Shown here piece by piece: positions 1-47,257 of a stretch of DNA of 47,257 bases (within the stretch, counting starts at the first letter, position 1; each line of letters opens with the position of its first letter). Source of the stretch: a virus (taxonomy: Duplodnaviria > Caudoviricetes); IMG/VR virus record IMGVR_UViG_3300042199_000262, positions 1 through 47,257 of that record. One strand, given 5' to 3'. The notes beneath the pieces were generated by a model. It was not told the DNA's origin, did not search any database, and saw nothing but the letters and a program-made list of their open reading frames with translations. The translations under genes and the position numbers were made by a program.

Positions 1-123
1 CATTTGTCGAAGGCAATTGCCACTTCGACCAAAAGAATCCCCATAAGCAAGCTGCTTCTGTCGAACAAGTTCTCCAACATCGTATCCGATATCTTCATAG
101 TTTTTAGGGTTATTGTTGCTCAT
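1..123 (-). CDS. Partial ORF running off the window; possible nucleotide-modification-associated (DUF1599/Nmad1-like) protein
   Basis: Hand translation MSNNNPKNYEDIGYDVGELVRQKQLAYGDSFGRSG...; the K..AYGDSF motif resembles that family. Confidence 0.45.
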   Translation of the reverse strand, partial: MSNNNPKNYEDIGYDVGELVRQKQLAYGDSFGRSGNCLRQM

Positions 124-286
124 CTTTGATTCTCTGTAGATCCGCTTTGATTTCCAGTAGGGCATCGAGCCTTCCCTTAGCGTAGTCTCGGAAACCTCTA
201 CCACTATCCATTAGAGTGCTGTTGTTGTAGATATTCAACCACTCTTGAACATTTTTATCCACTTGCTGCTTTAATTCGCTCAACAT
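110..286 (-). CDS. Hypothetical protein (58 aa, not in the ORF track)
   Basis: Hand translation MLSELKQQVDKNVQEWLNIY...KDEQQ*; overlaps both neighbours in the compact phage pattern. Confidence 0.6.
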   Translation of the reverse strand: MLSELKQQVDKNVQEWLNIYNNSTLMDSGRGFRDYAKGRLDALLEIKADLQRIKDEQQ

Positions 287-693
287 ATACTTTCTACAAT
301 TATTCCAGCTTTTGTCAAAAAGGCTATTCCGTCAGAATGATAGTTCTCATGGTAGACAACACGCTTTATTCCAGACTGAATAATTAGTTTGGAACATTCA
401 TAGCATGGTGCCATCGTAACGTATAATGTAGCTCCTTCTGAAGAACTTGTAGACCTTGCTAGTTTAGTTATAGCGTTAGATTCCGCATGAAGAACCTCTG
501 GTAGAGTTTTCCAAGTAATGGGATGCTCACAAACATTCGAGAATCCCTCGGGAGTTCCATTATATCCTTCTGAGATAATGTGCGTATCTTTTACAATAAT
601 ACAACCTACCTTGGCTCTATTAGCATAAGAGAGCTTGGCTAACTCTTTTGCCATAGCCATGTAAGTGTTGTCTAAGTTTTGTTGTGTTGCCAT
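280..693 (-). CDS. dCMP deaminase (ComEB-like)
   Basis: VGCIIVK, GYNGTP, HAESNAI, PCYEC zinc-deaminase motifs; SD-like GAGGA upstream. Confidence 0.92.
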   Translation of the reverse strand: MATQQNLDNTYMAMAKELAKLSYANRAKVGCIIVKDTHIISEGYNGTPEGFSNVCEHPITWKTLPEVLHAESNAITKLARSTSSSEGATLYVTMAPCYECSKLIIQSGIKRVVYHENYHSDGIAFLTKAGIIVESIC

Positions 694-736
694 AGTATCC
701 TCGGTTACTACATAATAGTATGGAGATGTTAAAACT

Positions 737-1726
737 ATGCCACTAAGACCAATATTACCTCAAGAACCTTTAGTTATATTAAATGCAGCAGTAGACCGTG
801 ATGGTGTCTATTGGAAAGGCTCACAGCCTAACAATTGCTCATTGACTAGCACTCATATTATAATGAACGGAGGTCGTGCAGGACTAATCTCTGATATGTC
901 TCCTGTGTTTACTAATCCCATTCTTCGTGATGTTTTAATCACAGTTAAGAAGGGAGATAAAATGACCACGATGTGGGGAGTTCGTCGCCACCAATTAAGA
1001 AACCCACAAACTATAAGAGTTCGTGTTGTAGATACTACTCGTCCTGCCTTGTTTGAAACTTCAGGAATTACCTACATGAAAGAACACGCCATATACGATG
1101 AAATCGAAAGTGGCGAAGCATTGTATGAATGTTGCTCTGGAGACAACATTCCAGCCCAATTACTACAGATTCGTCTTGCTGGTAACAGGTCTGACCCAAA
1201 GTGGGCCAATCCAAGACACATCGTCGTTACCGACATTCATGGAAATGAGATTGGACAAAAGAGAGGTTTAGCTAGAGCAGCCTTCGCTGTATCAATAAAG
1301 GATTCTGGTCCTAACGGAACTGTAGTTATAAAAGATCCATTCCTCAAGACTGTTCAACAAACACAAGTTGCTAAAAGATCAGATGGTACTTGGGCAGACT
1401 CATTTGCTGCTGTGTGCATCGAATACTGCAAATCACTAAATTGGACTGGTGGCTACATCGGATACAAGAATCCTAAGATGACCGCAGTTCAACTATTTGA
1501 TTTTGCAAATAAGGCAGGAGGACAAACGGGTCCAGAGGAAATCGTTATTGATGGTCTTACCTTAGATCACAACAATGGAATCACTTTGAGACTAGACAAT
1601 ACAACCAAGAAGGTTGATATTAGAAACTGTGTAGGTACTGGAGACATTACCATATTCAAGATGGCATCTGATGGTGTCTATCGTGTGTGGAAGAAAGTAC
1701 CAGTAGCTCAAGGATTCACTTACTAG
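737..1726 (+). CDS. Hypothetical protein, beta-strand rich
   Basis: 329-aa ORF with GGAG SD, no competing long ORF, no recognised motif. Confidence 0.7.
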   Translation: MPLRPILPQEPLVILNAAVDRDGVYWKGSQPNNCSLTSTHIIMNGGRAGLISDMSPVFTNPILRDVLITVKKGDKMTTMWGVRRHQLRNPQTIRVRVVDTTRPALFETSGITYMKEHAIYDEIESGEALYECCSGDNIPAQLLQIRLAGNRSDPKWANPRHIVVTDIHGNEIGQKRGLARAAFAVSIKDSGPNGTVVIKDPFLKTVQQTQVAKRSDGTWADSFAAVCIEYCKSLNWTGGYIGYKNPKMTAVQLFDFANKAGGQTGPEEIVIDGLTLDHNNGITLRLDNTTKKVDIRNCVGTGDITIFKMASDGVYRVWKKVPVAQGFTY

Positions 1727-1727
1727 A

Positions 1728-1817
1728 TGGTGCTGATGGTAGGAGTCGAGCCTACGGGGTCAATTTAATAACAACAGATTTACAGTCTGCTCCCGCCCCC
1801 TACGGGTCTACATCAGC
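1728..1817 (-). tRNA. tRNA-Tyr(GUA), atypical D and T arms
   Basis: Acceptor GCTGATG/CATCAGC-ACCA; anticodon arm GCAGA-CTGTAAA-TCTGT; long variable arm; T arm GTAGG-CTCGACT-CCTAC. Confidence 0.85.
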
Positions 1818-2248
1818 TTATAATATCGTAATCTTTTTTTATTTGCTTTGCCTTTGTTTAGAGCTTTATATGTGCTAGTGAGCGCATGGCAATTAGGACA
1901 TAATACTCTAAGATTTTCTGGTCTGTTATTTGTGCTATCACCATCAATGTGATCTATCTCTAAGGGACTCCTGTTGGTAACTGGATTAATTTTATTCCAA
2001 CCACATTGAATACATTTGTGATCTGCTTGTTCTAATAAGTAAGTTCTTATTGAATTTGATAGTTGATTTCCGTTATTTTTTGTGCCATCAAAAGTCCCCG
2101 ATTTCCAATTATTAACTTTTTGATCGCTCTGGTACTTTTGTTGACACTTTACAGAACAATATTTCCCCTTTTGAGCAGTTTGTAAGTATTCAAACTTAAT
2201 ATTGCAAAATTTACAAAGTGATTCTTTTCTTTTTTTTGGATTTGACAT
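1808..2248 (-). CDS. Free-standing HNH endonuclease with N-terminal Cys-rich domain
   Basis: CIQC...LEIDHIDGDSTNNRPENLRVLCPNCH; N-terminal CKFC...YCSVKC; ATG at 2248 (alternative 2266). Confidence 0.9.
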   Translation of the reverse strand: MSNPKKRKESLCKFCNIKFEYLQTAQKGKYCSVKCQQKYQSDQKVNNWKSGTFDGTKNNGNQLSNSIRTYLLEQADHKCIQCGWNKINPVTNRSPLEIDHIDGDSTNNRPENLRVLCPNCHALTSTYKALNKGKANKKRLRYYKLM

Positions 2249-2310
2249 AGTAGATCTCTTATACATATATATAGTAGATCTAGAGTTCAATTTTAAAAGA
2301 AATTTTAAGT

Positions 2311-2384
2311 TGGTGACTCCACCGAGACTCGAACTCGGATAGACTGGTTAAAAGCCAGATATTCTGCCATTGAATTATGGAGTC
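2311..2384 (-). tRNA. tRNA-Lys(UUU)
   Basis: GACTCCA/TGGAGTC-ACCA; anticodon loop CTTTTAA; T loop TTCGAGT. Confidence 0.92.
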
Positions 2385-2390
2385 ATGTAA

Positions 2391-2467
2391 TGGTATCCCC
2401 AGAAGGAATCGAACCTTCAACCTGATGATTAGAAATCATCTGCTCTTTCCTGTTGAGCTATGGGGAC
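2391..2467 (-). tRNA. tRNA-Arg(UCU)
   Basis: GTCCCCA/TGGGGAT-ACCA; GATGA-TTTCTAA-TCATC; GGTTCGATTCC. Confidence 0.95.
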
Positions 2468-2469
2468 TT

Positions 2470-2542
2470 GAAAAAAACCACAGGCTGTTATACCCGTGGC
2501 TCGGGAGGAACCTCCCCGACCACCATTCAAGAGGTGAATGGA
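2470..2542 (-). ncRNA. Three tandem hairpins ending in a U7 tract (small RNA and/or intrinsic terminator)
   Basis: Minus strand CCATTCA-CCTCT-TGAATGG, TCGGGGAG-GTTC-CTCCCGA, CCACGGG-TATAACAG-CCTGTGG-TTTTTTT. Confidence 0.5.
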
Positions 2543-2601
2543 TCGTTGTTTGGTAGGGATGGCGGGAATCGAACCCGCACGCCTTAGGGGCTTCAGATTT
2601 T

Positions 2602-3280
2602 CTTACTACTTCGGCTTTCACCGCTGCTATATACCTAAAGGGTACACGCATTTGTAGTCTGGACTATGCCTTTGCCTTTCCTAGTTACAGGAGTCAGGCA
2701 CTAACCGTCTAGTCTCTACACACATTACATTATTATGAAATATAAATACACCATTGAACAACTTAAAGAAGCTATAACAACTAGCAATTCTATTCGTGAA
2801 GTTTTAATGAGGCTTAATATCATTCCAGCAGGAGGGAATTATGCTACATTAAAAAAACAAATTAAGCTGCACAAATTAGATATATCACACTTCAAAGGCA
2901 AATCTTGGAACAAGAATAGAAAATTTGGACATAAACGTCCTATTGCATCTTATTTATGTAATCAATTCTCTATAACATCTCATCGTCTACGTCAAAGACT
3001 AATTCAAGAAGGTTTATTCAAACCTCAATGCTCAAATTGCAATCTTAAGAGTTGGTTAGGTAAAAATATACCTCTAGAATTAGATCATATTGACGGAGAT
3101 CATGAGAATAATAATCTTTGTAACTTAAGATTACTTTGTCCAAATTGCCATGCTCTTACACCTAATTATAGGGGTAAAAACATAAAAATGTAATTTGGCT
3201 CGGCGTTGCCATGTTAAAGGTTTCACCGAATTTGGTTAGTTCTCAGTAAAGGATTTCTCCTTTATGACTCATATAGTTAA
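2602..3280 (-). mobile_element. Group I intron (trnL-UAA / IC3-like), 679 nt
   Basis: IGS GAGTC pairs with exon GACTT (U.G at the splice site); P AAATTCGGTGAAACC; Q GGCAACGCCGAGCC; R GTAGAGACTAGACGG; S GGCATAGTCC; P3 ACTAACC/GGTTAGT; P7 GACTA/TAGTC; terminal G at 2602. Confidence 0.93.
2735..3193 (+). CDS. Intron-embedded HNH endonuclease, antisense to the intron
   Basis: CSNC...PLELDHIDGDHENNNLCNLRLLCPNCH; intact 152-aa ORF lying between intron elements Q and R. Confidence 0.92.
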   Translation: MKYKYTIEQLKEAITTSNSIREVLMRLNIIPAGGNYATLKKQIKLHKLDISHFKGKSWNKNRKFGHKRPIASYLCNQFSITSHRLRQRLIQEGLFKPQCSNCNLKSWLGKNIPLELDHIDGDHENNNLCNLRLLCPNCHALTPNYRGKNIKM

Positions 3281-3329
3281 AAGTCTGATGTGTCTGCCTA
3301 TTCCACCACATCCCCGTTATTTTAAAGAG

Positions 3330-3525
3330 CTAAGTTGCAATTTTAGTTTAACGCACGCAACGAAACATAATGGATAAATTGCAAAAACCCCCAACATAGC
3401 CACCTCTGTTCTTAACGTCCATCGGGCGAATGGTACTCGGACGTTTTCAGCTATGTCAAACGCTTGCTGTAGCCGCAGCGATAAAAAATGTACGCCATCG
3501 TTGACACTCAACAACGTACTCGCAT
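3330..3525 (-). ncRNA. Candidate structured RNA between tRNA-Asn and tRNA-Leu
   Basis: Several nested or tandem inverted repeats: 3335-43/3376-84, 3394-3400/3450-56, 3414-20/3439-45, 3466-69/3476-79, 3490-94/3515-19, 3500-04/3508-12. Confidence 0.55.
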
Positions 3526-3526
3526 T

Positions 3527-3601
3527 TGGCTCCTCGGGTAGGGCTCGAACCTACAACCAATCGGTTAACAGCCGATTGCTCTACCATTGAGCTACCGAGG
3601 A
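3527..3601 (-). tRNA. tRNA-Asn(GUU)
   Basis: TCCTCGG/CCGAGGA-GCCA; ATCGG-CTGTTAA-CCGAT; GGTTCGAG. Confidence 0.95.
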
Positions 3602-3609
3602 ACCTTCAA

Positions 3610-3846
3610 TCACAGAGTAGTATCATTCTTCCAGAAACCACCCTCAGGCTCAATCTCATCCGTAAGTCCGAGGATAACCTTGAGTTCGTTAGCAGTATCA
3701 ACAAGCTCATTACGTCGATTGATGATATTCTCACGTTGAGCATCAATTTGAGAAAGAGCATTATCCATCTGCTTAATACCTTGTTCAGCACCTTCGAGCA
3801 TCTGAGCAAGGAACTTATCACGCTTGTCAACAGTCTTTTCAGTCAT
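3610..3846 (-). CDS. Small coiled-coil hypothetical protein (78 aa)
   Basis: MTEKTVDKRDKFLAQMLEGAEQG...; AAGGA SD upstream; the longer start in the ORF track lies inside tRNA-Ile. Confidence 0.75.
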   Translation of the reverse strand: MTEKTVDKRDKFLAQMLEGAEQGIKQMDNALSQIDAQRENIINRRNELVDTANELKVILGLTDEIEPEGGFWKNDTTL

Positions 3847-3873
3847 AATTATATCCTTTCTGATATATTGTTT

Positions 3874-3950
3874 TGGTACGCCTACTTGGACTTGAACCAA
3901 GAACCTACCGCTTATAAGACGGCAACTCTAACCGATTGAGCTATAGGCGC
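3874..3950 (-). tRNA. tRNA-Ile(UAU)
   Basis: GCGCCTA/TAGGCGT-ACCA; GCCGT-CTTATAA-GCGGT; GGTTCAAGTCC. Confidence 0.92.
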
Positions 3951-3962
3951 GTTGTTCTATAG

Positions 3963-3969
3963 ATTATAG
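3963..3969 (-). promoter_or_regulatory. CTATAAT -10 element upstream of tRNA-Ile
   Basis: Consensus TATAAT 12 nt before the tRNA 5' end; the same CTATAAT recurs before several genes. Confidence 0.55.
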
Positions 3970-4002
3970 TCGCTGATAAGCTGGATTTTATTTATTTTCT
4001 TG

Positions 4003-4077
4003 TGGAGCGGAAAACGGGACTCGAACCCGCAACAGTCAGCTTGGAAGGCTGAAACTCTACCATTGAGTTATTTCCGC
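4003..4077 (-). tRNA. tRNA-Gly(UCC)
   Basis: GCGGAAA/TTTCCGC-TCCA; TCAGC-CTTCCAA-GCTGA; GGTTCGAGTCC. Confidence 0.95.
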
Positions 4078-4337
4078 TTGTCGCACTCACAGTATGTCGG
4101 GACACCCACAAACGTGCGAGTATCAGTCTCGCTATCATAGTCGCAAGTGTAGCATTTCATGTCCACAAAAACATCGGTAATAGCATGATGCTTAGTATTC
4201 TTAACAAAATTCTTTACAGCGTTAGCTACAATATACAAAACGCTTTCATTACTATCATCATTGTAGGTTGTGATGGCAGAATAACCATCTTCATCAAGCC
4301 AATGGATTTCTACATTCCAACGCTTACCGTGTGCCAT
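4068..4337 (-). CDS. Hypothetical protein with C-terminal CxxC...CxC
   Basis: 89-aa ORF directly after the Clp gene; stop codon lies inside tRNA-Gly. Confidence 0.65.
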   Translation of the reverse strand: MAHGKRWNVEIHWLDEDGYSAITTYNDDSNESVLYIVANAVKNFVKNTKHHAITDVFVDMKCYTCDYDSETDTRTFVGVPTYCECDKRK

Positions 4338-4345
4338 ATTAATTT

Positions 4346-5671
4346 TTAATTAGAGGATGTATTGAACTTCTTAGTATCTACAATACGAACTGCACCATCT
4401 ACGATACGAGGAGTATACAGGTCTTTATCCTTCGTCGGGACTACCTTGTTAAGGATTGCATCTGCAATCTTTCCTGATACGTTATTCTTGATAAATCTTG
4501 CGATATTTCTAGCTCCATACTCCTGAGAGTATCCACCCTCCGCTACAAATTCAACTAACGAATCTGTAGGCTTAATTGGCAGAGCTTCGAGTTGTAACTT
4601 GGCAATCTTCTTAACATCTTCCTTGCTGAGTGCATGGAATACTACAATATCATCAATACGGTTCAAGAACTCAGGACTGAAGTGACGCTTGATAGACTTG
4701 CGAATAATCTCCGATGAAATCTTCTCATCATTGGTTTTCTTTCTGTCGAATCCCATAGGTTCTTTATTAATTTCGGTAACACCTTGGTTAGAGGTGAAGA
4801 TAAAAATAGATTGGCTGAAGTCCAATACCTGTCCGAGGTTATCGGTACAAGTGCCATCATCGAGAAGTGAGAGAAGGAAATCATAGAGCTTGTGATGAGC
4901 CTTCTCAATCTCATCGAACAAGAATACCCAGCGATTAGATTGTTCTGCTTTCTCACCTAACAAACTCTTTTCGCTGTGCCCAATAAATCCTGGAGGAGAT
5001 CCGATCAACTTAGCGTACTCATGCCCGTGAGAGTATTCTGCACAGTTGACCTTGAAGAAGTTACCGCTGAACTTCTCACCAAGGATTTTTGCAATCTGAG
5101 TTTTGCCCACTCCCGTAGGTCCAACAAACAAGAATGAGCTATGCTTTGTTAAACCAGAAGCCATGAGCTTCATGGCATTAATCAATGCATCTATAGCCTC
5201 GTCTTGACCAACAATGTTAGTGTTGAAATGAATACGAAGATTCTCAAGATCCTCAATCGAGGACATTCCTAGACTATCATTGAGTCCTCGATTCTTAGCC
5301 TTGCGCTTGAGCATAGCGAGGAACTTGTGTTCCATGCCACTCATAAACGTCTGAGCATTTAGATCCGTACAGATAAACTCCAGAGAGAATGGAGGATATA
5401 GATCAATGATAGCCTTGTATGCAGCATTCAAAGCAATTTCACGATCTTCTACATCTTCAGGTAGCTGATCTACGAAGGCATCGCCCTCCATCATAAACTT
5501 GCGAACAATAAATACCTTATAATCCTCCACCTTGATCGGTGTTTGTTCGGACATAATCTTTTTACGAAGTGAATCGTAAATCTTTTTTTCCTCCTCAAGG
5601 GAGAAACCACGAACAAAAAGAACTAAATCTAGTTCTGGAGAAACTACACGGTATGTTTTTTTGTTAGTCAT
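4346..5671 (-). CDS. Clp/Hsp100 ATPase with a single ClpA/B D2-type AAA+ module
   Basis: IVGQDEAI, Walker A GPTGVGKT, pore loop GSPPGFIG, Walker B FDEIEKAH, FIFTSN, FSPEFLNRID, YGARNI. Confidence 0.9.
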   Translation of the reverse strand: MTNKKTYRVVSPELDLVLFVRGFSLEEEKKIYDSLRKKIMSEQTPIKVEDYKVFIVRKFMMEGDAFVDQLPEDVEDREIALNAAYKAIIDLYPPFSLEFICTDLNAQTFMSGMEHKFLAMLKRKAKNRGLNDSLGMSSIEDLENLRIHFNTNIVGQDEAIDALINAMKLMASGLTKHSSFLFVGPTGVGKTQIAKILGEKFSGNFFKVNCAEYSHGHEYAKLIGSPPGFIGHSEKSLLGEKAEQSNRWVFLFDEIEKAHHKLYDFLLSLLDDGTCTDNLGQVLDFSQSIFIFTSNQGVTEINKEPMGFDRKKTNDEKISSEIIRKSIKRHFSPEFLNRIDDIVVFHALSKEDVKKIAKLQLEALPIKPTDSLVEFVAEGGYSQEYGARNIARFIKNNVSGKIADAILNKVVPTKDKDLYTPRIVDGAVRIVDTKKFNTSSN

Positions 5672-6002
5672 TAATTAAACTATCTAATTCGGTGAATACT
5701 GAATTTTCTTGTCCCTTAGATGCCTTAGTTGTATTAGAGTCTGAAGGCTCCTCCATTTTAATAACTAACCCTAGAATCTTAATTACGTTATTTTTAGATG
5801 CCTGAGCTACTTTAAGTGAATCTACCATTAAAGCCTTGGCAGTAGAATCCATAGGGTTATTGTCCACCATTTCTCTGAAGAAACGGTGAGCATCCAAAGC
5901 GAGCTTTCTATCCTCTATGGATTCTTCTATTAGCTTTTTAGCTATTCTCTGAATTCTGGTTGGGCCAAGAATCGAAGTTTTCGGTATATAATTTGTTGGC
6001 AT
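5664..6002 (-). CDS. Hypothetical protein
   Basis: 112-aa helical ORF overlapping the start of the Clp gene. Confidence 0.7.
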   Translation of the reverse strand: MPTNYIPKTSILGPTRIQRIAKKLIEESIEDRKLALDAHRFFREMVDNNPMDSTAKALMVDSLKVAQASKNNVIKILGLVIKMEEPSDSNTTKASKGQENSVFTELDSLIND

Positions 6003-6168
6003 ACATAAGCTCCTTCTTGGTATCTAGCATCCTTTTGTACTTGGAGTCAATGTTTTTCTGAACAAACCAAGTGAATACATTGTACCATTCGTCGTAAGTA
6101 ATTTCCGTATCATGCGAAAACGCAGGATACCAAGGCAGATAAGGTGAATTAACTTCTAGATTATTCAT
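5938..6168 (-). CDS. Hypothetical protein
   Basis: TAATG coupling to the upstream ORF; 65-nt overlap with the downstream gene. Confidence 0.55.
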   Translation of the reverse strand: MNNLEVNSPYLPWYPAFSHDTEITYDEWYNVFTWFVQKNIDSKYKRMLDTKKELMYANKLYTENFDSWPNQNSENS

Positions 6169-6398
6169 TATATAATTTCAATTCTAACAATGTCAGCACT
6201 TAAAATTTGTGCATTATTAGGTAAATTAAATTTAGCTTCGGTTTTTTTGATGGTTTCTATCACATCAGTTGTAATAGGGTGTTTTATTTTAAATTCCAAA
6301 GAAACTCTTACCGTAGTTTCTTCTGTAACTATTTGACTAGTTTGAGTCACAGTTAAAGGTACTCTTTCTTGTTTGTCTTTCCATAACCAATTTATCAT
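6168..6398 (-). CDS. Hypothetical protein
   Basis: ATGA overlap with the oxygenase gene. Confidence 0.6.
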   Translation of the reverse strand: MINWLWKDKQERVPLTVTQTSQIVTEETTVRVSLEFKIKHPITTDVIETIKKTEAKFNLPNNAQILSADIVRIEII

Positions 6399-6997
6399 TT
6401 TAATGCTCCTGTGTAATGAATAACTAAGGAATATCGTGTTCCATTAGTTACAGGACTCACGCTATGATTAGTGAATCCATCCCATATTTTTAAAGATAAC
6501 TTATCTTTATGATTACTTAGTGGATATTCTTTACTATCAGAGTCGTACAGCGATAGCTCTCCACCAGAAAAGTTATCATTTAAAAGAATAGATGCGGTAG
6601 CCACCACTAATGGTCTAATACCATTCTCACCAGAGTTTAAATCGTGATGAATTTTAAACTCACCACCTTCTGTATACTTAAGAATCCAGAACCCATGATA
6701 TCCAGTAGCATATCTAAATGCTGAGTTTTTAAATCCCCAGTTTATATGCCTCATGCAACTTTCAGCTAAGAAGAATAAATCTGATAAAACAGATCTTATT
6801 CTCGGATCGCTATCATCCTTAGCTTCTCGAAAAGGATTTGCAATCTGATACTCCAAACACTTAGAATTGGAATACCATGTAGATACAGATCCTTTTTCAT
6901 CAACTAACTCCATGAGTGTTTTTGCCACCTCTGGAGTTAATGCATTTTTTGCACTAATAAAAGTAGGTTCTGGGTTATGCGTTTTAACGCTTTCCAT
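6395..6997 (-). CDS. 2OG-Fe(II) oxygenase (prolyl-hydroxylase-like)
   Basis: KY..GGEF..HHD, LNDNFSGGEL, HSVSPV..GTRYS; likely start MESVK at 6997. Confidence 0.88.
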   Translation of the reverse strand: MESVKTHNPEPTFISAKNALTPEVAKTLMELVDEKGSVSTWYSNSKCLEYQIANPFREAKDDSDPRIRSVLSDLFFLAESCMRHINWGFKNSAFRYATGYHGFWILKYTEGGEFKIHHDLNSGENGIRPLVVATASILLNDNFSGGELSLYDSDSKEYPLSNHKDKLSLKIWDGFTNHSVSPVTNGTRYSLVIHYTGALK

Positions 6998-7148
6998 GCT
7001 TGAACTTCTCGAAAGACTCATCGTCTTCATCCAGAAGATCCTCAGGATCAACTGGTCTGCCTTTCAAAGTATTATAGTTCTTAGGCTTCTTCTTTTCTTC
7101 TATTCTGTGAATAGGCTTTTCTTCTTCGTACTTCTTAGAATGTCCCAT
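6984..7148 (-). CDS. Small charged hypothetical protein
   Basis: MGHSKKYEEEKPIHR...; fills the gap between neighbouring genes. Confidence 0.55.
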   Translation of the reverse strand: MGHSKKYEEEKPIHRIEEKKKPKNYNTLKGRPVDPEDLLDEDDESFEKFKHGKR

Positions 7149-7161
7149 ATAAATAAATGTC

Positions 7162-7482
7162 TTATAAATCATCTGAAAGAGATCCAAATACAGCCTGTTC
7201 TAACTTTTGAGCTACTTTCCCATCCACAGGGAAAGACATAGCTACAGTCTCGTTTTCTGAATCCCAATACATAATAGCACAATCAGGATCTTTCTCCATC
7301 ATGTCGTATACTAAATTATAAAGACAACAGTTCTTATAGTATTTTACAAATTCTGGAGACGCAGTAGAAATCATATGCTCCCCGTGATCCCTATTCATGA
7401 AAAAGTTTAATTGAGCTAAAGTTACATATAGCCCATTTTTTTCAACCATGTAGGGTAGTCTAAAGAAATTATCGTCTTTCAT
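7162..7482 (-). CDS. Hypothetical protein
   Basis: 106-aa ORF, ATG start. Confidence 0.7.
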   Translation of the reverse strand: MKDDNFFRLPYMVEKNGLYVTLAQLNFFMNRDHGEHMISTASPEFVKYYKNCCLYNLVYDMMEKDPDCAIMYWDSENETVAMSFPVDGKVAQKLEQAVFGSLSDDL

Positions 7483-7492
7483 AAGAATAAGA

Positions 7493-7533
7493 GTAGGGTA
7501 GGGGTGGTTTACAAGGCACTCCCCCTACCCTAC
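7493..7533 (-). terminator. GC-rich hairpin, probable intrinsic terminator after the DUF932 gene
   Basis: GTAGGGTAGGGG/CCCCTACCCTAC 12-bp stem followed on the minus strand by TCTTATTCTT; second hairpin GTTAGGG/CCCTAAC at 7542-7560. Confidence 0.65.
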
Positions 7534-7573
7534 AAGGATTAGTTAGGGGTTAACCCTAACAGTATTTAGGTGT

Positions 7574-8353
7574 CTAGTTGGTGCTTCCAGCATACTGACT
7601 GGCAAGTTCCCACAATTGTTGGTTAAGATCAATGTCCAACTGGATATTGGAGATCGAACGAACCATGCGACGAGTCTGCTGGTTACGATATCCGCCTCGG
7701 ATAAGATTCTCCTGCGCCACATTAAAAGTGCGCCAGAGGTCGTTACCAACATCCTGTTGGCGACGGGCAGTAGAGACTTCCTGAATAATAGCATTATCAG
7801 GATCCGTGAAGCGCAACCGAGCGGCATCCGTGAAGAAGTCCATTCGAGAGCGTTCAGAAAGTTCAGTCTTTTGCCAACGATCAACCTTATCCTTCAGGAC
7901 CGAGGCATTACTGACCAATCGACGAGAAGCATCCTTGACCTGCTGAGGATCAAATCCGATGTGACGAATGTGGATAGTACCAAAATCACTCTCGGACACA
8001 ACCGCACCATTCGAGCAGACAAGACGGAAGATACCCGCTTGCAGCTTGTAGCCTCCAAGACCATTGTGCGAATTCACAACAAGCATTTCGGGGAAGCTAT
8101 CACCAACTGCGAAGTTCTTCACATCGAGGTCGCGGTGACGAAGGCGAACAATGTGCTTCGCATGGTCACGGCTCCACTTGCGGGAACCAACCTGACGAGC
8201 CTTCCAAGCAGTCCAACCTTCTTCTTGGAGGATCTCAAGGATCTCCGTCGTAGGGAGAAACGAGTATCGGTCAGAGACACGACCTTCTTCGGGAGACGTA
8301 GCAAAGACCGCAGGAGCCTCTGCACGGAGCATCTCTTCGTTAAAGAGGACCAT
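7574..8353 (-). CDS. DUF932/DUF945 family protein
   Basis: SDRYSFLPT, KHIVRLR, NSHNG, AGIFRLVCSNG, LWRTFNVAQENLIRGG, LNQQLW. Confidence 0.9.
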   Translation of the reverse strand: MVLFNEEMLRAEAPAVFATSPEEGRVSDRYSFLPTTEILEILQEEGWTAWKARQVGSRKWSRDHAKHIVRLRHRDLDVKNFAVGDSFPEMLVVNSHNGLGGYKLQAGIFRLVCSNGAVVSESDFGTIHIRHIGFDPQQVKDASRRLVSNASVLKDKVDRWQKTELSERSRMDFFTDAARLRFTDPDNAIIQEVSTARRQQDVGNDLWRTFNVAQENLIRGGYRNQQTRRMVRSISNIQLDIDLNQQLWELASQYAGSTN

Positions 8354-8646
8354 TAGAGGCTACCCCCATAAGTTTCAGCGAAGGCTTCCTCACGGGTGAG
8401 GTTGCGATTCTTCTGATCCTTGGTCATGCGGAAACGCTTGCCAGTCTTTTCAGTGTAGTCCTCGATGGACTGGTAGCTAGGAGAAGTGTTAGCCGTAGCC
8501 TTAACTTCGACAATAGGTTGAGTTTGCGGAATCATAACTTTCTTTAGTTTTGGTTGAGTAATTTTGCGTCCAAAGGAATTATCGAAAGCATCAGAGATCA
8601 TGCCAGACACTTCTTCATAGAAGTTTTGCCAATTTCTGGTAGTCAT
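8353..8646 (-). CDS. Hypothetical protein
   Basis: AGGAG SD, TATAAT at 8678-8683, TAATG coupling to DUF932. Confidence 0.75.
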   Translation of the reverse strand: MTTRNWQNFYEEVSGMISDAFDNSFGRKITQPKLKKVMIPQTQPIVEVKATANTSPSYQSIEDYTEKTGKRFRMTKDQKNRNLTREEAFAETYGGSL

Positions 8647-8701
8647 GGTCGCTAAGTTCTCTCCTTGTGGTCCCCCTATTATACCCGACCGCAGAAAACT
8701 T

Positions 8702-9694
8702 TCAAGAAGAAATACCGAAAACTTTGTGAAGTGGAGCGAAGCCCTTCTCGGCTGGGTTCAGAAGCAATTCCTTGAACTCCTTAGACTGGAACTTAGAATC
8801 TGTTCCATCTACAGAGTACCAAGCACCTGCACGCTTTACTAGACCATCAGCCTCTAGCATCTGGAGAACTCCAGCATAAGGATCAAGACCTTCGTTATAC
8901 ATGAGTTCAAATTCGCACTCACGGAAAGGCACGGATACTTTATTCTTTGTGTTGCGAACAGTACCCTTGATACCTACGACAACCTTATGCTCATCTCGAA
9001 TCAGATCACTAGTTTTATTCGAGATAGTCTTTAAGTTCACTCCTAGGTAATACTCTAACGACTTGCCTCCCGCAGCCATTGTGGTAGGATCCCCGTACAT
9101 TACACCAACTTTGTTTCTAATTTGGTTGATGATTACGAGTGCTACTTTATACTTACGCATGAGAGGATTGATCTTTCGCAAACAAGCTCCCGTAGCCTTA
9201 GCTCTTACTGCACCCTGCATATTGTTACCGTCGTAGCTTTCAGCCTCGTACTCTGATTTTGAAGGCGAGACTGCGATACTATCGTATGCAATAACAATAG
9301 GTGTGTCAGAGTCTGATTCTCTGATAGCCTTAATTGTATCTTCTATAACTTGGAAGCAATCTTCCAATGTTTCAGGTGCAGCGTAGATCAGCTTCTCAGG
9401 ATCTAATCCTAGATGCGTAGCAAACTCAGGGTTGTACGCATTTTCAGAATCTACAAGCATAGTGTAGTATCCTGCTGATTGTGCTTCCTTAAGTATATGA
9501 GTTGCAAATACAGTCTTTGCTGTAGATGCTTCTCCGTGTATCTGTGTAATCATACCAATAGGAATACCTCTAGTGTAATTACCAGAGATAATCTTATTGA
9601 GTGCATAACTACCTGTTGAAACAAATCCCATGTCGGGAACTTGCTCTGACAAAAGGCCCGCGTTTTTAAGTCTGTCTAATACTTCTTTGTTCAT
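8702..9694 (-). CDS. uvsX: RecA/UvsX recombinase
   Basis: STGSYALN, GEASTAKT Walker A variant, DSENA, DSIA, INQIR.KVGVMYGDP, GGKSL, KNKV. Confidence 0.92.
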   Translation of the reverse strand: MNKEVLDRLKNAGLLSEQVPDMGFVSTGSYALNKIISGNYTRGIPIGMITQIHGEASTAKTVFATHILKEAQSAGYYTMLVDSENAYNPEFATHLGLDPEKLIYAAPETLEDCFQVIEDTIKAIRESDSDTPIVIAYDSIAVSPSKSEYEAESYDGNNMQGAVRAKATGACLRKINPLMRKYKVALVIINQIRNKVGVMYGDPTTMAAGGKSLEYYLGVNLKTISNKTSDLIRDEHKVVVGIKGTVRNTKNKVSVPFRECEFELMYNEGLDPYAGVLQMLEADGLVKRAGAWYSVDGTDSKFQSKEFKELLLNPAEKGFAPLHKVFGISS

Positions 9695-9727
9695 ACTCTA
9701 TTATAGAACACTTTGACTTTTTGGTCC

Positions 9728-10057
9728 CTAGCCTTTGCTATAAATCACTTCTTTTATTCCGTGATCATTTATTAGTTTTTGGCACCACTTGCAAGGCTTG
9801 GCGAGAAGATCATTCACTCGATACACGAAGATAGTAGTACCAGACAAATCAATACCTCTGCGAACAGCCTTATAGATTGCATGGCTTTCTGCGTGCAGAG
9901 TCTTATAGTTACCCGATCCAAACTTCGGGTGCGTCTTCTTTATGTTGTGGGCGCAAACAAGAACCTTGTTCTTGCGAGCTATGGCAGCACCGATCTTGAA
10001 TCTACTCTTTGACTTTTTGGATTCAAGTCGTGCTGCCCGAATCGGCGGGGGTTCCAT
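9728..10057 (-). CDS. Second zinc-dependent (deoxy)cytidylate deaminase-like protein
   Basis: KIGAAI, LHAESHAI, AKPCKWC; ATG at 10057 coupled by TAATG. Confidence 0.8.
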   Translation of the reverse strand: MEPPPIRAARLESKKSKSRFKIGAAIARKNKVLVCAHNIKKTHPKFGSGNYKTLHAESHAIYKAVRRGIDLSGTTIFVYRVNDLLAKPCKWCQKLINDHGIKEVIYSKG

Positions 10058-10266
10058 TAGTGCCACCCAGGTTTATAAACACCTTCACCAGTAATCTTGA
10101 ATGAATGCTTACTAGCACCCAAGTAACGATACATAGTGGTAGGCTTCTTTTCCTTAGGGTCACATCTAGGGCAGTGAGGAACTGGATTATTGTGATAATC
10201 CGTCATTGATTCAAATATCTCGTAAAGCATATCACAAGATGAACAATGATAATCATAAATAGGCAT
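10057..10266 (-). CDS. FmdB-family zinc ribbon protein
   Basis: MPIYDYHCSSC...CPRC...FKITGEGVY. Confidence 0.85.
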   Translation of the reverse strand: MPIYDYHCSSCDMLYEIFESMTDYHNNPVPHCPRCDPKEKKPTTMYRYLGASKHSFKITGEGVYKPGWH

Positions 10267-10598
10267 TAGCGATCATCTCCAGATCCTTGAATAACTCCAC
10301 GATTTCTACGATCTTCTAGCTTCTTTAGAACACCCTCTGCAATACTATCAAGAGGAATATTAAGTTCATAAGCTATTGCAGAGATATACCAGAGAACATC
10401 ACCAAGTTCACTTGCAATATTCTCAGTATCCACTTTAGTAGCATTACCATGCTTGTCCCGCATGATCTTCTTAATCTTACCACAAACCTCACCAGCCTCA
10501 CTGGCTAGACCTAGTGCAGGATAGTATAGGTTCCACCCAACATCAGGATAGACTGCGGTACGAATAGCCTCTTGTTGAAATTTATTGAAGTCGTTCAT
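10266..10598 (-). CDS. mazG: MazG-like nucleotide pyrophosphohydrolase
   Basis: LGLASEAGEV, ELGDVLWY, KL.DR..RGVIQGSGDDR. Confidence 0.9.
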   Translation of the reverse strand: MNDFNKFQQEAIRTAVYPDVGWNLYYPALGLASEAGEVCGKIKKIMRDKHGNATKVDTENIASELGDVLWYISAIAYELNIPLDSIAEGVLKKLEDRRNRGVIQGSGDDR

Positions 10599-10604
10599 GG
10601 TATA

Positions 10605-11567
10605 TTATAGTCTTGCCTTGATCATTTCTTCTATTAGACTTTCAAAAGTATATTCAGGCTTCCATCCTAGAGTGTCTTTTAATTTAGAACAGTCACCCTT
10701 TAAATCGTGTAATTCAGTTGGTCTGTAGTAGATTGGATCAATTGTTATATGATTTTCATAGTTCATTCCTAATCTTCTAAAAACTATTTCACAAAGTTCT
10801 CGGACTGAATGTGATTCACCCATAGCACAAACAAAATCATCTGGTTTATCGTGCTGTAACATCATCCACATCGCTCTTACATAATCTTTAGCATGACCCC
10901 AATCTCTCGTTGCATCTAAATTTCCCAAGGCTAGTGTATGTTTTTTACCTTTGTAAATTTGCACAGCCCCATCAACTATTTTATTAGTTACAAAGTTCAA
11001 ACCCCGTCTAGGTGATTCATGGTTAAATAAAATACCATTTGATATAAACATATCATAAGAAGTTCTATATGTTCTAGCAAGATTGTATGCATATAACTTT
11101 GCACAACCATAAGGACTTACTGGCCGCATCAGAGTGGTTTCTCTTCTAAACCCATCTGAATCGAACTCGTTACCATACATTTCTGATGATCCTGCTTGAT
11201 AAATCTTAGCTTTTGGACATAACTCTTTGGTGGCTTCTAATAAATTTAGAACACCTTGAGCATCAGCTAGTGTAGTGAACGTAGGTTGATCAAAACTAAC
11301 TCTAACGTGTGATTGTGCAGCTAAGTTATAAATCTCATCAGGATTACATTCTTTTAGAACTCTAAGTAATGAAGGGAGATCTGTCATATCTCCATAAACT
11401 AATTTTAGTTTATTAAGAATTCCTATTTTTTCTAATCTGCTAGTTTGGTTTTCTGGCACTGAGTGTCTTCTTAAAAGACCCCAAACTTCATAACCTTTAC
11501 TTAAAAGTAACTCAGCTAAGTAAGATCCATCCTGTCCACTAATTCCTGTTATTATTGCTTTCTTCAT
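10605..11567 (-). CDS. gmd: GDP-mannose 4,6-dehydratase
   Basis: ITGISGQDGSYLA, NLAAQSHVRVSF, SPYGCAK, FNHESPRRG, RDWGHAKDY. Confidence 0.96.
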   Translation of the reverse strand: MKKAIITGISGQDGSYLAELLLSKGYEVWGLLRRHSVPENQTSRLEKIGILNKLKLVYGDMTDLPSLLRVLKECNPDEIYNLAAQSHVRVSFDQPTFTTLADAQGVLNLLEATKELCPKAKIYQAGSSEMYGNEFDSDGFRRETTLMRPVSPYGCAKLYAYNLARTYRTSYDMFISNGILFNHESPRRGLNFVTNKIVDGAVQIYKGKKHTLALGNLDATRDWGHAKDYVRAMWMMLQHDKPDDFVCAMGESHSVRELCEIVFRRLGMNYENHITIDPIYYRPTELHDLKGDCSKLKDTLGWKPEYTFESLIEEMIKARL

Positions 11568-12441
11568 ACCACTTTATAGTCTCCTTAATACCATCATAGA
11601 ATGAAGTAAATTTGAAATCGGGAAACAGAATTTTAAATTTCGTGTTAGACCCGTCTTTTCTATGTTGACCAACCATACTTCCATCAAATTTAATTTTAAG
11701 ATTTTGATTTGTGACTGAACAAATAGTTTCAACCATATCTTTTATTGATAGATTTTCATCAGGAGCGACAATCAGCGGGTCAGAATCATTATGATTTTCT
11801 AATATGAGAGGTATTGCTGAACAAAGATCATCAACAAAAAGTTGTTGCCTTAAACTTTTTCCAGTTCCCCAAAAGGTAACTTCATCCTTTGCGTTCATTA
11901 TTTTTCTGATTGCTGCTGGTACAAAGTGAGATTTATCATTTTCAAAATTGTCCTCAGGACCGTAGATGTTTGAAGGTGAAAATGTAGAATAATTTAATTC
12001 ATACTGTTTTCTATAAGTATTTATTTGAACTAATAAACATCTTTTTGCGTACCCATATGAAAAGTTTGATTCCGCTGGAGGTCCACAAAATATATCATTT
12101 TCAGAGAAGGGGTACTTTTTAAGCTTATCTGGAAAAATGCAGGTGCTAAGTGATGCTAAAAGTCTTTTTATTCCAGATAAATAGCAAGCGTGAACGATAT
12201 TAGTATTCATGCTTACATTGTTGTAAAAAAATGTTGCTGGATTCTCTAAGTTATCTTTAATCCCTCCTACAATCGCAGCTAAATGAACAACCGCATCTGG
12301 TTTATGTTGTTCTAGCATCTTCATGCATTCATCAAATTTTAATAAGTTAAAATCCTTAGAAGATACATAAATCCAATCAGGTCTTATTAGTTTTAACCTT
12401 TTGCCAACAAAACCAGAACCACCAGTAACTAAAACTTTCAT
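11539..12441 (-). CDS. fcl: GDP-L-fucose synthase / ColC-like epimerase-reductase
   Basis: GGSGFVG, HLAAIVGGI, STCIFP, YGYAK, NIYGPEDNF, SHFVPA, WGTG..LRQ. Confidence 0.88.
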   Translation of the reverse strand: MKVLVTGGSGFVGKRLKLIRPDWIYVSSKDFNLLKFDECMKMLEQHKPDAVVHLAAIVGGIKDNLENPATFFYNNVSMNTNIVHACYLSGIKRLLASLSTCIFPDKLKKYPFSENDIFCGPPAESNFSYGYAKRCLLVQINTYRKQYELNYSTFSPSNIYGPEDNFENDKSHFVPAAIRKIMNAKDEVTFWGTGKSLRQQLFVDDLCSAIPLILENHNDSDPLIVAPDENLSIKDMVETICSVTNQNLKIKFDGSMVGQHRKDGSNTKFKILFPDFKFTSFYDGIKETIKWYEESNNNRN

Positions 12442-13568
12442 TATTCTTTTACTAAATTACAGATAAAATCTACTTGATCTTCAGAAATATTTTGATGATT
12501 AGGGACATACATTCCAAATTCTTTCAGATGTTCAGCATTTTTTAATTTATTTAGTCCATATCTAGAAACGTACATTGGTTGTGAACCCATTGAACCACAA
12601 ATTAAGGGTCTACATTCTACATCGTTAGCTTTTAGTCTGCTGACAAGTGTAGATCTATTTTTAGAAATGATAGGAAATGCAAAATTTGAAACAAAACCTT
12701 CTTGAGGTTTTACACTTAGATTTTTACAAAATCTTAAATAATTTCTATTTCTTATTTTTGAAACATTATCTATCTTATCTAACTGATTTATACCTATGAA
12801 TGCCTGTAAATCTGTCGCTCTTACGTTAAATCCTGCATGATAGAAAGTATATAATGAATCAAAATCATTTACACCCCATTCTTCCCTCTTTTTATTTTTA
12901 GTGCTTTCATCCCAATCTCTATCCCATCCATGATTTCTTATGGATTTTAGTAAACTATTCATTTCATCATCAGAGGTGCATACTATTCCACCTTCAATTG
13001 TTGATAAATGATGACCAAAATATGTTGAATAGCTAGACATTAGACCAAAAGATCCTAATTTTTTACCTTTATACTCAGATCCTAAAGATTCACAACAATC
13101 CTCTAATAAAGTCATGTTATGATTATTACAAATACTCATAATTCTGTTCATGTCTGGGACAAATCCTAGAACTGATACAAGTAAAACAACTTTAGGATTA
13201 TGTTCTTTAGCTAAGTTCTCTAAATGTTGTAAATCTAAAGAATAATCCACAAGATTACAATCACATAAAACGGGAATTAATCCTAGTTGAATCACTGGTG
13301 CTAAATCTGTAGCCCATGAGACAGCAGGGACAATTACCTTATCTCCCACTTTTATTTTTTTAGATTCAATTAATGCGTAGAGCATTAATAGATTTGCTGA
13401 AGATCCTGAATTTACAAAAGTAGAATACTTACTATTGATATAAGAAGACCACTTTTTTTCAAACTGAATTGTTAGTTCACCTTTTGTTAGTCTTGGATAA
13501 GTTTTTATCCAATTAGCTAAGTTATCCATATCAACATTATCTATTGTGTCTTCTGCTAGTTTAATCAT
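12441..13568 (-). CDS. PLP-dependent DegT family enzyme, ColD/RfbH-type 3-dehydratase
   Basis: VNSGSSANLL, PAVSWAT, EDCCESLG, STYFGHHLSTIEGG (His in place of the Schiff-base Lys), RNHGW. Confidence 0.85.
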   Translation of the reverse strand: MIKLAEDTIDNVDMDNLANWIKTYPRLTKGELTIQFEKKWSSYINSKYSTFVNSGSSANLLMLYALIESKKIKVGDKVIVPAVSWATDLAPVIQLGLIPVLCDCNLVDYSLDLQHLENLAKEHNPKVVLLVSVLGFVPDMNRIMSICNNHNMTLLEDCCESLGSEYKGKKLGSFGLMSSYSTYFGHHLSTIEGGIVCTSDDEMNSLLKSIRNHGWDRDWDESTKNKKREEWGVNDFDSLYTFYHAGFNVRATDLQAFIGINQLDKIDNVSKIRNRNYLRFCKNLSVKPQEGFVSNFAFPIISKNRSTLVSRLKANDVECRPLICGSMGSQPMYVSRYGLNKLKNAEHLKEFGMYVPNHQNISEDQVDFICNLVKE

Positions 13569-13587
13569 TTTAATGTATTTCTCTAAT

Positions 13588-14415
13588 TTATAATTTACTG
13601 TAACAATTTTCCATCATCCATTTATCAGGAGATTCATAAGTTCTAAATCTCCTAAAATTTTCTTCTATATACTGTCTCTTAGAGACATAATCCTGAATAG
13701 ATATTTTACATAGAATTTCTTTTAATTCTTCTATAGTGTTCCAAGTATAGAATCCTCTGTTATCAAATAATTTATCTATATTTGGATTCCCCCAATAAAT
13801 GGGAATACATCCAGTAGCAAAGCAATCAATTAGTTTTTCTGTAAAGTAGCCATTATGCTGGCAGTTTTCTATGACAATAACGTATCTGTAATCTTTAAGT
13901 GGGGATAACCTCCCTTCCAAATTATCAGAAAACTTTCTATATCCAGAACCCCATAATTCTATTTCTGGATGTAATTTTTTAGAAATAACCTCATGTCTTA
14001 GCTTATGTCCTGTAGTATAATTTTTATTAGATGCCACAATCGACAATAATTTAGTTTTATCGTAAATTTTACAAGCATCCTCAGTAATCCAGCATCCTCC
14101 AAAAAAACATTGTTTATACTTTTCATTACGGTGGAGATCTGGATTACACACATAAATATAATCAAACTTATGCTCTATTTTATGAATATGTTCATAAACA
14201 TAAGGTTTAATAGCTGGACTTTCAAAAGCCCAAGCTATTTTATACTTAGATTTAACTTGATCTACTATTGGATGAAAACATAATTCATCAGTAAAAACAG
14301 TTATACCGTCGAACTCTATTAATGGAGGTTTTATATATTCAAGATTTGAAATAGGTCTATAAATATTAGAATATGGATCATTACCAATATTTGAGTCAAA
14401 AAAGTTTATTTTCAT
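13588..14415 (-). CDS. GT10-like fucosyltransferase
   Basis: YRYVIVIEN...GYFTEKLIDCF..GCIPIYWG. Confidence 0.85.
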   Translation of the reverse strand: MKINFFDSNIGNDPYSNIYRPISNLEYIKPPLIEFDGITVFTDELCFHPIVDQVKSKYKIAWAFESPAIKPYVYEHIHKIEHKFDYIYVCNPDLHRNEKYKQCFFGGCWITEDACKIYDKTKLLSIVASNKNYTTGHKLRHEVISKKLHPEIELWGSGYRKFSDNLEGRLSPLKDYRYVIVIENCQHNGYFTEKLIDCFATGCIPIYWGNPNIDKLFDNRGFYTWNTIEELKEILCKISIQDYVSKRQYIEENFRRFRTYESPDKWMMENCYSKL

Positions 14416-15095
14416 TTTTTTAGTTTAGTGTTATATGCATCTAGCAAATTTTTGATTTTATCTAAATATTCAGAAACAAATTTAGTAGGAATCCAAGGAT
14501 TACCTAAATAATTAATTACAGTATCTGGATGATTAGATATATCATGTATATGATACCATGAGCAATTATTTGCTACTACAACTTTATATCCATTAGCTAA
14601 AGCTCGTAATCCAAATTCTCTTTCATCAGCTAGAGGGGAGGATTCTTCTGAATATCCTCCTATAGATTTTACCATAGATTTTTTGTATGCTAGTAAAAAC
14701 CCCTTTGGTGTAGGTAAAGCATCAGTTTTAAATCCACCCCATTCTACTCCTACAATACCTACATCATTATCATTAAATTCAGAAATCATATTAGAATAAG
14801 TTTGTGGACCAACTCTACAATCATCATTTAAAATAACTATATGTTCACAATTAGACATAGCCATTCCTAAATTCCAAGCAGTGGCTACTCCTACATTTTG
14901 TGACATATAAGCCCATCTAGTAATTCTAGAATCTTTTTGAACATAATCTAAAATTCTAGCAGTTTCCTCTTGATCATATGGATTTATTAAAACTATGAAC
15001 TCTGTAGGAGGTATACTTGAATTAAATGCATCATTTAAACAGTTAATTAAGTTTTGTAATTTTTTATAAGCTATAACAACTATTGAGTATTTCAT
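14412..15095 (-). CDS. GT2 glycosyltransferase
   Basis: SIVVIAY, NVGVATAWNLG, ILNDD, IGGYSE, DEREF.LR. Confidence 0.85.
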   Translation of the reverse strand: MKYSIVVIAYKKLQNLINCLNDAFNSSIPPTEFIVLINPYDQEETARILDYVQKDSRITRWAYMSQNVGVATAWNLGMAMSNCEHIVILNDDCRVGPQTYSNMISEFNDNDVGIVGVEWGGFKTDALPTPKGFLLAYKKSMVKSIGGYSEESSPLADEREFGLRALANGYKVVVANNCSWYHIHDISNHPDTVINYLGNPWIPTKFVSEYLDKIKNLLDAYNTKLKK

Positions 15096-15101
15096 TTTTT
15101 A

Positions 15102-15719
15102 CTATACCTTTTTATATACTTTTCTATGACATTCAACTATTTCTTCACAAAAAACAAAATTATTATTTAATAAATAGCCTTCAACTAATTGATGATTATA
15201 ATCATCAGTATTATCAAAAACTATTATTCCATTTTTTGATATTCTACTTGAAAAAAATTGTGCAGCAACCATAACACTATTTATTTCATGCTGTCCATCT
15301 ATATGGACAAATGAATAAGAATTTACTATTTCTTTTTTTCTGTCTTTATAAATTGGAACTCCATCAAAAAATCTTTTATAAAATTCTGAGTCCTCCATAT
15401 TAAAAAATACTATGTCTGCATTATGTTGTAATGCAAAAGAATAGATATTTATAAAAGCATTATTTCTCATATTGTTAGTATAATCCGTAGTGTGTGTTCC
15501 GCATTTATCAGTATAATCAATTTGTCCATAAGGATCTATGCAGATATGAGTCTTATTATCTGAATTTTGTAAAAAAGTCTTCATAAAAAATAAAGATCCA
15601 CCACCTGCGCGAACACCTACCTCACAAGATAATCCTTCAACATTTTTTAAACTTGTTAGATATGGAATAAGTTTTAAATAACAATTACTATGTGAGTCTA
15701 CTTCAATTTTATAAGTCAT
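15102..15719 (-). CDS. Class I SAM methyltransferase (TylF/Methyltransf_24-like)
   Basis: EVGVRAGGG, IDPY, FVHIDGQH, GIIVFDN. Confidence 0.82.
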   Translation of the reverse strand: MTYKIEVDSHSNCYLKLIPYLTSLKNVEGLSCEVGVRAGGGSLFFMKTFLQNSDNKTHICIDPYGQIDYTDKCGTHTTDYTNNMRNNAFINIYSFALQHNADIVFFNMEDSEFYKRFFDGVPIYKDRKKEIVNSYSFVHIDGQHEINSVMVAAQFFSSRISKNGIIVFDNTDDYNHQLVEGYLLNNNFVFCEEIVECHRKVYKKV

Positions 15720-16675
15720 GTTAAAAATACCTCTTCAAATTTATTCATCACATTTTTTGGGGAGAACTCTTTATAAAAGTTCCAGTCTTTTCCTTTATCA
15801 TTATAGTTATTAAAGTTAATAATGATATTAGTTAACTGATCATAATCTGAATAATAAATTGCATTATTAGATAATTGATCAATATGAGCCATATCAAAAA
15901 ATGGAGTATCTTGTAATGGTAAGTAAGTAATTATTGGTTTATTTTTTGTAGAAAACTCTGCTATAGTTAATCCAAAACTTTCTCCATTATCTCTAGCATG
16001 AAGACAGGCATCGCAAGTATTTATGAAAGAATTTCTTAATTTCATATCTTGAGTTCCTGGCAAAAAAATTGTATTTGGATTACTACAAAATTTATTAACA
16101 TTCATGAATAAAAAGTAAATGTTAGGATGCTTGATGGAGATATCAATAACTGCTTTTTTTGCAAAATCTATATTAAAAGAGTCTTCACCTCCATAATAAC
16201 CAAAAACAATTGAATCTTTATTTATGTTTAAAATTGATCTTAAATTGTCTCCTTGATCATATTTTTGTAAATCAACCATATGAGGTACATAAGGAATCTT
16301 ACCAGAACTCATCTTGTTTGATAACCACCTAGAAACATAAGCATACTTATCTCCATGAATTTCATTATATTGAAAGACAGCATGAACTGCATTCTTTACA
16401 TTTGATATAAGTCTACCATCATACAATCCAGCCTTTATAAAATAAACAAGATCAAGTTTTTCTAAATCAGCTATATAATTACATTCTCTAAAATTAGAAT
16501 ATAAGTATACTTTAAATCTTTTTTTAAATTTTTCTAAAGAAGCTAAATTTGAATTTGCATCAGATATAATTATAGATTCATTATTTAATAGAACTTCATT
16601 ATAAAAAGCATAATCATAAAGAGCAACTTCTGCCCCTCTTAAGCCAAGTTGATTACTATGAAAACCTATCTTCAT
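15716..16675 (-). CDS. GT-B (GT4-like) glycosyltransferase
   Basis: LRGAEVALYDYA, CDACLHAR..GESFGLTIAEF. Confidence 0.82.
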   Translation of the reverse strand: MKIGFHSNQLGLRGAEVALYDYAFYNEVLLNNESIIISDANSNLASLEKFKKRFKVYLYSNFRECNYIADLEKLDLVYFIKAGLYDGRLISNVKNAVHAVFQYNEIHGDKYAYVSRWLSNKMSSGKIPYVPHMVDLQKYDQGDNLRSILNINKDSIVFGYYGGEDSFNIDFAKKAVIDISIKHPNIYFLFMNVNKFCSNPNTIFLPGTQDMKLRNSFINTCDACLHARDNGESFGLTIAEFSTKNKPIITYLPLQDTPFFDMAHIDQLSNNAIYYSDYDQLTNIIINFNNYNDKGKDWNFYKEFSPKNVMNKFEEVFLT

Positions 16676-16691
16676 TTTTTAAACTTTAAAA

Positions 16692-17477
16692 TTAATGGTT
16701 AAACAAGTGTTTATATTTTTCTTTATTCTCTATTATAAACTTTGGCAATCTAGCATCATTATCTGAAACTAATTTAAAAAGTGTAGGACCTCTATACCAA
16801 CTAATAATGTCTTCATTATTTTTTAACTTAGTATCTATACTTTCTAAAGTTGCTTGTACGTTTACTTCAGGATGACAGAATGAATTTAATTTTTGTAATA
16901 TTTTATCCTTACCACCAAAATAAGTAAAATGCCAACCTCCAACTATGGTATTTAATGAGTTCCTCATGTTTCTCCAATGTTGCGGATCATTATTCAGCAA
17001 ACATTTTTTATTTAATACAACAGTGCCTTTCCAATTTTTTAAATCAAAAGGGTGTATACACACATTATTAAAATTATATTGATAAAGTTGATGAATATAA
17101 ACTGATCCAACTTTTGGTTCAATTTCTAAGTTTGGTATTTCATCTAAATCTGACATTAAAATAATGTCTTCTTCGCTACAATAATTAACAATATTTTTTA
17201 TCCCATTTCTATGTGTATTTTCATTTTGAACTGCTTTTTCAGGAGAAACATTTTTTTTTGAATGAACTGATCCATCAACGATAAAGTGAATAATTTTGTC
17301 TTGAATCCAAGAAAATCTTTCTTTATTTTTTAAATATACAGATTCTTTTGGCTCTCCTTGATGAGTTATGTTTTGTTCAACAATTACAAATTTGTCCACT
17401 TTATCTTTAAGAATATTTAATCTAATTTCTAACAAATCTAGCTCATTAAAAAACATGAAGCAATCAAATACTTTCAT
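16692..17477 (-). CDS. GT17-like glycosyltransferase
   Basis: DCFMFFNELDLLEIRL, VDKFVIVE, SDLDEIP, GWHFTY. Confidence 0.88.
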   Translation of the reverse strand: MKVFDCFMFFNELDLLEIRLNILKDKVDKFVIVEQNITHQGEPKESVYLKNKERFSWIQDKIIHFIVDGSVHSKKNVSPEKAVQNENTHRNGIKNIVNYCSEEDIILMSDLDEIPNLEIEPKVGSVYIHQLYQYNFNNVCIHPFDLKNWKGTVVLNKKCLLNNDPQHWRNMRNSLNTIVGGWHFTYFGGKDKILQKLNSFCHPEVNVQATLESIDTKLKNNEDIISWYRGPTLFKLVSDNDARLPKFIIENKEKYKHLFNH

Positions 17478-18081
17478 CTAGTCTCCTTAATATGGTCAGC
17501 CCATTGTTATTTGTAAAAACTTCATGAACCTTCCATTTTTTATCATACATTAAAAATTCATTAACTGCTTGCTGAAGACCTTTGCCTCCATCTTCCCCAT
17601 TGATCCCAAATGAGACAGTATCATGTAAGATAATATACTTATTTGATTTACTTGAATGTCTAAATAATTCAGCTCTTAACTGATTATATGTATGATAAGT
17701 ATCTATGAATAGTAAATCACATTGAGGGATATCGTTTACAAGAGTGTTTTCTTGCCTAAATTCAAAGTTTACATTATTGTTTTTTGCTATTTCATATATT
17801 TCTGAAATAGTACAAGTAGGTTTTACTGGTTGATGCTCTGGATTAACAATATCAATAGATATTAGTGTCTCAGGTTTTCCAGCTAAAAAAGCCCATGTTG
17901 AAATTATATTTCTAACTCCAAGCTCAACTACAATTTTGCACTCTTCTGTATATCTTTTTAAAGTAGGTAAATGTTCATTTATATCTGTGGAGGTTAATAT
18001 TTTTCCTTCACATAGTTTTAAAAACCAATCATTTATGATTTTGTAGTTGTCATCAATATTATTTATTTGATTATTACTCAT
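17464..18081 (-). CDS. Class I SAM methyltransferase (Methyltransf_24-like)
   Basis: DINEHLPTL, ELGVR, DLLFIDTYHTY, IILHDT, NNNGLTIL. Confidence 0.82.
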   Translation of the reverse strand: MSNNQINNIDDNYKIINDWFLKLCEGKILTSTDINEHLPTLKRYTEECKIVVELGVRNIISTWAFLAGKPETLISIDIVNPEHQPVKPTCTISEIYEIAKNNNVNFEFRQENTLVNDIPQCDLLFIDTYHTYNQLRAELFRHSSKSNKYIILHDTVSFGINGEDGGKGLQQAVNEFLMYDKKWKVHEVFTNNNGLTILRRLDESI

Positions 18082-18099
18082 GTTGATTAATTCCTTTAT

Positions 18100-18795
18100 C
18101 TAAGATAGATATAATTCTCTATAATCACGTTCTATTGTCTCTTTTTTGGTTCCCCCATATAAACAGGGACCAGCATAATGTATAAAGTTAGCTTTAAATC
18201 TTTTTTTCTGTGGATCCGATTCTCCACAATTCATCCAGTTATATTTTCTATCTAAAGAAATAAATTTTACTTTATTTTTTGCAACTAGATAATTCATGAA
18301 TGTTTGATCTCCAAACTCCCAAATAGCAGAATTTTTAGGAGGTGACTCTATTCCATTTATGACCTGCCTCCACGAATCTTTACCAAAAAGCATTATACCA
18401 GCATTAAAATATTGATATTTTCCATTTATCTTGGACCATTCAAACTCATTAGTTACTAATGGATTTACAAATCTATCCCGATCCATAGCTTCAGAATCAG
18501 CATTCTCATTATGAGCATAAAAACAGGTAGGATCAGGATAATCATCAAATATATTAGAAGCTTTTGGAGTTACTAAAACATCAGCGTCCATATACAAAAC
18601 CTGATCATACTTTTCATTTTGAAATAAACTTAAACACTGTAACTTTTCAAAATAAAAGTTATACGCATTAATTTTTATAGAATCACCTACAAAAAAATCA
18701 GCCTCAATTTTTTTTGCATATTTAGATATTGAATCTAATGCTGGTTTATACATCTCATTATTGCCAACATTTAACGAAAAAATAGCTTTTTTCAT
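18100..18795 (-). CDS. GT-A glycosyltransferase (GT8-like)
   Basis: YDQVLYMDADVL, YFNAGIM, DQTFMN, KYN, FIHYAG. Confidence 0.82.
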   Translation of the reverse strand: MKKAIFSLNVGNNEMYKPALDSISKYAKKIEADFFVGDSIKINAYNFYFEKLQCLSLFQNEKYDQVLYMDADVLVTPKASNIFDDYPDPTCFYAHNENADSEAMDRDRFVNPLVTNEFEWSKINGKYQYFNAGIMLFGKDSWRQVINGIESPPKNSAIWEFGDQTFMNYLVAKNKVKFISLDRKYNWMNCGESDPQKKRFKANFIHYAGPCLYGGTKKETIERDYRELYLS

Positions 18796-19772
18796 TTAAA
18801 GTAATCCTCATAAATTTTATCAGCTAATAAGATTGAATCAACTTTTTGACAAGAATTATCACAGGTCTTTTTCAAATCAGTCCAACCAGTTAACTTTCTA
18901 ATCGTATTATAGCATCTGTCCGTACATTTAGAGTGCAAATCTTCATAATACTTAGCATTAGACATTTTAAAGAAACAAGGTTTATTTATTCTTTGTGCTC
19001 CTAGTAAAACTACACTAGTTCCCTGAGAATTAAACACATGATGCATTCCACCATCAGACATTACCGCAACTTTTGGTCTATGGCATTCTTTGGCTAAACT
19101 TAGCCAATCTTTATGAGGAATATGTTCATCACCAAATCCAAAATTTTCTTTGGAGTATTCTACTATGTGAATTGTAGGATCTAGTTTTTTAATTTTATTT
19201 ACAAAAGATACCCATGACTCTCCATTATCTCCATTAAATCTTAATCCTATCCCATCACAACCAGGATGGGGTTCAGGTCTTCCTGCTAATTTAGTTGCAG
19301 GAACAATTCCTAAAGTTTTTTGTTCTTTTTTAACATCCTGAAGTTCTAACAAAGTATGAAGATCAAAATTTTCAAACAATAAAGATTCCATACCTAGTTG
19401 AAGTAAGGAATTTACTGTTAATATGTTAGCACTTGGATGATTAACAAAAAAATCAAAATTTGAATTCCAATAATTCCATAAATTAGGATGCCACTCTGCA
19501 AATAAACAGTAATTTACACAGTTGTTATCTTTTTTTAAGAATGCATAATTCTTCCAAGCTGAGTAACTACCTATTTCATTTTGTAAAGGTTCTCTTACGC
19601 AATCAACATATGGATTTAACTTCATCAAGTTAATTAACTCTCCATAAGTTACTACAGTCAGGTGAGAATTTTTATGATATTCTTTTATTACTTTCGGAGC
19701 AAAAAAGGAATGAAAAGAATCACCTAAATTATATGGATAAAACCATCTGGGAATATAGAGTGTTATATTCAT
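18792..19772 (-). CDS. Putative GT9-like glycosyltransferase
   Basis: LGD near the N-terminus, NPYVD, SDGGMHH resembling the GT9 DSG..H motif. Confidence 0.6.
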   Translation of the reverse strand: MNITLYIPRWFYPYNLGDSFHSFFAPKVIKEYHKNSHLTVVTYGELINLMKLNPYVDCVREPLQNEIGSYSAWKNYAFLKKDNNCVNYCLFAEWHPNLWNYWNSNFDFFVNHPSANILTVNSLLQLGMESLLFENFDLHTLLELQDVKKEQKTLGIVPATKLAGRPEPHPGCDGIGLRFNGDNGESWVSFVNKIKKLDPTIHIVEYSKENFGFGDEHIPHKDWLSLAKECHRPKVAVMSDGGMHHVFNSQGTSVVLLGAQRINKPCFFKMSNAKYYEDLHSKCTDRCYNTIRKLTGWTDLKKTCDNSCQKVDSILLADKIYEDYFK

Positions 19773-20512
19773 AATGATTCAATTTTTGAATAAGGTATTT
19801 TACTTCTTGCTATTTTAACAAAACTTTCTGTTATCTGAAATCTAGGACCTTTACTCTCTCCTATGGGATTTGTAAAATTATAAACATAGTTAACATGGTG
19901 AACAAACAAAGCGTGTTGTGGACCACACATTTCTAGCATTGGAAACATAAAAAACAAATCTCCAGCACCTTGAGGATATTCATTATTTACTAGTAAATCT
20001 TCTTGTTTAATTAATTTCCATAGTTTAGGTTTCCAAGTTCTTAAATGACTAGCGGTAAATCTTGAAGTTCTTAACTCTTTAAAATTAACTTTTTCGGCAA
20101 AACCTAACTGACCAGTATCGTATTTAAATTGCCCATAGGTCATCCAAACTTTTGGATTAGAATAATAAACACATACTCGATCAAATACTTTATCGTCTGG
20201 TAAATAATCATCACCATCGACTTCAACTATTATATCATTATCGTTTACTAATGATTTATTTTTTATTATTTGATCATAGTTACCTGCTTGCCACATCTTC
20301 TTACTATTAGTACATAGTATAAATCTAGAATCTTCAGTCTTGTTTTTAAATTCATTGACTAAATTAATAGTGGAATCAGTGCTGAGATCATCTAATATGT
20401 AACAAACAAAATTTTCATATTTTTGAAATCTTATTGATTCTAAACATCTAATTATGTATTTTTCACAATTATATGCCGTAGTTAGAATTATTAGTCTAGT
20501 ATTTTTTTCCAT
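19769..20512 (-). CDS. GT2 glycosyltransferase
   Basis: TAYNCEKYI.RCL.SI, DDLSTDST, VDGDD, SHLRTW. Confidence 0.88.
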   Translation of the reverse strand: MEKNTRLIILTTAYNCEKYIIRCLESIRFQKYENFVCYILDDLSTDSTINLVNEFKNKTEDSRFILCTNSKKMWQAGNYDQIIKNKSLVNDNDIIVEVDGDDYLPDDKVFDRVCVYYSNPKVWMTYGQFKYDTGQLGFAEKVNFKELRTSRFTASHLRTWKPKLWKLIKQEDLLVNNEYPQGAGDLFFMFPMLEMCGPQHALFVHHVNYVYNFTNPIGESKGPRFQITESFVKIARSKIPYSKIESL

Positions 20513-21261
20513 CGTTCTAATATCTCTTCGTTTGTTAGGATTTCAGGGTTGTTTGAAACACCTTTAAAAGGAATGCTATTGAGTAAACATTCAGCTTCTA
20601 CTAATCCATAAGTTTCAAATTTAGAGTTATGATATACAGCATCAATTAAAGAATACATTTCTTCTTTATTATCATAATGCTTCTTTACCACAACTTTTGA
20701 ACTTAGTAAAGGCTCTATTTCTTTTTTAAAGTAATTTAAATCTGTACCTTGTCCAAATACAAACACCTCATCATACCCATCTTGTAATGCTTGTTTTATA
20801 GAAATATGAGTTTGCTTATGAGGATCTATGCTTCCTATCACCCCAGCCCTATTAACTTTTGGTGCTACCCAATTAAACTTATGAACTATAGGGGGAATTA
20901 TAACCGATGGGTGATTTATTGAATGATATTGCTTTTGTCTATTGCTTACAAAATGTATAACATCGTAATGACTATGTGGAATTGTCTTTAGCTTAAATAG
21001 ATCAGATTCATGGCAGCTAAGTATATGCTTCTTTATATTACCTGTGTAAGGTCGTATAAAGTGTGTTATAACAGTATCGTAAACAGTTAGATTACATTCC
21101 TCCAACTTTCCAGATTTACACTTATTTAAGTGCCAATCATGAGGACCATAAAATGTACAATCATAACCATTTGCATTTAGCAAATTAGTTAGGTTTATGT
21201 GGTGAATTGTGCTGCCGCCAGGATTTGACCAACCACTAATTAGTTTGATTTTTCCGTGCAT
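20491..21261 (-). CDS. GT4-like glycosyltransferase
   Basis: PGGST, IGSI..HK, S..ETYGLVEAE (EX7E). Confidence 0.78.
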   Translation of the reverse strand: MHGKIKLISGWSNPGGSTIHHINLTNLLNANGYDCTFYGPHDWHLNKCKSGKLEECNLTVYDTVITHFIRPYTGNIKKHILSCHESDLFKLKTIPHSHYDVIHFVSNRQKQYHSINHPSVIIPPIVHKFNWVAPKVNRAGVIGSIDPHKQTHISIKQALQDGYDEVFVFGQGTDLNYFKKEIEPLLSSKVVVKKHYDNKEEMYSLIDAVYHNSKFETYGLVEAECLLNSIPFKGVSNNPEILTNEEILERWKKILD

Positions 21262-22408
21262 TCATCACCTCCTCGTATAGATCAATTCTAGATACACAAG
21301 TCTTATTCATATCAAAATTGGCTTCAGTAATTTGGTGTAAGTTCTCACCCATTCTCTTCACCAGCTCTGGATTTTTAGCACAGAGAGTTAATACTCTGAC
21401 CCACTCAGCAAGACCTTTCTTGGGATCAATTAAGAAGCCTGTCTCGCCGTTCTTAATCCACTCTGAGTAACAACCGACATCGGATGCTATTAGTGGAATC
21501 TTATAACGACCACATTCTGCAATCTTGATCTCGGACTTTGAATCATTAAACTCATTCATTTCCAATGGTGCTAGAGCTATATCCATATTCGTAAACATCT
21601 GACCATATCTATCAGGTGTTTGAGCATAATGAATTGACCAGTTAGCTATTCCCTTAAAACCTCTGAGAATAATATCCTTATACTTTCTCCATACGTCAAG
21701 TTGCCAATCATCTTCGGGAGTGTTTGGGGGAGGATGTCCATAGAAATCCCACCTACAGTTTTCTCTACCTACTCTTTGGTTAACTAAATGAGGTACACCA
21801 GAGAAATACTTTAAATCCTGTTCATGGTGAATGCCTCCTACCCAGCCAAATCTTGTAAAATTCTTCTTGGGTTTTGCTATTCTAGGCATATTCCAACAAG
21901 GAAGATTATAATCAATTGTATTCTTAACTACTGCCAAAGTAGTATTAGGTCCACAGAATTGAGCTATGCGTGATGCAAATTTATTTTGAGTAACTGTAAC
22001 AAGATCAGAGTGATGATATATGAACTTGGCTATTTCATCTAATTTCTTTTCTTTGTAAACATGGTAAAGTCTGTGACCCTTATAGAGGTCAGTTAACAAA
22101 TCATCTGTATCGTAGTGTACAAACTTTCCAAATTCTTTACCCTTACCTATTATTCTGGCAGTGTAGTTACCACCATAGTTACATAGGTTTTGAGTAAAAA
22201 TAATATCAGCCCATTTCATATCAGCAAAATCCCAATCAGGAATCCACTGACCAGTTTTTTCATCAATACCCAAAGGGTTTTTATTCCATCTAATCTCAAC
22301 TCGATCTGGATAAAGCTCTTGGAGTTTCCTATAAGGAGCTAGAATTCTATAATATGCACAGCCACCTTCGTTAGATGGCACACAAAGTATCTTTAATTTC
22401 TCGGCCAT
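21236..22408 (-). CDS. GT4-like glycosyltransferase
   Basis: GGCAYYR, DTDD, GWVGG..H..DL, DIALAPL...FN.SKSEIKIAE, IASDVG.Y. Confidence 0.85.
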   Translation of the reverse strand: MAEKLKILCVPSNEGGCAYYRILAPYRKLQELYPDRVEIRWNKNPLGIDEKTGQWIPDWDFADMKWADIIFTQNLCNYGGNYTARIIGKGKEFGKFVHYDTDDLLTDLYKGHRLYHVYKEKKLDEIAKFIYHHSDLVTVTQNKFASRIAQFCGPNTTLAVVKNTIDYNLPCWNMPRIAKPKKNFTRFGWVGGIHHEQDLKYFSGVPHLVNQRVGRENCRWDFYGHPPPNTPEDDWQLDVWRKYKDIILRGFKGIANWSIHYAQTPDRYGQMFTNMDIALAPLEMNEFNDSKSEIKIAECGRYKIPLIASDVGCYSEWIKNGETGFLIDPKKGLAEWVRVLTLCAKNPELVKRMGENLHQITEANFDMNKTCVSRIDLYEEVMNARKNQTN

Positions 22409-22432
22409 AATTAAATTGTATAGTTAAAAATA

Positions 22433-22458
22433 GAGGACACCTTTTTAGAGGTGTCCTC
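22433..22458. terminator. Hairpin, probable terminator after the gp32-lipoprotein unit
   Basis: GAGGACACCT/AGGTGTCCTC 10-bp stem; TATTTTT follows on the minus strand. Confidence 0.7.
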
Positions 22459-22482
22459 ATATCATAGATGATTTATATTAGT

Positions 22483-23025
22483 CTATGCTTGGGTTTGTGA
22501 ACATTCTTGTTCAGGTACGGGTTGTGGTTGCTTAGTCGAGTGTGCAGCACCAATTGCAGCAGCCAAAGCACTCATAGCACCACCGATATCAATCTTGTTG
22601 TCGAAAGGCATAATTGATGTGAATGCCTTAGCATACTGTTGACGCTTACGCTGCGAGAACAGAGCCACAATACCTTCCCATGCAGCTAGGCTGGGGAAGA
22701 ATGCAGCAGCGACACCAAAGATTGCTTGAATAATTCCAGCAATATCGACACCTTCTGGCTTACCTAGAGGTACATACGCTGCACCTTCCTGTAGCTGCTC
22801 CTTTTCCGCTAGAACAACCTGAGTCCCCTCTGGGATTACTGCTTGAAGTTCTTCGGGAAGTTGCTCCTTAGGAATTACAGCAGCGGGCTTTTCACCCTCC
22901 TTAAGTTGATCATCAGTTGTGACCGCAATAGGATCGTCAACAAACCATTCCTTCATGGTAGCACAGGAAGTTGTTCCCATGCCTACAACTAGCGCAAAAA
23001 AAGATACAGTTAAAAAGTTTCGCAT
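22483..23025 (-). CDS. Putative lipoprotein with additional hydrophobic segments
   Basis: Signal-like N-terminus ending in TTSC; hydrophobic stretches IAGIIQAIFGVAAAFFPSLAAW and GGAMSALAAAIGAA. Confidence 0.65.
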   Translation of the reverse strand: MRNFLTVSFFALVVGMGTTSCATMKEWFVDDPIAVTTDDQLKEGEKPAAVIPKEQLPEELQAVIPEGTQVVLAEKEQLQEGAAYVPLGKPEGVDIAGIIQAIFGVAAAFFPSLAAWEGIVALFSQRKRQQYAKAFTSIMPFDNKIDIGGAMSALAAAIGAAHSTKQPQPVPEQECSQTQA

Positions 23026-23028
23026 AAA

Positions 23029-23775
23029 TTATCCTTGTAGCTTGGAAAGGTAATCATCATCGGAAACGTCATCCGATCCCTTAGATGCCTTACCCTTCGG
23101 AATAGGACCGCCCATAAGAGCGGCTGCGGCTTGCTTCACTTCCTCATAATCCTCCAGCTTAACAAGCTCATGGATATCATGGAGACTTCCCATGACCGAA
23201 GCGATCTCAGCCTTGCTACCAAGAGGTGAAGCCTTAGGACGAGGAGCCGACTGATCGTACTTCGGCCATTGTCCATCCATTTCCTTCACGATCTTGAAAT
23301 CGTGACCCTTATCAGGATCGGTGATATCACCGAAGTCTTCATCCAACATAGCAGCAATTATCTTCTTGAACAGAATAACACCGACAGAAAGAATCTTAAT
23401 GTCGTTGCTATCACGATCAAGAACATTCATGTAGTAACGAGCGCGAGGCTTGATGATGCGAGCAAGATCTTCATCTTCCTTGCGACCAGTCTTCCAGAGC
23501 GCATAATAAAGATCACACAGAGGGCACTGCTCACTGTGAACCTTTCGGCAGTGTACATTCTTCACCGTGTCATCAGGTCCAGGAATACGGTGAATCTTTG
23601 TTTCAGCATAGAATTCCTTCTCACCATCCTTCCAAGGAAGGATTCGGATCATGTTACCACCATCCTTGATCTGGTAGAACTTTTGAAGGAAATCACCATT
23701 CGAGGAGCTAGATGCTCCAGTAGGGTTGTTAAGTTGTTCGTGCTTCTTACGAAGTGCATTAAGGTCAATAGGCAT
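23029..23775 (-). CDS. gp32-like single-stranded DNA-binding protein
   Basis: IRILP, H..C..CPLC zinc site, RYYMNV, GHDFKI, YDQS, acidic C-tail; strong SD. Confidence 0.85.
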   Translation of the reverse strand: MPIDLNALRKKHEQLNNPTGASSSSNGDFLQKFYQIKDGGNMIRILPWKDGEKEFYAETKIHRIPGPDDTVKNVHCRKVHSEQCPLCDLYYALWKTGRKEDEDLARIIKPRARYYMNVLDRDSNDIKILSVGVILFKKIIAAMLDEDFGDITDPDKGHDFKIVKEMDGQWPKYDQSAPRPKASPLGSKAEIASVMGSLHDIHELVKLEDYEEVKQAAAALMGGPIPKGKASKGSDDVSDDDYLSKLQG

Positions 23776-23812
23776 AATAGTTCTCCTGTTTAAGTAGTGT
23801 TATAATAGTTGG

Positions 23813-24250
23813 TTACTTGTAAAGTTTAGTCTCTTCCCGCTTATTTGCGGAGACTTGTTGCAACATATCCTTCTTCTGCTCAAGAGCGCGAACGAGTCCC
23901 TTGAGTAGTTCATACTTGAACGATGCTTCGTTCAGCTTACGAGTAGCAGCAATATACTGCTCATCTGCAAAGACTTGATCATCAAGATCCTTCGCGGTCA
24001 GCTTATTGCCAACCTTAGAATTGTTCCTATAAGAGGAACGAATCGTAGATGCAACTCTCACATTATCCGCTTCGATATCATTAACGGTCTTCTTGGCAAG
24101 ACTCATCAAAGCATGATAGTAAGAATAAATAGTGGGTTGGCGTTGCATTTCCAGTTCGATATTAGAATCATCGAACATTACCAAAGCGTCACTAATAGTC
24201 TTATAGTTTTCCCAAGTAAAGTCCTCTAAGGACTCAATAAATTGTTTCAT
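23813..24250 (-). CDS. uvsY: UvsY-like recombination mediator
   Basis: Helical 145-aa protein (P.IYSYY, LTAKDLD..V..DEQY) between SSB and helicase. Confidence 0.6.
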   Translation of the reverse strand: MKQFIESLEDFTWENYKTISDALVMFDDSNIELEMQRQPTIYSYYHALMSLAKKTVNDIEADNVRVASTIRSSYRNNSKVGNKLTAKDLDDQVFADEQYIAATRKLNEASFKYELLKGLVRALEQKKDMLQQVSANKREETKLYK

Positions 24251-24252
24251 AT

Positions 24253-24744
24253 TTAATTATGGCATCCACAACTTGTAGATGCTGTTTGTGGGTTATAGTA
24301 ATTAGGTGATGTAGTAGGAGCCCTTGAGGGCATAGTCATCGTAGTATTAGAGAACGTCGGATTCGATCCTTTAACTATTTTTGTTATAAAGTTAGGATCT
24401 CTTAACCTAGTAGAGTTGTAATTTCTATTTTCTTCTATGGGTGTTAGAATTGGGAAAATAGATAGAAATTCCTGTATTGTTAGCTTGTATAGTCTTCCAG
24501 TAGGAGAAACTCCAACATATTCTCCAGGTTCTCCTGTAACCGATACTTTTGATGGATCACTAACGTAATCTCTTAACAATCCAAAAACTTGATTTATTTT
24601 AAAAAATGTTTGATTTTGGAAAGTTTTTACATTATTAATAGGATCTAATTGAGTAAAAGACCATACTCCATCTTCGTATAAAGATATTCTAGTAGTTATT
24701 TCACTAGGTTTTTGGAATATATCTGATAGTTCTAAATCTTTCAT
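24253..24744 (-). CDS. Hypothetical protein
   Basis: 163-aa ORF with a S/T/P-rich tail ending in SCGCHN. Confidence 0.7.
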   Translation of the reverse strand: MKDLELSDIFQKPSEITTRISLYEDGVWSFTQLDPINNVKTFQNQTFFKINQVFGLLRDYVSDPSKVSVTGEPGEYVGVSPTGRLYKLTIQEFLSIFPILTPIEENRNYNSTRLRDPNFITKIVKGSNPTFSNTTMTMPSRAPTTSPNYYNPQTASTSCGCHN

Positions 24745-24747
24745 ACC

Positions 24748-25080
24748 TTATTTAGGGTATGAGAAAATAAACTTGAATAAATCCCTATTACAGAACCAAT
24801 ACTGCTGCATCATATTAGTAGTTACAGTGGTAATATATTCATTAGTAATACTAGGCATATTACCATCATTATTTAATCCAAAGCAATCATATCCTATGTG
24901 AATAACTTCATGAAGTAAAGTCTTCTTATATTCTAAATGATCTTGGTCTGGATCTACATAAATAACACGTTCTTCAAAGTCTACTTTACCCATAAGACCT
25001 TCATCTTTGAGGCTTTTCTGAACTATTTTATAGTTCCTTACTCCATCATAAAAATGATCGGGATGCTTATACTTATTCAT
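24748..25080 (-). CDS. Small zincin-like (HExxH) protein
   Basis: G.VDF....IYV...TLLHEVIH...NE. Confidence 0.7.
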   Translation of the reverse strand: MNKYKHPDHFYDGVRNYKIVQKSLKDEGLMGKVDFEERVIYVDPDQDHLEYKKTLLHEVIHIGYDCFGLNNDGNMPSITNEYITTVTTNMMQQYWFCNRDLFKFIFSYPK

Positions 25081-26389
25081 CGTCTTCTTCCGCATCAAAG
25101 ATTTCATCACCTTCTTCCATTCTTAAAGTATCGTAGGACACCTTTACAGGAACAGAGAAGCGAGGTCTACCATTTCGAGACTTGATGACGTAAGCTCGCA
25201 TACGTCCTTCGTCAAATTCTTCCTCAGTCTGGTTCAGAGACATGGCAAAATCGCAGGTACGAATCTTACCATAAGAATCACCTAATTCTGCGTCGGTAAT
25301 AATCTTTACCATGCGACCTTGGCGATTCGTCTGTGTAGCAGTCCATATTAAGATATTGTGCTCCATAGCCACTCCACGAAGCTCCTCCGCAATCTTCTGC
25401 TGCGCTTGGTACTCTTGCTGAATCTCTCGCGTAGGACGAAGTAGCTCTAGGTAATCTACGATCAAAAGATCAGGCTCGAACTCGTTGTAGTTCTTTAGCT
25501 GGACCAAAAGATTACGAATGGTATTAATGGACGCTTGACCCGTAGGGAACTCCTTGATAACCAATTCACTTCCAGGGAAATGCTTCTTGAACATATCAAG
25601 ACGCTCCTTGACAGTAAGTTGGTTAGCAGGATCCTTCAGCTTCATCTGAGGAACCAATGTCATTACCGAATCGAATCGTTGTGCGATCTTATCCTCACTC
25701 ATTTCTAGCGAGATGTACAAGACCTTTCTACCTTCCATCATGGAGTGAACACCTTGGTTCACTAGGTAAAGTGATTTACCAACTCCAGGGGGAGCAACAA
25801 CCATAGCCAATTCTTTCGCCCCTAAACCTCCCTCTAGAGACTTATTAATGGCTGGCAGAAGGGTCTTGTACTTCTGATCTTGCTTCTTGTTAAAGACGCG
25901 ATCCCAACGATCAGAGATTTCACTGAAATACTTCTGACCTGTATCAACGTCACGATTGATGAGCAAAGCCTTCTTAACAATGGCTTCAACTTCATCCATA
26001 CGGTTCTCTTTAATCAGCGAAATACTTTCTGCTATGGCAGATTTCATCGCCTCCTTCTTGGCGAAGTTCTCAATCAGGTCGAGCATATACTCTGTGTTAT
26101 TAACACTAGAGGAATCAAGGTTATTGATATTGAGAAGCTCGTCCTCGTAATCGGAAACGCTTTCTCTGCTAGTTAACGTAGGCTTGATATCCTGAATGAT
26201 GAAATCATCAGTAGGAAGTTTGCCATACTTGTCGTAGTACGCCTTGATCTTCTCGAAGATCTTCGAGTGAGAAGGGTAGTCGAAGTATTCAGGCTTAACT
26301 AGGTTTACAATTTGAAGATAAAAATCACGATCAGACTTCAACAGGTAGATGATACCTCGTTGAATATTTTCAGAAAAATCGTATGCCAT
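25073..26389 (-). CDS. Replicative DnaB-like helicase (gp41-like)
   Basis: APPGVGKS, YISLEMSE, IKEFPT, VDYL, WTATQTNR, KSRNG. Confidence 0.93.
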   Translation of the reverse strand: MAYDFSENIQRGIIYLLKSDRDFYLQIVNLVKPEYFDYPSHSKIFEKIKAYYDKYGKLPTDDFIIQDIKPTLTSRESVSDYEDELLNINNLDSSSVNNTEYMLDLIENFAKKEAMKSAIAESISLIKENRMDEVEAIVKKALLINRDVDTGQKYFSEISDRWDRVFNKKQDQKYKTLLPAINKSLEGGLGAKELAMVVAPPGVGKSLYLVNQGVHSMMEGRKVLYISLEMSEDKIAQRFDSVMTLVPQMKLKDPANQLTVKERLDMFKKHFPGSELVIKEFPTGQASINTIRNLLVQLKNYNEFEPDLLIVDYLELLRPTREIQQEYQAQQKIAEELRGVAMEHNILIWTATQTNRQGRMVKIITDAELGDSYGKIRTCDFAMSLNQTEEEFDEGRMRAYVIKSRNGRPRFSVPVKVSYDTLRMEEGDEIFDAEEDDE

Positions 26390-26390
26390 G

Positions 26391-26906
26391 CTATTGTTGT
26401 TTTTGGGGTTTTGTAATGTCTAACTTGCTTCCACTGGCTTCTTTATAGCCCAGTTTATTTGCTCTATCATAGGCTTCTTGCGTTAGTTTTTTAGCTGATT
26501 CTACTTTGTTCTTTGCTTCAGATGAAGATACTCTTCTTGCTTTACCTTCAGATGCAAACTTTTCATAATTTATATAAACTGGCTTGTATCTATGAGATTC
26601 ATCTAACATAGCTCTTTTACTTGAATCTATGCTTGTTCTCAAAAATCTATCCGCAGCATCCTTATCGTAACCTTTTTCCATAACTTTTTGATATCTTCTT
26701 CTTACAGTATGGAAATCGCTTGCTCCCTTTCCACCATTACCTTGTCCATCATCTTTAAAAGATACACCTACATTAGCGTTCTCATAATAACGACCTGAGA
26801 GCTTTTTGCATTTTGGACACTTAGTTCTGGTAGGAGCTTTGCCCATTTGGCAATCCCTCTCCCAAAATATATCACAATCTCTGCAAATCCACTCGTATAA
26901 GGTCAT
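26391..26906 (-). CDS. FmdB-like zinc ribbon protein with C-terminal extension
   Basis: MTLYEWICRDC...CPKC; likely start 26906. Confidence 0.7.
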   Translation of the reverse strand: MTLYEWICRDCDIFWERDCQMGKAPTRTKCPKCKKLSGRYYENANVGVSFKDDGQGNGGKGASDFHTVRRRYQKVMEKGYDKDAADRFLRTSIDSSKRAMLDESHRYKPVYINYEKFASEGKARRVSSSEAKNKVESAKKLTQEAYDRANKLGYKEASGSKLDITKPQKQQ

Positions 26907-26907
26907 A

Positions 26908-28833
26908 TTATGCTCCGCATTCTCCACCAGTTAGAGAGCAAGCATCACCATTCTGCATACCAACTAACTGATTTTCATTCTTACGCATATACTTATTGAT
27001 GTTCTCTTCAGTTAGAGGAATAGCTTGTAGAGGCTCATTACCCTTAGAACCTGCACGATACACAGTAAGACCCTTTAGATAGGGAGCATAGTCTAGTGCA
27101 GCCTGAGAGAATTGTTGAGGCGTTGCAGTCGAAGGTAAGTTAATAGTCTTCGAGATGCAGGAATCAATAAACTTCTGAACAGTGGCTTGAACCTTGATGT
27201 GATCTTCAGGAGTTACATCGTATGCTCCAACGAATGAATCAAGAGGCTTGCCCTTATCGAAGTATTCTTGGAACAGAGGATCAACAACTAATTGCTCCTT
27301 CCAAACATTATTCTTGCGATAGCGTCGATTGTACATCGCAGAAAAGATAGGTTCGATGCCGCTCGAAACCCCGTGAAGCATTGAGATCGTGCCGCAAGGA
27401 GGGATTGTAAGCATTACTGCATTACGAATACCGTAACGCTTGATAAGCATTCGGATTCTGGCGGGTAGAGTCTTAGCAAATTCTTCATTGAGATATTTGC
27501 GAGAATCAAACTCAGGGAATGGTTGCTTGTCGCGTGCAAGATAGATCGACATCTTGTATGCTTCATCACGAATTGTGCTGAATAGTCTTTCTAGGAACTC
27601 AAGACACTTCTCACTACCGTAACGGATGTTGAGTTTGATCAACATATAATGTAGACCAGTAACACCTAGACCAACTCTACGAGAACGCTCACCAATCTTC
27701 TTGCATTCTTCAGTTGGGAAAGTATTTACAGTTAACACGTTATCAAGGAAGCGGATTCCAGTACGAACAGTTCTAGCGAGACGCTTCCAATCAATGTCGG
27801 AACCATCTTCGAGAACCATGTTGCTTAGATTAATATTACCTAAGCAGCAGTTACCATATGAAGGTAGAGAAATCTCACCACAAGGATTGGTAGAATCAAG
27901 ACGCTCGAAGTAAGAAACATTGGTGTAGCTATTTGCTAGATCAATATTGTAAATACCAGGATCACCAGATTCAACTGAGTTCTTCCAGATGAGATCCCAT
28001 AGTTCGCGTGCCTTAATATCACGCTGACCGATCATTTCAAATGTATCTGTCCACTTAGCCTTGTGGAAATTATTTGCCCGCTCCATAGCATCATCAGGAC
28101 TTGTACCTAGAACACTTATAATGTGCTTATCGGTGACGTTACCATCCTGATCTAGTGTATTGCGACAAATATCATAAGAATGATACTCACGATTATTGAA
28201 AGTAAAGAACCAAGGCTCATTAAGTTCAACAGCCTCTAGGAAGCGATTAGTAATTGCAACCGAGATGTTGAAGTTGTTTAGCTGACCTTGATCTAGCTTA
28301 ACGTGTAGGAATTCAAGGAGGTCTGGGTGAGTTACATTAAGGATACCCATAAGAGCAGTTCTGCGATTCTTACCAGCACGAACGTGTTCTCCAACTTCAT
28401 TAATCATCTTAAGGACGGATACAGAACCTGGAGCAGAGTTCTTAACGCTTCCAATGTGATCACCCTTGGGACGAATCTTGGAAACATTAAATCCAACTCC
28501 ACCACCAGCGCAGGAAATGCGATACATATCCATCACGGTCTTACCGATGGAATCAACATTATCCTCTGGGATTATAACGTAGCAGTTAAGGAGGTTGTGT
28601 CTACCTCCATTACGTCCACTACCGAAAATGATGCGACCACCAGGAATAAAATCCCCAGATCCGATGGCATCGTAGAAAAGCTTTTCTACCTTCTCCTTGT
28701 CATCATCACGCTCGGCTGTTGCCATCGTCTTTGCAATAACCCTAGCACGTTCAGCCCACTTTGTTTCGCCTGGATATGCATAGCGTGATTCAAAAATTTC
28801 TTGTCCTAGACCTGTAAGATTTGCGTTAACCAT
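26908..28833 (-). CDS. nrdJ: Ribonucleotide reductase, probably class II (B12-dependent)
   Basis: PGGRI, NCYV, GGGVG, FNISV, TNPCGE, TIPPCGTIS, SSGIEP, ISKTINLP, C-terminal Cys pair; no small subunit nearby. Confidence 0.88.
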   Translation of the reverse strand: MVNANLTGLGQEIFESRYAYPGETKWAERARVIAKTMATAERDDDKEKVEKLFYDAIGSGDFIPGGRIIFGSGRNGGRHNLLNCYVIIPEDNVDSIGKTVMDMYRISCAGGGVGFNVSKIRPKGDHIGSVKNSAPGSVSVLKMINEVGEHVRAGKNRRTALMGILNVTHPDLLEFLHVKLDQGQLNNFNISVAITNRFLEAVELNEPWFFTFNNREYHSYDICRNTLDQDGNVTDKHIISVLGTSPDDAMERANNFHKAKWTDTFEMIGQRDIKARELWDLIWKNSVESGDPGIYNIDLANSYTNVSYFERLDSTNPCGEISLPSYGNCCLGNINLSNMVLEDGSDIDWKRLARTVRTGIRFLDNVLTVNTFPTEECKKIGERSRRVGLGVTGLHYMLIKLNIRYGSEKCLEFLERLFSTIRDEAYKMSIYLARDKQPFPEFDSRKYLNEEFAKTLPARIRMLIKRYGIRNAVMLTIPPCGTISMLHGVSSGIEPIFSAMYNRRYRKNNVWKEQLVVDPLFQEYFDKGKPLDSFVGAYDVTPEDHIKVQATVQKFIDSCISKTINLPSTATPQQFSQAALDYAPYLKGLTVYRAGSKGNEPLQAIPLTEENINKYMRKNENQLVGMQNGDACSLTGGECGA

Positions 28834-28834
28834 A

Positions 28835-30418
28835 TCACTTTCCTTTTAATTTAGATATTCCGTTAGACTTTATAATAGTTAGGGTCTTTGCATTGTCCAT
28901 TAAAGATTTAAGATAATTATTGTGAGTAATTACAAATAAAGTACGGTCTTTCTTCAATTCAGATAGGAGTATATAGAGTCCTTCCAAACCCTCTCTATCT
29001 AGATTCTCACCTACTTCATCAAAAAACATAATGTTAGTTTTCTGGTTGTGAGATATCTTAAGTAATTCCTGTAGACCCAACATAACTGCAAGACTGATCT
29101 TCCTCTTCTCTCCACCAGAGAGTGACATATAACTAATAACTTCATTGTTATGTGTTATTGTCTCACTCAGTTCTTCATCAAACTGAATGAAGAATTTACC
29201 CTGTGAAAGGTGTGACAAGTGTGCATTAACCTTGGAGTTAAAATACTCTAGAACATTTTTTATAACATACTTTACAATACCAGATTCGGAGAAAGCTTTT
29301 TCCCAGAAGCGCATAATCTCATACTTATTATTAAGATCTTGCTTTTCATCAAATGCTTTCTGCTTCTTAGCTAGGGTTTCTTCTTTAAGAGCTTCATAAG
29401 TTTGAATGTCTTTTTGAATAGATTTGTATTCACTGATCTTGTGATACTCTGAAGATGATATTGGAGGAGCTACTATCTTAGCTTGCATATCTTTTACAGA
29501 ATCTTCTAATGTTTCAATTTCGGAATATATAAAAGCTCTTTCCATAAAATGATGCTTAATATTACTTCCAGCAATCATTTGACCACAGGACTCACAAGCA
29601 GATTCTTGTTCTGGATTTTCTATGAGGTATGTAAGCTTATTAACTTTAGACTGTAGCTGATCAATCTTCTTATTAGTATGCGCTATTTCCCACTGTAACT
29701 TACTATTCTCCTCTTCCATAAAGATAATAGAATTTAAAGAAGTCTCTAGAGCTACAGCTACATTTGATTCTTTTATTTGTTTTGTAATCTTTTCCAGACG
29801 ATCAAGTTCTTTGTTAAACTTCTTAACATAAGAATCATGCTCATCAATTACTGCGTCGCACCGCTTAATCCCTTGAGTATATTGAGACTTTAAATACTTT
29901 ACAGACTCTCTGAGATCAAATAGGTAATCCAGATTCAGAAAATTCTTTATTATAATTCTCTTATCTTCTGGAGTAGCGTCAATAAACTCTATGTTATTCT
30001 GCTGACCGAATACTGTAGACGCCAGAAATACTTTGTAATTGGTGTTTAAAGTAGTCTCAATTAGTGTCTGTGTTGCAGTAGCATTCTCCTGCGTTAATTC
30101 TTTATCACCTACAAAAAAACGAAGGAACGTGGGCTTCTTCCCACGCTCTATTACAACCGTATCATTTACTGTGATACGGACTGTGCATCCCTTTTTATAT
30201 GCATTATTAATTAAGGCTTCTTCCGTAGACTTACGAATAGTCTTACCAAACAAACCCCAAACTACTGACTCAATAATTGCACTCTTACCAGATCCGTTCG
30301 AGCCACCAGTGTCTTTATTAATACCCTCTACTAGGATTATCCCATCAAACTTATCGAACGATAGCTTTACATCCTTAAGAGAGTAGAAGTTAGTTATTTC
30401 TACCTTGTTGATTTTCAT
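28835..30418 (-). CDS. gp46/SbcC (Rad50-like) ATPase
   Basis: NGSGKS, CESC zinc hook, LSGGE, FFDE, VITH. Confidence 0.93.
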   Translation of the reverse strand: MKINKVEITNFYSLKDVKLSFDKFDGIILVEGINKDTGGSNGSGKSAIIESVVWGLFGKTIRKSTEEALINNAYKKGCTVRITVNDTVVIERGKKPTFLRFFVGDKELTQENATATQTLIETTLNTNYKVFLASTVFGQQNNIEFIDATPEDKRIIIKNFLNLDYLFDLRESVKYLKSQYTQGIKRCDAVIDEHDSYVKKFNKELDRLEKITKQIKESNVAVALETSLNSIIFMEEENSKLQWEIAHTNKKIDQLQSKVNKLTYLIENPEQESACESCGQMIAGSNIKHHFMERAFIYSEIETLEDSVKDMQAKIVAPPISSSEYHKISEYKSIQKDIQTYEALKEETLAKKQKAFDEKQDLNNKYEIMRFWEKAFSESGIVKYVIKNVLEYFNSKVNAHLSHLSQGKFFIQFDEELSETITHNNEVISYMSLSGGEKRKISLAVMLGLQELLKISHNQKTNIMFFDEVGENLDREGLEGLYILLSELKKDRTLFVITHNNYLKSLMDNAKTLTIIKSNGISKLKGK

Positions 30419-31403
30419 AAATTATTTTGAGTCCAGCCAGAAGTTCTTCCTTAGGTATTGACACGTTACTAGAATTGATATAATGATCTATTACATCGTT
30501 GTCCATGACGTTCAATATAGGATTGCTTCCCGTTACAAACTCCTCGTCATCATCTAATAGAGGTTTATATTTAATCTCTACATAAGGAACCTTTAGCGAA
30601 TCGCATATAGCTGCTGCGTTATGCTGATCCTGAGCTATGGTATTTATATTTAATCTTACGAGAGCGTACTTATCTGGACCTGAGTATTGCCTGATCCATT
30701 CTAAGTTTTCTTCTACGCTATCATAGTCTATTACAATATGTTTTGGACCTAGTTCTACAGGAACTAGTTCAAGTCTTCCGTCAGTAAGGATGCCGTAGAA
30801 GCAGTCTTTTCCTGATTCGTTGAAGCTGGTGGTGTAAGGGGTTCCGAGGACCGTAACTCTTCCATTTTGTCCTGCTTTATGGATGTGTCCAAGTATTGTT
30901 GGATTGCTAAAATCGGATAAAGACAAATTAAAATCGGCATCACCAGCAGAGTTAAGCACACCGTTGTAGCCAAAATGGCCGAAAATAATATAGCCGTCAG
31001 GACAAAGTGACAAGTCTTTTTTAATAGTTTCTTCATTTTCATAATGTGGAATAAATACCCATTTGTTTTCATGGTCAATATAAGTATGTGTTATTACTTT
31101 AACTTTAGGTGATTCAAATAAACTAAGAGCAGTAACCCCATCATCAGCCTTGGTTACGCTATCGTGATTACCCCTAAGTATATATACATCAAGCCCTATT
31201 TCTGTGAGCTTGTCTATCATTTCTTTCAAGGCAATTAAAACCGTAGGTCTTGGGTTCCTATGCATCATAAGATCCCCCAAGAATATAATTTTATTGCAGT
31301 CTGTGTTGCCCTTACTTATATTTATAATAGCATTCTTCTGAGCCTCCATCATACCTAGAGGCTTATCATCAAAATGTAGATCTCCAATTACTAATGTTCG
31401 CAT
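30390..31403 (-). CDS. gp47/SbcD (Mre11-like) nuclease
   Basis: GDLH, LGDL, GNHD, GHF, GHIH. Confidence 0.92.
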   Translation of the reverse strand: MRTLVIGDLHFDDKPLGMMEAQKNAIINISKGNTDCNKIIFLGDLMMHRNPRPTVLIALKEMIDKLTEIGLDVYILRGNHDSVTKADDGVTALSLFESPKVKVITHTYIDHENKWVFIPHYENEETIKKDLSLCPDGYIIFGHFGYNGVLNSAGDADFNLSLSDFSNPTILGHIHKAGQNGRVTVLGTPYTTSFNESGKDCFYGILTDGRLELVPVELGPKHIVIDYDSVEENLEWIRQYSGPDKYALVRLNINTIAQDQHNAAAICDSLKVPYVEIKYKPLLDDDEEFVTGSNPILNVMDNDVIDHYINSSNVSIPKEELLAGLKIIYENQQGRNN

Positions 31404-32062
31404 AATGCATTCCACCCATAAGGGGCTATATCTTTTATAATAGATCCAATTGCTTCCGCATACTCTCTGGTTTCTAATTGAGTATGGCTATCGGTTCTCA
31501 GTTTAAACATATGATTCCAACCAAGCAAGCTACCAGTAGTTACAGTTGTAGTATACATTGATTGAGGTAAAACCATGCGAGCCATCTCTGGAGCTACACC
31601 TTGAAATAATAGACAGTGATACTTTGCTACAGAATCTTGACAGGATTTTTCATACAAGTCTAGAATATCCTGATTATATCCTTCAGAAAAGATATCTCCT
31701 GATCCTTGCTTAATACCTTTCTCGGGACGCTTTCTAAATTGGTAGGGAGTATAAAAATCTATTTCGCCATCTATGTATCTTCTGGATACTTCGCTCCAAC
31801 TAAATCCTACCTGATGCTTACCTAACTGACGCAAGACAAAAATAGGTGCATAAATTCTAAAAGTGATATGAGGATGACGAAAAGGTAAAACGTGTCTATG
31901 CTTTGCAAGATAGTTAATAAGTTTCTCGTCAGATGCTTTATCGAACTCTTCATGTTCTTTATCAAAAGAAGCTCTAGCTGCGTTAATTATTAATAGATCT
32001 GCATCAGGGGTATGGCTAATAAGCTCTACAAAACCTTTATTTAAAACAAATACTTTATTCAT
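31391..32062 (-). CDS. thyX: Flavin-dependent thymidylate synthase
   Basis: NAARASF, H..PF.H, APIFVLRQLGKH, SEVSRRY, EMARMVLP, LR...HTQLE. Confidence 0.93.
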   Translation of the reverse strand: MNKVFVLNKGFVELISHTPDADLLIINAARASFDKEHEEFDKASDEKLINYLAKHRHVLPFRHPHITFRIYAPIFVLRQLGKHQVGFSWSEVSRRYIDGEIDFYTPYQFRKRPEKGIKQGSGDIFSEGYNQDILDLYEKSCQDSVAKYHCLLFQGVAPEMARMVLPQSMYTTTVTTGSLLGWNHMFKLRTDSHTQLETREYAEAIGSIIKDIAPYGWNALCEH

Positions 32063-33144
32063 AGCTTAGGTACACCATTCTCAAAGTGAACAGGCTCACC
32101 TTCTCCGAAGGACTTGCCAACCTCTGCTTCAATAACTAGAGGCACGTTAAAGTTGATCTTAAAGATATCCCTGATAGTAGGATAATTAACCATCTCATCA
32201 TAGAGAATGGTAAGGGTTTCCTTCACTTCATCCTCTGGACAAATCACTTCAATTGAGTCGTGTACCGTAGCAACAGGTCGAGCCTTCAATCCTGCTTGCT
32301 TGAATCTTCTAGATGCTCCAAGAAGCGAGCATAGAAGAATATCAGAAGCAGCACTTTGAATTGTAAAGTTCAACCCCTGTCTCAATGCTCGATTAACAAC
32401 AGTTCTATCATCACTATGAACGTCAGGAAGGTTACGCTTTCTGCCAAAAATAGTATATGCAAATCCGTTCTTCTTAATGAACTTGTTAACAAACTCCATA
32501 TACTCGAAGATTGCTGGATAAACATTCTTGTAGTCCTCGATTATCTTTTCAGCACGCGACATGGGAATACCCATAGTTTCGCTAAGGTTAAATGCACCAC
32601 CACCGTATACGATCAAGAAGGAGACTGTCTTTGCAATCTGACGTTCTTCCTTGGTAATCTCTTTCTTATTAAATAGGAGCTTGGCAGTATAGGTATGCAG
32701 GTCAGCACCCTCGTTGAATGCCTTTTGCATATTAAACTCCTTAGAGATGTGAGCAAGAACTCTGAGTTCCATAGCACCATAGTCAGCAGCTATGAAAGAC
32801 CAGCCCTTAGGTGCGGTAAACAAACTACGAATGTTATTCTCAGTCTCTCTTGGGAGAGTGTGAAAGGAAACACCCATAGCCTCGTCTGCATTATACGCAG
32901 CACAAGACAGGCGACCAGTAGCTGTACCATCAAATCTAAAATCTACATACACCTTATCATGTTGATTGTACTTAATCGCATTCCTAGTACCTTCAATATA
33001 AGTCTTAGATAGCTTCTCAGACTTACGAAGATCCAATAAACCCTTGAGGAACTTCTTAGCTTCTAGCAAATCCTCTGTGCTCTTCTCAGCAATAACAGAC
33101 TTGCTAATACGCTTACCTTCATCTCTATGTTGCCACTTACCCAC
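32059..33144 (-). CDS. polA: Family A DNA polymerase, C-terminal part (thumb half, palm, fingers)
   Basis: TATGRLS, motif A DYGAMELR, motif B RQIAKTVSFLIVYG, NFTIQSAASD, motif C VHDS; GTG start at 33144 after GAGGAG (the ORF track extends to 33165). Confidence 0.92.
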   Translation of the reverse strand: MGKWQHRDEGKRISKSVIAEKSTEDLLEAKKFLKGLLDLRKSEKLSKTYIEGTRNAIKYNQHDKVYVDFRFDGTATGRLSCAAYNADEAMGVSFHTLPRETENNIRSLFTAPKGWSFIAADYGAMELRVLAHISKEFNMQKAFNEGADLHTYTAKLLFNKKEITKEERQIAKTVSFLIVYGGGAFNLSETMGIPMSRAEKIIEDYKNVYPAIFEYMEFVNKFIKKNGFAYTIFGRKRNLPDVHSDDRTVVNRALRQGLNFTIQSAASDILLCSLLGASRRFKQAGLKARPVATVHDSIEVICPEDEVKETLTILYDEMVNYPTIRDIFKINFNVPLVIEAEVGKSFGEGEPVHFENGVPKL

Positions 33145-33616
33145 GCTTACTAAGCTCCTCATCAATTTGTTCTAGCAGGAGTTTTAATGTAGCTGCTGCC
33201 ACAGAAGGCTTCTCTTTACCAGTTCTATCGGGAGGGTATAACCCCATGCCTTCTTCCCGTGTATATAGAATCTCGATCAGGTCATTATTAGAGGATAGGT
33301 TGTCGGTCTTCTTAACACCTTTGCAATAATATAAAGCATCTTCCTGCTCAACATTAATATCTCGCAGTTGCTTACCTACAGATTGTAGCTTGTTAGGATC
33401 GACATCCAACCCATTGTATTCCATGTCTGCGAAGGTTTCAATAGAAGGCATAACTACCTTTTCGATTAACTTCATGGAAGTATGCTCCTCCATTTTCTCC
33501 TTAATTAGGAGAAATAGCTTTCTAGTAAAGTAAGCATCCATAGCGTTGCCTTCGCAACACTTGGAAAGCTCCATGTTCTTCCAATCAACCTTTGAAGGAT
33601 TATCTACTGTAAGCAT
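33137..33616 (-). CDS. Family A DNA polymerase, middle part (ExoIII and start of thumb)
   Basis: GNAMDAYFT (ExoIII-like), MP....ADMEYNGLDVD, NLSSNNDLIEILY, TGKEKPSV. Confidence 0.88.
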   Translation of the reverse strand: MLTVDNPSKVDWKNMELSKCCEGNAMDAYFTRKLFLLIKEKMEEHTSMKLIEKVVMPSIETFADMEYNGLDVDPNKLQSVGKQLRDINVEQEDALYYCKGVKKTDNLSSNNDLIEILYTREEGMGLYPPDRTGKEKPSVAAATLKLLLEQIDEELSKRG

Positions 33617-34626
33617 TAGAGGTTCTCCAATTCATCTGCAAAATAATACTTGGCTAGGTCCATTAAGCTCTTAGGCATATTCTCGTCTAAGAAGTGGTGC
33701 ATAACTTTAGTGTCCCAGATGTTAACTGGGTGAATACCTTTGTTCTTCAAGAACTTGATATCGAACTTAGCATTGTGAAGGACCTTAGTGCTGTTAGGAT
33801 TCTCCAAGATTCTCTTTAGATTAGAGATCAATTGAGGATCATTCTTGAAAGGGCTGTCCTTGTGGTTAACAGGGATAACCCAAGTCTGATCCTCTGCCGA
33901 AATAGCTATGGTCATTATCTCGTCGGTCAAGAAATTAAGACCTGTAGTTTCAATATCTATCCCTAAGATATCATCTGAAGATTCTAGCTTCTCAGCTAGT
34001 GCATCAACGTATTCCATATGCATGAGTGTCGTGTATGCAAACTTCTCAGATGATCTCTTGCCAAGAATATACTTCTCGTATGCATTCTGGATATCGGTCT
34101 TGAATAGTGCAAGATGTCTAGGTTCCTTGATGCACGAATAAGGGTGATAAATGGGAACTACCACACAGGTAAATCCTGATTCAGTTGAGAACGTAAAAGC
34201 CTTACCTCGCTTATTAGTAATACCACTCTTCTTGAGAAGCATCTTAAGAGCAAGGTTGCCACACGCAAAGATTAGCTTGGGCTTAATCTTATCTATGGTA
34301 GCATCCAAGTGAACACGACATAGGTTCATGTTCTTGGGAGACATATCTGCTTCTCCAACCGAAGGACACTTTACCGATGCGGCTGTAACGAACTTATCCT
34401 TATAACATTCGTTAATTAGATCCATCTCAGGCTTAGAGAAAGCCCAAGGCGCACCATGCCTATACTTGATCGAATCGGATAGGAACAGCGTAGGAGCCTC
34501 CTCCAGATCCTTGTAATCCATTACGGAATGACAAGGTTTATCCTTATCGAGGATGCTGCAACCCTCGCATAAAGGGTTAACTGCCCCGATTCTATGCCCT
34601 GCGTACAATTTATTAAGATCAAACAT
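33616..34626 (-). CDS. Family A DNA polymerase, N-terminal part: UDG-like domain plus 3'-5' exonuclease (ExoI/II)
   Basis: CEGC...VKC...C and YHP (family-4 UDG-like); DIETTGL, HNAKFD, DTKVMHHFLDEN, SLMDLA. Confidence 0.88.
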   Translation of the reverse strand: MFDLNKLYAGHRIGAVNPLCEGCSILDKDKPCHSVMDYKDLEEAPTLFLSDSIKYRHGAPWAFSKPEMDLINECYKDKFVTAASVKCPSVGEADMSPKNMNLCRVHLDATIDKIKPKLIFACGNLALKMLLKKSGITNKRGKAFTFSTESGFTCVVVPIYHPYSCIKEPRHLALFKTDIQNAYEKYILGKRSSEKFAYTTLMHMEYVDALAEKLESSDDILGIDIETTGLNFLTDEIMTIAISAEDQTWVIPVNHKDSPFKNDPQLISNLKRILENPNSTKVLHNAKFDIKFLKNKGIHPVNIWDTKVMHHFLDENMPKSLMDLAKYYFADELENL

Positions 34627-34640
34627 ACTATTATAGTGTA
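34627..34640. promoter_or_regulatory. Candidate bidirectional -10 element ACTATTATAGTGTA
   Basis: Fills the 13-bp gap between two divergent ATGs; identical 14-mer at 35681-35694. Confidence 0.6.
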
Positions 34641-34984
34641 TGAAAAAGAAACATTACATAGACAACAAACGGTTCGAGGAGGTCATCCTATTATACAAGA
34701 AGGATCCCAAAAAGTACGAGGAAGAATTAATTTCTTTATTTGACGTACTAATAACTAACATCGTCGAGAGCTTCAAATTTAATGTAGATCCCGACGATGC
34801 CAAGCAAGAGTGTTTTACTTTAGTGCTTAAAACTTTGAGAAATTTTAAGCCGAAGAAAGGTACAGCATTCAATTATTTTACGACCATAATCGTAAATAAC
34901 TTAAAGCTACTGTACACTAGAGAAAAGAAATACGCTAAAAAGATTGAAAATTATATTGAAAACAACAAGGACTTAGTTAGTTAG
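34640..34984 (+). CDS. gp55-like late sigma factor (short)
   Basis: HYIDNKRF, DDAKQEC, NFKP.KG.AFNYFTTII.N, EKKY resemble T4 gp55 / sigma region 2. Confidence 0.78.
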   Translation: MKKKHYIDNKRFEEVILLYKKDPKKYEEELISLFDVLITNIVESFKFNVDPDDAKQECFTLVLKTLRNFKPKKGTAFNYFTTIIVNNLKLLYTREKKYAKKIENYIENNKDLVS

Positions 34985-35321
34985 CCTTGTGCCTCTTGTG
35001 CTTGACAGGAAGCAGGGTTTTCATTATCATTGGTAAATAATCTTCTGAGTATATGCCTTTGGAGCTTAAGCTAACCAAGTGTGGAACTTTGTTCGTGTTA
35101 TAGATAACAAAGCTATGAGGCATATAGAAGCTATCCACAATGTAAAGAGGTTTACCATTCTCTACATTACCATAAACTTCCTTTAGCTTTTCCACCAAGC
35201 GAATGCAGTGATCATCCCACAACGATATAAATAATACGTTGAAGTCGGACTGCTCCCGCTTATGGTTCTTAATTACCTTGTTTAAATCGTTTTCTTTTGA
35301 AAGAAAGTTTAGATTATACAT
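34977..35321 (-). CDS. Thioredoxin-like fold protein lacking CxxC
   Basis: VLFISLWDDHC...LYIVD...VPHLV. Confidence 0.55.
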   Translation of the reverse strand: MYNLNFLSKENDLNKVIKNHKREQSDFNVLFISLWDDHCIRLVEKLKEVYGNVENGKPLYIVDSFYMPHSFVIYNTNKVPHLVSLSSKGIYSEDYLPMIMKTLLPVKHKRHKAN

Positions 35322-35677
35322 CAGAGTGGCTTGTTAAGAATGCCCTCACCGTCTTGTAAACGAACACCACCATCCTCATCCTCAATTACAGTAATACCTG
35401 AGGATGCAAGCTCTTCCTTATTCTCAACAGCATACTTACGAACTAGTTCCGCAAGTTGCTTGTTAAGAGCCTCAACTCCCGTGAGGAAAATAGTCTTTAC
35501 GAAATCATCCATGCTCACCTCTTGAGGCTTGCACACATCCGCAAAGTTCTTAAATGCAGTCGCTTCGTCCTTTGAAAGTTTAACTTGAAGTTTCATTCTA
35601 TCTCTACTCCGTTCGTCAATACGAACTTTCCATTGGTTTATGTCTAACTTGATATTATTGGTTTGTTTAGAATCCAT
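35321..35677 (-). CDS. Hypothetical protein
   Basis: 118-aa ORF, TGATG coupling to the downstream gene. Confidence 0.7.
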   Translation of the reverse strand: MDSKQTNNIKLDINQWKVRIDERSRDRMKLQVKLSKDEATAFKNFADVCKPQEVSMDDFVKTIFLTGVEALNKQLAELVRKYAVENKEELASSGITVIEDEDGGVRLQDGEGILNKPL

Positions 35678-35680
35678 TGG

Positions 35681-35694
35681 ACTATTATAGTGTA
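35681..35694. promoter_or_regulatory. Second copy of ACTATTATAGTGTA between divergent genes
   Basis: TATAAT-6 nt-ATG on minus; TATAGT-5 nt-ATG on plus. Confidence 0.6.
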
Positions 35695-35696
35695 CT

Positions 35697-36209
35697 ATGG
35701 AAGATAATTACGATATTTCTAATCTTAAGAAAAAAAAGAAAATTAATAGCCGTACAAAGGGGTCATCTTTTGAACGAACCATCGCGGCTCAACTAAATGA
35801 TAGATTCAAAACTACAGAATTTTCAAGAACTCCTGGATCGGGTGCCTTCGCAAGCACTCACAAACTTCCAGATCACTTAAAGATTCATGGAGATTTGATC
35901 ACACCTAGAAACTTTAAATATTGTATCGAATGTAAAAAAGGATATAATAAAGAAAGTTTAAATAGCTTATTAAATAATAGCTCTGAGCTTTGGAATTTTA
36001 TTGAACAATGTCAAAAAGATTCTGACAAAGCTCACAAGTTACCATTAATAATTTTCAAGCAAGATAGACAACCAACTTTAGCTGTAGTCCCCTATGATGT
36101 AGGGTATAAATCTAATAACTACGTTGAATTACATAAACAAGATAGGTATTACAGAATGTATTTGTTTGATGAGATCTTAGCTGAATCAGATTCTATCTGG
36201 TTACTTTAA
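35697..36209 (+). CDS. Holliday junction resolvase-like PD-(D/E)XK nuclease
   Basis: NSRTKGSSFER, RTPGSGA, GDLI, IECKK, PLIIFKQDR. Confidence 0.85.
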   Translation: MEDNYDISNLKKKKKINSRTKGSSFERTIAAQLNDRFKTTEFSRTPGSGAFASTHKLPDHLKIHGDLITPRNFKYCIECKKGYNKESLNSLLNNSSELWNFIEQCQKDSDKAHKLPLIIFKQDRQPTLAVVPYDVGYKSNNYVELHKQDRYYRMYLFDEILAESDSIWLL

Positions 36210-38595
36210 GAAGTGTTTCTAGTAAATCCATCTGACCACGCATAAACTTGTATAAAGTTTCAGCATTAACTTCTTGAGGAACATTTTCTCTTTGAGTTAA
36301 TCTATTCATGGAAAGCATAGTAGCCTTAGAAATCTTAGTAACAAATTTAGTAGTTCTTCCTACCTCAGAATCATCTAAACCTTCAGTTTTTAAATTTAAT
36401 TGTCTAGGAGTCTCACCAGCTTTTGATGGTGTACTAAATTTTATACCTGCTTTAGTATAGTCTATACTTGCAGGATCGAAAGATCCACCTTTCATTGATT
36501 CAAATAATTCATTATAAACATCATTAGTTTTAAATGATATTAAATCACCACGTTCAGTTGCTAAGAATGTAACTGCATCATCTTTGGAATACCCAGTTAT
36601 TGCTGACATTCTTATCAATGTTTTAGATGCTAATAAAGCCGTAGCTTTATCTGATCCACTAGTTAATTCAGAGTATTTTTGTATTCTAAGTCTTCTGGAT
36701 AAATACTCAGCAATCCTCTGCCTATTCTCTTCATGTTCGTATTTTGCATCTATTGTTCCAGCTAACTCTGAATCTTCTATATCAAAAGGTAGCTTTTGTT
36801 TTAGAAGTTTTACAATATCCTTACATACTTTTTCAGCAGATTGAATCTTTAACTTGCCAGTAGCATCTTTGAATACTTGATCGTTTTGTAAACCTTGTAT
36901 TGTTTTTTGTATTGAATTTTCAATATCTGTAAATAATTTTTTACTTGCGTCAGATTCTGTTCTATCACTGAATAGTTTACTATCAATCTTTGGTAGTAAA
37001 TTTAATGATCCCTGAATTTGTCCAGTAAAATGACCAACCATTCTATGAGAACCTTTGATTTCACCAACATTACTATCATCTATCTTTTGTAAAAACTTTT
37101 GGCTGATTGAAACCTCGTATCTACCAGTCTCTGGATTAAGCACTGGAATAGCACCAGTCTTTTGTGCAAAAGCATTTGCCTTAGCTTGATCTGAGTATTG
37201 GAATACAACATCACCTTTAGTTCCTGTATCTGTATCTTCTCCACCAGTTGATATTTGTTTACCGATGTGACGAACCCCATCAGGTTTTGCTTCATTATAA
37301 ATTCTAATCATTGATTTACCAATGACTGATAGTAACCCTTTTATTGCTGTGCTATTACCAAATACCTCAGATAATTCTTTAGAAGCTTCACCAAATCCTG
37401 CCGAATCTAAATCAAGTGCTCCTGTCTCAATTCTCTCAGAGAAGAATTGAGCGGCTTTTAAATATTGTCTTCTTCTAGTAAATAAATAATCTAAGAACTT
37501 TTTACGACCAGCCTCTCTAGTTTCAGGATTTCTCATCTCTGAGATAAACATTAACGTATGCTCTGCTAGTTTACCTCTTAAATCATTTAAGAATTTTTCC
37601 TTAACTTGTCCTACTTTTACAATTTCTAAAGAAGCACCTTCACAGTTTTGTTGCATTCTTTGTATTGCAATTTTTTGTATAGGGTTTGCAGCAACAACAA
37701 CACCCTCATTTGTATTTCCACCAAAAAAAACTAATTTATTAGAATCTGATTTATCGTACATACCAACTCTGTATTTTATTGAGTTGCATTTTTCTTCAGA
37801 TATATTATCTTCTAAGAAAGACATTAGTAAATCATTAGATCTAGTTGCTTCATAAATTAACGCTGGACTCATAGGCTGTTCAGAGAAGTCTCCTTGATCG
37901 TTTAAGGATATAGAAGTTCCTCTGGTTAATTTATATTCAAAACTTCTGGTACTTAGTGGATTAGTGAATGCTTGTACATTTCTAGCTAATCTTTCTACGC
38001 TACCTCTACCACCAGTAGATGTAGCAACTTCAGCTTTGTACCACTCAGTCGCAGCCATCCCCTCAATATACCTAGCTGAGTTACTAATATTTTCTAAAGA
38101 TCCAGGACTGGCTCCAACCATAGTCAATCCATTTCCTGGAGTCTGTGCTTGTATAGCAGCAGCTTGAGCAGCCATTTGTTCCTCGGGAGTTTGTGGCTGT
38201 TCTTCTTGTTTTGTATCCTCAGGCTTTTCTTCAACACCCTTACCACTCATAGCATCAAGCAAAGTTTGAATTGCTTTATCTTGTGCATTCTTATCTAATG
38301 GTTCTTTTTTTGCATTAAGAGTAGCAATATTTCCTTGACCATCAAATATTGTAAAAGTTTTTGGTCCAATCTGAACACTTACGCTGTTATCTTTATTTTT
38401 TCTATATGTATATTTTTCTAGACCAGGATAATTTATATTTACATAACCACCACCAACTGGAGCCTGTAGTAATACTTGTTTTAATTGACTAAAGTTTGGA
38501 TCGCTATCAAATGCTTGTTCATTAATAAAAGTAATTTTAAATGTGCGCTTTTTTAGCTTCTTATAACTGTCTAGTAATTCTGAGAAGTAGTCCAT
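36193..38595 (-). CDS. Large hypothetical protein (800 aa), possibly virion-associated
   Basis: Long ORF next to tail genes; Q/E/P linker; KGDVVF...VSISQK motif. Confidence 0.75.
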   Translation of the reverse strand: MDYFSELLDSYKKLKKRTFKITFINEQAFDSDPNFSQLKQVLLQAPVGGGYVNINYPGLEKYTYRKNKDNSVSVQIGPKTFTIFDGQGNIATLNAKKEPLDKNAQDKAIQTLLDAMSGKGVEEKPEDTKQEEQPQTPEEQMAAQAAAIQAQTPGNGLTMVGASPGSLENISNSARYIEGMAATEWYKAEVATSTGGRGSVERLARNVQAFTNPLSTRSFEYKLTRGTSISLNDQGDFSEQPMSPALIYEATRSNDLLMSFLEDNISEEKCNSIKYRVGMYDKSDSNKLVFFGGNTNEGVVVAANPIQKIAIQRMQQNCEGASLEIVKVGQVKEKFLNDLRGKLAEHTLMFISEMRNPETREAGRKKFLDYLFTRRRQYLKAAQFFSERIETGALDLDSAGFGEASKELSEVFGNSTAIKGLLSVIGKSMIRIYNEAKPDGVRHIGKQISTGGEDTDTGTKGDVVFQYSDQAKANAFAQKTGAIPVLNPETGRYEVSISQKFLQKIDDSNVGEIKGSHRMVGHFTGQIQGSLNLLPKIDSKLFSDRTESDASKKLFTDIENSIQKTIQGLQNDQVFKDATGKLKIQSAEKVCKDIVKLLKQKLPFDIEDSELAGTIDAKYEHEENRQRIAEYLSRRLRIQKYSELTSGSDKATALLASKTLIRMSAITGYSKDDAVTFLATERGDLISFKTNDVYNELFESMKGGSFDPASIDYTKAGIKFSTPSKAGETPRQLNLKTEGLDDSEVGRTTKFVTKISKATMLSMNRLTQRENVPQEVNAETLYKFMRGQMDLLETLLKVTR

Positions 38596-38618
38596 GATAC
38601 ATTATAGATAAGAAGAAT

Positions 38619-38649
38619 AGCCCAACCCGCATTTAATACAGGCTGGGCT
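38619..38649 (-). terminator. Probable terminator after the tail tube gene
   Basis: Minus strand AGCCCAGCC...GGTTGGGCT followed by ATTCTTCTT. Confidence 0.6.
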
Positions 38650-38671
38650 TTAGTTCACATTACAAACTTAA

Positions 38672-39268
38672 CTAGGATGGATTGCTATAGTTGTAAACAT
38701 TCATGAAATCATACTTGAACATTACAGTTAAGGTGTGGAACTGGTTAGTTGCATAGTTAAACTCGGATGCAGTCCATGATGTAGGATAAACACCATAAAG
38801 TTCTATAACTGAGTGAGGTTGTAGTGTATTGTCTAACATAACAATCTCAGCAACTTCAGCCTTAAATGTGTTTCCAAAACCACCACCTGGTTGTGAACTC
38901 TTAGTCATTTCACCAGTTAGTGGATCATAAGTATGACGGAAGAATCTAAATAGATCAGCCGCAGTCTCTCTTAGATAAAGGTTATCAAATTCCACTGAAA
39001 GATCTTGTGGCGTAGTTTTTCCAGGATAGTGAAGCTTATCATTTACTCTGTCTACAACAATCGCTTCATTCTTTAATTCCATACCACTAATCTTCTTAGC
39101 AGCTAGAGTTAAATCTTGCACGTTTGTTATATCGGCAGGAAGACCTTTGAAGTGTATTTCAAATTGATAAGCTCTTACCGAATCAAGGTCTGTTGATACT
39201 GTAGGAAGCCCTTGGCCTGGAGTAAATTGTCTACCGTACTTTTGTTTATAATAAGATGTAATTGCCAT
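38672..39268 (-). CDS. Tail tube protein (gp19-like)
   Basis: RAYQFEIHF, YPGK, LYGVYP, F.YD; directly downstream of the sheath gene. Confidence 0.85.
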   Translation of the reverse strand: MAITSYYKQKYGRQFTPGQGLPTVSTDLDSVRAYQFEIHFKGLPADITNVQDLTLAAKKISGMELKNEAIVVDRVNDKLHYPGKTTPQDLSVEFDNLYLRETAADLFRFFRHTYDPLTGEMTKSSQPGGGFGNTFKAEVAEIVMLDNTLQPHSVIELYGVYPTSWTASEFNYATNQFHTLTVMFKYDFMNVYNYSNPS

Positions 39269-39277
39269 ATATTATCC

Positions 39278-41482
39278 TTATAGTGTACCTAACTGAGCCG
39301 ATTGATTAGTTAGGTTAATTTCAAAGATGATGACCTCGGCAGTCTTTGTGGGCTTAATAAGAACCTTAGTCCACATCTCATTTCTATCAACTCTTACAGG
39401 AGTGTTAACTGTTTCATCACAGACAACTCGGAATTCTGTGATACCTCTTCTTCTACGAATATCATCTAGGAAGGGGTTGATGGCTGCTTCTACTTGTGCC
39501 CAAGTAAACTCATCGTTAGGTTCAAAGATAAATCTTTGAGCAGCTTGTAGAATAACTTTTCTTACATAAATCATTAATCTACGAACATTGATTCTGTCCA
39601 AAGCACTAGCAGTTCTTTGAGCAGTTCGTTGACCGAAGATTGTTATACCTTGTTGAGCGAAGGATACTATTGGGTTAACTATGTTTCCACCACTGTATAG
39701 ACTATCTCTATCTCCCTGATTAAGTTTAACTTCAACCTCTGTTGGTTTTGTTAATCTACCTCTAGTGAATCCAGCGGGTGCAAACCAAGTTTCTGATACT
39801 GCATCTGTATAAGCCATTTGACGAGCACCAAAGATTGCAGGATCATACCAACGATCTTTACCATCAAATGTTGAGAATACCTTTACCCAAGGCCAATATA
39901 CAGCAGCATAAGAGCTGCTTATTGGTGCTGTTCTTGAGTTTGCAGTAGTAGAAGACCTACCGTTAGTCCAATCAATCGCATTTTGAACACTTCCAACACC
40001 GTAAGGTGGAGATAAAAGTGCTAAGAAGTTTTGAGTGGTTTCTGCTAAAGTAACTAAGGCATTTTGAACGGACTGGGTATGAATACCAGGTACTAAAGCG
40101 ATTCCTACGTTTAAAGTAGGATCGTCTAATGCTTGCATACCAGTCTTGGTATCCCCTGTTGATGTTCCGATAAGAGCATCAGCAGCAGTAGCAGTAGCAT
40201 CACCGTTAGTTCCACCTGCCATACTTACTGTACCTTGAATTAGTTTAATAAATCTACCACCAGCAGTATTAGGTGTTAAGGTTACTAGTGTTGTGCTAGT
40301 AGCATTAGGGCTTAATACAGGATCAAGTGTTCTATAAGAAGCAGTAAATGTTCCTGCTCCAACTAAATCAGATAGTAATTTAGCAAAGTTTGTAAGTCTT
40401 GATACTGATGCATCAGAACCACCCTTAACTAAGTTACCCTTAATAATTTGTGATGTAGTATTTGTTGATCCAGTGTTAATCATATCCTCTATGAAAACTC
40501 CAGATCCGACAAAGCTAACTTTAAAGGTTTCTTTTGCAACGCCATCTTCATTAATATCTACTATGAAGTTTTGGGAACCTAGCTCACTAATTGTTACTGA
40601 GTTTCCACTAGCAGTACCAAATGTAGTTGTACCAGCGTTATAACCAGCTCCTGGATATAAACTTTCAATTAAATAACCAACACTATTTGTTCCCGTAGTT
40701 TGGAACGTAGCTCCAAAAACTTTAACAGCGGAAGCAAATAATGAAGAAGCTCCAAAACTGCTATTTAAACCACTTACGGGGTTAATTATTTTTAATGCAG
40801 ATACTCCGTTAGCTTCACTAAAAGTTGTTCCTGTACAAGCAGAAACTCCCATGTATGCACCAGATCCAGCGAAGCATCCTACGATAGCTCCAGATAGTCC
40901 TAATCCAGTTGCGCTATCTCCAATAGGAGAACCATCATCAAAAACTCCAACTAAATCAGAATCTAATCCACCACCAATTATTGATCTTAAAGCAGCAGCT
41001 TGTGATAACCCAGTTCCTGTTGGAATTGCAAAATCTTTTCCAGCCCCGTTATTTTGTGTAAATTGAGCTACACCATTATTATCATAAACTTGAATTCTTA
41101 AAGTTAATGGTCTACCTACTCCGAATCCAGAGTTTATTTCAGAGATTGAAGATACACCAGAAACTAGTACAGCAGGACAGACTCCTAGAGGTATAGTGGC
41201 TGAGGCATTTAATGAAGTGCCTCCGACTGCTCTAATAAAATATAAAGAATTTGTTTGTTCTAATATCTCTAAAGCACCTTCAAGACCTTGACCTAAAATG
41301 TTTTCAGAAGGAGGTCCGAATGTATCAATTAGGTTATTTTGGCTAGTTATTAATGTAGCCTTATTTGTAGGTCCTTTAGAAGCAAAACCTACTATACCTA
41401 CTATAGAAGTATTTACCGAAGGGGTGTATTCGGAAATATTTTTTTCAATGGTGTAAACACCTGGGCTAACGTAATTTGGCAT
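39278..41482 (-). CDS. Tail sheath protein (gp18-like)
   Basis: SPGVYTIE, SYAAVYWPWVK, WFAPAGFTRG, VNPI, FGQRT, DRINVRRL, FEPND. Confidence 0.96.
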   Translation of the reverse strand: MPNYVSPGVYTIEKNISEYTPSVNTSIVGIVGFASKGPTNKATLITSQNNLIDTFGPPSENILGQGLEGALEILEQTNSLYFIRAVGGTSLNASATIPLGVCPAVLVSGVSSISEINSGFGVGRPLTLRIQVYDNNGVAQFTQNNGAGKDFAIPTGTGLSQAAALRSIIGGGLDSDLVGVFDDGSPIGDSATGLGLSGAIVGCFAGSGAYMGVSACTGTTFSEANGVSALKIINPVSGLNSSFGASSLFASAVKVFGATFQTTGTNSVGYLIESLYPGAGYNAGTTTFGTASGNSVTISELGSQNFIVDINEDGVAKETFKVSFVGSGVFIEDMINTGSTNTTSQIIKGNLVKGGSDASVSRLTNFAKLLSDLVGAGTFTASYRTLDPVLSPNATSTTLVTLTPNTAGGRFIKLIQGTVSMAGGTNGDATATAADALIGTSTGDTKTGMQALDDPTLNVGIALVPGIHTQSVQNALVTLAETTQNFLALLSPPYGVGSVQNAIDWTNGRSSTTANSRTAPISSSYAAVYWPWVKVFSTFDGKDRWYDPAIFGARQMAYTDAVSETWFAPAGFTRGRLTKPTEVEVKLNQGDRDSLYSGGNIVNPIVSFAQQGITIFGQRTAQRTASALDRINVRRLMIYVRKVILQAAQRFIFEPNDEFTWAQVEAAINPFLDDIRRRRGITEFRVVCDETVNTPVRVDRNEMWTKVLIKPTKTAEVIIFEINLTNQSAQLGTL

Positions 41483-41492
41483 TTAGAGTCTC

Positions 41493-41669
41493 CTATGCAT
41501 TGGATATTTTAAATATGCGTCTTCTAAATAAATTCTCAATCTGTTCTGTAATGTAGCTCTCTGGAACTACAATTGATTCACCTGGTTTTAAGTATTTTTC
41601 CAAACAACCCTTTTCGGTATTAAAATAAACCGCAAAGGTTTGAAGGCTATCATTTTTAACTACTTTCAT
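41493..41669 (-). CDS. Small hypothetical protein (58 aa, not in the ORF track)
   Basis: Hand translation MKVVKNDSLQTFAVYF...LKPGESIVVP...ISNA*; AAGGA SD. Confidence 0.65.
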   Translation of the reverse strand: MKVVKNDSLQTFAVYFNTEKGCLEKYLKPGESIVVPESYITEQIENLFRRRIFKISNA

Positions 41670-41722
41670 AACTATTCCTTTATCTGTATGTACTATACTA
41701 AGAATTATTTTTTGAGAAAAAA

Positions 41723-41992
41723 TTATGGAGATGAATAAACTCTAGATTGTGCTGTTAAAGTGGTTGCTGCTGCATGAGGATTGTCCCCATGTGGGCTTAT
41801 TGTATTTCCTATTAAAACTATAGGAACATTCTCAATAGTAACTCTAGAAGGTGTGGGCACTATTTTTCCTGCGCCAGCAAAATCCAAACCACCCCTACAA
41901 ACTCCAAGGTTATTACCTATGAAAACCCGAGTGCTACCAGTCTGAGGATCCCCACAACTAGCAGGACCTACAGTAGAAACTAGTATCATCAT
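41723..41992 (-). CDS. PAAR-like spike tip protein (gp5.4-like)
   Basis: Twofold internal repeat (GSTRVFIG / PSRVTIENVPIVLIG) with C and H..H ligands. Confidence 0.65.
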   Translation of the reverse strand: MMILVSTVGPASCGDPQTGSTRVFIGNNLGVCRGGLDFAGAGKIVPTPSRVTIENVPIVLIGNTISPHGDNPHAAATTLTAQSRVYSSP

Positions 41993-42726
41993 ACTTTTGT
42001 ATCAACCTTTATTTCTTCAATCTGACCAGTAGATGTAACTAAGAATCTAGGACTTGGGATATAAGTTCTTAAAACTACGTTTAAAGTTTTTTGTAAAACT
42101 CTATCTTCTTTATCATTAGCAATCATGGATCCTACCGATTCTTCTTCTGTTATAAAAGCTTTAGCTAATGTAGAAAATGGAGTAGGCACGTTCATCTCTG
42201 GATTAAACTTTAATCTAACCTGTTCTAATATTTGATCCATATCAGACATATACTTTGTCCATATGTTTATTTGATATCTAATATTAACTGGTCTTGGAGA
42301 TAGACTTAATATTCTAATGGCTCTATTTTTTTCTGAGTCCCAATATTTCTCATGAACAAGAACACTTTCATATCTTCTACGAGTATCATCGTTTTCTGAT
42401 ATGGTTTGAGATATAGAAATTATTGGTAGAATTATATTGTTTTCTTGATTAAGTTTTGCTATTGTTCTTTCTGCATTTCCATGAATACATTTAACACTAG
42501 TAAACTTATCATCAGATGTAAAATATCCAACATCATTAAAAGAAGCAATCATTGATCTCAAGCATTCTTTGTAAACAAACGATACGTTATGTTTAGCTTG
42601 AGTCATTTTGAATATTCTTTTTCTTACATCGGTTTCTCTGGTAGGATACTTATCTCCTCTGCTAGTAAAAGCAGAGGAGTCCCATGATGTAGATAAATCA
42701 TCAGAATTATAATTAGCTCTGATCAT
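41989..42726 (-). CDS. Tail terminator / completion protein (gp15-like)
   Basis: LPIISI, D..RR, P.PVNIRYQINIW...DMDQILEQ. Confidence 0.75.
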   Translation of the reverse strand: MIRANYNSDDLSTSWDSSAFTSRGDKYPTRETDVRKRIFKMTQAKHNVSFVYKECLRSMIASFNDVGYFTSDDKFTSVKCIHGNAERTIAKLNQENNIILPIISISQTISENDDTRRRYESVLVHEKYWDSEKNRAIRILSLSPRPVNIRYQINIWTKYMSDMDQILEQVRLKFNPEMNVPTPFSTLAKAFITEEESVGSMIANDKEDRVLQKTLNVVLRTYIPSPRFLVTSTGQIEEIKVDTKV

Positions 42727-43294
42727 TGTCTATTCCAGCGTAACCACCTAATTCATCACTAACTTTTGTTAATGGTGTATCCTGAATCTCAGAGTTATCT
42801 CTTAGAAGTTTAGCAGAACATACTAAGTGATAAACTCCATATGCTTCAAAACTATCTTCTACAACCTGATATATTTCATACTTTTGATTTTGAAAGAATG
42901 GCTTAATAATATCACCAGGAATTACTGAACGACCGATTTTTCTTTCAATGTAACTCTTATTAAAAGTAAACATTTGATCGTTAGTAAGTTGAATTCCAAA
43001 CTGAGTTAACTCTTCTCCTAAAGAAATAGGATCATAGTGTCCATGAACTACTATAGGAATTTTAGCAATAGGTTTTGTTCTAGATTCCATATAGACAGGA
43101 TCATATTCATCAGTTTGATAATATTTATAAAAATAGAACTTGCTACCAGCCAAACGAATCAACTCGTCATCAACTAAATTGAATAAGTTAATGTCTGGGT
43201 TTTCTTGATCAAACATATTCAGAAGGCTTTCGCCATCTGACACATCTGGTAGCTGAGGTAACTTTGTAGTTACTTTATAGTTCTTTTTTGCCAA
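42713..43294 (-). CDS. Neck protein (gp14-like)
   Basis: DPVYME, LTQFGIQ, PGDII, YEIYQV; TTG start; synteny. Confidence 0.75.
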   Translation of the reverse strand: MAKKNYKVTTKLPQLPDVSDGESLLNMFDQENPDINLFNLVDDELIRLAGSKFYFYKYYQTDEYDPVYMESRTKPIAKIPIVVHGHYDPISLGEELTQFGIQLTNDQMFTFNKSYIERKIGRSVIPGDIIKPFFQNQKYEIYQVVEDSFEAYGVYHLVCSAKLLRDNSEIQDTPLTKVSDELGGYAGIDNDQS

Positions 43295-43297
43295 TTA

Positions 43298-43612
43298 TTA
43301 TTTTCCTTTATACATTCCTGCTCCAACTTGTTTAGCCGTAGGCATTTCTTTTGGTAAAACATCAGTTGGTTTTGATTTTTTTGGTTTTGGGTTTTTTTGT
43401 TCTGCAACTATACCTAGAGCCTCTGCTAAGTGAATACCCATTTGATGATATACACTCCATTCCTTTTGTAATTTCTTCTTCTTGGCTTTCTTCTTCATGG
43501 CTTCCTTCTTACCTTTCATTTTACCTTTCATACCCTTTAAACGTCCGGCAATAACGTCACCTCTAGTAACTTTATCATATGGTGGATATAACGCTGCTAA
43601 ATCTTTTTTCAT
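43298..43612 (-). CDS. Small highly basic protein
   Basis: 104 aa, Lys-rich, contains DKVTRGDVIAG. Confidence 0.65.
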   Translation of the reverse strand: MKKDLAALYPPYDKVTRGDVIAGRLKGMKGKMKGKKEAMKKKAKKKKLQKEWSVYHQMGIHLAEALGIVAEQKNPKPKKSKPTDVLPKEMPTAKQVGAGMYKGK

Positions 43613-43621
43613 AATAATCCT

Positions 43622-44494
43622 TTAGAATAATGTGAACACTGGTGGTTCTTCAATTTCAAGTAGAAGCTCTTCTTTGAGCTTTTCTTTCTCCATCTGGCTT
43701 GATTGTAATAAATCTCTACCATTTAATGTTGCTCCACCACCAGGAGATGGAAGTGAAGAATATTTTCCTCTTATTTCACCAAGGATTCCCTTGGCAACAG
43801 CAAGAGCAAATCTTTGAATCCAGTTTTTATAATAGGGATGCATCGTAGCAGTATCTAATGCACGATAAACTAGTATTACAGTTTCACCATCTACGGCAGG
43901 TGCTGGATACAACTGTAAAACATTACCATTTATTATATCCCAAGAACCTTCTTGGCTTAATACTTTTCTAATCATCTCTAAATTCATCTGCATTAGATAA
44001 AAATCAGAGACGTTAAAGTTAGACATCAAGAAGTTATCTTGAAAGTACTTAATAAAGAAATCAAACTCAAGAGTCCCAGCCATGTTCTGGAAACTAAGTA
44101 AAGATTTCTTATAAACGCAATAGGTTAAATTATAAGCAATATGCGTAGGAATCATATACATATTAACATCAGCAATCGCATTAAATGCAGCCATTTGTGT
44201 CGTCCAAAATGGAGCATGATAATCTAGATTGGTGATAGCTTCATCTATCGCAGTCTTAATTTGAAAGTCTGTTAATTCAACTCTTACAACGGGATGACCT
44301 AAGCGAGCTAATATAAAATCTTTTATAGTCTTCTCAAAGAGAGTTAACTCAACACCCTCGTCAAATGTGCCAGTATTTAGTTTAGAAGAATCTATGGCTG
44401 TAGAATATATGTCTGTATCTCCAAGATACTTACCAGCATAAGTACCAAAGGTATCTCCATAATAAAGTAACACAGGATCTACTTTTACTACCAT
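43622..44494 (-). CDS. Neck protein (gp13-like)
   Basis: LGHPVVRVEL...Q...AIDEA, WIQRFALA..K..LG.IRGKY, PGG..TLNG. Confidence 0.88.
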   Translation of the reverse strand: MVVKVDPVLLYYGDTFGTYAGKYLGDTDIYSTAIDSSKLNTGTFDEGVELTLFEKTIKDFILARLGHPVVRVELTDFQIKTAIDEAITNLDYHAPFWTTQMAAFNAIADVNMYMIPTHIAYNLTYCVYKKSLLSFQNMAGTLEFDFFIKYFQDNFLMSNFNVSDFYLMQMNLEMIRKVLSQEGSWDIINGNVLQLYPAPAVDGETVILVYRALDTATMHPYYKNWIQRFALAVAKGILGEIRGKYSSLPSPGGGATLNGRDLLQSSQMEKEKLKEELLLEIEEPPVFTLF

Positions 44495-44495
44495 A

Positions 44496-44675
44496 TTACT
44501 CTTTTACTTTCTTATTACTTTTGGGTTCTTCTAATTTAGGTTCTTCGATTAGCTCTAAGTATCTAGAATTTATTAAAATCTTAGACTCAAATAATTCAGA
44601 TGGTCTTATCTCTACTACCTCTCCGTCTATGTGGAGAAGCATATTCCATCTGCATTTGCTTCTATATTTATACAT
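44496..44675 (-). CDS. Small hypothetical protein (59 aa, not in the ORF track)
   Basis: Hand translation MYKYRSKCRWNMLLHIDGEVVEIRPSELF...KVKE*; AAGGA SD. Confidence 0.6.
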   Translation of the reverse strand: MYKYRSKCRWNMLLHIDGEVVEIRPSELFESKILINSRYLELIEEPKLEEPKSNKKVKE

Positions 44676-44703
44676 AATCCTTATAGTTATATAGGAAAGA
44701 TAA

Positions 44704-44735
44704 GGGGCCAGAGGACAAAAAATCCTCTGGCCCTT
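44704..44735. terminator. Strong hairpin terminator after the major capsid gene
   Basis: GGGCCAGAGGA/TCCTCTGGCCC 11-bp stem with T-rich flanks on both strands. Confidence 0.8.
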
Positions 44736-44757
44736 TTAATTAGTACCTATTCAGTTA

Positions 44758-46419
44758 TTAGTAACCTAAGCTAGTGTTACCTAAAGTACCAGTACTTCTA
44801 GCGAATGGTGTGAAGAGGTAGTTAGCCGTTGGACCAACGATTCTGATCATGCGATAGAATCTGTTGTATGGCTGAATCTGAACCTTACCATAGCGGGTGA
44901 GGATACCCTTTCTTGGCTGGAAGGTTTCAGGATCCGTAATTGTGGGTAGCTGTTGTAGTGGGATGTATGGGGCGTAGATGAATCCAGCGTCCATAGCATT
45001 TGAACCCTTATAGCCTACAAGGATTTCATCTTGTGGGAACATGGGGTCAACATAGAGATCGTAACGACCCATGAACTTGCCCTTGAACTGAATGCTGTTG
45101 GCACCCATGTTTGTTGGACCATCTTCGCGGGCGATACCCCCTTCTAGCTTGGCAGCACTTTCTAGAAGTGAAGCAACTAGTGGTGAAGTTAGTAGCCAGT
45201 TACCAGGACCACGCATTGTGGTACGGTAAATATCTTGTGCAGCAAGGTTAATAAGTGCTAACAAGTTTGCATAAACTTCACCAACGTGACGAGCATAGAA
45301 TGGAACTGTGCTCTGTGTAAAGTCTATAACAAAGACGTTAGATCCTGATGCACCTGTTACACCAGCTAATTCTTTATCAGTGGTAGTTCCTTGACCACCG
45401 TTAAAGTCGTAGGTAAACTGTTGAGGAATAAAGTCTACAACTCGTTCGTTGCTTTGGATACCAGGGAAAGATCCTAGGCTAACGTAATCATTATCCATTA
45501 GGTTTTGGTTAGCACCACCTAATGTACGACCACGGAAACCGTAAGCAATCATGCGAAGATCTTCGATGAGTTCACGGTCGATTTCAAGTTGAAGTTCCTT
45601 CGAGAGGAGTTCAGTTAGTTCACGCTCTAGATCGAGATTGTGATAAGCCTTGAGATCTTGCGAAGCCTCAAGAGTCCACAATGCACGCATCTTACGAGTG
45701 TTTGCTACAACTGCCTCTTGCTCGATGTGGAAGGTCATTTCAGGGATGCCCGTTCCAGTTAGACGCTCACCTGCTGATAGGGTATATCCATAAATTGCAC
45801 TTGTGTTAGGCCAAGCAGCAATTGAACCACCGAATGTACCTGAAGGAGCACCAGCACCCACTAATTGTGTAGAACCACTTAGAGTGTTTAGTACGTTCGA
45901 TACGTCGAAACCAGCACCAGCAGCAGCATCACCATCTAGACCTGGGCCGGATGCAGCAAATAATCCTGCCGCAGTTCTAAATGTACCTTGTATATTAGGT
46001 GCTGTATTACCAATAGCATCTTGTCGCTGTGAACCAATAGGCCAAGCAGCACCACCACGATAAGTTAGATTATACTTGCTATAAATGGTTTGACGAGTGC
46101 CACCAATAGCGCGAGTATTACCAATGTAGAAAACCTGTGAGACGGGTCCTTGCATTGGTTGAACACCAACGATCTTGTTAGCAATTAGGTCTGGATAAAC
46201 TCTACGAACTAGGGGGAAAGCGAACTTTTGGAAAACGCCAAGCTGACCAGTGGTGGTAGCGTTGGCAGTAACTTCATCAAGCCGCTCTTGAACAATCGAC
46301 TTTGCTTGGTTCTCAAGAAGTTGAGCCGTTACACGACGAGTGTAATCGTTTCCGATGCCCTCAAGGACAGGCTCCCACTTTTGGACAAGCGAATCATCTG
46401 TACGATGCATTAAATCCAT
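44758..46419 (-). CDS. Major capsid protein (gp23-like)
   Basis: KWEPVLEG, LLENQ, PLVRR, VGVQPM.GP, RKMRALWTLEASQDLKAYH, YAPYIPL, FQPRKGILTRYG. Confidence 0.96.
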   Translation of the reverse strand: MDLMHRTDDSLVQKWEPVLEGIGNDYTRRVTAQLLENQAKSIVQERLDEVTANATTTGQLGVFQKFAFPLVRRVYPDLIANKIVGVQPMQGPVSQVFYIGNTRAIGGTRQTIYSKYNLTYRGGAAWPIGSQRQDAIGNTAPNIQGTFRTAAGLFAASGPGLDGDAAAGAGFDVSNVLNTLSGSTQLVGAGAPSGTFGGSIAAWPNTSAIYGYTLSAGERLTGTGIPEMTFHIEQEAVVANTRKMRALWTLEASQDLKAYHNLDLERELTELLSKELQLEIDRELIEDLRMIAYGFRGRTLGGANQNLMDNDYVSLGSFPGIQSNERVVDFIPQQFTYDFNGGQGTTTDKELAGVTGASGSNVFVIDFTQSTVPFYARHVGEVYANLLALINLAAQDIYRTTMRGPGNWLLTSPLVASLLESAAKLEGGIAREDGPTNMGANSIQFKGKFMGRYDLYVDPMFPQDEILVGYKGSNAMDAGFIYAPYIPLQQLPTITDPETFQPRKGILTRYGKVQIQPYNRFYRMIRIVGPTANYLFTPFARSTGTLGNTSLGY

Positions 46420-46431
46420 AAATTAAATCCC

Positions 46432-47076
46432 TTATTTATTTTGGGAGAAGGGCATGAACTTCATGACCTCATCTGTTAAGAACGCATTTCTATTATGCGC
46501 TCTTTCTTCAGTGATAACCTTATCCGCTTTGGTTACAACAACAGCTTGTTCAGAGGACTTAAAAGCCTCATCCCGAGCAGCGACTAGATTCTCGACCTCT
46601 TCGAGAAGCTGTGCTTTTTGACCCTTGAGTTTCTCAACAGTACCCTCCGATAGGGATACTTTATCTTTGAGAACCTTAACAGTGCTTTGAAGTTTTTCAT
46701 TTTCAACGACAAGCTTGTTAACTTGTTCGGTTAAAACATCAAACTCTTCCTGAAGTTCACCATGTTGATTGGTCATTTCAGAAAGAGCATTATCTTCATC
46801 ACCACTGTTAAGTTCTAGAGCCATTAAAGTTCTTACCGATTCAAAGAGACGGGCATTACGGAATACTTCGTTCTCCTCACTTAGCTCAGTAAGAGCTTGT
46901 TCCTTAAGCTGATCTACTTTGGTTCTTAGATAGGCACTAACTTTTGCCTCAAGTAAACCAATCTTCTCTTCGACTTGCTCATTAATTGTAGCGTCTACTA
47001 ATTGAAAAATAGCTTCAACAGTAGACTGGTCAAGTCCTTCGGGAAGAATATCAGCAATATTCTTTAATTTATTCAT
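46432..47076 (-). CDS. Prohead core scaffold protein (gp22-like)
   Basis: Acidic coiled coil with KVSAYL and many L/I-x-E sites, directly upstream of the capsid gene; AGGAG SD. Confidence 0.75.
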   Translation of the reverse strand: MNKLKNIADILPEGLDQSTVEAIFQLVDATINEQVEEKIGLLEAKVSAYLRTKVDQLKEQALTELSEENEVFRNARLFESVRTLMALELNSGDEDNALSEMTNQHGELQEEFDVLTEQVNKLVVENEKLQSTVKVLKDKVSLSEGTVEKLKGQKAQLLEEVENLVAARDEAFKSSEQAVVVTKADKVITEERAHNRNAFLTDEVMKFMPFSQNK

Positions 47077-47156
47077 GAATAATCTCCTAGGTTAAATATA
47101 TCTATTAATGATTCTTTAAAAAAATAAATTTTTTTAAAAAATGTATGCGTTGTTTT

Positions 47157-47257
47157 TCAAGTCTTCTTAGGATTCTTAGGTTCTTGAGGTTTAGGTTCTT
47201 CAGGCTTAACAACCACTTGTTTTACTGGATGTTCTCTTTTCATATGAGAATGAGGAT
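47157..47257 (-). CDS. 3' end of an ORF entering from the right edge
   Basis: ...PHSHMKREHPVKQVVVKPEEPKPQEPKNPKKT*. Confidence 0.45.
   Translation of the reverse strand, partial: PHSHMKREHPVKQVVVKPEEPKPQEPKNPKKT

Follow-up and report, generated by a model that had tools for sequence, protein, structure and literature searches.

A phage tRNA-Leu(UAA) gene is split by an apparently active group I intron with an antisense HNH gene, probably for a homing endonuclease

Introns of the Leu.3Ug class are inserted in tRNA-Leu(UAA) genes as CUU/...g/AAAA, and introns above approximately 400 bp may contain protein genes (Williams, 2020). According to a review from 2014, all phage group I introns had been seen in protein genes despite the many tRNAs of phages, and there was little evidence for horizontal movement of bacterial introns (PMC3984707). 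In the collaborative homing model, a free-standing nuclease that is pre-adapted to the insertion site of an intron recombines into that intron (PMC2988022). Other authors have reported HNH genes in the vicinity of tRNA arrays, assigning them no target (PMC6582537, PMC8421152). The introns of Jug phage have been described in protein genes. Bonocora and Shub are said to have described, in 2001, a Synechocystis tRNA-fMet intron with an anticodon-region endonuclease, I-Ssp6803I; that system presumably differs from the locus treated here in its tRNA, in its nuclease (PD-(D/E)XK, not HNH) and in involving no phage.

The DNA analysed here, referred to as the window, is a 47-kb virus record (47,257 nucleotides) with near-identical DNA in freshwater metagenomes. 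The phage is T4-like, with a capsid protein only approximately 29% identical to cyanophage capsids. The minus strand holds a tRNA cluster of six ordinary tRNA genes and a seventh, split tRNA-Leu(UAA) gene flanked by tRNA-Asn and tRNA-Arg (Table 1). Default ARAGORN overlooks this gene, and split tRNA-Leu(UAA) genes escape default annotation. A first-pass annotation, made from the letters alone, had read the locus as two tRNA halves separated after U34 by a 679-nt group I intron, and the junction, the helices and the covariation among related introns all uphold this reading. Joined in silico, the exons gave an 86-nt tRNA-Leu(UAA) fold. Nine junction offsets were tried, and only the chosen one placed U before the intron and G at its end; a shifted join (-1,+1) also scored as Leu(taa), but without the terminal G.

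Table 1. Positions of the features of the split tRNA-Leu(UAA) gene in the window.
Feature	Position	Strand	Remarks
tRNA-Leu(UAA) 5' exon	3281..3315	-	ends GACUU (U34)
Group I intron, 679 nt, Leu.3Ug site	2602..3280	-	terminal G at 2602
Internal guide sequence GAGUC	3266..3270	-	P1, pairs with exon GACUU, U-G at splice site
P2, P3 5' strand (3240-3234), P4/P5 (3230-3199)	3199..3264	-	
HNH endonuclease ORF, 152 aa	2735..3193	+	antisense, loop 6; closed by P6a (3194-3187 with 2731-2724)
P7 5' strand with G-binding pair (2716-2710), P3 3' strand, P8, S element (2672-2661)	2661..2716	-	
P9.0, P9, P9.1, terminal G	2602..2658	-	
tRNA-Leu(UAA) 3' exon	2551..2601	-	AAAAUC...CCA
Extent of 677-nt circle	2602..3278	- by intron orientation	from X12 and X13 (RNA); one of three equivalent registers, terminal G to base 3

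The helices of the window intron are P1 (GACUU/GAGUC), P2 with a GAAA loop, P3 (ACUAACC/GGUUAGU), P4 (UUCGGU/GCCGAG), P7 (G-A-GACUA/UAGUCC), P8, P9.0 (ACUAC/GUAGU) and P9.1. The ORF is closed by P6a, an 8-bp stem (AUUACAUU/AAUGUAAU) whose 5' arm coincides with the last ORF codons. Related introns (142 distinct ones) were compared: the pairs of P3, P4, P6, P7, P9.0 and P9.1 were kept in 132-142 of them, with compensatory changes in P3, P6, P7, P9.0 and P9.1, and the U-G pair at the splice site (U3281-G3270) was conserved in all 142. The two outer P1 pairs were kept in just 35 and 43 of them, the outermost P3 and innermost P8 columns were unconserved, and the third P6 pair, paired in 138, is a C-U mismatch in the window. 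A search with a group I model had been proposed at first pass. The ORF interrupts the model, so that Rfam RF00028 gave 27 bits over the 5' part of the window intron only, below its cut-off (50 bits); the cut-off was passed by five of seven ORF-less relatives. The compact layout of P2, P5 and P9 is consistent with subgroup IC3. The insert is a real group I intron, and apparently an active one.

Likeness to the trnL(UAA) intron of cyanobacteria and plastids had also been proposed, and here the insertion site agrees but the core signature does not. In the nine cyanobacterial trnL introns that were resolved, Q was AAUCCUGAG in all nine, and R was GUGCAGAGACUC and P7 GACUC/GAGUC in eight, whereas the window has AACGCCGAG, GUGUAGAGACUA and P7 GACUA/UAGUC. 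Since the core differs, the window intron is of the same class by site but not of the cyanobacterial trnL lineage. The two cyanobacterial rows formed a long branch of their own in the intron core tree, which is weak (115 columns, with only these two cyanobacterial rows passing extraction). The same compact core was also found in tRNA-Met and tRNA-Lys genes and in apparent phage capsid, terminase and polymerase genes (L002, L003, L004, L007, L009, L053, L075 and others), some of these latter copies having other nuclease ORFs in P6 or P8. Pyrinomonadaceae genomes often had one to three such introns, many of them outside tRNA-Leu (L616-L645).

Four RNA runs were compared with positions 1600-4300 of the window. 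X12 and X13, two freshwater samples of one study, each gave one 707-nt contig that ran over 2600-3276 and returned to its start. The contigs describe a circle of 677 nt, approximately 99% identical to the window intron (7 differences), at depths of 37.6 in X12 and 15.4 in X13, and covered neither exon, nor 1873-2418. The circle joint has three equivalent registers of the same sequence (an ambiguity of 2 bases), one of them being G2602 to base 3 (3278). This evidence consists of assembled, strandless RNA contigs from the two samples. X17 and X18 had no circle; X17 contained fragments and an ORF-less relative, and also showed a joint 2576-3332. The small word shares of runs X18-X20 are no evidence for habitat. 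The DNA assemblies of the window and of the related loci L122 and L123 were continuous across both intron-exon junctions. An RNA circle without exons points to excision of the intron in nature. Of the splicing expected at first pass, excision is indicated in two of the four runs; the ligated-exon junction of the spliced tRNA was absent from all four. In addition, one contig end in X12 joined 3332 to 3277/3278 (intron base 3 or 4) over 15 letters only, and the leader joined at 3332 ends in CUU, like the 5' exon; this could be a circle reopened by a 5'-exon mimic, or an artefact.

Several other features of the tRNA cluster were recorded. Approximately 200 unannotated nt between tRNA-Asn and tRNA-Leu (3331-3526, minus strand) were wholly or partly covered in each of the four RNA runs, and in X12 and X13 their depth equalled that of the circle. 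This stretch had no Rfam match and no unusual folding energy, and was found elsewhere only in L122 and L123. Directly behind tRNA-Leu, at 2465-2550 on the minus strand, there are three stacked hairpins with a U tract at the end (z -4.25), a probable terminator or processing signal within the cluster. The variable arm of tRNA-Leu (2575-2592) differs between L123 and the window although the intron is near-identical, and L123 has an extra tRNA-like insert of 77 nt behind tRNA-Asn (window position 3525). A second, free-standing HNH gene lies between tRNA-Lys(UUU) and tRNA-Tyr (1808-2290, minus strand). Nineteen of its 20 closest viral relatives, near-duplicates counted in, adjoin tRNA-Lys(UUU), and more distant relatives often adjoin tRNA-Thr(UGU); it is likely to represent a second tRNA-tracking nuclease family.

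The ORF in the intron is intact, as the first-pass annotation had it. PHROG 10822 ("HNH endonuclease") matched the protein at E 1.8e-41, and Pfam gave no family at E 0.001. Among solved structures no sequence relative was found (best E 0.19) and none by Foldseek at E 0.001, which returned only weak fold matches to the HNH domains of McrA and Cap5. Identities as ZorE and IscB were discarded, the NCBIfam matches lying far below cut-off. The structure model, of good confidence (pLDDT 89.8), has three N-terminal helices followed by the nuclease domain. Residues C99, C102, H118, N126, N130, C135, N137, C138 and H139 were invariant in 61 of 61 aligned proteins; they comprise the zinc ligands and the HNH (beta-beta-alpha-metal) motif, and all are intact in the window protein. 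Both motifs were intact in 50 of 53 antisense clusters. Compared with L123, the window ORF differs by 19 synonymous and 11 non-synonymous changes, a dN/dS of 0.14; the ratio was 0.06-0.19 in other close antisense pairs where dS was unsaturated, and all seven ORF differences between the window and the RNA contigs were synonymous. By these substitution patterns, the HNH ORF is evidently under purifying selection.

How the antisense gene is expressed was approached through promoter-like signals. In the window, a consensus promoter scan gave no plus-strand site upstream of the ORF, and there is no ribosome-binding site before the ATG; among relatives, 31 of 53 had SD-like motifs. A -10-like hexamer in P8 was seen in 23 of 50 antisense introns; it follows the antisense of S (TGGACT), taken as the -35, at a distance of 16-19 nt, with a peak at exactly 17 nt (18 of the 23). 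The same hexamer occurred in two of 67 ORF-less and one of 10 sense introns (four sense introns were dropped for having no anchor), and a matched control within Pyrinomonadaceae was weak (2/5 against 0/5). We treat the P8 promoter as no more than a lead: the introns compared share clades, a long P8 also occurs in Pyrinomonadaceae introns without an ORF, and the window lacks the -10 box. Two other candidates were rejected. One was a T4-type late promoter on the plus strand, TATAAATA at 2741, which falls within codons 3-5, is not conserved in L123, and has 4 plus-strand and 5 minus-strand occurrences in the window; the antisense P9 region showed no excess of promoters over ORF-less introns. These findings bear on the reading that the intron splices while the HNH gene has recently become a promoterless passenger in the window phage, homing being only ancestral. 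The window, having neither a promoter-like site nor an SD, agrees with it, and so do the Pyrinomonadaceae, in which ORF-less and ORF-bearing introns are mixed (five and five), suggesting that the ORF can be lost. The exclusively synonymous differences from the RNA contigs and the low dN/dS against L123 speak instead for recent selection on the protein, and we regard the passenger reading as unlikely.

Of 1896 candidates, 1810 were relatives of the HNH protein with an E value of 1e-10 or better. For comparison we took 80 loci from viral contigs, 80 from genomes and 80 from metagenomes (n=240), the best among the matches listed for each collection; this sample leans towards the query. As many as 213 of them lay inside or within 250 nt of a tRNA-Leu(UAA) gene. 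Of these, 68 sit in the intron (56 antisense, 12 sense), and the rest are free-standing, 40 next to an ORF-less intron and 105 next to an uninterrupted gene. Truncated contigs are among the remaining 27 loci, as are three beside tRNA-Leu(CAA). Two unrelated HNH genes without tRNAs (L124, L125) and two loci with miscalled junctions (L093, L108) were dropped, and two unpublished genomes were left out of the comparison, with no claim built on them. With motif-selected loci added to the protein-selected ones and clustering at 90% identity, this query-biased sample comprised 55 antisense clusters (the window, 9 viral, 22 genome and 23 metagenome) and 14 sense clusters. The antisense orientation, which the first-pass annotation had taken as unusual, is thus neither rare in this family nor specific for phages. 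The bacterial genome cases belong to Gammaproteobacteria, often behind tRNA-Cys, and Pyrinomonadaceae; most are metagenome-assembled, and one is an isolate, Salinisphaera sp. PC39. In the Rhodococcus phage Francesca, which is in culture, a free HNH copy lies 38 nt behind tRNA-Leu(UAA).

A scan for the R motif, independent of the protein and covering 20 of 64 parts of the viral collection, gave at least 121 loci (approximately 390 stretches by estimate). Seventy-two of the 121 splice in silico to tRNA-Leu(UAA), comprising 65 short introns, six with HNH and one long without it. ORF-less and intron-less alleles in other phages, for which a survey had been suggested at first pass, do exist; for the window phage itself no intron-less allele was found, L122 and L123 both carrying the intron. 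In a phylum sample drawn around a cyanobacterial genome the HNH gene was present in six of 201 genomes, with tRNA-Leu(UAA) within the fetched stretch at four of seven HNH loci, always uninterrupted. Phage and bacterial copies were intermixed in both the protein tree and the intron core tree, which is compatible with the viral route of intron spread proposed earlier but gives no direction. The protein tree was poorly resolved, with 97 of 201 inner branches open and the window in no starred set, and a single origin of the antisense state, which we had considered, is not something that such a tree decides.

The rejoined site was GACTT/AAAATC in all 91 intron-bearing clusters, in a junction search that fixed YTT and [AC]A and left the other site letters free. 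Beside free HNH genes, the core site was intact in only 18 of 88 uninterrupted tRNA-Leu(UAA) genes. Among viral genes only and with a matched pattern, GACTTAAAATC was intact in 7 of 22 genes beside free HNH against 84 of 106 nuclease-free genes (Fisher p=3e-5, a value overstated because related loci are not independent). The control consisted of 106 distinct viral tRNA-Leu(UAA) genes from one of the 64 parts, some of them short-flanked; 53 of 68 with full flanks were intact. Lineage habits, such as the C30-G40 stems of Patescibacteria, add to the overall depletion. Depletion of the site beside free HNH is what a nuclease with its DNA target at the insertion site would be expected to leave, and the 18 exceptions indicate that the core alone is not the whole target, which may be longer or variable, or that those enzymes differ or are inactive. 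Carriers of the HNH gene would then survive either by the intron or by an altered anticodon stem. The window has no intact copy of the site. Among 31 genomes from the family to which Salinisphaera sp. PC39 belongs, 30 had an intact site and neither the intron motif nor HNH, and all seven sites that were checked were tRNA-Leu(UAA); PC39 alone has the intron and HNH, and no intact site. This patchy pattern fits a recent gain.

We therefore hold it probable, on the strength of the family's association with one tRNA and of the site pattern, that the backwards HNH gene encodes a homing endonuclease, which would cut uninterrupted tRNA-Leu(UAA) genes at the anticodon arm so that the intron is copied in. 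Homing into intron-less tRNA-Leu genes, as suggested at first pass, agrees with the family pattern. The proposed course is as follows. The tRNA cluster would be transcribed from the minus strand, judging from the orientation of its genes, and the ribozyme would splice after U34, the freed intron circularizing after its second base; the circle was seen in a strain approximately 99% identical, and exon ligation is inferred. The HNH protein would be made from a separate plus-strand transcript, as purifying selection implies, and would nick or cut the DNA in or beside GACTT^AAAATC of co-infecting phages or host chromosomes. The intron would then be copied in by repair with the intron-bearing allele as template, as the family context and site avoidance suggest. 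The element's own gene would be protected, its site being visibly destroyed by the intron. The element most likely arose when a free tRNA-Leu-specific HNH gene inserted into an ORF-less intron at its own target, and this collaborative-homing route was most likely taken several times, in both orientations. Such a family offers small nucleases (approximately 150 aa) that are predicted to be site-specific.

The same enzyme might serve mainly as a weapon against the tRNA-Leu(UAA) genes of co-infecting phages or of the host chromosome, with the intron as immunity and homing as a by-product. Targets would be common, the site being intact in most of the nuclease-free viral genes and in nearly all sampled genomes of the PC39 family (84/106 and 30/31, as above), and interference competition is the reported role of a nuclease from an intron of phage PhiPA3 (PMC11620839). 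The same antisense element occurs, however, in 22 clusters from bacterial genomes, a setting that offers no obvious use for a phage weapon, and selfish homing accounts for both settings; we find a mainly offensive role quite improbable.

The convergent HNH transcript had also been proposed to act as an antisense RNA modulating splicing. In its fuller form, this reading makes the transcript a regulator that tunes both splicing and the supply of tRNA-Leu. Any plus-strand transcript starting upstream of the ORF must overlap P7/P3, many relatives' ORFs extend into the complement of P6/P4, and the same concern has been raised for antisense genes in nuclear rDNA introns (PMC9548176). The proposal did not gain support, since no conserved regulatory feature and, in the window, no promoter was found, and sense, antisense and free-standing forms coexist; regulation of this kind appears very improbable. 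Interference is likelier in the opposite direction, from intron RNA on the HNH mRNA, because RNA of the intron side was abundant enough to assemble as a circle. It is conceivable, though we would rather doubt it, that the HNH family specific for tRNA-Leu(UAA) supplies the missing engine by which the trnL intron moves between phages and bacterial chromosomes, and that it is combined with a self-limiting antisense switch. A stable circle, antisense to the nuclease mRNA over its full length, would silence the nuclease wherever the intron is spliced, leaving it active only in a naive cell; such silencing would follow from the geometry and the presence of the circle. A last reading makes the HNH protein an RNase that cuts host tRNA-Leu(UAA) at the anticodon, the variant tRNAs nearby serving as antidote. 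It fits the altered anticodon stems of neighbouring intron-less tRNAs but is hardly credible, because the spliced tRNA regains the common sequence in 91 of 91 intron-bearing clusters and the intron would protect DNA only, not RNA.

The preferred reading, a homing endonuclease encoded backwards in a tRNA intron, was finally compared with described systems. No description of the element was found in the open-access literature, which formed our scope; subscription work, e.g., that of Rudi and colleagues on lateral transfer of trnL, lies outside it. Such cases go unmentioned in the text of a 2025 paper on an intron database, and the main text of a paper on huge phages mentions neither introns nor homing (PMC7162821). 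Against the literature covered, the phage tRNA host, the tRNA-Leu-specific HNH family, its prokaryotic antisense form and the circle appear to be new. The Leu.3Ug introns (Williams, 2020) share with the window the site CUU/...g/AAAA, U at -1 and the terminal G. That survey dealt with bacterial and archaeal assemblies, and its main text has no phage case, nuclease family, orientation or target; its table, figures and supplements may list ORF-bearing or prophage cases. With regard to the 2014 review, tRNA-Leu(UAA) introns made up 72 of the 121 viral loci of our motif scan over 20 of 64 parts of the viral collection, and one of them is apparently excised in nature. Lak megaphages have introns in tRNA genes as the window does; these were called enigmatic, in the part of the paper considered, with no group I classification and no nuclease named (PMC6784885).

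The group I intron of Azoarcus pre-tRNA-Ile is, like that of the window, a tRNA intron of the anticodon loop, and its U2-first circularization corresponds to the fitting register of the circle; it differs in tRNA and site, in its length of 205 nt, in having no ORF and in being chromosomal (PMC13168695). The nuclear rDNA introns Dsq.L2066 and Dir.S956-2 have an antisense nuclease gene as in the window, expressed in their case from a separate transcript, but they are eukaryotic, of subgroup IE and hosted by rRNA, with a His-Cys box nuclease and the separation given by the nuclear compartment (PMC9548176). In the proposed scheme the window element would work like a classical mobile group I intron, and a site-fixed nuclease family that is present in phages and patchily in bacteria makes horizontal movement of the intron testable. 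T4 SegB likewise acts in a phage tRNA region, but is a free-standing GIY-YIG nuclease with no tRNA intron (PMC2330249), whereas the HNH family displays all stages of the collaborative-homing model at one tRNA site.
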